Origin: a virus
Taxonomy: Duplodnaviria; Caudoviricetes
Strand: one strand, 5' to 3'
Length of the DNA stretch: 55,126 nt
IMG/VR virus record: IMGVR_UViG_3300048672_000495
Location: 1 to 55,126 of that record
The stretch's first letter is position 1, and the number at the start of each line of letters is the position of its first letter. Under the pieces are notes generated by a model. That model saw only the letters and a program-made list of their open reading frames with translations. It was not told the origin of the DNA and searched no databases. The position numbers were made by a program, and so were the translations under genes. This document shows positions 1 to 55,126 of this stretch, piece after piece.

Positions 1-969
1 ATAGTTATCTATATCTATAAAACCCTGCGTCATAAATGTAGATACTAGATTATCACTTAGATTAATATCTAATAATGTATTATTAACTATATCTCTACTA
101 CTAAATGTATATAAAGCTCCTACTGTAGTATTGGAAGAATTATAGTGCATCTCTACTACAGAACTATCATCAATAGTATTTTCTACTGCTATGTTGGTAA
201 CTATATTATTTCCACCATCAACATATTTTGTACTACCTATTGTAGCAAATGCAGTTAAATTAGTATTTATAGAGTATTTAGCTGATATACCATCATAATT
301 TGATTGCATTCCATGGGCAGCATATTGTCTTCCAATACTTAATCCATATCCTCTATAAGTATCATCAACAGATGCAAACAATAAAGATGTTTTATATTTA
401 TTTTTACTATTATATCTACTATCTGTTAAACTATATGCATCTGATAATCTTGCTCTAAAATTATAAGTATATTCATCTTTTTTAATAGTTGTAGAGTTAC
501 TAAAACTATTGGCTAATGCTTTTGTATACCTATCACTATATAAATAACTAGATATACTAGAAGAAGTACTAGTACTGTCAATTACTCTTGGTAAACTATT
601 TTTTGACTCTACTTCTGGACGTTCTAATTTTGATTCTAATTCTTTTATTCTTTGTGTAATATTACTATTATACACTTCTTCTGGATAATCATTTAAGTAT
701 AATTGATACTCAATTTTAGCTCTAGCATAATTACCTAGATTTTCTAGAGTAACTGCGATCAATAATTGGGCTCGTTTAGATACGTTTGACTTTGGCATTA
801 ACAAAATCGCGTTCAATAGCTCGATGGCAGAATCAAAATCCTTCTGAACTAGAAAGATTTTTGCTTCTGCCATCAATTCTTGACTTGTTTTGTTGTTTGT
901 TACTTGTGGTGTAGCTGTACTATTTAAACTTAATAATAATAAAACTATGTAGAGATATTTATATTTCAT
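1..969 (-). CDS. Secreted TPR-domain protein with probable outer-membrane beta-barrel C-terminus (partial, runs off left edge)
   Basis: Not in the ORF track because it is truncated. Hand translation from ATG at 969 (RBS TGGAGA): MKYKYLYIVLLLLSLNSTA signal peptide, TPR-like AIELLNAILLMPKSNVSKRAQLLIAVTLENLGNYARAKIEYQLYLNDYP, then alternating beta-strand-like sequence (e.g. YRGYGLSIGRQ, YDGISAKY). Confidence 0.7.
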   Translation of the reverse strand, partial: MKYKYLYIVLLLLSLNSTATPQVTNNKTSQELMAEAKIFLVQKDFDSAIELLNAILLMPKSNVSKRAQLLIAVTLENLGNYARAKIEYQLYLNDYPEEVYNSNITQRIKELESKLERPEVESKNSLPRVIDSTSTSSSISSYLYSDRYTKALANSFSNSTTIKKDEYTYNFRARLSDAYSLTDSRYNSKNKYKTSLLFASVDDTYRGYGLSIGRQYAAHGMQSNYDGISAKYSINTNLTAFATIGSTKYVDGGNNIVTNIAVENTIDDSSVVEMHYNSSNTTVGALYTFSSRDIVNNTLLDINLSDNLVSTFMTQGFIDIDNY

Positions 970-984
970 TTCTCCACAATAAAT

Positions 985-1073
985 TGGTCGGAGTAGGAGG
1001 ATTCGAACCTCCGGGGCTTTTATACCCTCGGTTCCAAGCCGAGAACGCTACCAGGCTACGTGATTACACTCCG
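985..1073 (-). tRNA. trnP: tRNA-Pro(UGG), atypical (extra connector nt, 14-nt variable arm)
   Basis: CGGAGTG/TACTCCG acceptor stem, A-CCA end, CTCGG-CTTGGAA-CCGAG anticodon arm, GGAGG-TTCGAAT-CCTCC T arm. Confidence 0.85.
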
Positions 1074-1074
1074 A

Positions 1075-1266
1075 TTAATCGTAATAATTACCAACAGGAC
1101 CAGAGGTAAGAATAACCTCATCACCTTTTGCTAACTGAATTTTTGCATTATGTCTATAAGCACGTTCGTCGTGCTTCATCATGAATTTACCACCCTCACA
1201 ATGTTTTCCCCACTGGCATTGGCGGCAAGAACAAGATTTAGGAGTTTGCTTAGTATTAGTATCCAT
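1075..1266 (-). CDS. hypothetical protein (Cys-rich N-terminus)
   Basis: 63-aa ORF, GGAGA RBS, coupled to upstream ORF (TAATG overlap). Confidence 0.6.
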   Translation of the reverse strand: MDTNTKQTPKSCSCRQCQWGKHCEGGKFMMKHDERAYRHNAKIQLAKGDEVILTSGPVGNYYD

Positions 1267-1463
1267 TATATCTCCAAAGGAGTTATCTTTTTTATAATGT
1301 GGGACCTATACATTTTAGGTCCTATTCGTTTTAATTGTATCTCAACTTCTGTAATAAACTTTAATCTAAGTCTATTATCTTTGGTTAAGTCAAAACCCAA
1401 ACTTTTATAATACTCTACAGCATCTTCCATAGTTTGGAAAATCACTTCTTTGTTATAAGGCAT
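1266..1463 (-). CDS. hypothetical protein
   Basis: 65-aa ORF with AAGGGGA RBS. Confidence 0.55.
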   Translation of the reverse strand: MPYNKEVIFQTMEDAVEYYKSLGFDLTKDNRLRLKFITEVEIQLKRIGPKMYRSHIIKKITPLEI

Positions 1464-1812
1464 GATTCCCCTTAAAGTTCACTCCTATAAGTAGGATGGT
1501 TACCTACTTACTGGGCTAAACTCTAACTCTAGCAATTAATAGCGGAGGTGGTTACTCGTTGCAACAAGCCACTACGTCACTTTAAGCGTACAAATTCTAA
1601 CGCACTATTAACTGTGTTAGGTAATAGATAACCCTAACGCCCCTTATTGACTAGTCCATAGAGCAAAATATTATGCATCAAGGATCGGGTTTATTACTGA
1701 TATGGGGCAGTACTACCCATACGTTGTAATCACGTGTTTTGCGAGATTCATCACCCGCTTTCTAGTTGTAATTAGACTACACGCTATCCTAGTATTACGT
1801 GCTTGAATTTTT

Positions 1813-1896
1813 TGGTACCCAAGAAGAGACTCGAACTCTTAATCCTCGCGGCGGTGGCTTCTAAGACCACAGTGTATACCATTCCACCACTTGGGC
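1813..1896 (-). tRNA. trnL: tRNA-Leu(UAG)
   Basis: GCCCAAG/CTTGGGT acceptor, anticodon loop CTTAGAA, long variable arm, TTCGAGT T loop, ACCA end. Confidence 0.93.
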
Positions 1897-1903
1897 ATAT
1901 TCT

Positions 1904-2080
1904 TATTAAACAGCAGCCTATTCATCACTTTATTATTGAATAGCATTCATATGTTAAACAACTAATTGCGTTAAGTTGTGTGCACCATCAGTGATATGTT
2001 GTTTTTGTACCGTCGTACTGGTATGCGCCTGCGCCTGTGAGGACTCGAACCCCAACTACCCCACATACTGCTGATTAATA
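1904..2080 (-). ncRNA. stem-closed small RNA candidate containing a T-arm-like hairpin
   Basis: Ends TATTAA-a-CAGCAG / CTGCTG-a-TTAATA are complementary; internal TGGGG-TTCGAGT-CCTCA on minus strand. Confidence 0.45.
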
Positions 2081-2085
2081 AAAAC

Positions 2086-2135
2086 ATCCTGCTTACTAGC
2101 GTACAGGTCGATCTCTTTCCATCGAAGGTGGCTAT
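2086..2135 (-). ncRNA. GUAA two-hairpin motif, copy 1
   Basis: minus: GCCACCT-TCGAT..ATCGA-CCTG tacgcta GTAAG CAGG-AT. Confidence 0.5.
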
Positions 2136-2202
2136 ATCACAGTTTAGCTACTGACTTGTCATCTTTACCCTAGGAAGTGCTACAAGCATGCACTATTATA
2201 AA

Positions 2203-2303
2203 ACTAGCTGTCTACTACTGTTCCATTAAAGGTAAGACTTAGTATAATTCGTCCCAGTTCCACATCTTTTTAACACAAGTCCTGTGGTTGCTTGTGAGCT
2301 AGT
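2203..2303 (-). ncRNA. stem-closed small RNA candidate
   Basis: ACTAGCT/AGCTAGT terminal inverted repeat directly 3' of the tRNA-Ile-like gene. Confidence 0.4.
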
Positions 2304-2307
2304 ATAT

Positions 2308-2408
2308 TGGTACCAGGTACTGGAATCGAACCAGTGTTCGCCGCCTTATCTAGACGGTGCTTAAGAGTTTATAAGGCTCCCTCATAGGCCAACATTAGCA
2401 AACCTGGC
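2308..2408 (-). tRNA. tRNA-Ile(UAU)-like, 101 nt, with extra anticodon-like arm (GAU)
   Basis: GCCAGGT/ACCTGGT acceptor + ACCA; loop CTTATAA; extra hairpin CCGTC-TAGATAA-GGCGG; ACTGG-TTCGATT-CCAGT T arm. Confidence 0.75.
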
Positions 2409-2417
2409 ATAAATCAA

Positions 2418-2535
2418 ATATTGAATAGTACAGGTCGTGGTAGTTCTAATACACCCAGTTGACGCTGTTTTTTGCCATCCGTCAAAATGACCGCACAGTT
2501 ACTCTTTATATTCGTGCGCCTATACTATTCAATAT
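2418..2535 (-). ncRNA. stem-closed small RNA candidate (13-bp perfect terminal stem)
   Basis: ATATTGAATAGTA (2418-2430) / TACTATTCAATAT (2523-2535); immediately downstream of promoter 2558-2586. Confidence 0.6.
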
Positions 2536-2557
2536 GTAATCTTCCCATCGAATACAT

Positions 2558-2586
2558 ATTATACACCAAAGATTGAATAAAATCAA
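2558..2586 (-). promoter_or_regulatory. sigma70-type strong promoter
   Basis: TTGATT-17-TATAAT on minus strand. Confidence 0.85.
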
Positions 2587-2722
2587 GCCTAAAATTCTTG
2601 GCCTTCTGGCCACCCGCAAATCATTATAGTAATGTATTTAGCGATAGTGTTAATACCCATAGCAATAAAATATATTGCTAGAAATGCCAGAAACCAGTGT
2701 TGATGCCAAAAATCCCACATTG

Positions 2723-3040
2723 TCATGTTAGTAGTGTTCCAAATAGTTGTTTATGAGTAATAATCCATTTACCTACTGCTGCACCAAATAAAGCTCCAAC
2801 TGATCCAACTGTGAAGTCTTTAAATGATGGTGTATGTTTGTCTGGGTGCATTGCATCAAATATTTCTTTTGTAGCAGCTGAACCTACTCCGGTAGAGAAA
2901 CCCATTTCAGCGTCATCTGTTAACACAGTTACTATCAATGCTATTACAAATCCAGCGATTAAATGAAGTATTTTATCAATACCCCACCACTTATCAGTAG
3001 ATTGTAATATCTGTAGTAACATGCTCGATAATTTTGGCAT
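2723..3040 (-). CDS. VanZ/YfiM-like membrane protein
   Basis: DKILHLIAG..KEIFD..SFKDF motifs, hydrophobic segments, GGAGAG RBS. Confidence 0.6.
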   Translation of the reverse strand: MPKLSSMLLQILQSTDKWWGIDKILHLIAGFVIALIVTVLTDDAEMGFSTGVGSAATKEIFDAMHPDKHTPSFKDFTVGSVGALFGAAVGKWIITHKQLFGTLLT

Positions 3041-3057
3041 AGGCTCTCCAATAATAA

Positions 3058-3105
3058 GTCCCGGTTACTCGATCCGGGAACACTACTAAAGGCGGTGTTA
3101 GCTAT
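3058..3105 (-). ncRNA. GUAA two-hairpin motif, copy 2
   Basis: minus: AGCT-AACAC..GTGTT-CCCGG atcga GTAA CCGGG-AC. Confidence 0.5.
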
Positions 3106-3445
3106 AGCCCCAAATCATTCTACTAGCCCGTACGTCAGATTTGGAATTGAGTACGTGACGATGCGTTTACCTTCTAACGCCAACCTACCATGCTAAGTTT
3201 ACTAACAGCACATGGATTTTCCCACATCTAATCTGCACATTATACTGATCTCTTTGAACCAGTATTTGTCGCCCCATTGCAGTCTGAAGCATGTCCTTTA
3301 TATGGCGGACATTTCCATTATTGGTTCCGTCGTTCTGGACCTCGGAGGAACCACTACCCGAGGGAGATGTATCTGGTCGGAGCATTCCAGATTTAGCGTC
3401 TTGCGATCCTCCTAACAGTGTCGGCCTTAGCTTTCAGCCCACCGC
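3106..3445 (-). ncRNA. ~340-nt multi-hairpin, pseudoknotted ncRNA candidate
   Basis: No credible ORF; several hairpins and two loop-downstream pairings (3347-3353 with 3322-3328; 3138-3144 with 3110-3116). Confidence 0.5.
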
Positions 3446-3451
3446 TTTACA

Positions 3452-3847
3452 TTACTTTCTACAAAAGAAAATTGAATCTGTGTAATACTTAGTAAGATCA
3501 GTAGCTGGTCCAACATACATATACATGTTATTGGTATCGTATGTTCCAATAGTCTCAGCCTTTACACCACCAGGCAAAAAGTCTGTATACATTGGATGTT
3601 CTTCAAACTTCCATACCTTATCATTGTAGACAAAGGTAGCTTTGATTCCTTGAAAATCCACAACTGCTGTTGCACGAACTTCTTCAAAAATCATGTCAAT
3701 AGTGAAGTTAACTCCACTAAGTACACAATTATATTTACCATTGTGTGCAGCATAATTATATGCTGGAGGGGCTGTAGGACCACTGTCACCACCACCACCA
3801 CAAGCTGTAAGAACTGCCAGTGCTAGAATACTAAGAATCTTTTTCAT
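3452..3847 (-). CDS. lipoprotein
   Basis: MKKILSILALAVLTAC lipobox followed by GGGGDSG linker. Confidence 0.8.
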   Translation of the reverse strand: MKKILSILALAVLTACGGGGDSGPTAPPAYNYAAHNGKYNCVLSGVNFTIDMIFEEVRATAVVDFQGIKATFVYNDKVWKFEEHPMYTDFLPGGVKAETIGTYDTNNMYMYVGPATDLTKYYTDSIFFCRK

Positions 3848-3875
3848 ATTACCTTTGTTAGTTTATTTTAGTGAA

Positions 3876-3946
3876 ATGGGCCAGCGGTCCGGTCTCCCGC
3901 ATTGAAGTGTATATACACAGCTACTCACGATTGTATTATGACCCAT
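3876..3946 (-). ncRNA. stem-closed small RNA candidate
   Basis: ATGGGCCA / TGACCCAT terminal complementarity. Confidence 0.35.
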
Positions 3947-4060
3947 AGTAGAATACACATCTTGCTTATGTGGCTTTAGGGCACGAAAGCAATCGCGACC
4001 CATAACTTGATTGAAGTATGGAAAACCATACTTCCTACCACAGATTATGTACTCTACTAT
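3945..4060 (-). ncRNA. stem-closed small RNA candidate
   Basis: ATAGTAGAATACA / TGTACTCTACTAT terminal stem (one G-U on minus strand); internal GAAGTATGG-AAAA-CCATACTTC hairpin. Confidence 0.55.
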
Positions 4061-4062
4061 AA

Positions 4063-4116
4063 GTCCCGCTTACTCTTTGCAGGGTCGGAACACTAGCCCT
4101 CTCCGACAGCTTGGGC
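4063..4116 (-). ncRNA. GUAA two-hairpin motif, copy 3
   Basis: minus: GCCCAAGCT-GTCGGA..TCCGAC-CCTGC aaaga GTAA GCGGG-AC. Confidence 0.5.
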
Positions 4117-4180
4117 ACACATCACTTAGTTCGATCCGTAGCTTAGATGTGCAAATGAATCACCTACGGCTTCTGAATTA

Positions 4181-4240
4181 ATCCCGGTTACCAAACTTCC
4201 GGGTTGCTCTAGATTTAAGTATACTTAAATCGGCAAGGCT
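4181..4240 (-). ncRNA. GUAA two-hairpin motif, copy 4
   Basis: minus: GAGCC-TTGC..GATTTAAGTATACTTAAATC..GCAA-CCCGG aagtttg GTAA CCGGG-AT. Confidence 0.5.
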
Positions 4241-4288
4241 CACGTTTCAATGAGAATCCTAGATCACATCCATCTAGTAGGGTTCTTT

Positions 4289-4573
4289 TTAAAGCTGCTT
4301 CTTCTTAATGCGTTCTACGATACCATCAATAAAAGCTTCGTCCTTTATAAAGGAAACTGCTTCAAGTGCGGAAAGTTTTGCCTTACCTGAAACCTCATAC
4401 TTATAGTCACGAAGTTCTTCACTAATAGCCTTTTCAACAGCAATTCTATGGTACTTTATAAACCATTCTGATTTTTTTACTTCTTCTACGATTTGAGCAG
4501 CAATTAATCTTGCCTCTATACGCGGTGGAGACTCAGGAATTTCAAGATACTTGCGAAGAAACTTTTTTAGCAT
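4289..4573 (-). CDS. hypothetical protein
   Basis: 94-aa ORF in gene orientation of region. Confidence 0.6.
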   Translation of the reverse strand: MLKKFLRKYLEIPESPPRIEARLIAAQIVEEVKKSEWFIKYHRIAVEKAISEELRDYKYEVSGKAKLSALEAVSFIKDEAFIDGIVERIKKKQL

Positions 4574-4593
4574 TTTATTATTAGTTAGTTGTT

Positions 4594-4679
4594 TGGTGGT
4601 CCATCAAGGTAACGATCCTCCTGTCCCGATGGGAAACGGGGTTACAGCCCGCGCACTCTCCTTAAGTGTCTAATGAACC
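4594..4679 (-). tRNA. trnY: tRNA-Tyr(GUA)
   Basis: GGTTCAT/ATGGACC acceptor, loop CTGTAAC, long variable arm, ACCA; non-canonical T loop ATCGTTA. Confidence 0.85.
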
Positions 4680-4689
4680 AATATTAAAA

Positions 4690-5414
4690 TATAGTAGCTA
4701 ATCGGCCATGCCCTGCTCCGGTTTACCGGCTACAGCTTCCCTCTTTCAAGTTTCTCCGATCGGTCCCCCAATCCCTAACTTATGCTTTGGGCTCTAAGGG
4801 TTTCTCTTACTACTATAAGTATTTTCTGAAGGGCCCGGACGGTTATTTGGGGCTCGGTCCCATACATATGCACGTTAGTCTTATATACTTTTAAATATAA
4901 GGTGTGTTCTGGAAAGGAGATAGTGGCAATTGTTTACGCGGTTGTCCCGTATATCAGAAAATATATTAAAGTATAACTAATACGACAGCATTGCCGCAAT
5001 GACTACCTTTTCAGTATGCCAGGATATCACAATTTAACATTCCTGCCGAGCTTGCGGGTCGGGGTCTGTGCGTGATTGCATAGGGCACTGTTAGTTATAC
5101 TTTAATATAAAAATGGGTCTACGAGTCCAATTGTATAGCTAATTCACAATTACGTAGTCTAGTCACGCCTCCACTTATCGTCAATCGGTATCGGAGCTTA
5201 TCCCGAATCCCAATCTATTGTAGCTTCATCGAACGCCGCTGACATACCGATCAGCTTCACCCATTAAGATTAAATAGTTCCTGGCCAGGCTAGATAATTT
5301 TCTCACTTGCTTCCGCCTACTAGTGACAAACAGGGGCAGAAGTATACGACTTCCGCGGCCTATGTCTCGTTCCCATTGTCTTGTATCCAATTATCTTACT
5401 ATTTAATCTTAATG
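4690..5414 (-). ncRNA. tandem array of five abutting stem-closed small RNAs (4690-4817, 4820-4963, 4962-5109, 5112-5265, 5262-5414)
   Basis: Each ~130-155-nt unit is bounded by its own inverted repeat (8, 10, 19, 7 and 17 bp); no ORFs; lies between promoter 5488-5516 and tRNA-Tyr. Confidence 0.65.
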
Positions 5415-5467
5415 ATCCAGCTTACTTGATACTGGGCTAATAATTTGTGGCTATTAGCAGTGCGCCA
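5415..5467 (-). ncRNA. GUAA two-hairpin motif, copy 5
   Basis: minus: GGCGCACT-GCTAATA..TATTAGC-CCAG tatcaa GTAAG CTGG-AT. Confidence 0.5.
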
Positions 5468-5487
5468 TTTCTCACTTCAGAATATAT

Positions 5488-5516
5488 ATTATAATCCAAA
5501 ATACTTCGCAATTCAA
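5488..5516 (-). promoter_or_regulatory. sigma70-type promoter driving RNA array
   Basis: TTGAAT-17-TATAAT. Confidence 0.85.
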
Positions 5517-5523
5517 GCTTAAA

Positions 5524-5928
5524 TTAATACATGTGAACAGCAACTATGTGTACCGTTACCGCAATAATCATCAGTATTACGAATGGTTTATGATAAATAT
5601 GCCAATGTACAAACATTATAACATACTTATCATGTAGATGGCCCATAGTATGTATTACTTTATTATAAAGATACCTACCATATACACCACTTATAGCCAC
5701 TATCATTAATGATATGAACGCTATTGTAGCATTCAGACTACCAAAATATAATCTAGTATGAGCAATAACTATAAAAGGAGTTATTGCTCCTATAAACATA
5801 TGAAGATGGAACCATAAACGAATGTTACCACCAATCCAGGGAAAATTCTTTCTAACGTGGTACAATAGTAGTATTAGTATTAGAAATCCCGAAAATATCC
5901 CTGTTTGGTATGAGTAACTATTGTTCAT
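5524..5928 (-). CDS. His-rich 4-TM membrane protein, cytochrome b/ferric-reductase-like (multiheme-cytochrome-cluster inner membrane protein type)
   Basis: WFHLHMFIG..AH, SGVYGRYLY, WHIYHKPF..VHIVAVHMY: paired His in TM helices typical of heme-b ligation. Confidence 0.7.
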   Translation of the reverse strand: MNNSYSYQTGIFSGFLILILLLYHVRKNFPWIGGNIRLWFHLHMFIGAITPFIVIAHTRLYFGSLNATIAFISLMIVAISGVYGRYLYNKVIHTMGHLHDKYVIMFVHWHIYHKPFVILMIIAVTVHIVAVHMY

Positions 5929-6109
5929 CCTTATACTTTTTTATTGCTTCCGCATCCAACGAACAATACACCCTAAATTTATCTTTTCCTGCTTCGTCAT
6001 AAAAAGCTTCAGCCATTTTTTCAAGTGACTCGAACTTTTCAGATGGAAGTGAGTAATATCTACTTAGGAACGCAGATACTAGAAATTCTTTGCTATAACC
6101 TGCTGCCAT
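5918..6109 (-). CDS. hypothetical protein
   Basis: ATG at 6109 with AAGGGA RBS downstream of promoter 6131-6159. Confidence 0.6.
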   Translation of the reverse strand: MAAGYSKEFLVSAFLSRYYSLPSEKFESLEKMAEAFYDEAGKDKFRVYCSLDAEAIKKYKDEQ

Positions 6110-6130
6110 AAAAATCCCTTTCAAGCCTTA

Positions 6131-6159
6131 ATTATACAGGCTTTGATCAGGAAATTCAA
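6131..6159 (-). promoter_or_regulatory. sigma70-type promoter
   Basis: TTGAAT-17-TATAAT. Confidence 0.8.
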
Positions 6160-6167
6160 GATAAAAT

Positions 6168-6497
6168 TTACTTAGAAGCAGCAGATGCTGGTGGTTTAGC
6201 AGTTACAGCAGCCTTCTTCAATGAAGCACACTGTGAACGTTCAAACTTATCCTTCTTATATGATTCTTCTTTTGTTTGCCACTGCATGTTTTCAATGGCA
6301 TCTTTACCACCTGCACATAATGGAATTATGTGGTCTACCACAAATCCTGGACAGGTAGTTTTACTATGTTCTACTTTAGCTGGGCACGGATGAGTCTTTA
6401 CAAACTCTTTACGCACTTTAGCTGATCTAGTAGTAGCATCTACTGAGCTAATTAAACTTATTGCTAGTAGACATGCTACTAATAGACTCTTTTTCAT
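6168..6497 (-). CDS. HNH-family nuclease with N-terminal signal peptide
   Basis: MKKSLLVACLLAISLISSVDA; VVDHIIPLCAGGKDAIENMQWQ..KD motif. Confidence 0.75.
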   Translation of the reverse strand: MKKSLLVACLLAISLISSVDATTRSAKVRKEFVKTHPCPAKVEHSKTTCPGFVVDHIIPLCAGGKDAIENMQWQTKEESYKKDKFERSQCASLKKAAVTAKPPASAASK

Positions 6498-6604
6498 TTA
6501 ATTCCTATCACTTTGTTCGTCCACAGGAGGACGCTTACCGCGACGCGCATTACGTCTTTGTTTTTCTTGTTCTTTACGCTCTTTGCGTTCGTCCGGGTCT
6601 TGTT

Positions 6605-7438
6605 TCATAGCACTAGTGCCTCAATCTCATTAGTTCCGACATTGTCGGTTTTCCAAAACTTACCAGTCAATGGCTCTGTAACTGTAAGTCCAGCCCAACT
6701 GTGCCGATCTACAGCAAATGCCATAGTATCAATATTGGTTTGGCCGATTACTGTAGTTGGCATACGTACTGGTGTATGTCCACTAAAGATGTGTGACAGT
6801 TTATCATTAAAGAAATCTGTTACTGCATGTTTAGACAGAATCGCTTTGTGTAGAATACCATGTTGCTTACTAACTTCTTTTGCAAAAAGTTCCGCAAACA
6901 TTTCCCTACCCCACAAAAGCCCGTGCCCATCTCTACAAACACGACTAGCAATATCTTTAAAGTTAGTAACTAGACTTTCATCAGTAATAACTTCATCTTC
7001 TTTGCCAAGAATTTCAGCATGAATAACGTGAAATTTCTTTCCATTACTCATATTTACTGTAATTAGCCAAGGGAGTTTCTCTACTATTGGTAGAAGAAGG
7101 TCAACAACATCGTGTTTTTCTTCATCGTTCACAAATTCAAACCAGTTTCCACCGTTTCTGAACCACCAGGCACCAGTAGGTCCACCAGTTAGAAAGTCTT
7201 CCATTAGTTGTTCGTGGTTGCTTTTTACACAGTGAAACCAGGGTTCAAGCAGTAGACTCAAACACCTAAAACTGTGTGGGCCTCTATCAACTAGATCACC
7301 CACCGAAAACATACGATCTTTTTCAAAATCAAATCCTACGTGTCCCATAAACCCAACTAGCAGTTCATGTGATCCGTGTAGGTCCCCACACACAAAGTCT
7401 CTACCTTGAGTGTTTACATCAAACGTTTTTATCTTCAT
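6605..7438 (-). CDS. Ser/Thr protein phosphatase (lambda NinI/PphA-like metallophosphoesterase)
   Basis: GDLHG, GDLVDRG, SNHE, IHA, GHTP, IDT motifs. Confidence 0.9.
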   Translation of the reverse strand: MKIKTFDVNTQGRDFVCGDLHGSHELLVGFMGHVGFDFEKDRMFSVGDLVDRGPHSFRCLSLLLEPWFHCVKSNHEQLMEDFLTGGPTGAWWFRNGGNWFEFVNDEEKHDVVDLLLPIVEKLPWLITVNMSNGKKFHVIHAEILGKEDEVITDESLVTNFKDIASRVCRDGHGLLWGREMFAELFAKEVSKQHGILHKAILSKHAVTDFFNDKLSHIFSGHTPVRMPTTVIGQTNIDTMAFAVDRHSWAGLTVTEPLTGKFWKTDNVGTNEIEALVL

Positions 7439-7532
7439 TATTTGTTTTAGTTAGCCAACAGATTAGCATACATCTTAGTACAAGTACTAAGAGTATCAGT
7501 ATTATTACTGTTATATATGCATAATCCATAAT

Positions 7533-7607
7533 TGGTACCACCAGTAGGAGTCGAACCTACGTCATTGGTTTAGGAAACCACAATACTTTCCGTTGTACTA
7601 TGGTGAT
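7533..7607 (-). tRNA. trnR: tRNA-Arg(CCU)
   Basis: cloverleaf, anticodon loop TTCCTAA, ACCA end. Confidence 0.9.
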
Positions 7608-7611
7608 ATAT

Positions 7612-7686
7612 TGGTCCTGCGTGAAAGAATCGAACTCTCATCTGAGGGGTAGAAACCGACTGTACTTTCCATTGTACTAACGCAAG
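7612..7686 (-). tRNA. trnR: tRNA-Arg(UCU)
   Basis: cloverleaf, loop TTTCTAC, ACCA end; two mismatches in anticodon stem. Confidence 0.82.
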
Positions 7687-7693
7687 AATTTAT

Positions 7694-8002
7694 TTAGTAA
7701 GGCATGCCAATTATAGGATAGAAAGCAGCGCGCTGAGTAGGATTCATAAAGAATTCCCATTCCTTATGTCCTTCGTCAAACAGTTCTATCGAATTAATAG
7801 ATACGGCTGACTCATCTTCGTATTCTTCATCTTCACATACTGAATCACCATATTCTTGAGAGAATTGCTCACGTTGGGTTTCTTCCATATAGTCTGCGGC
7901 TAGAATCTCAGCCTCTGTTTCGTTCTCAGCCCAAACCACTACATTCATCTGACCACCACACCAATGTGCGTTCTCGTAGTCAATTAGGTAACGTTGTTTC
8001 AT
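7694..8002 (-). CDS. hypothetical acidic protein
   Basis: 102-aa ORF, ATGA-coupled to upstream small ORF. Confidence 0.65.
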   Translation of the reverse strand: MKQRYLIDYENAHWCGGQMNVVVWAENETEAEILAADYMEETQREQFSQEYGDSVCEDEEYEDESAVSINSIELFDEGHKEWEFFMNPTQRAAFYPIIGMPY

Positions 8003-8133
8003 TTGTATTCGTTTGTTAGTATATCGAGTGGAATAACCTTTAATGCTTCTAGATACATCTCTTTATTAAAAAATACTTCGTTCTCCAAATCCTCTAGAAG
8101 TTGTATAATGTAATTAAATGTTGCTGCGTTCAT
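7999..8133 (-). CDS. small hypothetical protein (MNAATFNY..., 44 aa)
   Basis: hand-translated; ATGA overlaps at both ends. Confidence 0.5.
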   Translation of the reverse strand: MNAATFNYIIQLLEDLENEVFFNKEMYLEALKVIPLDILTNEYK

Positions 8134-8306
8134 ATTTCGTTTTTAAATAGTTTAATTAGCATATCTTTTCTATAATCTACTGGCATAGATGCATAAAGTG
8201 CTGAGCATCTAATAGCCTGTTCTTTGCTAAGCTCACCTTTTATGTTCATGAGCTCAAGAAGTTCTTCAGTAGCTTCAAGTGTATAATTAAATGTTGCGGG
8301 ATTCAT
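8130..8306 (-). CDS. small hypothetical protein (MNPATFNY..., 58 aa)
   Basis: hand-translated; GGAG RBS; N-terminus shared with 7999-8133. Confidence 0.55.
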   Translation of the reverse strand: MNPATFNYTLEATEELLELMNIKGELSKEQAIRCSALYASMPVDYRKDMLIKLFKNEI

Positions 8307-8468
8307 GTGTTACTCCAAATCTGTCCAATAATAAAACTACTTGCTAAAAATACCCAATATTCAAGGCTAAATATAGCGACTGGATGTAGTATTTGAAGTG
8401 TTGAAGTAAGTATTGCTGTTGAAAAGATTATTTTTGGTCCTTTTAGTGTTTCTGGTTTCATTTTATTT

Positions 8469-8543
8469 TGGTAGCTCCTGAAGGAATCGAACCCTCATCG
8501 CCAAGTTCGTAGCCTGGTGCATTCTCCGTTATACGAAGGAGCC
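8469..8543 (-). tRNA. trnR: tRNA-Arg(ACG)
   Basis: GGCTCCT/AGGAGCT acceptor, loop CTACGAA, ACCA end. Confidence 0.92.
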
Positions 8544-8678
8544 ATTGTTTAGTTAAAATGTTTTCCTGCCCAAAAATGTCCAATAATTGGCATATTAAAC
8601 TTCATATTGAACCAAATATCTCTATTTTTATAATCGAACTGGAATTTTTTAAAGTAATTTCTCTTTTGTTTCTTCATT

Positions 8679-8879
8679 TTAAGGTCCGTAAGCATCTAGA
8701 CAATACTTACAAATATCAAGTCCGTCTAAATCTTTATGCATTGACTTTTGCCATAGACCACAACAATTACATTGTTTGAGGTTAATTTCCAAGTCAGAAG
8801 TAAATTCTATCACACATTCACTACAACCTTCAAGTACAGTTTTTCTAGTGTTAAGTAGGGCTGACTCTAACGGTTTCAA
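8679..8879 (-). CDS. small Cys-rich (Zn-finger-like) protein
   Basis: CxxC x3; overlaps stop of upstream gene. Confidence 0.55.
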   Translation of the reverse strand: MKPLESALLNTRKTVLEGCSECVIEFTSDLEINLKQCNCCGLWQKSMHKDLDGLDICKYCLDAYGP

Positions 8880-9574
8880 CCTTTTTCCTCACGTTGCTCT
8901 AATTCTAATACTGCTAACAGATTCCAAATCATTTGAGCAAGATGCTTAGTATAAATACCATTTGGGCCATCATCATATACTTTACCAGATCCTAGCTGAA
9001 GCATATGCCTACCAAATGCATCCATATATCTATCTTTACCATCTGGTACAGTTAACCAACCATGCGCGGTATATTTCTTAGCTCCAGTAGTACCAACCTT
9101 AGCAACTTCTTCTAAAGCATTACTAAAATCACCTAGTACCAACCATGGACGCAACTTACCAGCATCAGCCTTCGATCCTGCTTCATTCAATGATTTGCCA
9201 TTAGGATCAGTCTCAATATATGTAATATTTTTAGGATCGTACGGAGTATGTGTTATAGTTGCACTACTAGCTTTAGGGTTATCAAGATGTATAACTCTTA
9301 CATAATTAGATCCTATAACTCCACCACAACTCATACTTGCAAGTTCTTCTGCAAATAATGGCTCAGCTACTTTTACTGGCTCAGGAAATGGCCATACAGC
9401 AGATTTACTCGCTTCTATTTCCTCATCAGGATAAGGCCAGGCCCAGTTATTTTCTGGTTTGCTAGTTGGGAAGGGCCATGGAAGTGAGGACTCATCCATA
9501 ATCGTAGGACGCACTACTTCTTTCTTACTAAATGCTTTTTTCCACAGTTGTTTTGCTTGAAAATCTTTTTTCAT
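8876..9574 (-). CDS. dATP/dGTP diphosphohydrolase (DUF5664-like) with N-terminal W-P-F-P repeats
   Basis: KADAGKLRPWLV..ALEEVAKVGTTGAKKY..W..RYMDAFGRH..HLAQMIWNLL. Confidence 0.75.
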   Translation of the reverse strand: MKKDFQAKQLWKKAFSKKEVVRPTIMDESSLPWPFPTSKPENNWAWPYPDEEIEASKSAVWPFPEPVKVAEPLFAEELASMSCGGVIGSNYVRVIHLDNPKASSATITHTPYDPKNITYIETDPNGKSLNEAGSKADAGKLRPWLVLGDFSNALEEVAKVGTTGAKKYTAHGWLTVPDGKDRYMDAFGRHMLQLGSGKVYDDGPNGIYTKHLAQMIWNLLAVLELEQREEKG

Positions 9575-9869
9575 GTCTTTCTTTTTATTTTAGAGAATCA
9601 GTATAGCTATCAAAATAATAACTATAATGATTCCCCCTAGATTGGGGGAATCCAGTAGGCATTGCACCCACCTTTACAGACCATAATTATCAGAATATAC
9701 TGAATTATGATCTACGACTAATGCCACCAGAATGGACTTCTATAGTCTACATGCTATAACGTTCAGGGATTCTAGTCCCCAATCATTTCCAATAGCATTA
9801 GAATTATTGGGTTGGTTCTTGGGTTTTTCTCCCGGTACGCGGTCAATATCCATAACACCGCATTTGAAT

Positions 9870-9967
9870 ATTATAGCACTTCGGGACTGTGAAATCAAAT
9901 GCAAATTTTTGAGGGTTGGCGCAGGCGAAAATATTCACTTGATTTTTTACCTCATTTAGCTTATAAT
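9870..9967. promoter_or_regulatory. divergent promoter pair
   Basis: minus TTGATT-17-TATAAT (9870-9898); plus TTGATT-17-TATAAT (9939-9967); gene orientation switches here. Confidence 0.85.
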
Positions 9968-9991
9968 ATACAACGACTGGAGATTTTATAG

Positions 9992-10276
9992 ATGAATAAT
10001 TTAATCAAAGAGTTGTCTACCCCACGACATACTAAAGATGGGACTCTTGTAGGTCCCACTAATTTAGATCGCAGAGCAGCCAATGCTATTAAGCAATTAA
10101 TGCTGGTTAATATTACGAATGATCTTGTGGTAAAGACTCTTACTAAGCAAAATCAAGAAATGCTTAGTGAACTTGAGGAATACCATAATGATAAAAATAC
10201 TACTACTAGTGATATTATTAGTATCGACGAGACCAATGCTGTCACAGACTCTACCCAACTCACCTTATTTGACTAA
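9992..10276 (+). CDS. hypothetical protein
   Basis: GGAGA RBS after promoter. Confidence 0.65.
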   Translation: MNNLIKELSTPRHTKDGTLVGPTNLDRRAANAIKQLMLVNITNDLVVKTLTKQNQEMLSELEEYHNDKNTTTSDIISIDETNAVTDSTQLTLFD

Positions 10277-10616
10277 AGACATTAAGTGTTTAGTTGATAC
10301 GGTTTATTATGAGGCAAGAGGTGAATCATTTAAAGGTCAAGTATTAGTTGCTAAAACAATACTCAACAGAGTATCTAATAAATATTATCCAAATACAGTT
10401 TGTGATGTTGTATATCAACCATACCAGTATTCATGGACACAAACAAAACAACAAGAACCACATCCAATTCTCTGGTACAGAGCACTTGATGCGGCTTATG
10501 CAGCACTCAGCTATAATTCTAAGGTAATGTACTTTCATACCAAAGATATTTCACCCGACTGGGCCCAATCAAAACAATTCCTTCTAGCTGAAGGTAACCA
10601 CATATTTTACAAATGA
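10188..10616 (+). CDS. cell wall hydrolase (SleB/Hydrolase_2)
   Basis: signal-like MIKILLLVILLV; CLVDTVYYEARGE..NRV..YPNTVCDVVYQPYQYSW..YFH..GNHIFY. Confidence 0.9.
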   Translation: MIKILLLVILLVSTRPMLSQTLPNSPYLTKDIKCLVDTVYYEARGESFKGQVLVAKTILNRVSNKYYPNTVCDVVYQPYQYSWTQTKQQEPHPILWYRALDAAYAALSYNSKVMYFHTKDISPDWAQSKQFLLAEGNHIFYK

Positions 10617-10858
10617 AATCCTGCCAAAATTGCATTTATTTTAAGTTAGATGTTGCATCTAAGTACTATGGTGGATATGCACCTAGTCCGCATATTTGTA
10701 TGCATGAAGCTGCTAGATATATTTCACAAAGTATTATTTATGAAGAAGTGTTAAACTATACTTGTGAAGGTATGCGTCAAAAACACGGCGATTGTGGACC
10801 AGAAGCAAAACTATTTAAACCAAAACTTTTTTATAAACTAAAAACCCTATTATCATGA
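10613..10858 (+). CDS. Cys-rich hypothetical protein
   Basis: CQNC..C..C..R..CGPEAKLF pattern; ATGA coupling. Confidence 0.65.
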   Translation: MKSCQNCIYFKLDVASKYYGGYAPSPHICMHEAARYISQSIIYEEVLNYTCEGMRQKHGDCGPEAKLFKPKLFYKLKTLLS

Positions 10859-11628
10859 GAATCCTACTTTATAGTGATCTCCATACTGAATTTTGGAGAA
10901 AAGAAGCCGAATTGAAGCCCCTGCTTCAGCTTGGCAAGGCTTGTGTAACCGACTCTGTGCGTTGCGACGTTGTTGTGCTCGCAGGAGATATCGCGTCTGG
11001 TCGTACCAATACTAAGAAAGTTCTGAAGCAGTTTGCCAATGCATATGCACACGTTGTGTATGTGCCAGGTAATCACGAATATTATGGTTCTGATATTGCT
11101 ACTTTTGATGATATTGGTGAACTTCCTAGTAACGTTTACCTTCTTAATCCGGGTAAAATGAGTATTAGTGACCGTGATGGTGATATTGTTACCTTCATTG
11201 GGGCTACTCTGTGGACTAATTTTCATTATGATGTAGTTGCTGAAATGGCAGCCAAGGATATGATTACTGACTTTAGGCTTATTAAAAACTTTAAGCCTAC
11301 TCACGCAATTGAACTGTATCGTAAACATATCGACTACATTAAGCATATGTATGAAACCACTCCTGGTAAAAAGGTAATTGTTACCCACTTCCTTCCAGCC
11401 TATGAATGCATTTCTAGAAGGTTTAGGGATGGTAATCTACTTAATAAGTATTTTGCTAACGAACTAGATAACTGGATTGCTAATCTAAGCAATACTACTT
11501 GGCTATTTGGCCATACTCATGATTCTATGGATCTCACTCTAGGTGATACTCGTCTAGTATGTAATCCGTATGGATATATGGGTAGTGAAACTAACCGTGA
11601 ATTTACTGATAAGGTAATTGTTGTATGA
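10855..11628 (+). CDS. calcineurin-like metallophosphoesterase
   Basis: SDLH, AGDI, PGNHEYY, VTHFLP, FGHTH, NPYGY. Confidence 0.9.
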   Translation: MRILLYSDLHTEFWRKEAELKPLLQLGKACVTDSVRCDVVVLAGDIASGRTNTKKVLKQFANAYAHVVYVPGNHEYYGSDIATFDDIGELPSNVYLLNPGKMSISDRDGDIVTFIGATLWTNFHYDVVAEMAAKDMITDFRLIKNFKPTHAIELYRKHIDYIKHMYETTPGKKVIVTHFLPAYECISRRFRDGNLLNKYFANELDNWIANLSNTTWLFGHTHDSMDLTLGDTRLVCNPYGYMGSETNREFTDKVIVV

Positions 11629-11810
11629 AGTATAATATTATTTTTCCAATATTTGCAGCACTGTTTACAATATTTACTGCATGGGCGGGTGGATTTGAGT
11701 TTCAGCGTGGTTATAATGCTGGAGTATTATGTGCAGTAACACTTGTAGTAAGTATTGTTACATATCTTATTGGTACAATATGTGATTATGAGGGAGATCA
11801 TGCACCATGA
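11625..11810 (+). CDS. small membrane protein
   Basis: two hydrophobic helices; ATGA coupling. Confidence 0.6.
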   Translation: MKYNIIFPIFAALFTIFTAWAGGFEFQRGYNAGVLCAVTLVVSIVTYLIGTICDYEGDHAP

Positions 11811-12295
11811 CCACACCACTAGAACTACTTAAACGTATCCGCCAATGGGACCACCTTGATGGAGCAGGCGACGGCCCGTTCTGGAAGAAGCAAATAGACG
11901 AATGTCTCGCAGCGCATGAAGCGCAAGCTTCAATACCAGATGAGACGATTATTGCCTACGCAATAGCGTTTGATGGGTTTCTACATGCTGATGGAAGGTT
12001 TGATTTCCCTAATACTAAACGTCTAACCCAGTTTTTCCGTGCTGTTACATCTCATAATAAACCCCCTATGCAAGTTAAAGATTTTCCATCTGTTAAAGAA
12101 GCTAAAAAATTAGCCCAACATCAATTAAAATTCTATAATGAAATGATGGGTAAAAAGAAAATAGCTACTCAAAAATCTACTGCTAAAACCTACGCAGATC
12201 AAGAACTAATTAAACAAATGCAACCATTCTACGAAGCGTTCATGCCACCAGAAGACATTCAACAACTTATGGACCACAGTGATGGACGAAACTAA
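11807..12295 (+). CDS. hypothetical protein
   Basis: 162-aa ORF, coupled. Confidence 0.6.
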   Translation: MTTPLELLKRIRQWDHLDGAGDGPFWKKQIDECLAAHEAQASIPDETIIAYAIAFDGFLHADGRFDFPNTKRLTQFFRAVTSHNKPPMQVKDFPSVKEAKKLAQHQLKFYNEMMGKKKIATQKSTAKTYADQELIKQMQPFYEAFMPPEDIQQLMDHSDGRN

Positions 12296-12446
12296 ACTAT
12301 CATTTCTAGACTACCTTAGGCTAATATTTAGTCTTAGAACCCAGTGTGCAGCAGAGCTTCCACTAGGAGATAATAGCTGCTTTTATTGTGTGCGTACTAA
12401 ATTTCATTTTGGTAAGCATCAAACCTTTCATGGAGATAAATTCTAA
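12282..12446 (+). CDS. small hypothetical protein (54 aa, C..C..C..H)
   Basis: hand-translated MDETKLSFLDY...; fills gap, TAATG coupling. Confidence 0.45.
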   Translation: MDETKLSFLDYLRLIFSLRTQCAAELPLGDNSCFYCVRTKFHFGKHQTFHGDKF

Positions 12447-12691
12447 TGCAAAAACTCCTGTGCAAAACTAAGGGATGCTCACGCCCAGCCCTATTCCAGA
12501 AAACTCATTGTACTATTCATGATTACTATGAGCCGGACCAATTTACTAATGAAGCTATGCGTAACTTCAGTTCCCCTATTATTCTTTCTGATCTAATCAA
12601 TAAAGTATTCGAGGCGGACAACATTACACCAAGCTTTGAATCCGGTTCTGGTGGTGATTTTGGAGGAGGAGGAGCAAGTGGTGACTACTGA
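12446..12691 (+). CDS. hypothetical protein with Gly-rich GGDFGGGGASGDY tail
   Basis: GGAGA RBS; tail resembles TPM-domain protein C-termini. Confidence 0.6.
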   Translation: MQKLLCKTKGCSRPALFQKTHCTIHDYYEPDQFTNEAMRNFSSPIILSDLINKVFEADNITPSFESGSGGDFGGGGASGDY

Positions 12692-12944
12692 TAGCTATAT
12701 TGCTAAAGCATCTCATATACTATTTCTAGCCGATACTATTTCTAGGAAAGATAGAGAACGAGACATTCCTACAGGTCAGCTCTGGAAGGACATTACTCAC
12801 TCGCACTGGCAAGCAGCTAGGCAAGAGCTTGTGGACTATGTTACCAAAGCTCTCATAGATGAATATGAAAAAGGTCTCAAAAACGGACTAGAAGAAGGTC
12901 TAAAAGACCTATTAAAACTACATGAACATAACAAACATAATTGA
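12678..12944 (+). CDS. hypothetical protein
   Basis: likely GTG start after GGAGGAG. Confidence 0.5.
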   Translation: MVTTDSYIAKASHILFLADTISRKDRERDIPTGQLWKDITHSHWQAARQELVDYVTKALIDEYEKGLKNGLEEGLKDLLKLHEHNKHN

Positions 12945-13158
12945 GCGTAAGTTCGTTAATGAAACATGGGCCGAGCTTCATCAAAAGAAGCTCGGCCTTT
13001 TTTCTACAACTGACCGAATTAGGTCTAAGAATATTACTACATTTGATCCTAACTCGAACAAATACACTACGCACGTTCAATGGTCCTATGTAGAAACTGG
13101 CAAGCCACTTAACAAAAAGCTAAATGAGGAAGTAAATGACTATTTCAAAAATAAATGA
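12922..13158 (+). CDS. hypothetical protein
   Basis: 78-aa ORF in operon. Confidence 0.5.
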   Translation: MNITNIIERKFVNETWAELHQKKLGLFSTTDRIRSKNITTFDPNSNKYTTHVQWSYVETGKPLNKKLNEEVNDYFKNK

Positions 13159-13312
13159 TGAGATGATAGATGGTATCATTATGAAACATCTAGGATATCT
13201 ACGTCCAGGTTCTGTGAGAATGTATAGGGATATAGTAATCGAATGCATTGCTGAAATCAATAAAGACGTTACTAAAATGATTAGAGAGATAGTAGCAGAT
13301 GAACTAGATTAA
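13136..13312 (+). CDS. small hypothetical protein (58 aa)
   Basis: hand-translated MTISKINDEM...; GAGGA RBS. Confidence 0.5.
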   Translation: MTISKINDEMIDGIIMKHLGYLRPGSVRMYRDIVIECIAEINKDVTKMIREIVADELD

Positions 13313-13323
13313 AGGGATAGACC

Positions 13324-13563
13324 ATGAAGATTACAAATTACAGAAATGAGGTCACTAAAGATGGCTTAGTGATAGCAGACGTTGATGTTACCAATTTCTT
13401 TAGCACTAAAACTAGGCAAATCTTTGCGAGTACTAGCCTAAAATTGCCGTCAGAAACCTGGTATTTCGTAGACAGTGGAGACAAGGTACTAGCATATGTC
13501 CCAGCATTACGGAACGCACATAGAGCAAGAATAATCTTAAGTGAAAGTGCTACGAAAAAATAG
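13324..13563 (+). CDS. hypothetical protein
   Basis: AAGGGA RBS. Confidence 0.6.
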   Translation: MKITNYRNEVTKDGLVIADVDVTNFFSTKTRQIFASTSLKLPSETWYFVDSGDKVLAYVPALRNAHRARIILSESATKK

Positions 13564-13565
13564 GC

Positions 13566-13594
13566 TTGTAATTGTTAAAAAAGTGTGTTACAAT
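13566..13594 (+). promoter_or_regulatory. sigma70-type promoter
   Basis: TTGTAA-17-TACAAT. Confidence 0.6.
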
Positions 13595-13623
13595 AATGTA
13601 TAAACAGAGGTTAATTAGCACAT

Positions 13624-13741
13624 ACATTGTTCAACCAGAATATTCGTTGAACCTAGGCTTCCGTTTTCGCGCAATTCTAATGTGGGAAACGGGGCTCAGA
13701 GCATAGGTTCAAACGAATTATTCGTAGGTTGGTAACAATGT
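13624..13741 (+). repeat. 118-nt imperfect rod-like inverted repeat followed by very AT-rich tract
   Basis: ACATTGTT..CAACC..ATTCGTT GAACCTA GGCTTCCGTTT ... AAACGGGGCT..TAGGTTC..AACGAAT..GGTTG..AACAATGT. Confidence 0.8.
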
Positions 13742-13995
13742 TCAAATAGCAGTATTATTTTATATATAATATAAGCAAAAATTAAAAGCTAAAATAGAAT
13801 ATTAATTAAGTAAATTATATAAGTTTGTTAAATTTGTATAATTGTATTAATCAAGTGCGTCGGGCTTTAAGTTTCTGAGAAAGTAATAGCGAACTGACCA
13901 CTTCTTCCCCCACCATGTCTAGCAAAAACAGACTAGAAAATATTCTAGTAAATTGAGTAAAATTGCTCGCGTAGCGAGCAGATTCTAGGATCAGA

Positions 13996-14790
13996 ATGTA
14001 TAGAGCAAAAATAATTAAAAACGATATAAAAACACTACCGTTTGAGGAAATTGTTAGTGTAGTAGAAATTGAACCATTTGTAACTAAATATGGAATTCAA
14101 AAATCGTGGTCCTGGTTAGGACCACAGCTATTTGCTCACTTAGGGGCGTATAAATTACCAGAACTAAAGAATGGTATGTATGATCCGGTAGAGTTTCTGA
14201 AGATTAATATTCGAGATAATTTCTTTGAAGAAGGACTATGGTACTTTCTAGTTAAGTCTAATAGAAGTATGCTCATGAAGGGCATGACTTCTCAAACACA
14301 CTTGCCCGTATGTTCACTAGTACCATTTTATTTAGCGGCTCAAAAACAATATAATAATATTAGCTACAGTTCCTGGGATCGTACTAAATTATCTATATTA
14401 GTAGATAAAAATCTAATGGATGTTATAGATACACCAAAAGTAGAGATAACAGCAGATGAAATTCTCTACGCTCGTGACCTAGGATCAGGTCAGTATGATC
14501 TTACAAGCTATAATAGATTGGTAGGTATAAAAGATACTGCGTTAGGTAAATTTAAGGCTATGACACAAGCTGTATTAGCACAAATTTGGTGTGCACATCC
14601 AGTAAATAGACATAAATACATGATACTAGACCCCTGGGACCTAGATTTAATGCCAGAACCATTAGTACCTTCAGAGGTACTAACATCTAGTTCCGTGACT
14701 TTACCATGGGAACAGAAATCTAGAACAAAAACTAGTAAAGAATCCAATAACACCCCCTTTATATTTCCATGGGAAAACGAAAATGTTTAA
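13996..14790 (+). CDS. hypothetical protein
   Basis: 264-aa ORF, AGGA RBS. Confidence 0.8.
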   Translation: MYRAKIIKNDIKTLPFEEIVSVVEIEPFVTKYGIQKSWSWLGPQLFAHLGAYKLPELKNGMYDPVEFLKINIRDNFFEEGLWYFLVKSNRSMLMKGMTSQTHLPVCSLVPFYLAAQKQYNNISYSSWDRTKLSILVDKNLMDVIDTPKVEITADEILYARDLGSGQYDLTSYNRLVGIKDTALGKFKAMTQAVLAQIWCAHPVNRHKYMILDPWDLDLMPEPLVPSEVLTSSSVTLPWEQKSRTKTSKESNNTPFIFPWENENV

Positions 14791-15082
14791 CTTATTCAAA
14801 ACGAAACCAGAAGAAAAAAAAGAAATTGTAACAGGTCCCCCTACAAGTATTACACCTGCACCAAAACTACCTGAGCCCCCAATGTGGACAGTCGGGCCAT
14901 CAAATGATGGTACACAAATAGTGTTGTGTATACAGCATGATTGTACAATCATTAGGATGTATATGAATGCAGAGGCTACGGAATCGTTGATTCAATCGCT
15001 TGATTCCCTTCTTCAGCCGATGTTGACCGTATTGCAAAAAAATTCGGTTTTAGAGCCATTTCCAACGATCGAAACAGCATGA
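14783..15082 (+). CDS. hypothetical protein
   Basis: 99-aa ORF overlapping neighbours. Confidence 0.6.
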   Translation: MFNLFKTKPEEKKEIVTGPPTSITPAPKLPEPPMWTVGPSNDGTQIVLCIQHDCTIIRMYMNAEATESLIQSLDSLLQPMLTVLQKNSVLEPFPTIETA

Positions 15083-15378
15083 AGTACGATAATGAAACTA
15101 CCAAGAAATTAGTTGCTGATTACGCCTCAGGCGTGTCAGTTGCGCTCCTTGCGGAGCAATTAGACGTCCCTGAGCGCTCTATAATTGCCAAACTGGCCTC
15201 ACTTGGTGTATACAAGAAGAAGGAATACCTTAATAAACAGGGTGAACCGCCCATAAAAAAGGAAGAATACGTCGAGCGTATTGCAAATTTGCTAAAAGTC
15301 AATGTAGAACTACTAGAATCTCTTGAAAAGGTCAATAAAAACGTCTTAAAGATGCTAGAAGACGCATTAACTTCCTAA
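15079..15378 (+). CDS. T5 A2/D3-like DNA-binding protein
   Basis: RSIIAKLASLGVY..LESLEK; paralog of 16999-17310 and 18110-18502. Confidence 0.7.
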   Translation: MKYDNETTKKLVADYASGVSVALLAEQLDVPERSIIAKLASLGVYKKKEYLNKQGEPPIKKEEYVERIANLLKVNVELLESLEKVNKNVLKMLEDALTS

Positions 15379-15383
15379 AACTC

Positions 15384-15420
15384 AAAAAGCCTCGTAATAT
15401 CACTATTACGAGGCTTTTTT
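15384..15420 (+). terminator. intrinsic (bidirectional) terminator
   Basis: AAAAAGCCTCGTAATA-TCAC-TATTACGAGGCTTTTT. Confidence 0.85.
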
Positions 15421-15621
15421 GCGTCGGAAGTCAACTGTGACTATTTTTTCATTCAAAACAGCCCAACCACAATAATTATGACCCAACCGCGCTAATTGCT
15501 TGCCGGAGGCAAGAGGCTGCGCCGCTTGGGGCGATTCGCTAAATTCTCACTTGACAAATCTGCTCAGCACTGGTAAAATTTGGCGCCGAAACAGACTTGT
15601 TACATTTTGTTACAATTGAGC

Positions 15622-15660
15622 AAAAACTAAACCCCCAGAATCCGAAGATTAAGGGGGTTA
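15622..15660 (-). terminator. intrinsic terminator ending the large ncRNA unit
   Basis: minus: AACCCCC..AATC TTCG GATT..GGGGGTT TAGTTTTT. Confidence 0.65.
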
Positions 15661-16508
15661 GAAGTATGACTAGTACTTTTTATATAGATATCTTGAGTCG
15701 TCGAAACTCTCAATCTCCACTGTTTTTTAAGAGCTGGGACTCTGCCAGGTTTATGCTCGGTAGCCGAGCACCAGCCGTATCGCGTCGTACTGGGTTTCTT
15801 TGTGTGGTAAGAGCTACTTACCTACACGTATGTGTTCCTAAGTTGGTACCATAAAGGGTTCGAGACCGCGTACTAGGTAACACAATATAACAACGTCTCC
15901 CGACGTTGGCTGGATCATGTTGGGTTGCCTCTGCATCCACGATCTGATCCGCAACAAGCTCGATAGCACTCCAAAGCTATCGCATTTAAGTCCAATTCGG
16001 GCAGGATTCCATCCTGGGGTGGACACTAAATAAACCGACTCTCACGGTATTCTAGATCTAAGTTTCGCTTGATGGCCCTTGCATGCTAGTCTGCGGCACT
16101 CGCTACACCAGTCTATATAAGGAGCTGCTCGACTGGTATCTGCGCTGCTCGCTAATCTTATAATTCGTCTTGGATTTGATTAAGATCCAATGTAACGTCT
16201 ACACTTATATTAACCTCCGGGCCGCATGTAGACGCCTCCCAGATTCTGCCTTTCGTTGTTGTGAGACTATTTTGCGATCTTCCCACTACTACTCGCAGCC
16301 GCTTATATGCCGGGCCAGATCAGACATCCTGGTTTAAGTCCTTATGTCAGAGACTACCAACTTAAGTTTTGGCAAACTAACTATACGGATGACACCAGAA
16401 TAGTCATAGGAGAGTAATCTCTTTAGGTAACAGGCACGCAAATGCTTTCGACCTTATTAGACACCTACGGTCAGGAGACTCAGAGAAATCAGACTCATCT
16501 GACTAATC
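15660..16508 (-). ncRNA. large (~850 nt) structured non-coding RNA candidate
   Basis: No credible ORF; many hairpins (TTGGAT..ATCCAA, ACCAGTC..GACTGGT, CAGGAT-GGA-ATCCTG, CGATAGC..GCTATCG, TGCTCGG-CTA-CCGAGCA, GGTAAG..CTTACC) and AGTA/GAA motifs. Confidence 0.55.
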
Positions 16509-16559
16509 TACGACTGACCGTTTCGACCGAATTGCACGGTCTCATCAGGATGCTTTAAT
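16502..16559 (-). ncRNA. type I hammerhead ribozyme
   Basis: minus: ATC-CTGATGA-GACCG tgcaatt CGGTC-GAAA-CGG tcag TCG-TA^GAT; full core, stems II and III, GUA cleavage triplet (cut 16509/16508); stem I short or bulged. Confidence 0.75.
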
Positions 16560-16634
16560 TGGTACCCCTTATGGGTTTCGATCCCATCTGCACAACGTGA
16601 AAGGCTGTTGACCTCGCCAGAAGTCCAAAGGGGC
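16560..16634 (-). tRNA. trnE: tRNA-Glu(UUC)
   Basis: GCCCCTT/AAGGGGT acceptor, loop CTTTCAC, T loop ATCGAAA, ACCA end. Confidence 0.88.
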
Positions 16635-16734
16635 ATAAATAGGGGATGGCTGTCGACCTGGTATAATTTTCACGACACTTAGTTCATCTATTCCCAACCA
16701 TGTATGGGAACCAAAGAGCACCATCTGGAAAATT

Positions 16735-16806
16735 GTAGTATAAGCTCGCCGTCTACTCACGCTGCCTCTGCTTGACGTCCCTTTACAAGGTAACGTGTTA
16801 TACTAC
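16735..16806 (-). ncRNA. stem-closed small RNA candidate
   Basis: GTAGTATAA / TTATACTAC 9-bp terminal stem, first element after promoter. Confidence 0.4.
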
Positions 16807-16844
16807 GCGCCGGTGATTCCGGTCTTTCTCTCACTTCAACATCT

Positions 16845-16967
16845 ATTATACATGAAAAGGGGATGCGAATCAAGACAATATTTATTGATCTGAATCGCTG
16901 CTTTTCTTCTTGTCGCTAATTCCCCAGTCCATATACATATTATACATGAAAGGAGCCCCAGGATCAA
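16845..16967 (-). promoter_or_regulatory. two tandem sigma70-type promoters
   Basis: TTGATT-17-TATAAT (~16845-16873) and TTGATC-17-TATAAT (~16939-16967), sharing TTTCATGTATAAT. Confidence 0.8.
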
Positions 16968-16998
16968 GTGAGAATTTTTGATCCTAGGCTCCGCACCG

Positions 16999-17310
16999 TC
17001 AGGCTTCGAGAGCCTTCAGGACGAACATCAGAGCCGGACCCGTGGCCTTTTCCAGCGACTCCACCTGTTCTTCGGACGCGCCGACCGCCTTGGCGATCTT
17101 GGCAACCATTTCCGCCTTCAGCATCTCACGCTTGCCGGCTTCCTTGGCCTTGGGGACGTACACACCTTCCTTCGACAGCTTGGCGATCACCGAGCGTGCC
17201 GACTTGCCCAGCTTGACAGCCAGAGCTTCCACAGCCACACCAGCTTGATAGCCGGCAACCAGTTCCGCAACCTGTTCGGCGGAATAATTCGCAACCTTTT
17301 CAGCAGACAT
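16999..17310 (-). CDS. T5 A2-like DNA-binding protein
   Basis: NYS..LGKSARSVIAKLSKEGVY..ESLEKA; GGAGAG RBS; promoter TTGAGG-17-TATAAT upstream. Confidence 0.75.
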   Translation of the reverse strand: MSAEKVANYSAEQVAELVAGYQAGVAVEALAVKLGKSARSVIAKLSKEGVYVPKAKEAGKREMLKAEMVAKIAKAVGASEEQVESLEKATGPALMFVLKALEA

Positions 17311-17559
17311 TTTCTCTCTCCTATGTTAATGGGTTAATTTATTCGGATTGTTCTGCGATCCGATAAAGAATTATAAATCGTTTGGATAAAAGCCTCAAGT
17401 GAATATTTTTTAATGTATACTCGTGGCTCAACATTTTTTGGATACAAACGCGCACGTTAAAACTTATGCGGGCCGGCTGCCTACGCAGCGTTGGGTTATG
17501 CTTGATCTCCCAATCCATTTCATTATTATACGCGGGAAATTTCAAAAATTCAAGAAAAT

Positions 17560-18110
17560 TATTTCCGACCTTACGACTAATTGGGGTCAGGCTCAGAAAA
17601 ATTCACTTGACAGCGCGTGGTCGCGCGAGTATAATGGGCGCGGCCAAATTATACCGCTTTACCACTGGCGCAGAACGCACTAAGTGTATTTTTTGTAGCA
17701 CTACCACTGGCGCAGCGCACTGCTTTTTTTCGACGTGAGCGCTCACTAACGTCCAAATGTGTGTAAGTGCTTACATTGAATGCGAGTGAGAATGATTCGC
17801 GTTCAGGGCCCGAATTGTAGCCTATGTAACAGATTGTAAAAGTCATTGACACACCCCAATTTTATGTGATAAAATTGGCGCGCCCGAAGTGAGTGCTCAC
17901 TTCGCTACCGGGCAAAACAAAAACCGCGGCCGCGGTTTTTGAAAGTGAGTACCTGCTATGCGCAGGGATGCCAACCTAGCGGCTACCGATGGCGTCGGGT
18001 CACGGCCGCGTTTCTCGCTTTTTTGTCAATAGGGATTTACCCTATACCCGCCGCGATGACTTTATGCACGCATTGCGGGATTTAATCAATAGGGGTTTCC
18101 CCCTATTGAT
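17560..18110. repeat. palindrome/direct-repeat-rich non-coding block (injection-stop-signal-like)
   Basis: TACCACTGGCGCAG x2, CGAAGTGAGTGCTCACTTCG, AAAACCGCGGCCGCGGTTTT, ATCAATAGGGG..CCCCTATTGAT. Confidence 0.55.
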
Positions 18111-18502
18111 TATTCGCCTACCGGGGCGACTTCGCCAGCCCTTTCCTCGCCATTTTCCAGCGGTTTGCTGTTGGCGAGCGCCGTGAAAATTTTCACCAGA
18201 GCGGTTTTGTTCGCCTTTGTGAGCGATTCCGTTTCCGATTCGGTCAACTTCAAAACCGCGCCGATCGCATCGGCGTGCGCGTCTTTCTTGACCGGCTTTT
18301 CGCCGTTCTTGCTGACATACGCCTTCGCCTTGTATACGCCTTCTTTCGTGAGCTTGGCGATCACGCTGCGAGCAGTCTTGCCGATGGCAACAGCCATCTT
18401 TTCGACGTTTTCCTTACTCGCGTCGGCAGCGTAGCCCGCGAGAATGGTTGCGGTTTGCGCATCGGTGTAATTCGGTGCCTTGACAGTCTTTTCGGTAGCC
18501 AT
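18110..18502 (-). CDS. T5 A2-like DNA-binding protein
   Basis: NYT..IGKTARSVIAKLTKEGVY..ESLTKA. Confidence 0.75.
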   Translation of the reverse strand: MATEKTVKAPNYTDAQTATILAGYAADASKENVEKMAVAIGKTARSVIAKLTKEGVYKAKAYVSKNGEKPVKKDAHADAIGAVLKLTESETESLTKANKTALVKIFTALANSKPLENGEERAGEVAPVGE

Positions 18503-18625
18503 TTTTTGCCCTTTCGTGGCAGTTGTGAAGTGAAGTAGAGACTATACCGGAATCCGAAAACCTTGTCAACTGTGGGGTTATTTCCCGTTGTTGCGTTGCG
18601 TTTGGTTTCTTGATCCGATAAGTAG

Positions 18626-18842
18626 ATTATGAGGCATGGCAGGCCAGCGCGCAAGTGTTATTACAAACTGTTACAATTGCATTTTCCTACCATATGCCCG
18701 CGTGCATGTCAAGCAGTATTACAAACTGTTACAATTGCCCGGCCTGGGGCCTGTTACATCTTGTTACAAAAAACCGCTTGACGCGGGCCAAAATTATATG
18801 ATATAATTTTGGCGCCCGAAGTTAGTGAGTACTCACTAACTT
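18626..18842. promoter_or_regulatory. repeated pre-early regulatory cassette (representative copy)
   Basis: minus promoter(s) + TTACAAACTGTTACA boxes + plus TTGACG-18-TATAAT within palindrome + GGCGC + AAGTTAGTGAGTACTCACTAACTT; related cassettes at ~17825, 20503, 21739, 22627, 23377. Confidence 0.75.
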
Positions 18843-18880
18843 AGTATATAAAATAATATGGGGCATATTGCCCCATATTA

Positions 18881-19234
18881 TTAAACTATAACCCAGTATC
18901 TGTCGAGTAGATACCGCGCCCACGGTTTGAATTGTGTTTTCTCACCGTGGCCGAATCTATACCCATTTTCGTGCTGCCAGATATGGATATATTCGTGAAA
19001 CAAACACCCGAGCATTTTCTCCAGAGTATCCGAATACTGTTCAGATACTAGAATAACGTGAGTTTTTTTGTTCTTGCCGAGATACCCCGGATAATGGTAT
19101 AATGCTGCACATTCGTCACCATCCTGGTATATATGTTTCACGCGGAAAACATATACCGGCAATTTTACGTCGAATATCGAATCCATTAGCGGACCATATG
19201 GATTCGATATTCTTTGCATTTTGTTATTTGGCAC
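18881..19234 (-). CDS. SprT-like HEXXH metalloprotease
   Basis: LFHEYIHIWQ..GHG..F. Confidence 0.65.
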   Translation of the reverse strand: MPNNKMQRISNPYGPLMDSIFDVKLPVYVFRVKHIYQDGDECAALYHYPGYLGKNKKTHVILVSEQYSDTLEKMLGCLFHEYIHIWQHENGYRFGHGEKTQFKPWARYLLDRYWVIV

Positions 19235-19922
19235 AGAAATGATCCTTTACTTGAAAAGATTTCCAGTTATATGCAATTGTTTTTTCTTGCCAATTGCGTT
19301 TCTTGAGAATATGCACCAGAGTCGGCAATTCATATCCGATAATATCCTCAATTGAAGTATGCGGTTCGTCAGTCATACTACCAGTGAGAAACCCAGTAAC
19401 TGCTTCGGCAGTTGTCGAATATGTCATATTACCGAATTTCGTGCGAGCATTGAACAAATGATTGTCAATGGCAAACTGTCGATATGCCTTAGTTTGACAG
19501 ATATTGCCAACGGCCGCGCCCCATAAACAAAACCGATTTGAAAACATATTCAAATCAATTTGAGTATTTGCACATTTACTCGCATCAAATGCGAGATTAT
19601 ATGCCGTAAGTGTCGGGTTATACTTACCCGCTGCTTTTTCCAGCCAACGATTTACTGCGTTTGCGCTTGCGAGCATACGCGAACCCGCTGTTAGCATCGC
19701 ATTATAAGAATCCATGCGTGCAGACACGTTCGCAGCAGACCAGATACCCGGCGCATTCTTATCGTAAAAAAGCGAGTCAACACCAAAAACAGATTGAACC
19801 AAAACCGCACATTGTGCGGCAATGTTTCCATGCCTATCGCAGACAACCGCGCCAAAATCCGCGACCTTATCCGTGATTGACGTTTCAGTGTCAACGATTA
19901 GGAAAAACTGTTTTTTTGCCAT
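19224..19922 (-). CDS. DEDDh 3'-5' exonuclease
   Basis: IVDTET (ExoI), AYNLAFD (ExoII), HTSIED (ExoIII). Confidence 0.8.
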   Translation of the reverse strand: MAKKQFFLIVDTETSITDKVADFGAVVCDRHGNIAAQCAVLVQSVFGVDSLFYDKNAPGIWSAANVSARMDSYNAMLTAGSRMLASANAVNRWLEKAAGKYNPTLTAYNLAFDASKCANTQIDLNMFSNRFCLWGAAVGNICQTKAYRQFAIDNHLFNARTKFGNMTYSTTAEAVTGFLTGSMTDEPHTSIEDIIGYELPTLVHILKKRNWQEKTIAYNWKSFQVKDHFCAK

Positions 19923-19988
19923 TGTGCGCCTTAGTGGGTGAGCATTGATTATATAGGAAAAACCAGTTGCGTGACTAGGTGTTTACCC

Positions 19989-20465
19989 TTAGTGACCTTG
20001 CACGCTAGGGACATATACCCCGCTGATTTTGAACCTATCACAAACCGCTTTCAGATACTGCACATTATCTTCGTAAAATACTGCGCGAGCGGCCCGAAAC
20101 TGTTTCAAATTGAAGAATTTAATCAACCCGCGAATTTTCAATTTCGCACCGCTGATATTCTCGCCGGGTTTGCGCGAGATTAGATAATCTGGTTTGCCGA
20201 GAATCTCATTTACATATTGCCAGTCTGCCGCGCCCATTTGCCGCGCAGTCGCAATAATAACATAACATTCAGGGTCTGCAATATCTGCCTTATATTGTTG
20301 CGCGAGCGGCAATAACTTATCAAGCATTGCCAGTTTTTCATTTTCTCGCCAATATGGCAAGTCGATTCGTTCGACATTATCCGCACCCATTATTGTGCGG
20401 TATCTATGTGAACTATCAACGATAGTACCGTCCATATCGTAAATAGATACTCTGCGAATTGCCAT
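19989..20465 (-). CDS. dmp: HAD-family deoxynucleoside-5'-monophosphatase, T5 Dmp-like
   Basis: RVSIYDMDGTIVDSSHR..LLPL..IIATAR..FYEDN; start moved to ATG 20465 with AAGGA RBS. Confidence 0.75.
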   Translation of the reverse strand: MAIRRVSIYDMDGTIVDSSHRYRTIMGADNVERIDLPYWRENEKLAMLDKLLPLAQQYKADIADPECYVIIATARQMGAADWQYVNEILGKPDYLISRKPGENISGAKLKIRGLIKFFNLKQFRAARAVFYEDNVQYLKAVCDRFKISGVYVPSVQGH

Positions 20466-20978
20466 TATATTATCCTTTGGTTGATTCGTTTCTGACCCTT
20501 TGAATATACGCTTACCCGCGCAGTGTGTCAATCAGTTTTACAAACTGTTACAATTTCGGCGCGCATAGATTTGGCTAATTGTCAAGTGTTATTACAAACT
20601 GTTACACGGGCCATACTTTGCACCGTTACAAACTGTTACAATAAAGTGCTTGACGCGGCCCAATTTTATGTGATAAAATTGGCGCAAATGTAAGTTAGTG
20701 CTAACTAACTTACGTGATATTAAATAATAAGTAGGAAACAAACCCACGTTATTATTATAAGAATATCACCTATTCGAGTTTGCCCTTCGATGCAAAATGT
20801 TGCGGTACGGGTAATTGGTATTCTCAAATACCATTTACGATACTCAAAAAGGTTTTTCATATGATAATGATTTCCTCAACGCGAACAACCCGCCACCTAT
20901 ATTTTGCATATACTGCGGCCCGAGATTCTGCGAATACCATAATCGCAGTACCATTTTCCAATGCGACGTTAAATAATC

Positions 20979-21266
20979 TCATATTTGCCTCGCAGTGAAT
21001 TTGATTTGAATTTCAGTATCATTACGTTCCCAGATTTTATATCTGAGCATAATAACCAGAAACGCAAGATTTGCCAAATAATTTACCGACAGCGGCAAAT
21101 TACCCATTGGCAAAACGTAAATCAGTGTAAAAACTTCGCCACCAAGCCAGCATAGCAGATATGCCCAATTCAGCCCGCGTGCGTGACCATCACGCGCACA
21201 TTGAATAGCCTGAGGAAAACCGCAAATGCTGAAAAGCATTGAACCAATCCAACCGATAGTTTCCAT
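20979..21266 (-). CDS. PQ-loop/SemiSWEET-like membrane protein
   Basis: 3 TM helices, GFPQAIQ motif, conserved N in TM3. Confidence 0.7.
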   Translation of the reverse strand: METIGWIGSMLFSICGFPQAIQCARDGHARGLNWAYLLCWLGGEVFTLIYVLPMGNLPLSVNYLANLAFLVIMLRYKIWERNDTEIQIKFTARQI

Positions 21267-21698
21267 TTATGCCTCCAATGCGCGCCGAAAAATAATTTCT
21301 TGGTTTGCGAATGCTTGCAATTCCCATGGTTGATTCATATATGGGGTTTTGCGTGGATATTTTACACCATTCCAGATACGCGAGCCATTCTTTGTGTCTG
21401 ACAATTTGCCAGTCGCAAATTGTTTGACATGCGTCAATTCGTGCGCTAGTGACAGCCCGAATTTTTCGAGTGTCATGCCTTTCTTCAGCGAGACAACGAA
21501 CGAACCCGCGAATAGTTCCTGCGCTAATCCCTCGTTTTCCTGTTTCGATACCGTGACAAGCACGAATCCTGCGCGCTTTGACAAATTCAATTGCGCGAGC
21601 ATTGATGGCATGAGCGCATCAAGCCATGTCGCAATGCGCCTGCTTTTCGTGTCGATCAGATATTCCATGCCTAGAGCATACCACGCCACGGTGAACAA
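21267..21698 (-). CDS. HEXXH zinc metallopeptidase
   Basis: LAHELTHVKQF..PYMNQPWELQAF; true start may be ATG 21668. Confidence 0.75.
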   Translation of the reverse strand: MFTVAWYALGMEYLIDTKSRRIATWLDALMPSMLAQLNLSKRAGFVLVTVSKQENEGLAQELFAGSFVVSLKKGMTLEKFGLSLAHELTHVKQFATGKLSDTKNGSRIWNGVKYPRKTPYMNQPWELQAFANQEIIFRRALEA

Positions 21699-21941
21699 TT
21701 TCCTAGGTGTTTACCCTAGTGTGGCAAATTCAGCACGCTTACAAACTGTTACAATAAATCGCTTGACGCACCCCATTTTACTATGGTAAAATGGCGCAAA
21801 TGTTACAAACTTGTAACAGTTTGTAACATCGCTTGACTTATTGCCAACGATTAGGGTCACCGCATATCCAAATGCACCCGACTAGAGTGCACCCCATGAG
21901 AATCAATCCACCAAGACCCACGACAGTGATCAAAAAATCCA

Positions 21942-22322
21942 TTATCTACCTTTCTTTGCGCGCGCAATGCGCATTGCCGACGTTGTGAGAGAATGACAGC
22001 GCGAGGGTTCCAGCCCATAGGCCAGCATCACGCTTTTCCAATGGTAGCCGTGACCGTTATCACGGTACACATCCCACGCTACCATGTGAGCGATTTCATG
22101 TGGAATAATGTCTTGTTTGTATGCTTCGACATTTTCCGCAAACATGACAGGGGCAAGCTCAACAATGCGAGCGTCAAGATTGCAGCGGCCTGCAGTGGTC
22201 TTGAGTCTGCGGTTTAGCTGAATCACGGGCATCGTGTTTTTCAGTGTGAACAGTTGCCCAAAGCGCTGCCAAATTTTGGAGCGCTCGCATTCTGCGATCA
22301 GTTGAAGTGTTTTTTCGTCCAT
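21942..22322 (-). CDS. SprT-family metalloprotease
   Basis: RLKTTAGRC..IPHEIAH..HGYHWKSVM..G..PSRCH. Confidence 0.85.
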   Translation of the reverse strand: MDEKTLQLIAECERSKIWQRFGQLFTLKNTMPVIQLNRRLKTTAGRCNLDARIVELAPVMFAENVEAYKQDIIPHEIAHMVAWDVYRDNGHGYHWKSVMLAYGLEPSRCHSLTTSAMRIARAKKGR

Positions 22323-22331
22323 GACAGGATT

Positions 22332-22550
22332 CTAGCACATCGGCTGACAGAAACGATCCCACATTTCTTGCCCATCGACTTCGTACAAACCCGCATACGG
22401 GCCGAGTTCATCTGAGAGAAATTCGCAGTATTCCTCATCTGTCAAACCAGCGCACAGCAGGTTTTGCAGTTCAGTGACTTCGCCGATTGGCAGGCGTTCG
22501 CAATCCTCGCCAATCATGTCGCAGCGTTGGGGGCCGAGGTCAATTGTCAT
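22332..22550 (-). CDS. hypothetical acidic protein
   Basis: ATG 22550 with GGAGA RBS. Confidence 0.55.
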   Translation of the reverse strand: MTIDLGPQRCDMIGEDCERLPIGEVTELQNLLCAGLTDEEYCEFLSDELGPYAGLYEVDGQEMWDRFCQPMC

Positions 22551-22794
22551 AGTCGTTTCTCCAGTTGACGCATTCATTCTATAGCATCCAGCCAACAATA
22601 ACATAGGTGTTTACCCTAGTGTTGTTTTACAAATTGTTACACGTGCAGCTATTGACACGTCCCAATTATACGTGGTATAATTGGCGCCAATTGTAACAGT
22701 TTGTAACAGTGCTTGACAAAACAAAACCCGCCTAAGCGGGTTTTGAACGTAAGCGGGTCGGAAATTCGCGCCCGCTCAGGCCGTAATTCTCAGC

Positions 22795-22971
22795 CTATAC
22801 GTTTTTATTTGTTAATTCGCACCAATGCCCACGCCACGAGCATTGCAACGGCAGAGGCGCACGCGCAGCGCGGTTCGCATCCTGAGCGCGCTTCTGTGCG
22901 CGAGTGTCGCGAGCAGGCAGTGGGGCGAGGTTCAGGGTAGCACGGATTTCGTTGATACGGGCAAGGTTCAT
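22795..22971 (-). CDS. small basic hypothetical protein (58 aa)
   Basis: hand-translated MNLARINEIRATLNL...; GGAGA RBS, -10 TATAAT at 22998-23003. Confidence 0.5.
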   Translation of the reverse strand: MNLARINEIRATLNLAPLPARDTRAQKRAQDANRAARAPLPLQCSWRGHWCELTNKNV

Positions 22972-23032
22972 TTCGTTTCTCCGGTGTGTGAGTCTGAATT
23001 ATAGCGCACCGATCACGATGCGCTATAGGTGT

Positions 23033-23338
23033 TTACCCTTGATTGTACAAATTCGCGAAGCTTTGCGCGAAGTAGTCGAAATTGTCAGACGTGCAAGGCA
23101 CGGGCACATCACAGCGGCGAATCGCTTGCGATGCGCCGATGAGTCTGTCGAATTTCGGTTCACTTGGCGATTGCCATGCGATGCCCATGCATGCCCATTG
23201 CGAACCCGCAAAGTTTTCGATCAGGGCAATGGTCAGGCCAATGTCACGAAAGAAAAACAGTTCGCCGCCTGCGCTCATAAAGTCATTGCGCATCTCGGTA
23301 TTGTATTTGCGTTGGCCCGCAGTCATCTTCGTTGTCAT
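23033..23338 (-). CDS. hypothetical protein
   Basis: ATG 23338 after ACGAAAGGGCAAA leader, also found before 18502. Confidence 0.65.
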   Translation of the reverse strand: MTTKMTAGQRKYNTEMRNDFMSAGGELFFFRDIGLTIALIENFAGSQWACMGIAWQSPSEPKFDRLIGASQAIRRCDVPVPCTSDNFDYFAQSFANLYNQG

Positions 23339-23514
23339 GGTTTGCCCTTTCGTGGCAGTGGTTGATTGACAATGTAAGTATAGGGCATGGAATAGCACAT
23401 GCAAGCACCTTTACAAACAGTTACAAAGAGTTACAATAAATATGTTGACGCGGGCCTATGCGCTGTGGTAAAATAGGCGCAAATGTAAGTTAGTGCTAAC
23501 TAACTTACATCGTA

Positions 23515-23784
23515 TTAGGGACCGGGGTAGTCTGTGCCGCTAGTGTCTGCAATGACTACCAGATGCGGGACATACTTATGATTACGCCTTGCAAACTCCC
23601 TATTCATAGCGGCGACTGCTTCTTCTGCTGTGTCATAAGCGGCAAGTCTAGAGCCTATGCCACCATGCATTGACGCACGGCTCATGTCAACGAAACGCAC
23701 ATCACGCCAGCCAAAAAATCCATGCTGTTGCATGATGTAGCGCGATCCCTCGCGCGTGATGATGCGAAAATGTTTCAGTTTCAT
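23515..23784 (-). CDS. hypothetical protein
   Basis: ATG 23784, GAGGG RBS, ATGA coupling. Confidence 0.55.
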   Translation of the reverse strand: MKLKHFRIITREGSRYIMQQHGFFGWRDVRFVDMSRASMHGGIGSRLAAYDTAEEAVAAMNREFARRNHKYVPHLVVIADTSGTDYPGP

Positions 23785-24047
23785 TGCTTGTGCCCTCGTT
23801 TGTAAGAAACATGCCCCCACACATCGCGCACGGGCACCGTGAATTGCAGTTTGCAATCCAGTGTCGTGATGGTGATGCTGCTTGTGTCGCGTGACAGTTC
23901 AGTAAGGTCGCGCACGCTGCAATACGCACCACGCTTGCCAGCCCAGATTGAAAAATCTTCACCGTTCAGCCATGCTGTACGCATTGCGTCAACGTCGGCA
24001 TAGTGTTTGCCGGGGGCAGGGATTAGAACAAGTGGTGTTGCAAACAT
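23781..24047 (-). CDS. hypothetical protein (first pre-early gene)
   Basis: GAGGA RBS, promoter TTGTAC-16-TAGAAT upstream. Confidence 0.6.
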   Translation of the reverse strand: MFATPLVLIPAPGKHYADVDAMRTAWLNGEDFSIWAGKRGAYCSVRDLTELSRDTSSITITTLDCKLQFTVPVRDVWGHVSYKRGHKQ

Positions 24048-24277
24048 TGCGTTTCCTCGTTTGATGCCTTTATTCTACAGCATGTGCGCGACTGTACAAG
24101 TACTATTACAAACTGTTACATCTCTGGTGGTAATAGACTATGCCTATGAGGGGGGGTTATCTGACTGATTGTTACATATGGCCACGTGCACCCACCAACA
24201 CGGCCTACATCCAATATTTTCTGAAAAACATTACGGTGCCAATTTACGGTGTCAAGGCACCTAACCAAAATCCACAC

Positions 24278-24306
24278 TTGCGCTAATATCCTCACCGTGA
24301 TATAAT
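24278..24306 (+). promoter_or_regulatory. promoter of packaging operon
   Basis: TTGCGC-17-TATAAT. Confidence 0.65.
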
Positions 24307-24334
24307 TACTGCATCACACAACTATGTAACCACG

Positions 24335-25522
24335 ATGTACAAACCAAATGAGAAATTAAATGCTTTATTCGCGAAGGCTAGAAATTATAGAAAAAATACG
24401 CGTTTTGATAGAGCCTTGGAATATTACAATAGAGTACTAGGTTTACAAAAATGTAAAGAAGCATATCAAGAAATAGGATTAATTTACGTAGAGTTACATG
24501 ATTTAGATAAAGCTAAAGAATACTTCAATAAAGCTAATGATTCTAATATACCATATTTAAATGGAAAACATGTATCAAATGATCCTACATGCATACATAA
24601 TTTAGCTAGTATTGAATATATAATGTTCAATGATATAGAAGCTATGCGATTATACAAAATTGCGTATTCATTAGATCACAACAACTATGCTGCACTTTTA
24701 GGGTATGGTCAGAGTGGGATCAGACGATATTGTGAAGGTGATACTTCTATTGATCTTAAACAGATGTGGAAATATTACACATATAGGTTTATGGAGGGAG
24801 ATTTAACAATCTATCGCCCACACGATCTCTGGGATGGAATTACACCACACTTATCAGAAAGTATAGTCGTACTTCGCGATCAGGGTCAAGGTGATGCACT
24901 AATGTTTAGCAGATACTTACCTGAGCTACAAAAATACTTTAAAAAGATATATATGCAGGTAGCTCCTGAATTGGAGTGTTTATACGAAAATATATATGAT
25001 GCCAATAGTGATTGTAAATATGCTATACCAATTGGTAATTTACCCCAGTTATTAGATTATATTCCTGCTGGAGATTGGCTTGCTAATAGAAATATATATG
25101 AAAAGCATGATGGACTAAGAGTAGGTTGTGTATGGGGTGGTAATAATTTACACAAGAACCATAGTGATAGAGCCTGTCCTCCCTCATACTTTGATAATTT
25201 AGAATATGATAAATATAGTTTCGTACCTAGAGTTGGATATACGTTTTTGGAATGGAAAAACTGGGATGATACTATATATTGGTTAAATAAGTTAGACGTA
25301 GTTGTAACTGTTGACACTTCAATGGTACATATGTGTGGCTGTTTAGGTAAACCTTGTATCATGATAATGCCACTCATAAGTGGTGATTTCAGGTGGGGAC
25401 GCTCGGATAAAACTATTTGGTACTCAAGTGTTAATATTGTACATAATAATGATAGTTGGTCAGAAGCATTTAAAGAAGTAAGAAAGAGACTAGATGAATT
25501 TGCCAGTAAACACACCAGTTGA
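24335..25522 (+). CDS. TPR-repeat + GT-B (GT9-like) glycosyltransferase
   Basis: N-terminal TPRs; DQGQGDALMFSRY, GCVWGGN, LDVVVTVDTSMVHMCGCLGKP..DFRWG. Confidence 0.8.
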   Translation: MYKPNEKLNALFAKARNYRKNTRFDRALEYYNRVLGLQKCKEAYQEIGLIYVELHDLDKAKEYFNKANDSNIPYLNGKHVSNDPTCIHNLASIEYIMFNDIEAMRLYKIAYSLDHNNYAALLGYGQSGIRRYCEGDTSIDLKQMWKYYTYRFMEGDLTIYRPHDLWDGITPHLSESIVVLRDQGQGDALMFSRYLPELQKYFKKIYMQVAPELECLYENIYDANSDCKYAIPIGNLPQLLDYIPAGDWLANRNIYEKHDGLRVGCVWGGNNLHKNHSDRACPPSYFDNLEYDKYSFVPRVGYTFLEWKNWDDTIYWLNKLDVVVTVDTSMVHMCGCLGKPCIMIMPLISGDFRWGRSDKTIWYSSVNIVHNNDSWSEAFKEVRKRLDEFASKHTS

Positions 25523-25961
25523 AGTATTAGATATTTCACCAGAAGCACTAGAAGTTGCAAATTGCTACTTACAGACACAAAATTTAGACGCTGTTGCTAG
25601 TGAACTAGATATATCAAAAGAGTTAGTTACTCAAATTTTGTCGAAGAAAGAAGTAAAATCATATATAGATCATGTATTCTTTAATCTAGGATTTAATAAT
25701 AGATTCAAGATGCGTGCTGCGATGGATGCTATTATAAAGAAGAAGTTTCAGGAGCTAGAAGAAAGTGAAATGGGCTCAACTAAGGACATTGCAGAACTAT
25801 TAGCTTTAAGTCATAAAATGACAATGGATGAAATGAGTAGACAGATTGAGCTTGAGAAACTACAACAAGCAAATATAAAGAACCAAGTTAACGTACAGAT
25901 TAACGATGGTGGAACTAAATATAACACATTGATAGAAAAGTTGTTAAGCGGAGACATATGA
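25494..25961 (+). CDS. terS: terminase small subunit (T5-like)
   Basis: ISPEALEVANCYLQ..EVKSYIDHVF..GFNNR..STKDI..QIN; position near TerL. Confidence 0.8.
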   Translation: MNLPVNTPVEVLDISPEALEVANCYLQTQNLDAVASELDISKELVTQILSKKEVKSYIDHVFFNLGFNNRFKMRAAMDAIIKKKFQELEESEMGSTKDIAELLALSHKMTMDEMSRQIELEKLQQANIKNQVNVQINDGGTKYNTLIEKLLSGDI

Positions 25962-27160
25962 TAACTGAAGAAAACTATAAACTATTTCAACGTGGGCTAA
26001 AGTATTGTGAGAAGAACCCAGATAAGGCTATACCACTACTAAAACAGTTCTTAAAGGAGTGTGATTGTAAAGAGGCATGGTTAAACCTAGCAGTAGCATA
26101 TAAGCATAAAGGTAATTTAAAAGTAGCTGGAGAGTGCCTACTAAAAGCTAATGATGAAAAAATACCATACAGTGATGGCACATTTGCTAAAGCGTATCCT
26201 ACTGCATTGAATAACCTAGGACTAATTGCTCATAGCTTGGAAGATGATGCTACGGCTGAGCAGTTTTATAAGGCTTGCCTAGCTATCGAACCGTTAAATT
26301 ATGATTGCTTATGGAATCTTAGCGTAGTAAAGCTAAAGAACTATTGTAGCGATATGGGTGGTAACTTAAGCGAGTGCTGGAGGCTATACAACTATAGGTT
26401 CAAACGTACTGGAGCTGATCCACTAAAAAATGCTAAAGAAGATCTTAAGCTTTGGAATGGGCTTGATAAGGTTAAAAGTATAGTATGCTTAAGCGAACAA
26501 GGTATGGGTGACAGCATAATGTATGGTCGCTACCTTGAAAAACTAAAAGAATACTGTGACGAAGTTTGGATCCAATGTGATCCTAGCCTAAATTACATCT
26601 TCTCGGACTATAATACATGTGTTGATGTTAGGGATAGTGATGCTACTCATGGAATCCCAATCGGATCGCTAGGTAGCATAATGGACTATATACCTAGCTC
26701 ACCATGGCTTGCTGAGAAGCGAGTAGTTGAAGAACACTCAGGATTACGAATTGGATGTGTATGGGCTGGTAATAAGAAACATATTAATGATAAGAATAGA
26801 AGTATCACTCCGTTCTTTTTTAACAAATTAAGGAAACATGGCGAACTATGTACAATTGGTCCTGCAAGTGGTCCTGAACCTGGGTTTACTCATCTTGATG
26901 GTAACAGCTGGAAAGAAACTATTGAGAACCTGGGTAAGCTCGATTTAGTTATAACAGTAGATACATCTATAGCACATATGTGTGGATCATTGGGAATGCC
27001 GTGCTGGGTACTGATGCCACTAGTGGACACTGACTTTAGATGGGGTAATAGTACAATGGGGTTTAAGAATGTATGGTACCCTAGTATTAGTGTATTTAGA
27101 AATCCCGGTAACTGGATCGAAGTATTTAATAACGTTGAAAGAGCATTATGCGAAGTGTAA
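25958..27160 (+). CDS. TPR-repeat + GT-B (GT9-like) glycosyltransferase, paralog
   Basis: EQGMGDSIMYGRY, GCVWAGN, LDLVITVDTSIAHMCGSLGMP..DFRWG. Confidence 0.8.
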   Translation: MITEENYKLFQRGLKYCEKNPDKAIPLLKQFLKECDCKEAWLNLAVAYKHKGNLKVAGECLLKANDEKIPYSDGTFAKAYPTALNNLGLIAHSLEDDATAEQFYKACLAIEPLNYDCLWNLSVVKLKNYCSDMGGNLSECWRLYNYRFKRTGADPLKNAKEDLKLWNGLDKVKSIVCLSEQGMGDSIMYGRYLEKLKEYCDEVWIQCDPSLNYIFSDYNTCVDVRDSDATHGIPIGSLGSIMDYIPSSPWLAEKRVVEEHSGLRIGCVWAGNKKHINDKNRSITPFFFNKLRKHGELCTIGPASGPEPGFTHLDGNSWKETIENLGKLDLVITVDTSIAHMCGSLGMPCWVLMPLVDTDFRWGNSTMGFKNVWYPSISVFRNPGNWIEVFNNVERALCEV

Positions 27161-27855
27161 TTGGTAGGTACGGTGAAGTATGGTACTACGGTAAGGATCG
27201 CTTTATTGGTAGAGGCCTACATGCCTATGGAGAATTTAGTCACCAAGAGTGCATGAATATTTTAGCACTTGCACGGGAGGGTGATGGGGTTTGCCTTGAT
27301 ATAGGTGCTAATATGGGATGTATATCCCAAATGCTTGAGTACCATGGGATGACAGTTGTGGCCTTCGAGCCGCAGCCTGAGCTAATCAAAGTGCTAGAAA
27401 AGAACTTTAAAGGCTCTATTAAGAACTTTGCACTTGGCAGTGAAGAAAAGACTGAGGTAATGCCTAAGTATGACTATAGCTCAAATGGTAGTTTTGGTGA
27501 GGCTAGCTTAGGTACTAAAAGTGCACTAGGTAGTATTACTGTAGATGTTAAGAAACTAGATAATTTCTTCTTTGGTAAAATTGGATTCATGAAGATTGAC
27601 GTTGAAGGATATGAATTAGAAGTACTAAAGGGTGCTAGAGAGACTATTCTTAAATATAAGCCATTAATGTACATTGAAGATGACAGGGCTGAAAAAAGTC
27701 CTGCACTACATGCCTATCTAAGTGAGCTAGGATATATTTGTGAACTAGATGTAACTAAACTATATAATCCGGATAATTTCTTTAATAATTCTAAACGGAT
27801 TTGGGATAGAGATTATGTATCTCTTAATTTAATATGTAGGCCTAAGAAATGTTAA
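27148..27855 (+). CDS. FkbM-family SAM-dependent methyltransferase
   Basis: LDIGANMG, AFEPQ, MKIDVEGYELEVLKGA. Confidence 0.9.
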   Translation: MRSVIGRYGEVWYYGKDRFIGRGLHAYGEFSHQECMNILALAREGDGVCLDIGANMGCISQMLEYHGMTVVAFEPQPELIKVLEKNFKGSIKNFALGSEEKTEVMPKYDYSSNGSFGEASLGTKSALGSITVDVKKLDNFFFGKIGFMKIDVEGYELEVLKGARETILKYKPLMYIEDDRAEKSPALHAYLSELGYICELDVTKLYNPDNFFNNSKRIWDRDYVSLNLICRPKKC

Positions 27856-29132
27856 CAATTAGTCGATCAGGAATATCCGGCGATGAAATTGTTGATATTA
27901 GTCCCAAAGATAGATTTATTAAATTACCAGTAGTACCATACCTTAAGCTGCTTGGAGCATGGGATGGTATTAATGCTCCACAGATTGCATTAATAAATGC
28001 ATTAAATGATCCTAGGTATAGATTCATAACAGCAGCACTAGCTAGACGTCTTGGTAAGACGTATGTAGCTAACGTAGTTGGACAATTAGTAATGTTAGTA
28101 CCTGAAAGTAATGTACTAATTATGTCTCCTAATTTCTCACTGAGCTCAATATCATTCGAGCTTCAGCGATCATTTATTAAACATTTTGATCTTGAAATCG
28201 AACGTGATAATATGAAGGACAAGATAATTGAACTGTCTAATGCTAGTACGGTTCGCATGGGATCATTATCTACTGTAGATAGCGTGGTTGGACGTTCGTA
28301 TAATCTAATTATCTTTGATGAGGCTGCTTTAGGAGCAGATGGTCAGGAAGCTTTCGAGCGTAGCTTAAGACCGACACTAGATAGACCTGGTGCCAAAGCT
28401 GTATTTATTAGTACTCCTAGAGGTAAGAATAATTGGTTTAGTAAGTACTATGATCGTGGATTTGGTGAGCAATATCCAGATTGGTGTAGTATACATGCTG
28501 ACTGGACTGAGAATAGTCGTATGTCGGTTAGCGACGTTGAAGAAGCTAAAGCTACTATGACTAAGGCTACGTTCGAGCAGGAATACATGGCCAGCTTCGT
28601 TACGTATGAAGGCCAGATTTTTAACTTACCTAAAGAATCTATTAGAGAATATGAACCACAAGACGGTGATGAAGTAATAGCTGGACTTGATCCTGGATAT
28701 AGGGATCCTACAGCATTTGTTGTAATTATTTATAGACCTAAAGACGAGTGCTACTTTATTGTAGAGGAATATTTAGAATCAGAAAGCGTAACTGCTACTC
28801 ACGTAGATAGACTAAAAGAAATAATTAGTAAGTGGAATATAGAAACTGTATTTATAGATAGTGCAGCAGCACAGTTTGCAGCTGACTTAGCTTATACATA
28901 TGATATAGCTACTATTAAAGCAAAGAAAGATGTACTACCAGGTATTGCATTTGTTCAGTCATTAATAGAGCGTGGTAAGTTATTTGTATCTTCTGAATGT
29001 TCAGAAACATTAATAGCATTAGATCAATATCAATGGGATGTAAAACCAGGACTACAAAAAGAAAAACCAGTCCATACATTTAGTCACATACCGGATGCTA
29101 TTAGGTATGCACTATATACATATACTGTTTAG
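27849..29132 (+). CDS. terL: terminase large subunit (T5-like)
   Basis: ARRLGKT Walker A, IIFDEAA Walker B, ISTPRG, GLDPG nuclease, SHIPDAIRYALY. Confidence 0.95.
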   Translation: MLTISRSGISGDEIVDISPKDRFIKLPVVPYLKLLGAWDGINAPQIALINALNDPRYRFITAALARRLGKTYVANVVGQLVMLVPESNVLIMSPNFSLSSISFELQRSFIKHFDLEIERDNMKDKIIELSNASTVRMGSLSTVDSVVGRSYNLIIFDEAALGADGQEAFERSLRPTLDRPGAKAVFISTPRGKNNWFSKYYDRGFGEQYPDWCSIHADWTENSRMSVSDVEEAKATMTKATFEQEYMASFVTYEGQIFNLPKESIREYEPQDGDEVIAGLDPGYRDPTAFVVIIYRPKDECYFIVEEYLESESVTATHVDRLKEIISKWNIETVFIDSAAAQFAADLAYTYDIATIKAKKDVLPGIAFVQSLIERGKLFVSSECSETLIALDQYQWDVKPGLQKEKPVHTFSHIPDAIRYALYTYTV

Positions 29133-29145
29133 TATATAAATTATT

Positions 29146-29181
29146 AAAGCCCTATATGCTTCGTGCATATAGGGCTTTTTT
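29146..29181 (+). terminator. intrinsic terminator
   Basis: AAAGCCCTATATGC-TTCGT-GCATATAGGGCTTTTT. Confidence 0.85.
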
Positions 29182-29198
29182 ACTGCCTAAAAATTTAC

Positions 29199-29227
29199 TT
29201 GATTTTGTTTTACTTAAGTGCTATAAT
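29199..29227 (+). promoter_or_regulatory. promoter
   Basis: TTGATT-17-TATAAT. Confidence 0.8.
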
Positions 29228-29255
29228 TCGTGCATGGTAATTTTAGGTTAAAGAA

Positions 29256-29693
29256 ATGGCTAAGAATACAGGGAATAATCGTATACCGGTCAAATGGGTA
29301 CGAGATAAAGCTAAAGCAGCTTATGATAAAAAAGATCACTGTTATATTTGCAATTGTGAAAATGACTTAGAACTACACCATACTCACTCAATCACACTCC
29401 TACTGGAGAAGTGGTCTTATGATAAAGGTTATGATATTTCAACCGATGAAGGTATCTTAGCTGTTCGAGACGAGTTTATTGAGACGTTTCATAAGGAGAT
29501 TTATGATGACGTATTCACATTATGTAATAAACATCACGTAAAATTACATGGGGTATACGGCAAGAAACCTGCTATGCATACGGCTACTAAACAACTTACT
29601 TGGATAGAGAAGCAAAAGGAAAAATTCCTTAGTCCTACTGATGAAATAACAAAACCTAAGATTTTAGGATCTTTCTTTAGTGAATTTACGTAA
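29256..29693 (+). CDS. HNH endonuclease (T5 nicking-endonuclease-like)
   Basis: CYIC..LELHH..TLCNKHHVKLH; between TerL and portal as in T5. Confidence 0.85.
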   Translation: MAKNTGNNRIPVKWVRDKAKAAYDKKDHCYICNCENDLELHHTHSITLLLEKWSYDKGYDISTDEGILAVRDEFIETFHKEIYDDVFTLCNKHHVKLHGVYGKKPAMHTATKQLTWIEKQKEKFLSPTDEITKPKILGSFFSEFT

Positions 29694-29701
29694 GGAATAA
29701 T

Positions 29702-30883
29702 ATGTCTTGGTGGACCAATTTAAGAGAAAAATTTAATCCTGCACAAAGCTTAATTGCATACCACGAAGGTAGTAATGTAAGCTCTAGCGCAGCAGCTAGT
29801 TATAAAACATCTTTTGATAAACTAGAATCAGTTAATCGTGGTATAAATATGATAGTGAATGCATGCGCGTCACTAGATTATGACGTTAAGCTAAAAGTAG
29901 CTGATGGTAAGTTTACTGGTATAAGAAGTAAAAACTTAGTAACTATATTAAATAGTAGACCTAATCCTTATCAATCTACACTGGAATTTAGAACTAATAT
30001 GTTCACAGATTTCCTACTAGAAGGTAATGTATTCCTGTATTATGATGGTGCTTTTATATATCATCTTCCAGCAGCTAATGTTGTAATCATACCAGACGAG
30101 AAGACTTTTGTTAAGAAGTATACATATAATGGTGTTACAGATATGTACCCGGATGAGATTATACACTTTAAAGACTTAAGTGGAGAATCAATCTATAGAG
30201 GTAATAGCAGATTAAAAGCAGCAGATAGAAATATTAAGATCCTAACCAAGATGTTAGATTTCCAGGATCAATTTTTTGAGAATGGCGCAATCCCAGGATT
30301 TGTATTAGGAACTGAAAATACACTTAGCCAAGTAGCTAAAGAGAAAACTATTGCTAATTGGGTAACTAGATGGAGCCCTAAGAATGGGGCTAAGAGACCT
30401 ATGATAGTTGATAGTGGTCTGAAACCACTACAACTTTTCAACTCTAGCTTTAAGGAATTAGACTTTGATGCTAGTGTAGCTAGCATCAATGTAAAGATTT
30501 TGGAAACACTTGGAGTTCCACCAGTATTACTAGATGGTGGAAATCAAGCTAATATTTCTCCTAATCTCAGATTATTCTACTTAGAAACCGTAATGCCAAT
30601 TATTCGCAAGTACATTTCAGCAATGGAACTCCTTAGCGGATACGATATCGAAGCTATAACTAGCAATGTATCGGCACTACAACCAGAGCTAAAAGACATT
30701 GCTGCCTATCACGTAGGATTAGTAAATGGTGGAATTATTACAGCAAATGAAGCTAGAACAGAATTAAGATATGAACCAGATGCAGATCCAGAAAGTAATA
30801 AACTAAGAGTTCCTGCAAATATTGCAGGTTCTGCTACACAGCCAAATATTGGTGGAGCACCTAAGAAACCAGAACCAAAATAA
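29702..30883 (+). CDS. portal protein (HK97/T5 pb7-like)
   Basis: RPNPYQ, LLEGN, EIIHFK, FFENGAIPG, LGVPPVLL, GIITANEAR. Confidence 0.95.
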   Translation: MSWWTNLREKFNPAQSLIAYHEGSNVSSSAAASYKTSFDKLESVNRGINMIVNACASLDYDVKLKVADGKFTGIRSKNLVTILNSRPNPYQSTLEFRTNMFTDFLLEGNVFLYYDGAFIYHLPAANVVIIPDEKTFVKKYTYNGVTDMYPDEIIHFKDLSGESIYRGNSRLKAADRNIKILTKMLDFQDQFFENGAIPGFVLGTENTLSQVAKEKTIANWVTRWSPKNGAKRPMIVDSGLKPLQLFNSSFKELDFDASVASINVKILETLGVPPVLLDGGNQANISPNLRLFYLETVMPIIRKYISAMELLSGYDIEAITSNVSALQPELKDIAAYHVGLVNGGIITANEARTELRYEPDADPESNKLRVPANIAGSATQPNIGGAPKKPEPK

Positions 30884-30903
30884 TTAGCTAACAAAAATTA
30901 CAA

Positions 30904-30932
30904 TTGACTTACCCTTGCCTACATAGTATAAT
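30904..30932 (+). promoter_or_regulatory. promoter of capsid gene
   Basis: TTGACT-17-TATAAT. Confidence 0.8.
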
Positions 30933-30981
30933 GATAACTGTGTATAATTGCGAGCATAATTTTTATAAAGGAAAAATGTAG

Positions 30982-32919
30982 ATGTCTATTAAAGATAAAG
31001 TATTTCATCTTAATAGTCAGTTTACTAAGGAATTACCCACAGCTGATGAGACTATTGATAGTATTTTCATCAGCGGCTATGCTAGTGCAAATACCCCCGA
31101 TAGAGTCGGAGATGTGATACCTAGTAGTACGTGGGCTAAAGGTATGGAAAATTACCTTAAAAACCCTATTATACTGGCGTACCATGATCACGACGATCCT
31201 GTTGGTCGAATGGTTGAACATAAAGTAGACGATAAAGGTCTATGGATCAAAGCTAGAATTTCTGCAGCGGCAGAAATTTTTAATCTTGTAAAAGATAGTG
31301 TCTTAACCGCTTTCAGTGTCTCGTTCCGTGTTTTGGATGCTGAATATAATTCTGTAACGGAACTCTTTATCATTAAAGAACTTGAGCTTATCGAAATTTC
31401 AGTGGTATCCGTACCTATGAATCAAGATACTCTTTTTAGTCTTTCCAAGTCATTTGATAATGATAAGGAATATCAGTTATTCAAAACGCAATTTACACCT
31501 GACAGCGACTCAGCTAAAGGGCTAGAAACCTCCAAGGTAGTAAAAAGCACAACATCAAAGGAATTCGGAATGGATCCAAAAGAACTACAAGCTATGCTTG
31601 AAACAGCCGCTGCTAATGCCGCAAAGCAAGCCACAGAAGCTCTATTAAAATCACAAAAAGACGCTGCTGACGCAAAGGCTAAGGCTGATGCTGATGAAGC
31701 AGAAATGCAAGCACGTATTCAAAAGGCAGTTGCAGCTGTAACTCCTTCTACTACTGGTACTGAAAAGCTTTTAGCTGAGATTACTCAGCGCTTTGAAAAG
31801 CAAGCAGAAGACGGCAAGAAAACTCTTGAGGGTCTAGAAGCTGTTATCAAAGAAAAGGCTGCAGAATTAGATGCACTAGCTAAGAGCAAAATGAAATTCA
31901 CTCCTGGTGAAGGTACTGCTCCTACGTATGAAGAAAAGGAAAAAGCTTTCCTTCTAAGTAAAATGTCTGGTAAGTCTATCGAAAACACAAAATTCGGTAA
32001 AGAACTACTTGAAAAAGCAGGTGCTCACGTTGCATCGGCTACATGGGAACTAGAAGTTTCTCTAAACATGGAAGCTGAAGTTCGCCGTCGTCTAGTTGTT
32101 TCTCCTCTAGTACGTCAAGTTGGTATGCAAACTAACGTTATGACTATCCCTGTGAACCCAGAAGCTGGTTCAGCAACATGGATGGCTAACACAGCCTTCG
32201 GTACTGTAACTTCTATGGGTACGACACAAACGCACCTATTAAAGGAAATTACACTTAGTGCCTACAAGGTTGCTACGAACGAATATCTAGCATATGAAGA
32301 AGAAGAAGATTCTTTAATTATTCTTATGCCTATCGTTCGCGACGCTATGATTCGTCGTGTTGCACGTGCTGTTGACCAAGCTTTCCTACGTGGAACTGGT
32401 TCCGGTGCTGATCCTGTTAAGGGTCTGTTAACTTATGACGCAACGTCTGCTGAAACTATCACTACTGCTGCTGCTAAGGCAACCGTAGCTAACCTACGTA
32501 ATCTACGTAAGGACTTAGGTGCATGGGGTCTTGATCCTGCTGAAGTAGTTTTCGTTGTATCAACCGATGTTTACTACGATCTTCTAGATGATACTACATT
32601 CCAGACAATGGATAAGGTTGGAACTAAGGCTACTATCCTTACCGGTCAAATCGGTATGGCAGGTGGATCACCAGTTCTAGTATCTGCAGAATTCCCAGCT
32701 AAGGCTACTGGTACAAGTTCAGCTACAACTAACTATTGTGGTCTAGCACTTGCAGCAGGTAACTTCCTAGTTGGTAACCAACGTGGTCTGCGTTTCGATA
32801 CGCAAGATCTAGTAGAAACTCAACGTAAAGTACTGGTAGCTTCACTGCGTACTGGTCTTACTCAAGTTACTACAAACTTAGGTCAAGGTGTTTCAGCTCT
32901 ACGCTGGCTGAACGCTTAA
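30982..32919 (+). CDS. prohead protease - major capsid protein (single ORF)
   Basis: N-terminal HK97-type protease (GYAS..DRVGD, YHDH..PVGR, FSVSF, EISVVSVP) followed by coiled delta domain and HK97-fold MCP; internal ATG 31570. Confidence 0.92.
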   Translation: MSIKDKVFHLNSQFTKELPTADETIDSIFISGYASANTPDRVGDVIPSSTWAKGMENYLKNPIILAYHDHDDPVGRMVEHKVDDKGLWIKARISAAAEIFNLVKDSVLTAFSVSFRVLDAEYNSVTELFIIKELELIEISVVSVPMNQDTLFSLSKSFDNDKEYQLFKTQFTPDSDSAKGLETSKVVKSTTSKEFGMDPKELQAMLETAAANAAKQATEALLKSQKDAADAKAKADADEAEMQARIQKAVAAVTPSTTGTEKLLAEITQRFEKQAEDGKKTLEGLEAVIKEKAAELDALAKSKMKFTPGEGTAPTYEEKEKAFLLSKMSGKSIENTKFGKELLEKAGAHVASATWELEVSLNMEAEVRRRLVVSPLVRQVGMQTNVMTIPVNPEAGSATWMANTAFGTVTSMGTTQTHLLKEITLSAYKVATNEYLAYEEEEDSLIILMPIVRDAMIRRVARAVDQAFLRGTGSGADPVKGLLTYDATSAETITTAAAKATVANLRNLRKDLGAWGLDPAEVVFVVSTDVYYDLLDDTTFQTMDKVGTKATILTGQIGMAGGSPVLVSAEFPAKATGTSSATTNYCGLALAAGNFLVGNQRGLRFDTQDLVETQRKVLVASLRTGLTQVTTNLGQGVSALRWLNA

Positions 32920-32924
32920 TCTTG

Positions 32925-32950
32925 AAGATAGGGCTTCGGCCCTATCTTTT
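32925..32950 (+). terminator. intrinsic terminator
   Basis: AAGATAGGGC-TTCG-GCCCTATCTTTT. Confidence 0.85.
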
Positions 32951-32994
32951 CTAAGAGTTTACAAAATTCTTAGAAAAGATAATAAGGAAAATAA

Positions 32995-33573
32995 ATGGCA
33001 ACTGATTTAGTAACTAAGGCGGAATACAAAGCGTATGCTGGAATTACTAGCGATACGCAAGATGCTATTATTACTGCAACTATTCCAAAAGTTAGTCAAT
33101 TAGTAAAAACTCTTTGTCGTAGAACTTTTGTAGACTATATAAGTGATGCTAAAACTGAAGTATATAGTGGTGGACGAGGTTCTAAATTATTCTTAACGGA
33201 ATATCCAATATTATCAGTATCTGGTGTAGAACTTAGCACAGATTATGGAGCTAATTATACTAGTTTAGTAGAATATACTGATTATGTTTTAGATTTAGAA
33301 GATGGCTCAATAGTTGCAGTTGGTATTGATGCAGTATTTCCTAAATATATAAATGGTTATAAGATTAGTTATACAGCAGGATATGAAGTACTCCCTGAAG
33401 ACTTAAAGGTAGCAGTACTAGATTTAGTTACATACTATATTAAAAATGATGGTAGTGTACATAGTCCAAAAGCTCCTGGTACAAATACAGTACAGATAGA
33501 ATATATCACTACTACAAATCTACCAGCACATATTAAACGCGTATTAGATTTATATACTGGAAGTTTCGATTAA
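32995..33573 (+). CDS. head completion / head-tail connector
   Basis: Position after MCP; YTAGY..PEDLKVAVLDLV..PAHIKRVLDLY. Confidence 0.8.
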   Translation: MATDLVTKAEYKAYAGITSDTQDAIITATIPKVSQLVKTLCRRTFVDYISDAKTEVYSGGRGSKLFLTEYPILSVSGVELSTDYGANYTSLVEYTDYVLDLEDGSIVAVGIDAVFPKYINGYKISYTAGYEVLPEDLKVAVLDLVTYYIKNDGSVHSPKAPGTNTVQIEYITTTNLPAHIKRVLDLYTGSFD

Positions 33574-34955
33574 TGTCAGCAGAAAAATTTGTAGCTTTAT
33601 TTAAAAATTCGCTTATGGGTGGAGATAATAGTAATGCTAAAGCATATTCTGGATGGAAAATTAATAATAAAACTTGGTTAAATTATAATCGTAGAGAATT
33701 AGAAGACATGGGTCTTAGTAAAAAAGTTGGTTTTGCATTAACTGCTGAAACTGCTGAAATTCTCAATAGGACTGAAGAATTTAATGAGTTAGTAAAAGAA
33801 ATTAAAGCAGATAATCCTAGAAGAGGTCCATTCTTAGATGAATCTAATGGTACTGCTATAGTTATATTTCCAGGAGTACCTTTTGAAGGTGGAATAGAAA
33901 AAACTCTTGATAAATTTTTAGGAATAGGAAGTTCTGAATTAGCTAAAGAAATTGGTCTAGTTAAAGGCCATGTATTTGGTATAGCTACAGGAGCAGTTAT
34001 TGGAGTTAAAGAAAGTTTAGAGAAATCCTCTGCTGTAGGTAAAGTAGTAGAAAAAGAAGTATTAGATAGTGCTTTAGAATTTTTAGATGTATTAACAGAT
34101 CACTTAAGAAAGTTAGATATTGAATCTAGTACTATTAAAAATTTCTCTAGTAATATTTTATCTAAGTATAATAAGAGTAGTAGACATTTTTTAGTTGAGT
34201 TACAACTTGACAGTGAAAATTCTGAAAGTGCTAAATTAGTACAAAAGTTAGCTGGTAGAACAGTAAACGCCTCTACAGGTATACGAGGATTAATGAATCC
34301 TGGTGGACACCAAAAGAATCTTATAAAAGAAATTTTAGGAATTCTTAAAGCACAAGGATTAACAGATCCTGAAAAGCTTATAAAATTTGAATCTTCTCCT
34401 CCTATGATTGATCTTATTACTGATGATATAGTAAGTGCTATATCTGGTAATAAAAAGAAGTATAAAGATAAGTATACTGGAGAAGTTAAAGTAGGTAAAA
34501 TAACTACTTTATATGTTAATGAACAGGCTAAGCAAAAATATAGGAATGATCTTAAGAAGTTAACTGTACAAACACAGTTATATAAAACAAAACTTAAGAA
34601 ACGTAAAGCTAAAAGAATTACTCCAGGTATGACGATTTCTAATTTGGAATCTATACTACGTAGTAGATTGGCTATGCAGATTAAAGAAAATATGGGGACA
34701 GGAAATGCACAGAATGTTCTCAATTATAGGACTGGACGCTTCGCAGAGTCGGCGACTATTGAACGAGCAACTCAATCTAGAGCGGGCATGGTTTCAGTAT
34801 TCTATAACTACATGCGGAATCCTTATGGAACCTTTTCGGACGGTGGCAAACAACAGTACCCTAGGTCAAGAGACCCAAAAATCCTAATATCAAAAAGTAT
34901 AAGGGAAATAGGTGCTACATTAGCATTTAATAGAATGCGAGCCATTTTAGTATAG
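33573..34955 (+). CDS. tail completion (neck) protein with long N-terminal extension
   Basis: C-terminal LNYRTGRFA..YNYM..PY..RDPKILISKSIREI. Confidence 0.65.
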   Translation: MSAEKFVALFKNSLMGGDNSNAKAYSGWKINNKTWLNYNRRELEDMGLSKKVGFALTAETAEILNRTEEFNELVKEIKADNPRRGPFLDESNGTAIVIFPGVPFEGGIEKTLDKFLGIGSSELAKEIGLVKGHVFGIATGAVIGVKESLEKSSAVGKVVEKEVLDSALEFLDVLTDHLRKLDIESSTIKNFSSNILSKYNKSSRHFLVELQLDSENSESAKLVQKLAGRTVNASTGIRGLMNPGGHQKNLIKEILGILKAQGLTDPEKLIKFESSPPMIDLITDDIVSAISGNKKKYKDKYTGEVKVGKITTLYVNEQAKQKYRNDLKKLTVQTQLYKTKLKKRKAKRITPGMTISNLESILRSRLAMQIKENMGTGNAQNVLNYRTGRFAESATIERATQSRAGMVSVFYNYMRNPYGTFSDGGKQQYPRSRDPKILISKSIREIGATLAFNRMRAILV

Positions 34956-34964
34956 GATTAAATA

Positions 34965-35405
34965 ATGTCAAGAAGAGCCAGTATCGTTAATGCTATTACT
35001 GAAAATTTAAAGGTTATTGATGGTACTGGAACCTATAAAACTAATATATTCAATAACTCATTTTCTAAATTAAAATTCTGGGATGAGGTTAATGATTTTC
35101 CTTGCTGCTACGTAGTAGCAGGTTCAGAAACAAGAGAGTATATGCCAGCAGCATTTGCCTGGGGTTTCCTTAATGTGTGTATTAAGGTATACACTAAAGG
35201 GGAAGATGCTCAACAGCTATTAGAGAATTTGTTAGAAGATATTGAGAATGTAATTGATGGTAAAAGAGGGGTTATAGTATATGACTCTACAAATAATTAT
35301 TCTACATCTGAATTATCTATAACATCCATAGTAACAGACGAAGGTCTGTTAAATCCTTACGGAGTTGGAGAAGTTACTCTACTAGTAAGATATCAGGTAA
35401 TGTAA
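34965..35405 (+). CDS. tail terminator protein
   Basis: FWDEVNDFP, ETREY, LLEDIE, TDEGLL.PYGVGE (T5 p142-like). Confidence 0.85.
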   Translation: MSRRASIVNAITENLKVIDGTGTYKTNIFNNSFSKLKFWDEVNDFPCCYVVAGSETREYMPAAFAWGFLNVCIKVYTKGEDAQQLLENLLEDIENVIDGKRGVIVYDSTNNYSTSELSITSIVTDEGLLNPYGVGEVTLLVRYQVM

Positions 35406-35511
35406 TGAGAACTCATACCTCCTAGTATGGGGAAATAGTACCTACGTACCAATACAGATAATAATCTAGTTAGAGTATAAATGGTACATTAATCTTTTAA
35501 AGGAAAGATAA

Positions 35512-36984
35512 ATGGCATCAACATTCAATCTTGTACGCAATTCTCGCGTATTCTTCACAACAAACGTAGACGCCACAACAGGGGTAATTCCTAGTTCTGG
35601 TGCTACAATCACGCCAACTAATACATTCGAACTTCAGGTTCTAGATGGTTTTAGTTTCACGCAAGGTACTCAACAAGCTACTATTCAAATTAGTGAAGCT
35701 GGTAATACCCCTACTCGTGGTCAGCGTGCTTTCAATACACAGTTAGATCCAGTTGACTTTTCATTCTCTACATATATCCGCCCAGAACTTAATGGTGGCT
35801 TAGTAAGAGCTGAAGAACAAGTTCTATGGAATGCCCTATTTACAGATAAATCGTTAGATATTACACCTAGCGCAGTATTAACAACTACTGCACTAACTCG
35901 TGGATCAACTACTACTAATTCAGCAACTATTACTTGTACGGCATTTAACTTTACTGGTGCTGGTATGGCTGTTAATGACGTAGTTTCACTTGGTGGACTA
36001 CCTGCTACAGTAACTAATGCTATTGAATGGACAGGTCCTGTAAAACTTACAGCATTTGCTCCTAACGCAACAGCAGCTACTTCAGTAAGTATCGATTACC
36101 TAACAGCGCCATCAGCCGCTGCGGGCGCAACTTGCACAACTGCACCAACAACTGTTAAACTAGCTAGAGGTGCTTTCGTTCAACAAGTATCTAGTGCTAC
36201 TAACCCATCGTTCGCTCAAATTCATACTGGTGCTTCTAACAAGAATCAACTACAGAAATTTGGTATGTACTTTGTGGTTGATAATCAAATGTATGCGGTT
36301 GATAACTGTGCACTTGATCAAGCATCTATCGACTTTGGTCTTGATGGTATTGCTACAGTTGCATGGACTGGTAAAGCTACGGCTCTACGTCAACTTACAA
36401 GTACCGCTGTAATTTCTACTGCTAACCCAGCAGTATTCTCTGGTGGTGGTAACGCTACTGGTACAGCATCTACTAAGGTTACTACTGCTCCTTACATTAC
36501 CAATAAGCTATCAACAATGAAGCTTGAAGGTCAAATTCAAGGTGGTGGTACTACTTACACAGTAGCACTAACTGGTGGTAACATTACGATTGCAAATAAC
36601 ATTAATTATGTTATTCCTGCTAATCTAGGTGTTGTGAACTCAGCTATTGGCTATTTCACTGGAACACGTAGTATTTCAGGTAACGTAACAGCATATCTAA
36701 GAACAGGTACTGGTAACTCAGCTCAGGTTCTATCAGATATTCTGACTGCTAATGCTTCTGAAACTAAGTTCAAGACTCAGATTGAAATCGGTGGAGCATC
36801 TAATTCAGTACACGTTGATCTATTAATTAATGGTGCTGTTCTTCAGACTCCTACTGTTGAAACTGGTGATGTTATGTCAACTACAATCAACTTCAATGCT
36901 CAAGGTTACGATCCAATACTAGCAACCAATACATACGATATTGGCCAAACCAACGATCTGAAAATCACATACTACTCAGTATAA
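35512..36984 (+). CDS. major tail tube protein (T5 pb6-like)
   Basis: LVRNSRVF..EAG..PTRG..FSFSTYIRP..TGTRSISG; terminator follows. Confidence 0.88.
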   Translation: MASTFNLVRNSRVFFTTNVDATTGVIPSSGATITPTNTFELQVLDGFSFTQGTQQATIQISEAGNTPTRGQRAFNTQLDPVDFSFSTYIRPELNGGLVRAEEQVLWNALFTDKSLDITPSAVLTTTALTRGSTTTNSATITCTAFNFTGAGMAVNDVVSLGGLPATVTNAIEWTGPVKLTAFAPNATAATSVSIDYLTAPSAAAGATCTTAPTTVKLARGAFVQQVSSATNPSFAQIHTGASNKNQLQKFGMYFVVDNQMYAVDNCALDQASIDFGLDGIATVAWTGKATALRQLTSTAVISTANPAVFSGGGNATGTASTKVTTAPYITNKLSTMKLEGQIQGGGTTYTVALTGGNITIANNINYVIPANLGVVNSAIGYFTGTRSISGNVTAYLRTGTGNSAQVLSDILTANASETKFKTQIEIGGASNSVHVDLLINGAVLQTPTVETGDVMSTTINFNAQGYDPILATNTYDIGQTNDLKITYYSV

Positions 36985-37001
36985 TCTGAGAGTATTTTTC
37001 A

Positions 37002-37034
37002 AAGGATGCGGATTGATCCCCGCATCCTCTTTTT
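37002..37034 (+). terminator. intrinsic terminator
   Basis: AGGATGCGG-ATTGATCC-CCGCATCCT-CTTTT. Confidence 0.75.
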
Positions 37035-37067
37035 ACCTAACTATATAATAATTAAGGATAGCAATAA

Positions 37068-37496
37068 ATGGCTACAGCTGTTACTCCCTCACTAAAGTCT
37101 TTACTAGTTCCTAGTAAGTCAGTAGAGGTAGAATATCCAGGATTTCCTGGATTTAAGGTTAATGTTTCATTCCTATCAAGAGAAACTCTAATTAATATTC
37201 GAAAGAAGTCAACTAAGACTACATATAAGAATAGACAACCGGTGGAAGAACTAGACGATAAGCTTTTCTTAAAGCTATATGTTGAGGCTTCTATTAAGGA
37301 TTGGTCAGGACTTAAGTTATCTTATGTAGAACAATTAGCTCCGGTAGACATGTCAGGACAAAATCCAGAAGCAGAACTACCATTTAGTAATGATGAAGCT
37401 CTATCCCTAATGCAAGCCTCTGCTAACTTTGATGCATTTATTAGTGAAACTGTAACGGATCTTTCAAATTTCACGAAGCCCAGTACCAAGAGTTAA
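37068..37496 (+). CDS. tail assembly chaperone (G-like)
   Basis: YPGFPGF..LSRE..WSGL; between tail tube and TMP. Confidence 0.85.
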   Translation: MATAVTPSLKSLLVPSKSVEVEYPGFPGFKVNVSFLSRETLINIRKKSTKTTYKNRQPVEELDDKLFLKLYVEASIKDWSGLKLSYVEQLAPVDMSGQNPEAELPFSNDEALSLMQASANFDAFISETVTDLSNFTKPSTKS

Positions 37497-37843
37497 ACGA
37501 ACAACTTAATTCGTATTTCTCCAATGCTAATCTGGGCGTTACTAAGGAACAGTATTTTAATATATGTGAAGCCTTAGGGAACGAACCTTTAGAAGAAGAA
37601 ATACCTATCGAGTACGAAGATTTATCTTTAGATGTACAGGAAGCCCTGGGCATATATTCAAAGCTTCGGGATGAGTGGGATATGATGAATGGTGTTTATT
37701 TAGGTAAAAACTATTCTGGAATAACTGAAATATTCCGAATGTTAGAGGTTCCACGTGAAGATTGGAGAACGATGTTTGATCTAATTGGTATAATAGATAA
37801 ATATCGTGGTAAAGTTATTAAAGAAAATATGCCTAAGAAATAG
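37466..37843 (+). CDS. tail assembly chaperone GT extension via -1 frameshift
   Basis: slippery A AAT TTC at 37466-37472; -1 frame open to TAG 37843 (TKEQYFNICEALG.EP..YLGK). Confidence 0.8.
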   Translation, partial: KFHEAQYQELNEQLNSYFSNANLGVTKEQYFNICEALGNEPLEEEIPIEYEDLSLDVQEALGIYSKLRDEWDMMNGVYLGKNYSGITEIFRMLEVPREDWRTMFDLIGIIDKYRGKVIKENMPKK

Positions 37844-37867
37844 CCCCTCATTGTAGGGGCTATTTTT
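37839..37867 (+). terminator. intrinsic terminator
   Basis: AATAGCCCCT-CATTGT-AGGGGCTATTTTT. Confidence 0.8.
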
Positions 37868-37888
37868 ATGCCCATTGAAATTTGACTA

Positions 37889-37917
37889 TTGACAATATTT
37901 ACCTAATATGCTATAAT
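37889..37917 (+). promoter_or_regulatory. consensus promoter upstream of tape measure
   Basis: TTGACA-17-TATAAT. Confidence 0.85.
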
Positions 37918-37984
37918 GTTGACAAGTTCGAATTTATACTTAATTTTTAGGTTTAAATAGTTTATACTCCTTATAGGAGAATAC

Positions 37985-40900
37985 ATGGTAGATAAGACAG
38001 TTATTCCTGTAGAAGTAACCTCTAATGGTACTACGGATAATGAAATTAAAAAGGCAGATAAGTTATCGGCAGCTTATAAACTAGCTGCTGCTTCTGCTGC
38101 CTCTGTACGTACTCCCGCTGCTGTTGTTGCTGCTAAAGGTGGTGTAGCTAACGCTGCTGCTGCTAAACAAGGACAACAGGCTCAGGACTCTAATACTGCT
38201 CGTGGTATTGGTGGAATGACAGGTGCTGCAGGTAGAGATTTCGCCGCTCAAGCTCAAGGCTTAGGCGGACTTGTTCACGTCTATGCTACATTCGCTGCTA
38301 ACTTATTTGCTATTACTGCTGCATTCGGAGCACTATCAAAAGCAGCAGATACAACTAATATGATTAAGGGATTAGACCAACTAGGCGCAGCTAGTGGTCG
38401 TGGTCTTGGTAGTCTTGCTAAACAACTAACTGCTGTTACAGATGGAGCTATTTCATTAAGAGATGCTATGACAGCTACTGCACAAGCTAGTGCAGGTGGT
38501 ATGTCGGGTGAAAATATTCTAAGACTGGGTAAAGTAGCTAAACAAGCTTCACAGGCACTTGGTATTGATATGCCAAACGCTGTAAGTCGTTTAAGTCGCG
38601 GTATTACTAAACTAGAACCAGAATTATTAGATGAACTTGGTATTATGGTTCGTGTAGATCGTGCTAGTGAAGCTTATGCTTTAAAGCTAGGTAAGGCTAC
38701 ATCAGCACTAACAGATTTTGAAAAGCGTCAAGGTTTTGCTAATGCAGTACTAGAACAGGGTGAACAGAAATTCGGAGCAATTCAGCTCAATGCAAATCCT
38801 TATTCTAAGATTCTAGCAAGTACTGAAAATCTATTACAATCTGGACTAGAACTAGTTAATAAGTTTTTTGGTCCACTATTAGCTATTTTATCTACAAGTC
38901 CTACTGCACTGGCTACTGTGCTAGGTGGTATTGCAACTATACTTCTTAAGCAAGCTATACCAGCTATTGGTATGTTTAGACAAAATGCTAAGATAATGGC
39001 TGAAGAAGCTCATAAGAGAGTTGTACAACAAGTTAAAGATCAGCAAGAAGCAGCAGTTAGATCAGACGTTATAGCATCAACTGCTGCTGAAATTTCTTTC
39101 CAAAGAGAAAAGAATACAATAGAAAGAATTAGTAAATTAAAGAAAACTACTACTAATAAAGATATAGTTAGCGAAGCTTCTAGACAAACTATCAAAGGTG
39201 GAGTATTTGCTGCAAGTCCAGAACAGATGGCAGCACTTAAGAAAGAATCAGATATTCTTTTAGCTACTACTGATGATACGTTAAAGAAACAAGGAGAAAA
39301 ATTAGCTAAATATTATGCTTCAGCAGATAAATTAAGACAAGAAAATACAGCTAGAGGTGATGCTGCAGCGCAAGCTAATGAGCAAAGAGATAATAAATGG
39401 TATTCACATCAAGAACAGCTAACTAGAAATTTAGAGAAATTAAATAGAGCTTCTGCTAAAAGAATAGTACTATCTGGAGTAGCGGATACTGCTGCAACTT
39501 TAGGTCCTGCATATGCCTTTAAACAGTTAAGGGAAGAAGTAGGTAAACTAGATGCTGGCAAAGTATCTAAGGGATTTACTATGTTACAAGGTTCTATTAG
39601 CATAGCTACTTCAGCAGCAACAACTGCTATTAATGCATTTGGAGTATGGGCACAAGTAATAGGTTTAGTAGTAGCTGCAGTAGCTTTATTAGATGGCTGG
39701 CTTAGTACATCATCTAAACAAGCAGCAGAGTTTGCTACTTCAGTAGAGTCATTAAATGCTACATTTGATAATATAGGTCGTACATTAGAAGATATAGCTA
39801 GGAAACCATTATTACAACAATTAAGTGTTGAATCAGTTCAAGCTAAAGCTAATGCATTAGGTGAATTAAATGGTGCATTAAAAACTACTGTATTTAATTT
39901 TGGTAAATTACAAGAAGCCCAAAGTGGATGGGATAAGTTTTTTGATGGATTCTGGGATTTATTTGGAAAAGGTTCTGGCGATATACTTGCCAGAGGAATT
40001 TCTTCGTCTGTTGTAAATGCCTTTAAGGTAATGGATGAAGGTCCTGCTAAAGATGCAGCTAAAAAATCTCTACAAAATTTACTAGGTAAAGACATTGATT
40101 TTACTAATATCGATAATTTCAATGCAAAAATTAAAGATCTTGATAAATCTAAAATCGGAGAAATTGGTAAAAATATCTCTAGTATTTTAGATAAAGCTAA
40201 TAATCAAGCAGGTAACGCAGCAGCAGCCTTAACAGAGGCTAAAGCTGCTATGTCTAATGTAAACTTAGAATTTGATAAGTTAACTATAAGTGTTAAACTT
40301 ACTGATGAATTTACAAAGATGGGTACTGCTCTTAATGAAGCATCATTAAAGATTGGTACAGCCCTAAGAGATCCTATTAATGGGCTAGTTACTTTAAGAG
40401 ATTTAGCTGCGGATATGAAGACTATGTCTTTCCTACCAGCCGAAACATCTAATAGCTTAGCTAATTCTAGAAAAGAACTAGAGAAATTATCTATTGAATT
40501 ACAACTTGCTAGAAATAATCTTAGAGATATTAGTAATGAAAAAGTTAAACTAGCTAGCGTTAAAGGTGGTGGAAAAGTAGATTCTGTTGAATCCCAAGTA
40601 AGAGCAGCCCAAGCGCAGTTAGACTCTAGAAAAAATGAAGCTAAATCAGTATTAGTAGACTTAGAAGCAAAGAATAAGGATGCACTATCTAAGTGGGCAA
40701 AAGTAAGTATTGAAATATTCCAAAAAGGATTAGAATATTCTGAAAAAGGGTTAGCTAAATCTTTATCAGAAGCAGCTATTATTGCTGCTAAAGGATATAC
40801 AGATATAATTAAATCAGCTGGTGGGAATACCGCCGTACTAGATGCCTCATTACAAAATAAGACTATAGATTTACAAATTAGAGATTTGGAAGCTAGATAT

Positions 40901-43900
40901 GCAAATACAAATGCTTTACAACTATCTACTCTCGCATCAGAAGCTAATACATTAGCTCTTGAAAAGTCAGAACTGCGTAGAGAGATAGAAAATAAACAGG
41001 GTAAAGGATTAGACACAACTGCGTTAGAATTAACTTTTAGTAATATTGAAAAGGCTATCAAAGAAAACGCCTTAGCATCTACAACTGCTAAAGCAGGACC
41101 AGGTGCGGTATTAGCTCTTAATAGACAGTTTGGTGGAAAAAATGCTAATAGTAATGCAGATTCAGTAGAATTTGGTGCTGTAAGAAGATTAGGTCCAGCT
41201 ACTGAAAATGCAAGAGGTTTACAAGGACAATTAGCAATAAAATCAGCTGAAAAACTTAATATTGAACTAAATAAAAGAGTAAACCTAGTCAAGGAAGAAT
41301 ATAACGATAGACTAAGGATACTAGATTTAACTACAAGAACTCTTAATATACAGCAAAATGATATTAAGAATATCGAAAGTATTGATTCTATGTACAATAG
41401 TATTGTACAGGCTAAAAAAGAAGAATTACGTATTTCTCAAATATATAATGATGACGAGAAGAAACTATTAGCTAATGAAAGAGAAATAGCCTCATTACGT
41501 ATAGCAGAAGAAGCTGCCAGAAAAAATAAAGATGTTGGCGCAGTTAATGCCGCTATAGACGCCCGTGCTAAATTAACTGTTGAACGTACTAAACAGGAAG
41601 CGGAGCTTAGAGATAATCTTAATGCTAATAGTATTAAGAATATTAAAGAAAGAACTGCCGGAGAAAAGGCATTAGCGGAACAACAAATTTCAGATGCACT
41701 TAAGTTAAAAGATGCGCAGGATTCATTAATATCTGCTAGAGAATCTTCTCAAACTGCTGATATTAATTATAGAAAAGCTATAGGTACACTTAGTGAATCT
41801 AATGCTTCTATACTATCAACAGAAATTGAATTGTCAGCCCAACAACGTAATTTTGATAAAGAATCACTAGCATTAGTAAATGCTAAAAATCTAGCGTTAG
41901 CAGATATAAATGGTAAATTAGAGATTGCTAGATCATTAGCCGAAACAACTGAATCAAAAGCTAAGATAGCTGATTTAGAGGCTGAAAAAGCAAAAATTAT
42001 TGAAATTTCTGGTGTACAGAGGGACGCACTTAATTTACAAAATGAGTCAAGAATAAAAGCAATTAATTTATTAGAAGAACAAAACCAAAAGTTAATAGAT
42101 CAAGCCAATATAGTAGAACAACTTAATGTTTTATTTGGTAACATAGGCGTAAACTTATTTGAAGCTGTAAAAGCACTTCAATTAATGGCTGAAACAGATT
42201 CTGATTATTTAAGAAAGAAGACAGAATTAACTGATAAACTAAAAGATTCTAATGATCCGGAAGAAAATACTAATATAGCTATTCAGTTAGCCAAATTAGA
42301 AACTAAACATACTAAAGATCAATTACTAGGCATAAGTTCAGTAGCAAAATCTACTAAGAAAATGTTCTCGGAAAAAACTGCTGCCTATAAGGCATTCAGT
42401 GCTATTGAGAAAGTTACGTCTGCCATTAGTATGGCATTACAAGTAAAGGAAATGGCCGTATCATTAGCAGCATTACCAGGTAAAATTGCTAACGGTGTAG
42501 CTGAATTATTTGATCAAGGTGGTTGGGCTGGTTTTGCAGGAGCAGCAGCCTTCTTAGCCCTAATGGGATCATTAGGTGGAAAAAGTGCGTCTGTACCACA
42601 AGCTGGTATGACTGCTGAAGATATGCAGAAATCACAAGGTACTGGTCAATCATGGGTAGGTGGTAAACTTACTGATAATGGTGGAGGTACTTTTGGAGAT
42701 ACATCAGCAAAATCTGAATCTATTGTAAACTCTCTAGAGATTATTAGAGATAATACGTTAGAAGGATTACATTATGATGATGCTATGCTTCAAGCACTTC
42801 AAAGTATTAATAAAGCTATAGGTAGTACTGCTAAAAGTTTATATAGTGTTCCAGGATTACGTTCTGGTTCTATTTCTGGTATGGCTGATGTGTCTATTAG
42901 TAATAGTGGTATTAGAGGTCTATTTGGAAAGTCAACTCAAAAAGAAATTATTGATTCAGGATTATTAATATCTGGAACATTTAGCCAACTAGCTACTTCA
43001 GCATCTGGATTAGTTAAAGCATATGAAACTGTAAGAACTACAGTTCATAAGAGTGGTTTCTTTGGTATTGGAGCTAAAACTACTGTATCAGATTCACAAA
43101 ACTTTATACAAGTAGGTGCAGACGTAGAAAATACTATATCTAGTATTTTCTCAAACGCTCAAGATCTATTTGTTGCAGCCGGTGAAAAGATAGGAATGTC
43201 TGCAAGTACTGTTATATCTAAACTTAATAAAATAGATGTAGGTAGTGCTTTCGCCAGTTTACGTGGACTTAAGGGTGACGAGTTAGAGAAAGAATTCTCA
43301 GCAGTTATTGGTAATTTATTAGACAGTGCTGCTAATTCACTATTCGCTAATATGGAAAAATATCGCGAATTTGGTGAAGGAATGCTTGAGACTGTAATTA
43401 GAGTAGTTGATGGTGCTGAAAAAGTTAATGTAGCACTACATAGTATTGGTGTAAGTATAGTTAATATTGGTACTAGAAGCTTTGATGTTACGGAAGCACT
43501 TATTGAAGGTGCTGGTGGACTTCAACACTTTAGTGATCAGGTTAAATATTTCAGCGATAACTTCTTAACAGAAGCAGAACGTTTAGCACCTATATCTGAA
43601 AATGTTACTAAGGTATTAGGAGATTTAGGATATTCAAGTGTAGATACTAGAGATGAATTTAAACGTTTAGTACAAAGTTTAGATTTAACTACTGTATACG
43701 GTCAAGAAACATATCAAAAATTAATGGATATTTCAGGTGCTTTTGCAACCCTATATCCAGAACTTAAGAAGCTAATGACTATTGAGGAAGCTAGAAAAGC
43801 TATGCTTTCTCAAACTATTGAAATTCTTAAGTTACAGGGTAGAACTACTGAAGCGTTAACACTGCAAAGACTAGAAGAACTTGCAGCAATGGAAGACATC

Positions 43901-44914
43901 CTAAAACCAGGGCAATTGTACATTTACGCCCTACAGGACGAAGCCGCTATCAAGGCCCAATTAAAGACAGCTTACGAAAAAGAAAGTGCTGCTCTAAAGA
44001 GTACAATTAGTAATCTTAAGAGTGCAATTAAGACTTTAGCAGATTTTAGAGACAGTTTATTACTTAGTGATAAGAGTAACCTAACTCCGATGCAAAAGTA
44101 TGAAGAAACAAGACGTAAGGCCATGGAAGTAGCAGCTATTGCAAATGGTATTGCAATTACTGATGCTGAAATACAAGCTAAAAATGATGCTATAAATAAT
44201 CTACCAGCAGTATCATCTGCTTTCTTAGATGCATCAAGGGCTCTTTTTGCAAGCTCTGACCAATATAATGCAGATTTCCAATCTGTATTAGATATGTTAG
44301 ATAATACATCTAGTGCACTAACTACTCAACTGACAACAGCTGAATTACAGTTAGCAGCATTAGATACTATGGCAGAAATGATTGGTCTTATTGCAGATAG
44401 TAGTAAAACTACAGCTGAATTATTAATTGAATACAGAGATGCTCAAGCTGTAACAGCATTAGCAGCTGCTAATTATTCAGAAAATATTACAGCTATAACA
44501 GCAGAACTACTATCTAAGGCAGGATTAACTAATGAATTAATGGCTGTAATGATTGGCATTATGGATCCTAGTAAGCTAGGTACTGCTACTGGATTAATAG
44601 CTGCTAATACTGCGTCATATACTACTACGACAGCAGCAAATGCACCAACAATGGCTATTCCAGCACCACCAACTAGAGCAACGGCTATGTCTGTTACTCC
44701 AACACAAGCTGCTAATGATGCTTTAATGATACAAGTTGCTAATCTTACAGCAGAAGTTGCTGGATTAAGAGCAGATCAGCAAAACCAAACTGGAGCAGTA
44801 ATAGCCACAAACTATGATGCAAATAAACAAAATGCAGCTGCTGTTAATAATACTCTTACAGGTATTGTAGGTGCTGCAGGATGGTTAGCACGCACTAAGT
44901 TTGCTTTAGCGTAA
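37985..44914 (+). CDS. tape measure protein
   Basis: 2309 aa, Ala-rich coiled coil, T5 pb2-like N-terminus (GRDFAAQAQGLGGLVHVYATFAANLFA; KLEPELLDELGI). Confidence 0.95.
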   Translation: MVDKTVIPVEVTSNGTTDNEIKKADKLSAAYKLAAASAASVRTPAAVVAAKGGVANAAAAKQGQQAQDSNTARGIGGMTGAAGRDFAAQAQGLGGLVHVYATFAANLFAITAAFGALSKAADTTNMIKGLDQLGAASGRGLGSLAKQLTAVTDGAISLRDAMTATAQASAGGMSGENILRLGKVAKQASQALGIDMPNAVSRLSRGITKLEPELLDELGIMVRVDRASEAYALKLGKATSALTDFEKRQGFANAVLEQGEQKFGAIQLNANPYSKILASTENLLQSGLELVNKFFGPLLAILSTSPTALATVLGGIATILLKQAIPAIGMFRQNAKIMAEEAHKRVVQQVKDQQEAAVRSDVIASTAAEISFQREKNTIERISKLKKTTTNKDIVSEASRQTIKGGVFAASPEQMAALKKESDILLATTDDTLKKQGEKLAKYYASADKLRQENTARGDAAAQANEQRDNKWYSHQEQLTRNLEKLNRASAKRIVLSGVADTAATLGPAYAFKQLREEVGKLDAGKVSKGFTMLQGSISIATSAATTAINAFGVWAQVIGLVVAAVALLDGWLSTSSKQAAEFATSVESLNATFDNIGRTLEDIARKPLLQQLSVESVQAKANALGELNGALKTTVFNFGKLQEAQSGWDKFFDGFWDLFGKGSGDILARGISSSVVNAFKVMDEGPAKDAAKKSLQNLLGKDIDFTNIDNFNAKIKDLDKSKIGEIGKNISSILDKANNQAGNAAAALTEAKAAMSNVNLEFDKLTISVKLTDEFTKMGTALNEASLKIGTALRDPINGLVTLRDLAADMKTMSFLPAETSNSLANSRKELEKLSIELQLARNNLRDISNEKVKLASVKGGGKVDSVESQVRAAQAQLDSRKNEAKSVLVDLEAKNKDALSKWAKVSIEIFQKGLEYSEKGLAKSLSEAAIIAAKGYTDIIKSAGGNTAVLDASLQNKTIDLQIRDLEARYANTNALQLSTLASEANTLALEKSELRREIENKQGKGLDTTALELTFSNIEKAIKENALASTTAKAGPGAVLALNRQFGGKNANSNADSVEFGAVRRLGPATENARGLQGQLAIKSAEKLNIELNKRVNLVKEEYNDRLRILDLTTRTLNIQQNDIKNIESIDSMYNSIVQAKKEELRISQIYNDDEKKLLANEREIASLRIAEEAARKNKDVGAVNAAIDARAKLTVERTKQEAELRDNLNANSIKNIKERTAGEKALAEQQISDALKLKDAQDSLISARESSQTADINYRKAIGTLSESNASILSTEIELSAQQRNFDKESLALVNAKNLALADINGKLEIARSLAETTESKAKIADLEAEKAKIIEISGVQRDALNLQNESRIKAINLLEEQNQKLIDQANIVEQLNVLFGNIGVNLFEAVKALQLMAETDSDYLRKKTELTDKLKDSNDPEENTNIAIQLAKLETKHTKDQLLGISSVAKSTKKMFSEKTAAYKAFSAIEKVTSAISMALQVKEMAVSLAALPGKIANGVAELFDQGGWAGFAGAAAFLALMGSLGGKSASVPQAGMTAEDMQKSQGTGQSWVGGKLTDNGGGTFGDTSAKSESIVNSLEIIRDNTLEGLHYDDAMLQALQSINKAIGSTAKSLYSVPGLRSGSISGMADVSISNSGIRGLFGKSTQKEIIDSGLLISGTFSQLATSASGLVKAYETVRTTVHKSGFFGIGAKTTVSDSQNFIQVGADVENTISSIFSNAQDLFVAAGEKIGMSASTVISKLNKIDVGSAFASLRGLKGDELEKEFSAVIGNLLDSAANSLFANMEKYREFGEGMLETVIRVVDGAEKVNVALHSIGVSIVNIGTRSFDVTEALIEGAGGLQHFSDQVKYFSDNFLTEAERLAPISENVTKVLGDLGYSSVDTRDEFKRLVQSLDLTTVYGQETYQKLMDISGAFATLYPELKKLMTIEEARKAMLSQTIEILKLQGRTTEALTLQRLEELAAMEDILKPGQLYIYALQDEAAIKAQLKTAYEKESAALKSTISNLKSAIKTLADFRDSLLLSDKSNLTPMQKYEETRRKAMEVAAIANGIAITDAEIQAKNDAINNLPAVSSAFLDASRALFASSDQYNADFQSVLDMLDNTSSALTTQLTTAELQLAALDTMAEMIGLIADSSKTTAELLIEYRDAQAVTALAAANYSENITAITAELLSKAGLTNELMAVMIGIMDPSKLGTATGLIAANTASYTTTTAANAPTMAIPAPPTRATAMSVTPTQAANDALMIQVANLTAEVAGLRADQQNQTGAVIATNYDANKQNAAAVNNTLTGIVGAAGWLARTKFALA

Positions 44915-44925
44915 TAAATTTACTC

Positions 44926-44954
44926 TTGATTAAAGTGTGGGTAAATGTTATAAT
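44926..44954 (+). promoter_or_regulatory. promoter
   Basis: TTGATT-17-TATAAT. Confidence 0.75.
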
Positions 44955-44981
44955 ACTATAGTTATTAAGATGGAGTAAAAT

Positions 44982-46544
44982 TTGGCATATTCGCAAGAAT
45001 GGCTAGAGGATACAACAGTAAGACGTTGTATCCTCATTAAAGCAACTATATACGATGTTATAAATACATCTGATATATCAATATACATGTCTACATCAGG
45101 ATTCATTACCAGCGATAGTTCGGTGATGTTTCTACCTATTGTTGCTGGTGGTTTATCATTTACAGAATCTATATCCTCAGAAGGTACTACAAGTGTATCT
45201 TATGGAGATATTGAAATTATTAATGCTAACGGTGAATATGATGATTGGTTAGATAATTCTAAATATGTTTGGTCTAATAGACCAGTAGAAATATATTATG
45301 GAGACCCTTCTTGGATAGTTACTGATTATACTCAAGTTACTACAGATTTCGAGTTAATATTTAATGGTATTATATCAGATATAGATTCTAAAGATAGAGA
45401 ATCTATAAATATTAAAGTACGAGATAAAATGGAGAGGTTAAATACTCCTATTACTGAAAGTAAATTAGGTACTTATGGTACGTGGGGTGGTGGTCAAACT
45501 AATCAAGATACTATTAAGCCAATAGTATTTGGAGAAGTACACAATATAGAACCCCTACTAATAGATCCATCTATACTAGAGTATATGATGAATGATGGAT
45601 TAACTGAGCAATTAGTAGAATTAAGAGATAATGGAGTACCTATTTATACAGTTGGTACTTTACCTGGTGGAGCTACTGTCAATCATACCACAGGAAAATT
45701 TACATTAACGTATCCCTTAGCTGGTACACTTACAGCCTCTTTACAAGGGGTTAAGAAATCAATAGATTTATCAACTGGATCGTTAGTTAGTGGAACCTAT
45801 GTAAATAGAATTGCTAATTTAATTGCACTTATTACTACACAGTATGGTAAAAGTTATACAGTTTTAGACTCTAATGATCTAGATTTAGATAACCTAGCTG
45901 CTTTTGATACAGCAAATACTCAGCCTGTTGGTATAATTATTAATGATAGAGATAACTTGCTAAGTGTATGTGAAGAAATAGCTAGTAGCATAGGCGCACA
46001 ATTATTCTTTACAAGAAAAGGTAAATTACAGTTATTAAGATATGGAATACCTACAACTGATACATCTGTAACTATTACAGATAATGAAATACTACATCAT
46101 AGTTTAAGTATAGTTAATAGAACTAATATTATAGCCGCTACAAAACTTGGTTATGCTAAGAACTGGACCGTACAAACTGGACTTATTACAGCTATTCCCC
46201 AACAACATAAAGACATGTTTGCGGAAGAATGGTTAACTATAACTATAACTGATAGTACTGTACAAACTCTACATAAATTAAATGTAGATCCAATACAAAA
46301 AGATACAATGTTGATTACACAATCAGCAGCTAGTACTGAAGCTACCAGACTAAATAATTTTTATAAATCTGTAAGAACTACTTATGGATTTATTGGTACG
46401 TCTAAACTATTATCATTAAAACTAGGTCAACCAGTATTATTAAAACATAATAGATTTGGTTTAGCTAGTGGGGTTTCTGGTCAGGTTGTATCCCTTTCAC
46501 CTAATTGGTCTAAGGGCCAAATAGGTGTGGAGGTATTAATCTAA
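44982..46544 (+). CDS. tail tip / baseplate hub protein
   Basis: follows TMP; KPIVFGEVHNIEP, RDNGVP, YAKNWTVQ. Confidence 0.7.
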   Translation: MAYSQEWLEDTTVRRCILIKATIYDVINTSDISIYMSTSGFITSDSSVMFLPIVAGGLSFTESISSEGTTSVSYGDIEIINANGEYDDWLDNSKYVWSNRPVEIYYGDPSWIVTDYTQVTTDFELIFNGIISDIDSKDRESINIKVRDKMERLNTPITESKLGTYGTWGGGQTNQDTIKPIVFGEVHNIEPLLIDPSILEYMMNDGLTEQLVELRDNGVPIYTVGTLPGGATVNHTTGKFTLTYPLAGTLTASLQGVKKSIDLSTGSLVSGTYVNRIANLIALITTQYGKSYTVLDSNDLDLDNLAAFDTANTQPVGIIINDRDNLLSVCEEIASSIGAQLFFTRKGKLQLLRYGIPTTDTSVTITDNEILHHSLSIVNRTNIIAATKLGYAKNWTVQTGLITAIPQQHKDMFAEEWLTITITDSTVQTLHKLNVDPIQKDTMLITQSAASTEATRLNNFYKSVRTTYGFIGTSKLLSLKLGQPVLLKHNRFGLASGVSGQVVSLSPNWSKGQIGVEVLI

Positions 46545-46545
46545 T

Positions 46546-48522
46546 ATGGCAACTATTGTACATGCTCGAGATTTATCTCTAGAAGCAGTATCTCCAAGAT
46601 TAGTACCAAATGATTCAGTACTTACACCGGCTGAAAAGCCTTCAGCAGTACAAAATTATAATGTTATACTTGCAGATCAACCTGGAATGAATACTCAAGC
46701 TGGATTATATCCGGCTAGTACTAGCGTTCAGACAGCGTTAGGCGTATATAATACAAATATAACTTTATTAACTAACTACTTAGCTACTATACCTGAATGG
46801 AATGTTATTCCTGGTACTTATGTTTCTATTGTAGGAGCAGATTATAGAGCTAAATGGCAGGCAGTTTATACTGCAAAACAAGATTTATTAAATGCTATTA
46901 ATTCTTATATAGGACCACAGACCGTACCTTCTGGTCCACCTTCACCACCTACTAGTTTAGTAGCCGCCTCGGAACCCTTTGGTATAAGAATAACTATAGT
47001 TCCACCTACTATAACTCAATTTATAGATCATTACGAATATAGAGTGGGAGCTTCCTGGGAAGTAGGAACAGTATTAGAAAAAGTTGGTGGTACTTCATAT
47101 TTATGGCAGATACAGAATATAGGAACCTATACTTTCTGGGTAAGATCAGTAGACATAGATGGTACATATTCTACTACTTCAGCAACTAATAGTATTACTA
47201 TAGCTGGTGGAAGTATTAGTGGATTAGCTACTGTTACTTATGGACAAGCTGTAAGTTTGTCATGGAATAGTGCTGCTGGAAGTTTTGCTATAGCAGGATA
47301 CGAAATAAGACATGGAAGTACATGGGATGGTGGAACAGTTGTAGATTTTAGGCAAGTTACTACTTATACTACCCCTGGAGCTTGGTTAGGTGATAGAACC
47401 TATTGGGTAGCAGTACTTGATGCAAAAAATAACTATGGCACTCCTTCTAGTATAGTATCTACCATTACTACACCAAGTTCAGTAACTGCTACAAGAGCAG
47501 ATACAGTAGATAATAATGTATTACTATATTGGACAGCCTCTAGTGTAGGGTTCAATCAGTTAAATATAGCATATTATGACGTACGTAAGGGTAGTACATA
47601 TGCAGGTGGTGTTTCTATAGGATCTAATGGAAATAGTACTTTTACTTCTTATTTTGAACAATCTGCAGGATCTTTTTTATATTGGGTAGCTCCATTTGAT
47701 TCTGCTGGTAATATGGGTACAGCTGTTAGTATTGCTGCTACGGTAAGTCAGCCACCAGATTATATATTTCAAAGTGCATATAATTCAGATCTATTAGGTG
47801 GTGATCCAGCTAGTATGACTGTTACACAAACATTAACTAATTTTTATTACGAAGGTGGACATTTAATTGGTCCTGTTGATGTTACAGATAGTTGGTCACA
47901 ACACTTTGTGGATAATAGTTGGACTACTCCAAATGCACAAGTTGTTGCAGGATATCCTATATATAATCAACCTCCGCTAACTACCGGAGCATACGAAGAA
48001 GTTCTAGACTATGGTGCAGATATACCTAGTACTGTTATAACCTTAACTACTAATTTAGAAACAATTACTGGTACTGTTACGACAGTACCAACCATATCAT
48101 GGAAGTTATTAGTTGGAGATTCTTGGACAGCACTTACTGCTGGTGTTGTAACTTCTATTATCCCATCATTTAGATATATTAAAATTCATTATGATTTTAC
48201 ATGTACTAGTGGGGCTAATTTAATACAGATTAATTCTATTAATGTAACCTTAGCAGTTAAGAGTAGACACGATAGTGGTACTGCTTCGGGTACTACAAAT
48301 TATGTACATAGTACAGGAGTACCAATAACATTTGCTTATGCATTTATTTCTGCTAATACTCCTATGGTACAGATACAAGGATCTACTCCTTATATACCTG
48401 TAGTAATATACACTGGTGGTGCATACCCTACCGGATTTACTGTAAAAATTTATCAAACCAATGGATCACCTTTAGCAGATAGTTCTTCTTATAGTTTTTC
48501 CTGGACAGTGCAAGGATATTAA
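46546..48522 (+). CDS. central tail fibre / host-specificity protein with FNIII-like repeats
   Basis: three repeats of YE(Y/I)R.G.SW..G...FWV..D..G. Confidence 0.7.
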   Translation: MATIVHARDLSLEAVSPRLVPNDSVLTPAEKPSAVQNYNVILADQPGMNTQAGLYPASTSVQTALGVYNTNITLLTNYLATIPEWNVIPGTYVSIVGADYRAKWQAVYTAKQDLLNAINSYIGPQTVPSGPPSPPTSLVAASEPFGIRITIVPPTITQFIDHYEYRVGASWEVGTVLEKVGGTSYLWQIQNIGTYTFWVRSVDIDGTYSTTSATNSITIAGGSISGLATVTYGQAVSLSWNSAAGSFAIAGYEIRHGSTWDGGTVVDFRQVTTYTTPGAWLGDRTYWVAVLDAKNNYGTPSSIVSTITTPSSVTATRADTVDNNVLLYWTASSVGFNQLNIAYYDVRKGSTYAGGVSIGSNGNSTFTSYFEQSAGSFLYWVAPFDSAGNMGTAVSIAATVSQPPDYIFQSAYNSDLLGGDPASMTVTQTLTNFYYEGGHLIGPVDVTDSWSQHFVDNSWTTPNAQVVAGYPIYNQPPLTTGAYEEVLDYGADIPSTVITLTTNLETITGTVTTVPTISWKLLVGDSWTALTAGVVTSIIPSFRYIKIHYDFTCTSGANLIQINSINVTLAVKSRHDSGTASGTTNYVHSTGVPITFAYAFISANTPMVQIQGSTPYIPVVIYTGGAYPTGFTVKIYQTNGSPLADSSSYSFSWTVQGY

Positions 48523-48525
48523 TAT

Positions 48526-49509
48526 ATGGCAATTAATTTCGCACAACCAAGCACTACAAGGAATTATAGTACAGAATTTACTCAAGATATACAAAATAAT
48601 ATAATAGCAATAGCACAGTGGTTAGATAGTACACAAACTACTATTACTGGTACGGTTCCTACTTATGCAAAAAGAATAAACAGAACTACTAATTTAATTG
48701 AAGAATATAATGGATCTTCGTGGGCCACATATCCATTAGGTTATGTAGCTAAAACTGGTGATACTATGTCTGGAGCACTTACTATAAGTGCAACAGCAAC
48801 ATTAGGTTTAGTAGTTTCTAGAGCCAGTGGTAATACTTCTGGAATTCAAATAGCTCAAACTAGTGTTGTTAGCTGGAATATTCAAAATATAGCTACAACA
48901 GGTGATTTATCATTCAATGTGGGGGCATCTGATCTAGTTAAACTAAGTGTTAATGGAAATTTAACTATTAATGCTCCTAGTAGTGGCTCACATACTTTTA
49001 ATGGTACTATTAACTTTGGTACTAGGCCTGTATTTAATGGTAATACTCCTTTTGATACTGCTAATTGGACAACTTATGTAGATCACTTTATGGGTCTAGG
49101 TGCTGGTAGTACTTACATTAAAACTGGTAGAAATATTTGGTATACTGGAGCTTATTCTTATTCATCACTTTCAGACGCTAATGCACCAACAACATATGGT
49201 GCTACAATAGGATTTGGACAAGGAACTTCTGGTTCTGGGGAAGTATTTGTTGGATGGATATCTGCAGGTGCTGGAATGTGGTATAGAGGTTTAAGAGATA
49301 CTACTGATAACTGGTGGTCTTGGACTAGGTTATTAGATACTGCTAATTATACTTCTACTATAACAACATTGACCTCATTAAGCTCAGTTACTTGCTCTGC
49401 TCCTTTAAAAGGTAATAGTGGTAGTAAAGGTTGGGGAGCTATTACAACTACAACTACTACAGGTACCCCAACTGGTGGAGCTTCTGGTGATTTTTACTTT
49501 GTATATTAA
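48526..49509 (+). CDS. tail fibre protein 1
   Basis: GDTMSGAL fibre motif, WSWTRLL, G/T-rich. Confidence 0.75.
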   Translation: MAINFAQPSTTRNYSTEFTQDIQNNIIAIAQWLDSTQTTITGTVPTYAKRINRTTNLIEEYNGSSWATYPLGYVAKTGDTMSGALTISATATLGLVVSRASGNTSGIQIAQTSVVSWNIQNIATTGDLSFNVGASDLVKLSVNGNLTINAPSSGSHTFNGTINFGTRPVFNGNTPFDTANWTTYVDHFMGLGAGSTYIKTGRNIWYTGAYSYSSLSDANAPTTYGATIGFGQGTSGSGEVFVGWISAGAGMWYRGLRDTTDNWWSWTRLLDTANYTSTITTLTSLSSVTCSAPLKGNSGSKGWGAITTTTTTGTPTGGASGDFYFVY

Positions 49510-49511
49510 TT

Positions 49512-50006
49512 ATGGGTACTGAACTATATTATAACGATGCTGCTACATGGAGAAAAGCTAAAGAATTCTACTATAATGATGGTGGAACATGGAGAAAAGC
49601 AAAAGAATGTTGGTATAATGATGGTGGTACATGGAGAAAAGTATTTTCTGGTACACCTGCCGGTTCTGAATTTACACTAACTGGTGCTACTAGTGGTGCA
49701 CTTACAGGATATATTAGAAGTGCATTTGGTAGTTTATCTCCAACAACTTATGGATCAATAAACGTTGAAACTATTGTGCAAGTTACTACTATGCTACAAT
49801 TTCAGATGCAAACATACACAGATTTAGGTGCATCTTGGTTTACTGCTCTATACCTTGATGGTGTTGAATATCTTACATCCGCAGCTACATATATACCTGG
49901 TGATTCTCCTGATGATACAGTATATAGTACGTGGCAATGGACCGGATTAGGTTCTCTAGGTATTGGAAGTGGAACACATCCTGTAGTTCTCTCACCAGCC
50001 AAGTAA
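49512..50006 (+). CDS. fibre-associated adhesin-like protein
   Basis: 3x YND..TWRK repeat at N-terminus. Confidence 0.55.
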   Translation: MGTELYYNDAATWRKAKEFYYNDGGTWRKAKECWYNDGGTWRKVFSGTPAGSEFTLTGATSGALTGYIRSAFGSLSPTTYGSINVETIVQVTTMLQFQMQTYTDLGASWFTALYLDGVEYLTSAATYIPGDSPDDTVYSTWQWTGLGSLGIGSGTHPVVLSPAK

Positions 50007-50017
50007 TAAGGAAATAT

Positions 50018-50332
50018 ATGGAAAACTTTTTATACTTTGTATCACTAATCTGTATGTTGCTACTTATTATTGATTTTCGTCAAACTACTAAAATAGCAAA
50101 AAATCCAGATCGTTGGGGTGAGATGAATCCTATTTTAGGTAAACATCCTTCTGTAAAAAAGGTTTTAATATACTTTATCATAGTAATGATTATTACTATC
50201 TTATTACCATATATAATTGGAAATATACTATTAGGAACTTGGAAAGATTTAGCAACTATAATTTTTGTAGTTTCTACTATGTTCGAAGGTTTTGTAGTTT
50301 GGAGAAATACTAAGTTTGGTTTAGGAATATAA
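50018..50332 (+). CDS. membrane protein
   Basis: ATG 50018 with AAGGA RBS; D..TT..EMNP motif, 3 TM. Confidence 0.6.
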   Translation: MENFLYFVSLICMLLLIIDFRQTTKIAKNPDRWGEMNPILGKHPSVKKVLIYFIIVMIITILLPYIIGNILLGTWKDLATIIFVVSTMFEGFVVWRNTKFGLGI

Positions 50333-50333
50333 T

Positions 50334-52271
50334 ATGGCAATTAATTTCGCAAACCCTACTACAACTCGTAACTATAGTACGGAGTTTACACAAGATATTA
50401 AAGATAATATTATAGCACTATCACAGTTATTGGATAGTGCTAATACTACTATTACCGGTACTCCACCTACGTATTCTAAAAGAATAAATCGCTCTAGTGG
50501 TCTATTTGAAGAATATAATAGTACTGCCTGGGTATCCTTCACCATGGGATATTTAAAAGTAGCCGGTGATACTATGACTGGAGTATTAACTAATACTGCC
50601 GCATCTACTACTGGAATAACTTTAACTAGAGCTAGTGGTAATACAGTAGGTTTACAAATTGGTCAGACCGGTGTAATTAGTTGGAATATTCAAAATCAAG
50701 CTACTACTGGAGTACTATCATTTAATACCGGTGGCTCCGATATATTTAAAATTACTACTGCTGGAGCTGCTACATTTAATGGTACTACAGCCGGTATATC
50801 TTTATTAACTAATGGATTAGCTGAAATATTCCAACTCAAAGGTGGAGTAAGAGGTACAGGTAATCTTTACGCTACATTTAATGATGCTACTGGAAGAAAA
50901 GCATATTATGGTTTTGGCGGCGGAGATGATACATTCTATTTTTCTAATGAATTAAATGCTGGAATGATGTGGTATACAAACGCCACCCAGAGAATGATAT
51001 TAGGAGCCGCCGGTAATTTTACACTTAATTCTCCAGCTAGTGGTATAACAGAATTAATTAAATCTTCTTTTGAAGCTAATTCTGTAGTTACTGCTTGGTG
51101 GAATGGTAATACTGCTGCTAATCAGGCCGGATTACGTTTTAATGGAGCAATTACTAGATTTGGTTCTGAAAGATCAGATGGAAGTCTACAACTTACTTAT
51201 GGCTCCTCAGTCACAGGTATTAATATTAGTAATTCTGGAGCTGTTTCAGTAGCAAATACTTTATTAATTCCTGATGGTAACGTCTTAGCATGGGGCGATG
51301 CTTCAACATATATTACTGGTAGTGGTGCTACAGATATATTTAGTATATATACTGCAGCTACTCAGAGGTATACTATATCTGCTACTGGTAATCATTCGTT
51401 ACTACCTGCAAGCACTGGTACTACTTTTACTATTACTAGTTCTGGTAGTGCATATGCATTAATTATACAAAACGCTGCCAGTCAGGGTGCACTATTATTA
51501 AATGGTACCAATGCTGGTGGTATATATACTGAATGGCAAAGTTCTGGTACATCTAGAGGTTTTATTGGATGTGGTAGTTCGCTATTAACAGTAGGTGGCT
51601 TATCTGACTTTATTATAAGAGCTGAAACATCTCTTAGATTTGCTACTGGTGGTAATGTACTTGTTGGAACAATAAATTCTACCGGTAATTGGAATATCCC
51701 TCAACCGTCTGGTGGTTCAGTAGCAACATTAGAAATAACTGCTCCTACAACTAGTCATGGTATAAAAATTAATTCTACAGATAACTATTATGCCATAAAT
51801 GTAACTGGTGGTGGTACTATAAATGTAGGATTATACACCTATAATGCTGGTAGTAGTGCATACTTTGGCACAATTTCAGGACATGATTTTAAAATATTAT
51901 CTAATGCTACAACTAGGATTAATTTAGGTAGTGCTGGATTAATTACTATGTATGGTGGTGCTTATACAGATAGAGGTAGTGTAACATGGGCTAGTGGTGG
52001 TTCTACAATTGATTGTAGGTTGAGTAATTATTTTTATTCATCATCTAATGCTAATATGACCACTGCTCCTACTTTATCTAATCCTGGTCAAGGTCAGACT
52101 ATAAACTGGGAAATTCTTTCTGGTGGAGCATATACAATTGTTTGGCCAACATCATTTAAATGGCCTGGTGGAACGGTACCAACACTTAGTACTACAGCTG
52201 GTAAATATGACCTATTAGTAGCTACATGGAATGGTAGTTATTGGTTAGCATCATTATTAAAAGGATTCTAA
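50334..52271 (+). CDS. tail fibre protein 2 (N-terminus paralogous to fibre 1)
   Basis: MAINFA.P.TTRNYSTEFTQDI shared; repeated (T)R..I...G fibre repeats. Confidence 0.8.
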   Translation: MAINFANPTTTRNYSTEFTQDIKDNIIALSQLLDSANTTITGTPPTYSKRINRSSGLFEEYNSTAWVSFTMGYLKVAGDTMTGVLTNTAASTTGITLTRASGNTVGLQIGQTGVISWNIQNQATTGVLSFNTGGSDIFKITTAGAATFNGTTAGISLLTNGLAEIFQLKGGVRGTGNLYATFNDATGRKAYYGFGGGDDTFYFSNELNAGMMWYTNATQRMILGAAGNFTLNSPASGITELIKSSFEANSVVTAWWNGNTAANQAGLRFNGAITRFGSERSDGSLQLTYGSSVTGINISNSGAVSVANTLLIPDGNVLAWGDASTYITGSGATDIFSIYTAATQRYTISATGNHSLLPASTGTTFTITSSGSAYALIIQNAASQGALLLNGTNAGGIYTEWQSSGTSRGFIGCGSSLLTVGGLSDFIIRAETSLRFATGGNVLVGTINSTGNWNIPQPSGGSVATLEITAPTTSHGIKINSTDNYYAINVTGGGTINVGLYTYNAGSSAYFGTISGHDFKILSNATTRINLGSAGLITMYGGAYTDRGSVTWASGGSTIDCRLSNYFYSSSNANMTTAPTLSNPGQGQTINWEILSGGAYTIVWPTSFKWPGGTVPTLSTTAGKYDLLVATWNGSYWLASLLKGF

Positions 52272-52272
52272 C

Positions 52273-52686
52273 ATGAGTTTTGCATGTAGAGTTAATTATG
52301 ATTATAATCCATTTACTGCTCGAGTCTCAGGAAACTATCGTCACGATATGGTTACCACTTCTCCAGCGCCAGGTATTCGTTTTTATGCCGATGGCACTGT
52401 TGACAATACTCAATCAACTCCGCTTACAAATTGGGGATCACCTACTACATCCGCGGTCGGTGCATTGTATTGGGTGCGACTTATAAAGACAGCTGGGGCT
52501 GGGGTTGTAGCCGGTGGACCATACAGCACCTGGTTACAATTGAATACCACTCAATCATTCAGAATGAACTCGGCTACAGCTGGTCAATTTAGAGAGATTA
52601 GTGGTACTTGGGAAATATCTACTGATTCTGGCGGATCGACTATCGTCGGATCAGGAACATTCAATTTGTCTTCGGACTTAACATAA
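52273..52686 (+). CDS. fibre-associated protein
   Basis: 137 aa, G/T-rich, follows fibre 2. Confidence 0.55.
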   Translation: MSFACRVNYDYNPFTARVSGNYRHDMVTTSPAPGIRFYADGTVDNTQSTPLTNWGSPTTSAVGALYWVRLIKTAGAGVVAGGPYSTWLQLNTTQSFRMNSATAGQFREISGTWEISTDSGGSTIVGSGTFNLSSDLT

Positions 52687-52700
52687 CTTAATGGAATTTT

Positions 52701-52889
52701 ATGAAAAAAGAACAATTAAAATCATATGATATTCCCGCAGATTTACTGCAGGCCATAGCAGACAACCTCAACGGCCAGCCCGCTGGCCAGGTTCGTCATC
52801 TGCTAAATACTATTGAATTCCTTGTTAATAAACAACAAGAAGAATTTGATGCAAAGGTAACTGATGAGCCTAATAAGAACCAGAAATAG
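52701..52889 (+). CDS. small helical protein (fibre chaperone-like)
   Basis: 62 aa, LNGQPAGQVRHLL. Confidence 0.5.
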   Translation: MKKEQLKSYDIPADLLQAIADNLNGQPAGQVRHLLNTIEFLVNKQQEEFDAKVTDEPNKNQK

Positions 52890-53454
52890 GGGTAGTAATG
52901 AGGTAATCTGGGTAGAGAGTAATGACTCTACCCAGGTGCATGCTGTTGATAATCAAGGTAACTATTTAGGTTTGATGCCTAAAGAATCTTCCCTCCAAGT
53001 ACCAGATGCACCACCAGATAATACAAATTGGATATGGAATTCAACTCTTAATAGATGGTCCTATACACCACCATTAGCTACAGCAATATTAGAGGCTATT
53101 AGTGCTGTTAATGCATGTTCTGGATCAGCAAGAGTAAAATATATGACTGTTCTACCAGGACAAGAGACTACCTATAATACTAAACGTCAACAAGCAGATA
53201 GATATATTACTAACTATGCTAATAACGTTAATGCACCAGTACCACCATATATACAGGCAGAAGCATTAGTTACAGGAACTACAGCAATAATAGCAGCTAA
53301 TAGTATTGCTGATGCTGCAAATATACTAGATGATATACTAGTAAGTATAGAGCGTGAACGTAGACGTGGTAAAATAAGAATTACTGCTTCTACTAATATT
53401 ACGGAAGTTAATAATAGAAAAGCAGCTGCTATAGATGCATTAAATGCTATTTAA
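52864..53454 (+). CDS. tail fibre assembly-like protein
   Basis: PDAPP..W.WN....W; PGQETTY..K..A. Confidence 0.6.
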   Translation: MSLIRTRNRGSNEVIWVESNDSTQVHAVDNQGNYLGLMPKESSLQVPDAPPDNTNWIWNSTLNRWSYTPPLATAILEAISAVNACSGSARVKYMTVLPGQETTYNTKRQQADRYITNYANNVNAPVPPYIQAEALVTGTTAIIAANSIADAANILDDILVSIERERRRGKIRITASTNITEVNNRKAAAIDALNAI

Positions 53455-53466
53455 TAGAGGATTGTA

Positions 53467-54375
53467 ATGGCTAATCTGCGAGTAATTCATAACAACTTAG
53501 TGGACTTAACCACTACTACGCTTACTGGGTCTAGTACGGCTAGTGCATCTACGTTAGTAACTAATCTTAAATTAGATGCTAAATCTGTTATTTGGAGGTC
53601 TGATATTTCCTCAACGGAAAATATTAAAGCTGATATATTAGTAGAATTTACTTCCACTGTTATAGTAGGTGGAATAGTATTAGCATTTACAAACTTATCT
53701 GCTCAGAGTACAATAAGAGTAAGAGGATATACTGGAACTAATCCGACACTAGCTGGAACTATAGATATTCCAGTAGTTAATACTACTGGTAGTACTACTG
53801 TATTTGATACGGGATATGTAGCAGCTAATCCTCCTCAAGAACTTGGTTATTGGAATTTTGGTATAGATGAGTTAGGCCCTACTTCTCAAGAGAACCGCAG
53901 AGGATATGGTAGAGTATGGATACCTATTGATATACAATTACCGTGTAGTAGCATTAGCATTGAGATTATGGATCCATATAATTTAGATAAGTATGTTGAA
54001 GTATCTAGGTTAATAGTTGGTAGTTATTGGTCGCCAACCTATAATACATCATTTGGTTTAAGTACTAAACTTAATGATATGAGTAGTAGTAATCGCGCAG
54101 AATCGGGTGATCTTATAACTTCTAATGGAGCAACCTATTCTACACTAACTTTTGATTTAAGATATATGAATCAAAAAGATAGAATAGCTTTTAATAATAT
54201 TGTTAGGTCACGAGGAACTAAAAAACCTTTATTTGTAAGTATATTTCCTGATAATACAGGTGATTCTGGAAAAGAACAAATATACCAAATATATGGAAAG
54301 TTATCTCAGTTATTTGGTATTGAGCATCCAATATTTGAATCTTATAGCTCTCAAATGGAAATAGAGGAAATTTAA
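53467..54375 (+). CDS. distal-tail-like structural protein
   Basis: 302 aa; YVEVSRLIVGSYWSP.YN..G, ends EIEEI. Confidence 0.55.
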   Translation: MANLRVIHNNLVDLTTTTLTGSSTASASTLVTNLKLDAKSVIWRSDISSTENIKADILVEFTSTVIVGGIVLAFTNLSAQSTIRVRGYTGTNPTLAGTIDIPVVNTTGSTTVFDTGYVAANPPQELGYWNFGIDELGPTSQENRRGYGRVWIPIDIQLPCSSISIEIMDPYNLDKYVEVSRLIVGSYWSPTYNTSFGLSTKLNDMSSSNRAESGDLITSNGATYSTLTFDLRYMNQKDRIAFNNIVRSRGTKKPLFVSIFPDNTGDSGKEQIYQIYGKLSQLFGIEHPIFESYSSQMEIEEI

Positions 54376-54376
54376 T

Positions 54377-54781
54377 ATGACTAGAATTTTTAGAGCAGGT
54401 CAGGTTGATTATATTGATAAGATGAATGTAATTGGATCTGAATATGCTAATACTGATGTATCTGCCGTGATTGCTGGTACCACTTATTTAGATTGTTCCT
54501 TAAGTGCTAATTTTTATGTTAATATGGGCGCTGGAAATACTACTATAGCATTTACCAATATTCCTACTGGAACTGATAATACCGGTTATAGAATAGTTGT
54601 GTATATAGTACAAGATGGTACGGGTAGCAGGACAGTTTCATGGCCTGGTACTATAGTATGGCCAGCAGGTACAGCACCTACTCTTACTACTACAGCTAAT
54701 AAAATAGATATATTTGAATTTAGAACACTTAATAGTGGCTCAAAATTTTTTGGTGCTACAGTAGCATTAAACTACGCTTAA
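54377..54781 (+). CDS. tail-associated protein (C-terminal domain shared with fibre 2)
   Basis: QDGTGSRTVSWP..WPAGTAPTLTTTANKID vs WPGGTVPTLSTTAGKYD. Confidence 0.6.
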   Translation: MTRIFRAGQVDYIDKMNVIGSEYANTDVSAVIAGTTYLDCSLSANFYVNMGAGNTTIAFTNIPTGTDNTGYRIVVYIVQDGTGSRTVSWPGTIVWPAGTAPTLTTTANKIDIFEFRTLNSGSKFFGATVALNYA

Positions 54782-54794
54782 ACTAATTTTGGTC

Positions 54795-54823
54795 TTGAAA
54801 TTTTAGTATCATCGTGATATAAT
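54795..54823 (+). promoter_or_regulatory. promoter
   Basis: TTGAAA-17-TATAAT. Confidence 0.75.
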
Positions 54824-54871
54824 TATGACTGATGATACTTAAGTATCGAAAACTTTATTTTAGGAATATTT

Positions 54872-55126
54872 ATGAAACGAATCTTTGCAATAGGACTAGC
54901 CAGTATTCCTATAATTGCTATAGCAGCCGGAGCCGGAGCAGAAGTTGTATCTAATGATGCACCTTCACTAGTACAATGGTTAATTAATGCCTTATTTACT
55001 ATTAGTGGTACATTTGGTGGATATATTATCTCCCAAATGCAGCGTAATTTAAGAGATTTACAATTAGCAGACACTGTATTAGCAGAAAAAGTACATATTA
55101 TAGATGTACTAGTTGCAGGACAATAT
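54872..55126 (+). CDS. membrane protein, possible holin/lysis-region gene (partial)
   Basis: AGGA RBS; MKRIFAIGLASIPIIAIAAG..WLINALFTISGTFGGYII..; runs off right edge. Confidence 0.5.
   Translation, partial: MKRIFAIGLASIPIIAIAAGAGAEVVSNDAPSLVQWLINALFTISGTFGGYIISQMQRNLRDLQLADTVLAEKVHIIDVLVAGQY

Follow-up and report, generated by a model that had tools for sequence, protein, structure and literature searches.

Organization of the locus

The window analyzed here is the whole of IMG/VR record IMGVR_UViG_3300048672_000495 (55,126 bases; estimated completeness, 52%) and derives from an uncultured tailed phage. Genes for the terminase, portal, major head protein, and major tail protein are located on its plus strand together with a 2,309-aa ORF of tape-measure size, and the minus strand carries small early-type genes and six tRNAs recognized by ARAGORN. 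One of the latter, a tRNA-Glu with anticodon UUC and an encoded CCA (16560..16634, minus strand), is followed on the same strand by a type I hammerhead ribozyme (16461..16553), identified by a family covariance model, constrained folding, and covariation. Beyond it extends a predicted non-coding RNA of ~840 nt (15625..16465, minus strand), the presumptive 3' cleavage product, which is supported by ORF absence, fold score, and synteny. An earlier note on this DNA had placed a hammerhead between tRNA-Glu and a long non-coding stretch, and this arrangement was confirmed by ORF scan and ARAGORN.

Candidate transcription signals were found on both sides. A sigma-70-like promoter on the minus strand (16845..16873; TTGATT and TATAAT separated by 17 nt) matched the consensus at 10 of 12 positions in a scan; by this consensus match, the putative promoter would start a transcript ~200 nt ahead of tRNA-Glu. 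At the other end, a scan detected an intrinsic-terminator-like hairpin with a U-run (15630..15650, minus strand), a consensus match that occupies the position of the GGGGCUUUUGUUUUG terminators of relatives. Just beyond it lies a sigma-70-like promoter on the opposite strand (15551..15579, plus strand; TTGACA, 17 nt, and TAAAAT, with TG), which scored 11 of 12 matches and is one of the few blocks conserved with relatives.

The locus is flanked by two paralogous genes for DNA-binding-type proteins, both assigned to PHROG 1725. The upstream gene (16999..17310, minus strand) encodes 103 aa (E = 9.5e-07), and the convergent gene (15079..15378, plus strand) encodes 99 aa (E = 1.1e-05); homologues of the two proteins were present in 85 and 84 of the 174 family loci listed, respectively. 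The gene order held in common with relatives runs from the DNA-binding-type gene through a tRNA or leader, the hammerhead, and the non-coding stretch to the terminator, and continues with the conserved opposite-strand promoter, a second terminator, and the convergent DNA-binding paralogue, a layout that partly reflects shared ancestry, as the family members are related phages. The GenBank phage collection contained nothing similar to 15380-16900 by blastn, and a search of public sequencing runs retrieved no RNA dataset with the locus.

A gene 3.4 kb away (19989-20531) is labeled polynucleotide kinase in PHROG and has homologues in 17 of the 174 family loci listed. This label was not adopted: it came from PHROG alone, searches of Pfam and NCBIfam were empty, and among solved structures the best match was a HAD-type hydrolase (E = 0.4). 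Since the loci are kin and the label is unconfirmed, the recurrence of the gene was not counted as evidence.

The tRNA-Glu gene

Read from the sequence, tRNA-Glu(UUC) is a regular cloverleaf whose atypical features are a G1-U72 pair, U14, and A54. Its identity to the tRNA-Glu of relatives L258, L261, and L264 is 73-80%, and compensatory changes relative to L258 were seen by eye in the acceptor, anticodon, and T stems. The Rfam tRNA model reported four of the six ARAGORN tRNAs and missed the one at 16560-16634, even in a search of 271 bases with E-values up to 10. An A/U-rich linker, AUUAAA (16554..16559, minus strand), connects the CCA to stem I of the ribozyme. The minimum-energy fold allows its AUUA to base-pair with UAAU (16459-16456), an extension that relatives do not conserve.

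Structure of the hammerhead

In the 5' to 3' direction of the minus strand, the ribozyme begins with the 5' strand of stem I (GCAUC, 16553-16549), followed by the core CUGAUGA (16548-16542), which starts 11 nt past the tRNA CCA. Stem II (16541-16525) consists of the 5 bp GACCG/CGGUC and the loop UGCAAUU, and is followed by GAA (16524-16522) and by A15.1 at 16521. From there, an 8-bp long-range stem III is formed by ACGGUCAG (16521-16514) with CUGACCGU (16474-16467), in which A16521 pairs with U16467 (A15.1-U16.1); the 39-nt insert that it encloses (16513-16475) is itself a hairpin. A17 is located at 16466 in the register of the family covariance model, and GGUGU (16465-16461) supplies the 3' strand of a 5-bp stem I, two of whose five pairs are G-U. 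This register, taken from the model, places the predicted self-cleavage site (16465..16466, minus strand) after A16466 (GUA^G).

All conserved core positions are present (C3-A9, G12-A14, A15.1-U16.1, C15.2-G16.2, H17 = A, and G10.1-C11.1). The topology is that of type I, in which stems II (16541-16525) and III (16521-16467) are closed by loops and stem I, whose strands come from both ends, is open. The intact core, 5-bp stem II, and GAA beginning 11 nt after the CCA of tRNA-Glu had been read in the earlier note, and the sequence and ARAGORN bear them out. The limits given there for the whole feature, 16502-16634, were too narrow, as the ribozyme extends to about 16458. A type I descriptor (the core, stem II of at least 4 bp, stem III of at least 4 bp, and stem I of at least 3 bp) found one core only in the window, in two registers, and 2 of 300 dinucleotide shuffles also matched.

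A family of related hammerheads and its covariation

When the 103-aa upstream protein was used as a query, 46 distant loci were retrieved, two of which (identical in sequence) contained a tRNA-Glu with a hammerhead 5 nt later. Stem II of that hammerhead differs in sequence yet is complementary, its loop, UGCAAGU, is of the same kind as in the window, and stem III is a long-range helix of 9 bp. An exact pattern search, in which the core and loop II were fixed and the four inner stem II positions on each side were left free, then matched 31 stretches of viral contigs, 23 of representative genomes, and at least 120 of metagenome contigs. Pooled with the window, these gave at least 176 matches and at least 131 unique hammerheads; 10 of the 176 matches listed had no complete hammerhead, five of them being cut by the contig end. 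Among the unique members of the matches listed, stem III was long (50-100 nt) in 90 of 131 and short in 41.

The first 25 unique sequences were compared at the free positions of stem II. All 25 were paired at each of the four positions, with three to four pair types each, and this test is unbiased because the pattern did not demand pairing. For a wider comparison, 75 relatives with a stem III of 54-66 nt were reduced to one per combination of stem II and stem III, giving an alignment of 43 sequences from which the window was left out. With the 3' ends of stems III and I located by a pairing-maximizing script, 92.9% of the cells in this alignment were paired, and 14 of 18 pairs showed double changes. 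Partners slid by 1-3 columns paired in at most 46.5%, and none of 500 column shuffles reached the observed covariation values, a count that is not a probability because the sequences are related. RNAalifold, run on the 43 relatives without a given structure, returned the same three stems, with 3 bp in stem I, 5 bp in stem II, and 8 bp in stem III. At one position of stem III, 33 of the 43 sequences have a U-G pair, which ties the structure to the minus strand of the window. The motif, its register, its family, and its covariation are thus observed in the sequences themselves.

The closest hammerheads among the matches listed (L261, L266, L309, L339, and L243) share ACGGUCAGUC...CUGAYCGU A^ with the window. 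Stem I covaries between them, reading ACGUA/UACGU in the five relatives versus GCAUC/GGUGU in the window. In four of the five, a tRNA-Glu precedes the core by 11-12 nt; in L243, the distance is 65 nt.

The sequence UGCAAKU of loop II is invariant in all members because the search pattern required it. No covarying tertiary partner of loop II was found by inspection of the family alignments, and no consistent partner was seen by eye for a pseudoknot of loop II with the stem III insert or the 3' tail.

Position of the predicted cleavage site

A covariance model built from the 43 relatives without the window gave a single match in the window, at 16556-16458 on the minus strand, which was full length and scored 52.9 bits (E = 1.4e-14; the E-values of this model are rough, as its calibration was short). 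The model aligned the window with a long stem III and with A16466 at position 17. When the core was constrained to be single-stranded, the fold with the long stem III had an energy of -34.5 kcal/mol versus -19.6 kcal/mol for that with a short stem III, a difference of ~15 kcal/mol. The unconstrained minimum-energy fold of 16565-16440 (-34.7 kcal/mol) was essentially the long-stem-III structure.

The earlier note had drawn the second of the two registers, with a short stem III, ACGG[UCAG]UCGU, followed by GUA at 16511-16509 and by a weak 3-bp stem I, AUC/GAU, extendable across an AAGC bulge. These elements are present in the sequence; the fold that they would build is not the supported one. The supported stem I has 5 bp (GCAUC/GGUGU), and family data, covariance model, and energetics move the cut from the proposed 16509/16508 to 16466/16465, 43 nt further downstream. 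At the position of the short hairpin, the five closest relatives read ACGGUCAGUCAAG, which leaves no U16.1 and places a disallowed G at position 17, so that the short-stem-III fold is unavailable to all five.

The curated Rfam model Hammerhead_1 (RF00163) scored the window at 22.8 bits against a gathering score of 34, and did so in a third register with non-standard pairs; this 45-position model has no room for the 39-nt insert in stem III. Relatives L170, L182, and L196 gave no Hammerhead_1 match at E-values up to 1. Because it falls under the curated Rfam threshold, the subfamily has probably been missed in routine annotation.

A second, distal cut site served by the same core was also considered. 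Fully compatible sites were present in 13 of 60 long-stem-III members, in each of which stem III itself contains the consensus strand UUAGGGU. Distal sites were absent from every member whose stem III is a variant (CUGUGGGU or CUGAGGGU, for example). The candidate was rejected because its absence with a variant stem III means that the site does not covary with the ribozyme. The window contained no second copy of the substrate strand: six matches with up to three mismatches were found versus 6.1 expected, and only that of the ribozyme was exact.

The RNA downstream of the hammerhead

No ORF of 90 aa or longer was present between 15378 and 16978. The 846-nt stretch from the cut to the terminator folded better than all of 20 shuffled sequences (z = -4.36), and its G+C content was 0.475 compared with about 0.35-0.40 in most of the window. 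No Rfam family matched the downstream RNA, whether in the window, in 12 relatives searched at gathering thresholds, or in three relatives searched with E-values up to 1. An nhmmer profile of 13 main-family RNAs retrieved nothing credible from the window (best E = 3.9), and in a sensitive blastn search against the 174 family loci listed, the matches were limited to the tRNA, hammerhead, terminator/promoter block, and flanking genes. As its body has no detectable homologue, the description of the window RNA as a large structured RNA rests on synteny, lack of ORFs, raised G+C content, and fold score.

In relatives, a CUUUUGUUUU terminator tail lies 248-922 nt past the cut in 33 of the 89 other long-stem-III members listed, and many other contigs end sooner. 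The downstream RNA would accordingly measure 250-920 nt in relatives, compared with ~840 nt in the window. Within the main family, its nucleotide sequence is conserved. The possibility that the downstream region encodes protein in relatives was rejected, as translated matches occurred in all six frames and the frame shifted between loci; the exception was the convergent flanking gene. For 12 main-family members, RNAalifold predicted 35 pairs, 13 of them with compensatory changes, and one of the predicted helices is the long-range pairing of GACCCUAA with UUAGGGUC.

Association with tRNAs across the family

ARAGORN was applied to the sequence upstream of the ribozymes. Among the long-stem-III members listed, 20 of 90 had a tRNA ending no more than 15 nt upstream of CUGAUGA. 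These 20 tRNAs comprised 18 tRNA-Glu(UUC) and two tRNA-Tyr(GUA), with an encoded CCA in all that were inspected. A tRNA-Glu was located 16-200 nt upstream in another 13 of the 90, no ARAGORN tRNA was found within 200 nt in 55, and the remaining two had too little upstream sequence. By contrast, none of the 41 short-stem-III members listed, those on Legionella chromosomes included, had a tRNA within 200 nt (39 had none and two had too little sequence). These results indicate that the tRNA link is specific to the long-stem-III subfamily (33/90 versus 0/41) and is not obligatory there, since 55 of the 90 lack it.

Members without a tRNA usually have a folded leader ahead of the ribozyme, drawn from a small set of recurring types. 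The most frequent type begins with GGGYGUUAUGAG immediately behind a -10-like box, forms two hairpins, and ends in ...CGCCCACCA or a variant. Acceptor-like closing pairs were noted by eye in this leader. A broader and biased scan also revealed further type I hammerheads in phages, lying 2-15 nt behind tRNA-Asp, tRNA-Pro, or tRNA-Arg; in one case, a tRNA-Tyr starts exactly at the cut.

Proposed processing of the locus

The window very probably contains a genuine hammerhead whose predicted cut, at 16466/16465, lies between the tRNA and the large RNA; the cut is placed there because family comparison, the family covariance model, and energetics agree. We propose that the locus is transcribed as one minus-strand RNA, which would start from the promoter near 16845 and run through a leader of ~200 nt, tRNA-Glu(UUC), the hammerhead, and the ~840-nt RNA to the terminator at 15650-15630. 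Within it, the ribozyme would fold into three helices, namely stems I and II of 5 bp each, the latter with UGCAAUU as its loop, and a long stem III shaped like a rod, and would cut after A16466. Of the two products of hammerhead cleavage, the upstream one ends in a 2',3'-cyclic phosphate and the downstream one begins with a 5'-OH. The predicted products are a leader-tRNA-ribozyme piece ending in the cyclic phosphate and a large RNA with a 5'-OH at G16465. Given this chemistry and the gene order, cleavage most likely frees the large RNA from the tRNA and gives the large RNA its 5'-OH end. Nearly the whole ribozyme would stay on the upstream product because it is of type I. Since the predicted cut lies 94 nt past the CCA, the ribozyme cannot by itself make the 3' end of the tRNA; removal of the 94-nt trailer would be left to host nucleases, for which the A/U-rich linker may offer an endonuclease site.

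Two alternatives concern the ribozyme itself. If the short-stem-III fold were the active one, cleavage would occur at 16509/16508, with a 3-bp stem I (AUC/GAU) extended across the AAGC bulge. Its pairs exist, a relaxed descriptor accepted it with stems of 3, 5, and 4 bp, and natural type I hammerheads with a short stem III are found, such as the Legionella-type members. We nevertheless regard this fold as very unlikely, as it is much the weaker one under constraint (-19.6 versus -34.5 kcal/mol), the family covariance model picks the long register, and the fold is impossible in all five of the closest relatives listed. The motif could also be a decayed or chance resemblance to a hammerhead and be inactive, a view to which the score under the Rfam gathering threshold and the two G-U pairs in stem I lend something. 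This appears extremely improbable against an intact core, the family-model E-value of 1.4e-14, the strong covariation, and the match of the descriptor to only 2 of 300 shuffles.

A further alternative accepts cleavage and assigns it to the tRNA: the hammerhead would free a tRNA precursor for host 3' nucleases, and the downstream RNA would be a by-product or spacer. The 20 of 90 long-stem-III members listed with a tRNA-Glu(UUC), or rarely a tRNA-Tyr, within 15 nt upstream are in keeping with such a role, as is a possible endonuclease site, the A/U-rich linker that follows the CCA both in the window and in its nearest relatives. However, a folded 94-nt trailer bearing a cyclic phosphate is a poor start for 3' trimming. 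Of the 90 relatives listed, 55 have kept the ribozyme with no ARAGORN tRNA within 200 nt, whereas the downstream RNA persists, and in the main family, conservation of that RNA includes compensatory changes at 13 of its 35 predicted pairs. A role in tRNA production is therefore unlikely. With 55 of the 90 long-stem-III relatives lacking a nearby tRNA, it is the downstream RNA, and not the tRNA, to which the ribozyme appears to be linked. Among the functional readings, we lean toward one in which the main job of the ribozyme would be to define exactly the 5' end of the large RNA and to disconnect that RNA from what lies upstream, because the ribozyme persists without a tRNA and the downstream RNA persists throughout.

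More tentatively, a tRNA or CCA-ended leader, the hammerhead, and the large RNA may together constitute a conserved self-processing cassette that releases a new class of large structured RNA with a precise 5'-OH, although we hold this broader proposal to be somewhat doubtful. If it is true, GOLLD and ROOL would be joined by a third ornate phage RNA with a link to tRNAs, and the 5'-OH end of this RNA might be passed to phage end-healing enzymes.

As far as its sequence can tell, the locus presents a known ribozyme class in a conserved architectural and genomic setting of which we found no published report. A full-text literature search found no account of a hammerhead that immediately follows a phage tRNA or heads a large phage RNA; supplementary alignments may hold members. 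For the question of what bacterial and phage hammerheads do, the family offers a recurrent natural setting with more than 100 related sequences. The junction is fixed, with one ribozyme between a tRNA (in some members) and a large non-coding RNA and with a clear predicted cut site, and the finding points to an uncharacterized family of large phage RNAs.

Comparison with known systems

Type I hammerheads of phages and prophages have been proposed to process long phage transcripts, and their occurrence between prophage genes is well known (Perreault et al. 2011, PMC3088659). The known phage type I hammerheads (RF00163), as described in the available sections of that article, share with the window the catalytic core, the three-stem junction, the open stem I, and an intergenic phage setting. 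The subfamily of the window differs from them in its long stem III (90 of the 131 unique members listed) and in the loop II UGCAAKU on a 5-bp stem II. Stem I has 3 bp in most relatives and 5 bp in the window. The setting also differs: the hammerhead of the window is placed between an immediately preceding tRNA and a large non-coding RNA, whereas the known phage hammerheads described in those sections lie between protein genes. A tRNA link is not mentioned in the same sections (PMC3088659), and the supplementary alignments may hold members.

Hammerheads upstream of ardA in Legionella are described in the same article (Perreault et al. 2011, PMC3088659; available sections). In the pattern search, 20 of the 23 genome matches were in Legionella species and had a short stem III. 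They match the window in CUGAUGAG, a 5-bp stem II, the loop UGCAAYU, and CGAAAC; their stem III is a 3-bp hairpin with a tetraloop, whereas that of the window is long.

GOLLD and ROOL are large non-coding RNAs of phages and prophages, often located by tRNAs, with which they may share a transcript (Weinberg et al. 2017, PMC5737381). No ribozyme at the 5' end of either RNA is described in the available sections of that paper (PMC5737381), and the GOLLD and ROOL Rfam models gave no match in the window or in 12 relatives.

The closest counterpart in position is the theta ribozyme. HDV-like ribozymes cut at their own 5' edge and can in this way free the 3' end of a tRNA. The predicted cut of the window hammerhead is at its 3' edge, 94 nt past the CCA, a geometry opposite to that of theta ribozymes, and no HDV-type Rfam match was obtained in 15000-17200 at E-values up to 10. 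Theta ribozymes are HDV-like and adjoin phage tRNAs (Kienbeck et al. 2024, PMC10879173); the earlier note had said so, in agreement with the title and abstract of that paper. A term search of its available text returned no occurrence of "hammerhead." On that account of theta ribozymes, the two have in common that they are small, self-cleaving, and directly 3' of a phage tRNA gene, and differ in fold, HDV-like in theta and hammerhead in the window. The tRNA differs as well, being an ordinary tRNA-Glu(UUC) in the window and not a suppressor, unlike the theta case as presented there. In addition to the HDV-like theta ribozymes, phages would thus combine a second class of ribozyme with their tRNAs, one that is predicted to stay on the tRNA while the downstream RNA receives the clean end.

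Conserved large RNA downstream of the hammerhead in relatives

In the main family of relatives, a conserved, modular non-coding RNA extends 250-920 nt past the hammerhead cut (L168, L170, L172, L174, L177, L181, and other loci). It contains repeated CGACCCUAAGUCGUUAAAAG-like hairpin modules and ends 3' in a strong terminator, and a long-range helix is predicted to pair GACCCUAA with UUAGGGUC. When 12 sequences were aligned, compensatory changes were observed in 13 of the 35 pairs called by RNAalifold. No Rfam family matched this RNA.

In 13 of the 60 relatives with a long stem III (at least 50 nt) among the matches listed (e.g., L181, L191, and L192), UUUAGGGUC^AGG occurs a second time, 238-649 nt past the cut, in a form that fits the ribozyme core in full. 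No covariation between this site and variant stem III sequences was detected among these 60 relatives. The site therefore probably belongs to the fold of the large RNA itself and is not a second cut site.

In loci that lack the tRNA, its place is taken by a recurrent leader ~80 nt upstream of the hammerhead (L168, L172, L174, L182, L189, L192, L196, and many metagenome loci). The leader starts directly after a -10-like box and consists, in order, of GGGYGUUAUGAG, a hairpin, GAUAACAACUUGAUG, a second hairpin, and an end reading CGCCCACCA or similar. By eye, the pairs that close the leader and its NCCA-like end resemble a tRNA acceptor.

Features of the window around the RNA locus

The tRNA-Glu of the window (16560-16634, minus strand) was called by ARAGORN. 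In this tRNA, G1 pairs with U72, position 14 is U, and position 54 is A, within the T-loop AUCGAAA. Despite this call, it was not reported when the window was searched with the Rfam tRNA model. The same T-loop is present in the relative L261, and the D-loop is common to the window, L261, and L258.

Just beyond the terminator of the large RNA lies a near-consensus sigma-70 promoter (TTGACA, 17 nt, TG-TAAAAT; 15551-15579, plus strand), one of the few blocks conserved between the window and its relatives. It points back into the large RNA and could drive an antisense transcript. An 85-aa ORF that follows it (15597-15854) had no PHROG match. The RNA locus is flanked by two small DNA-binding-type proteins of PHROG 1725 (16999-17310, minus strand, and 15079-15378, plus strand), which are paralogues placed in inverted orientation. 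In tblastn searches, this pair and a 130-aa ORF (18110-18502, minus strand) had matches in nearly the same loci (84-86 of the 174 family loci compared).

The G+C content was 0.43-0.50 at positions 16001-24000, compared with 0.33-0.41 in the rest of the window, and long ORFs were scarce at 17.3-19.2 kb. Further non-coding RNA may lie within 16001-24000. The phage also encodes two calcineurin-like metallophosphoesterases (6605-7438, minus strand, and 10855-11628, plus strand) and a protein labeled 'polynucleotide kinase' in PHROG (19989-20531, minus strand), a label that Pfam, NCBIfam, and solved structures did not confirm. These three genes are a possible RNA end-healing set.

Hammerheads in other phages and in Legionella

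Unrelated type I hammerheads were also observed 2-15 nt after tRNA-Asp, tRNA-Pro, or tRNA-Arg in phages (viral contigs L098, L086, L037, L053, L039, and L056), in a scan biased towards tRNAs because TCGAA was demanded upstream. In L056, a tRNA-Tyr starts exactly at the predicted hammerhead cut, so that the ribozyme would make the 5' end of this tRNA.

Genomes were matched to a pattern of exact core and loop II with the inner stem II positions left free, and 20 of the 23 matches were from Legionella species (genome contigs L199-L220). These are type I hammerheads with a short stem III. Their distribution may offer a clue to which hosts the broader ribozyme subclass is found in, but says nothing firm about the host of the window phage. 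Hammerheads upstream of ardA in Legionella have already been noted by Perreault et al. (2011, PMC3088659).
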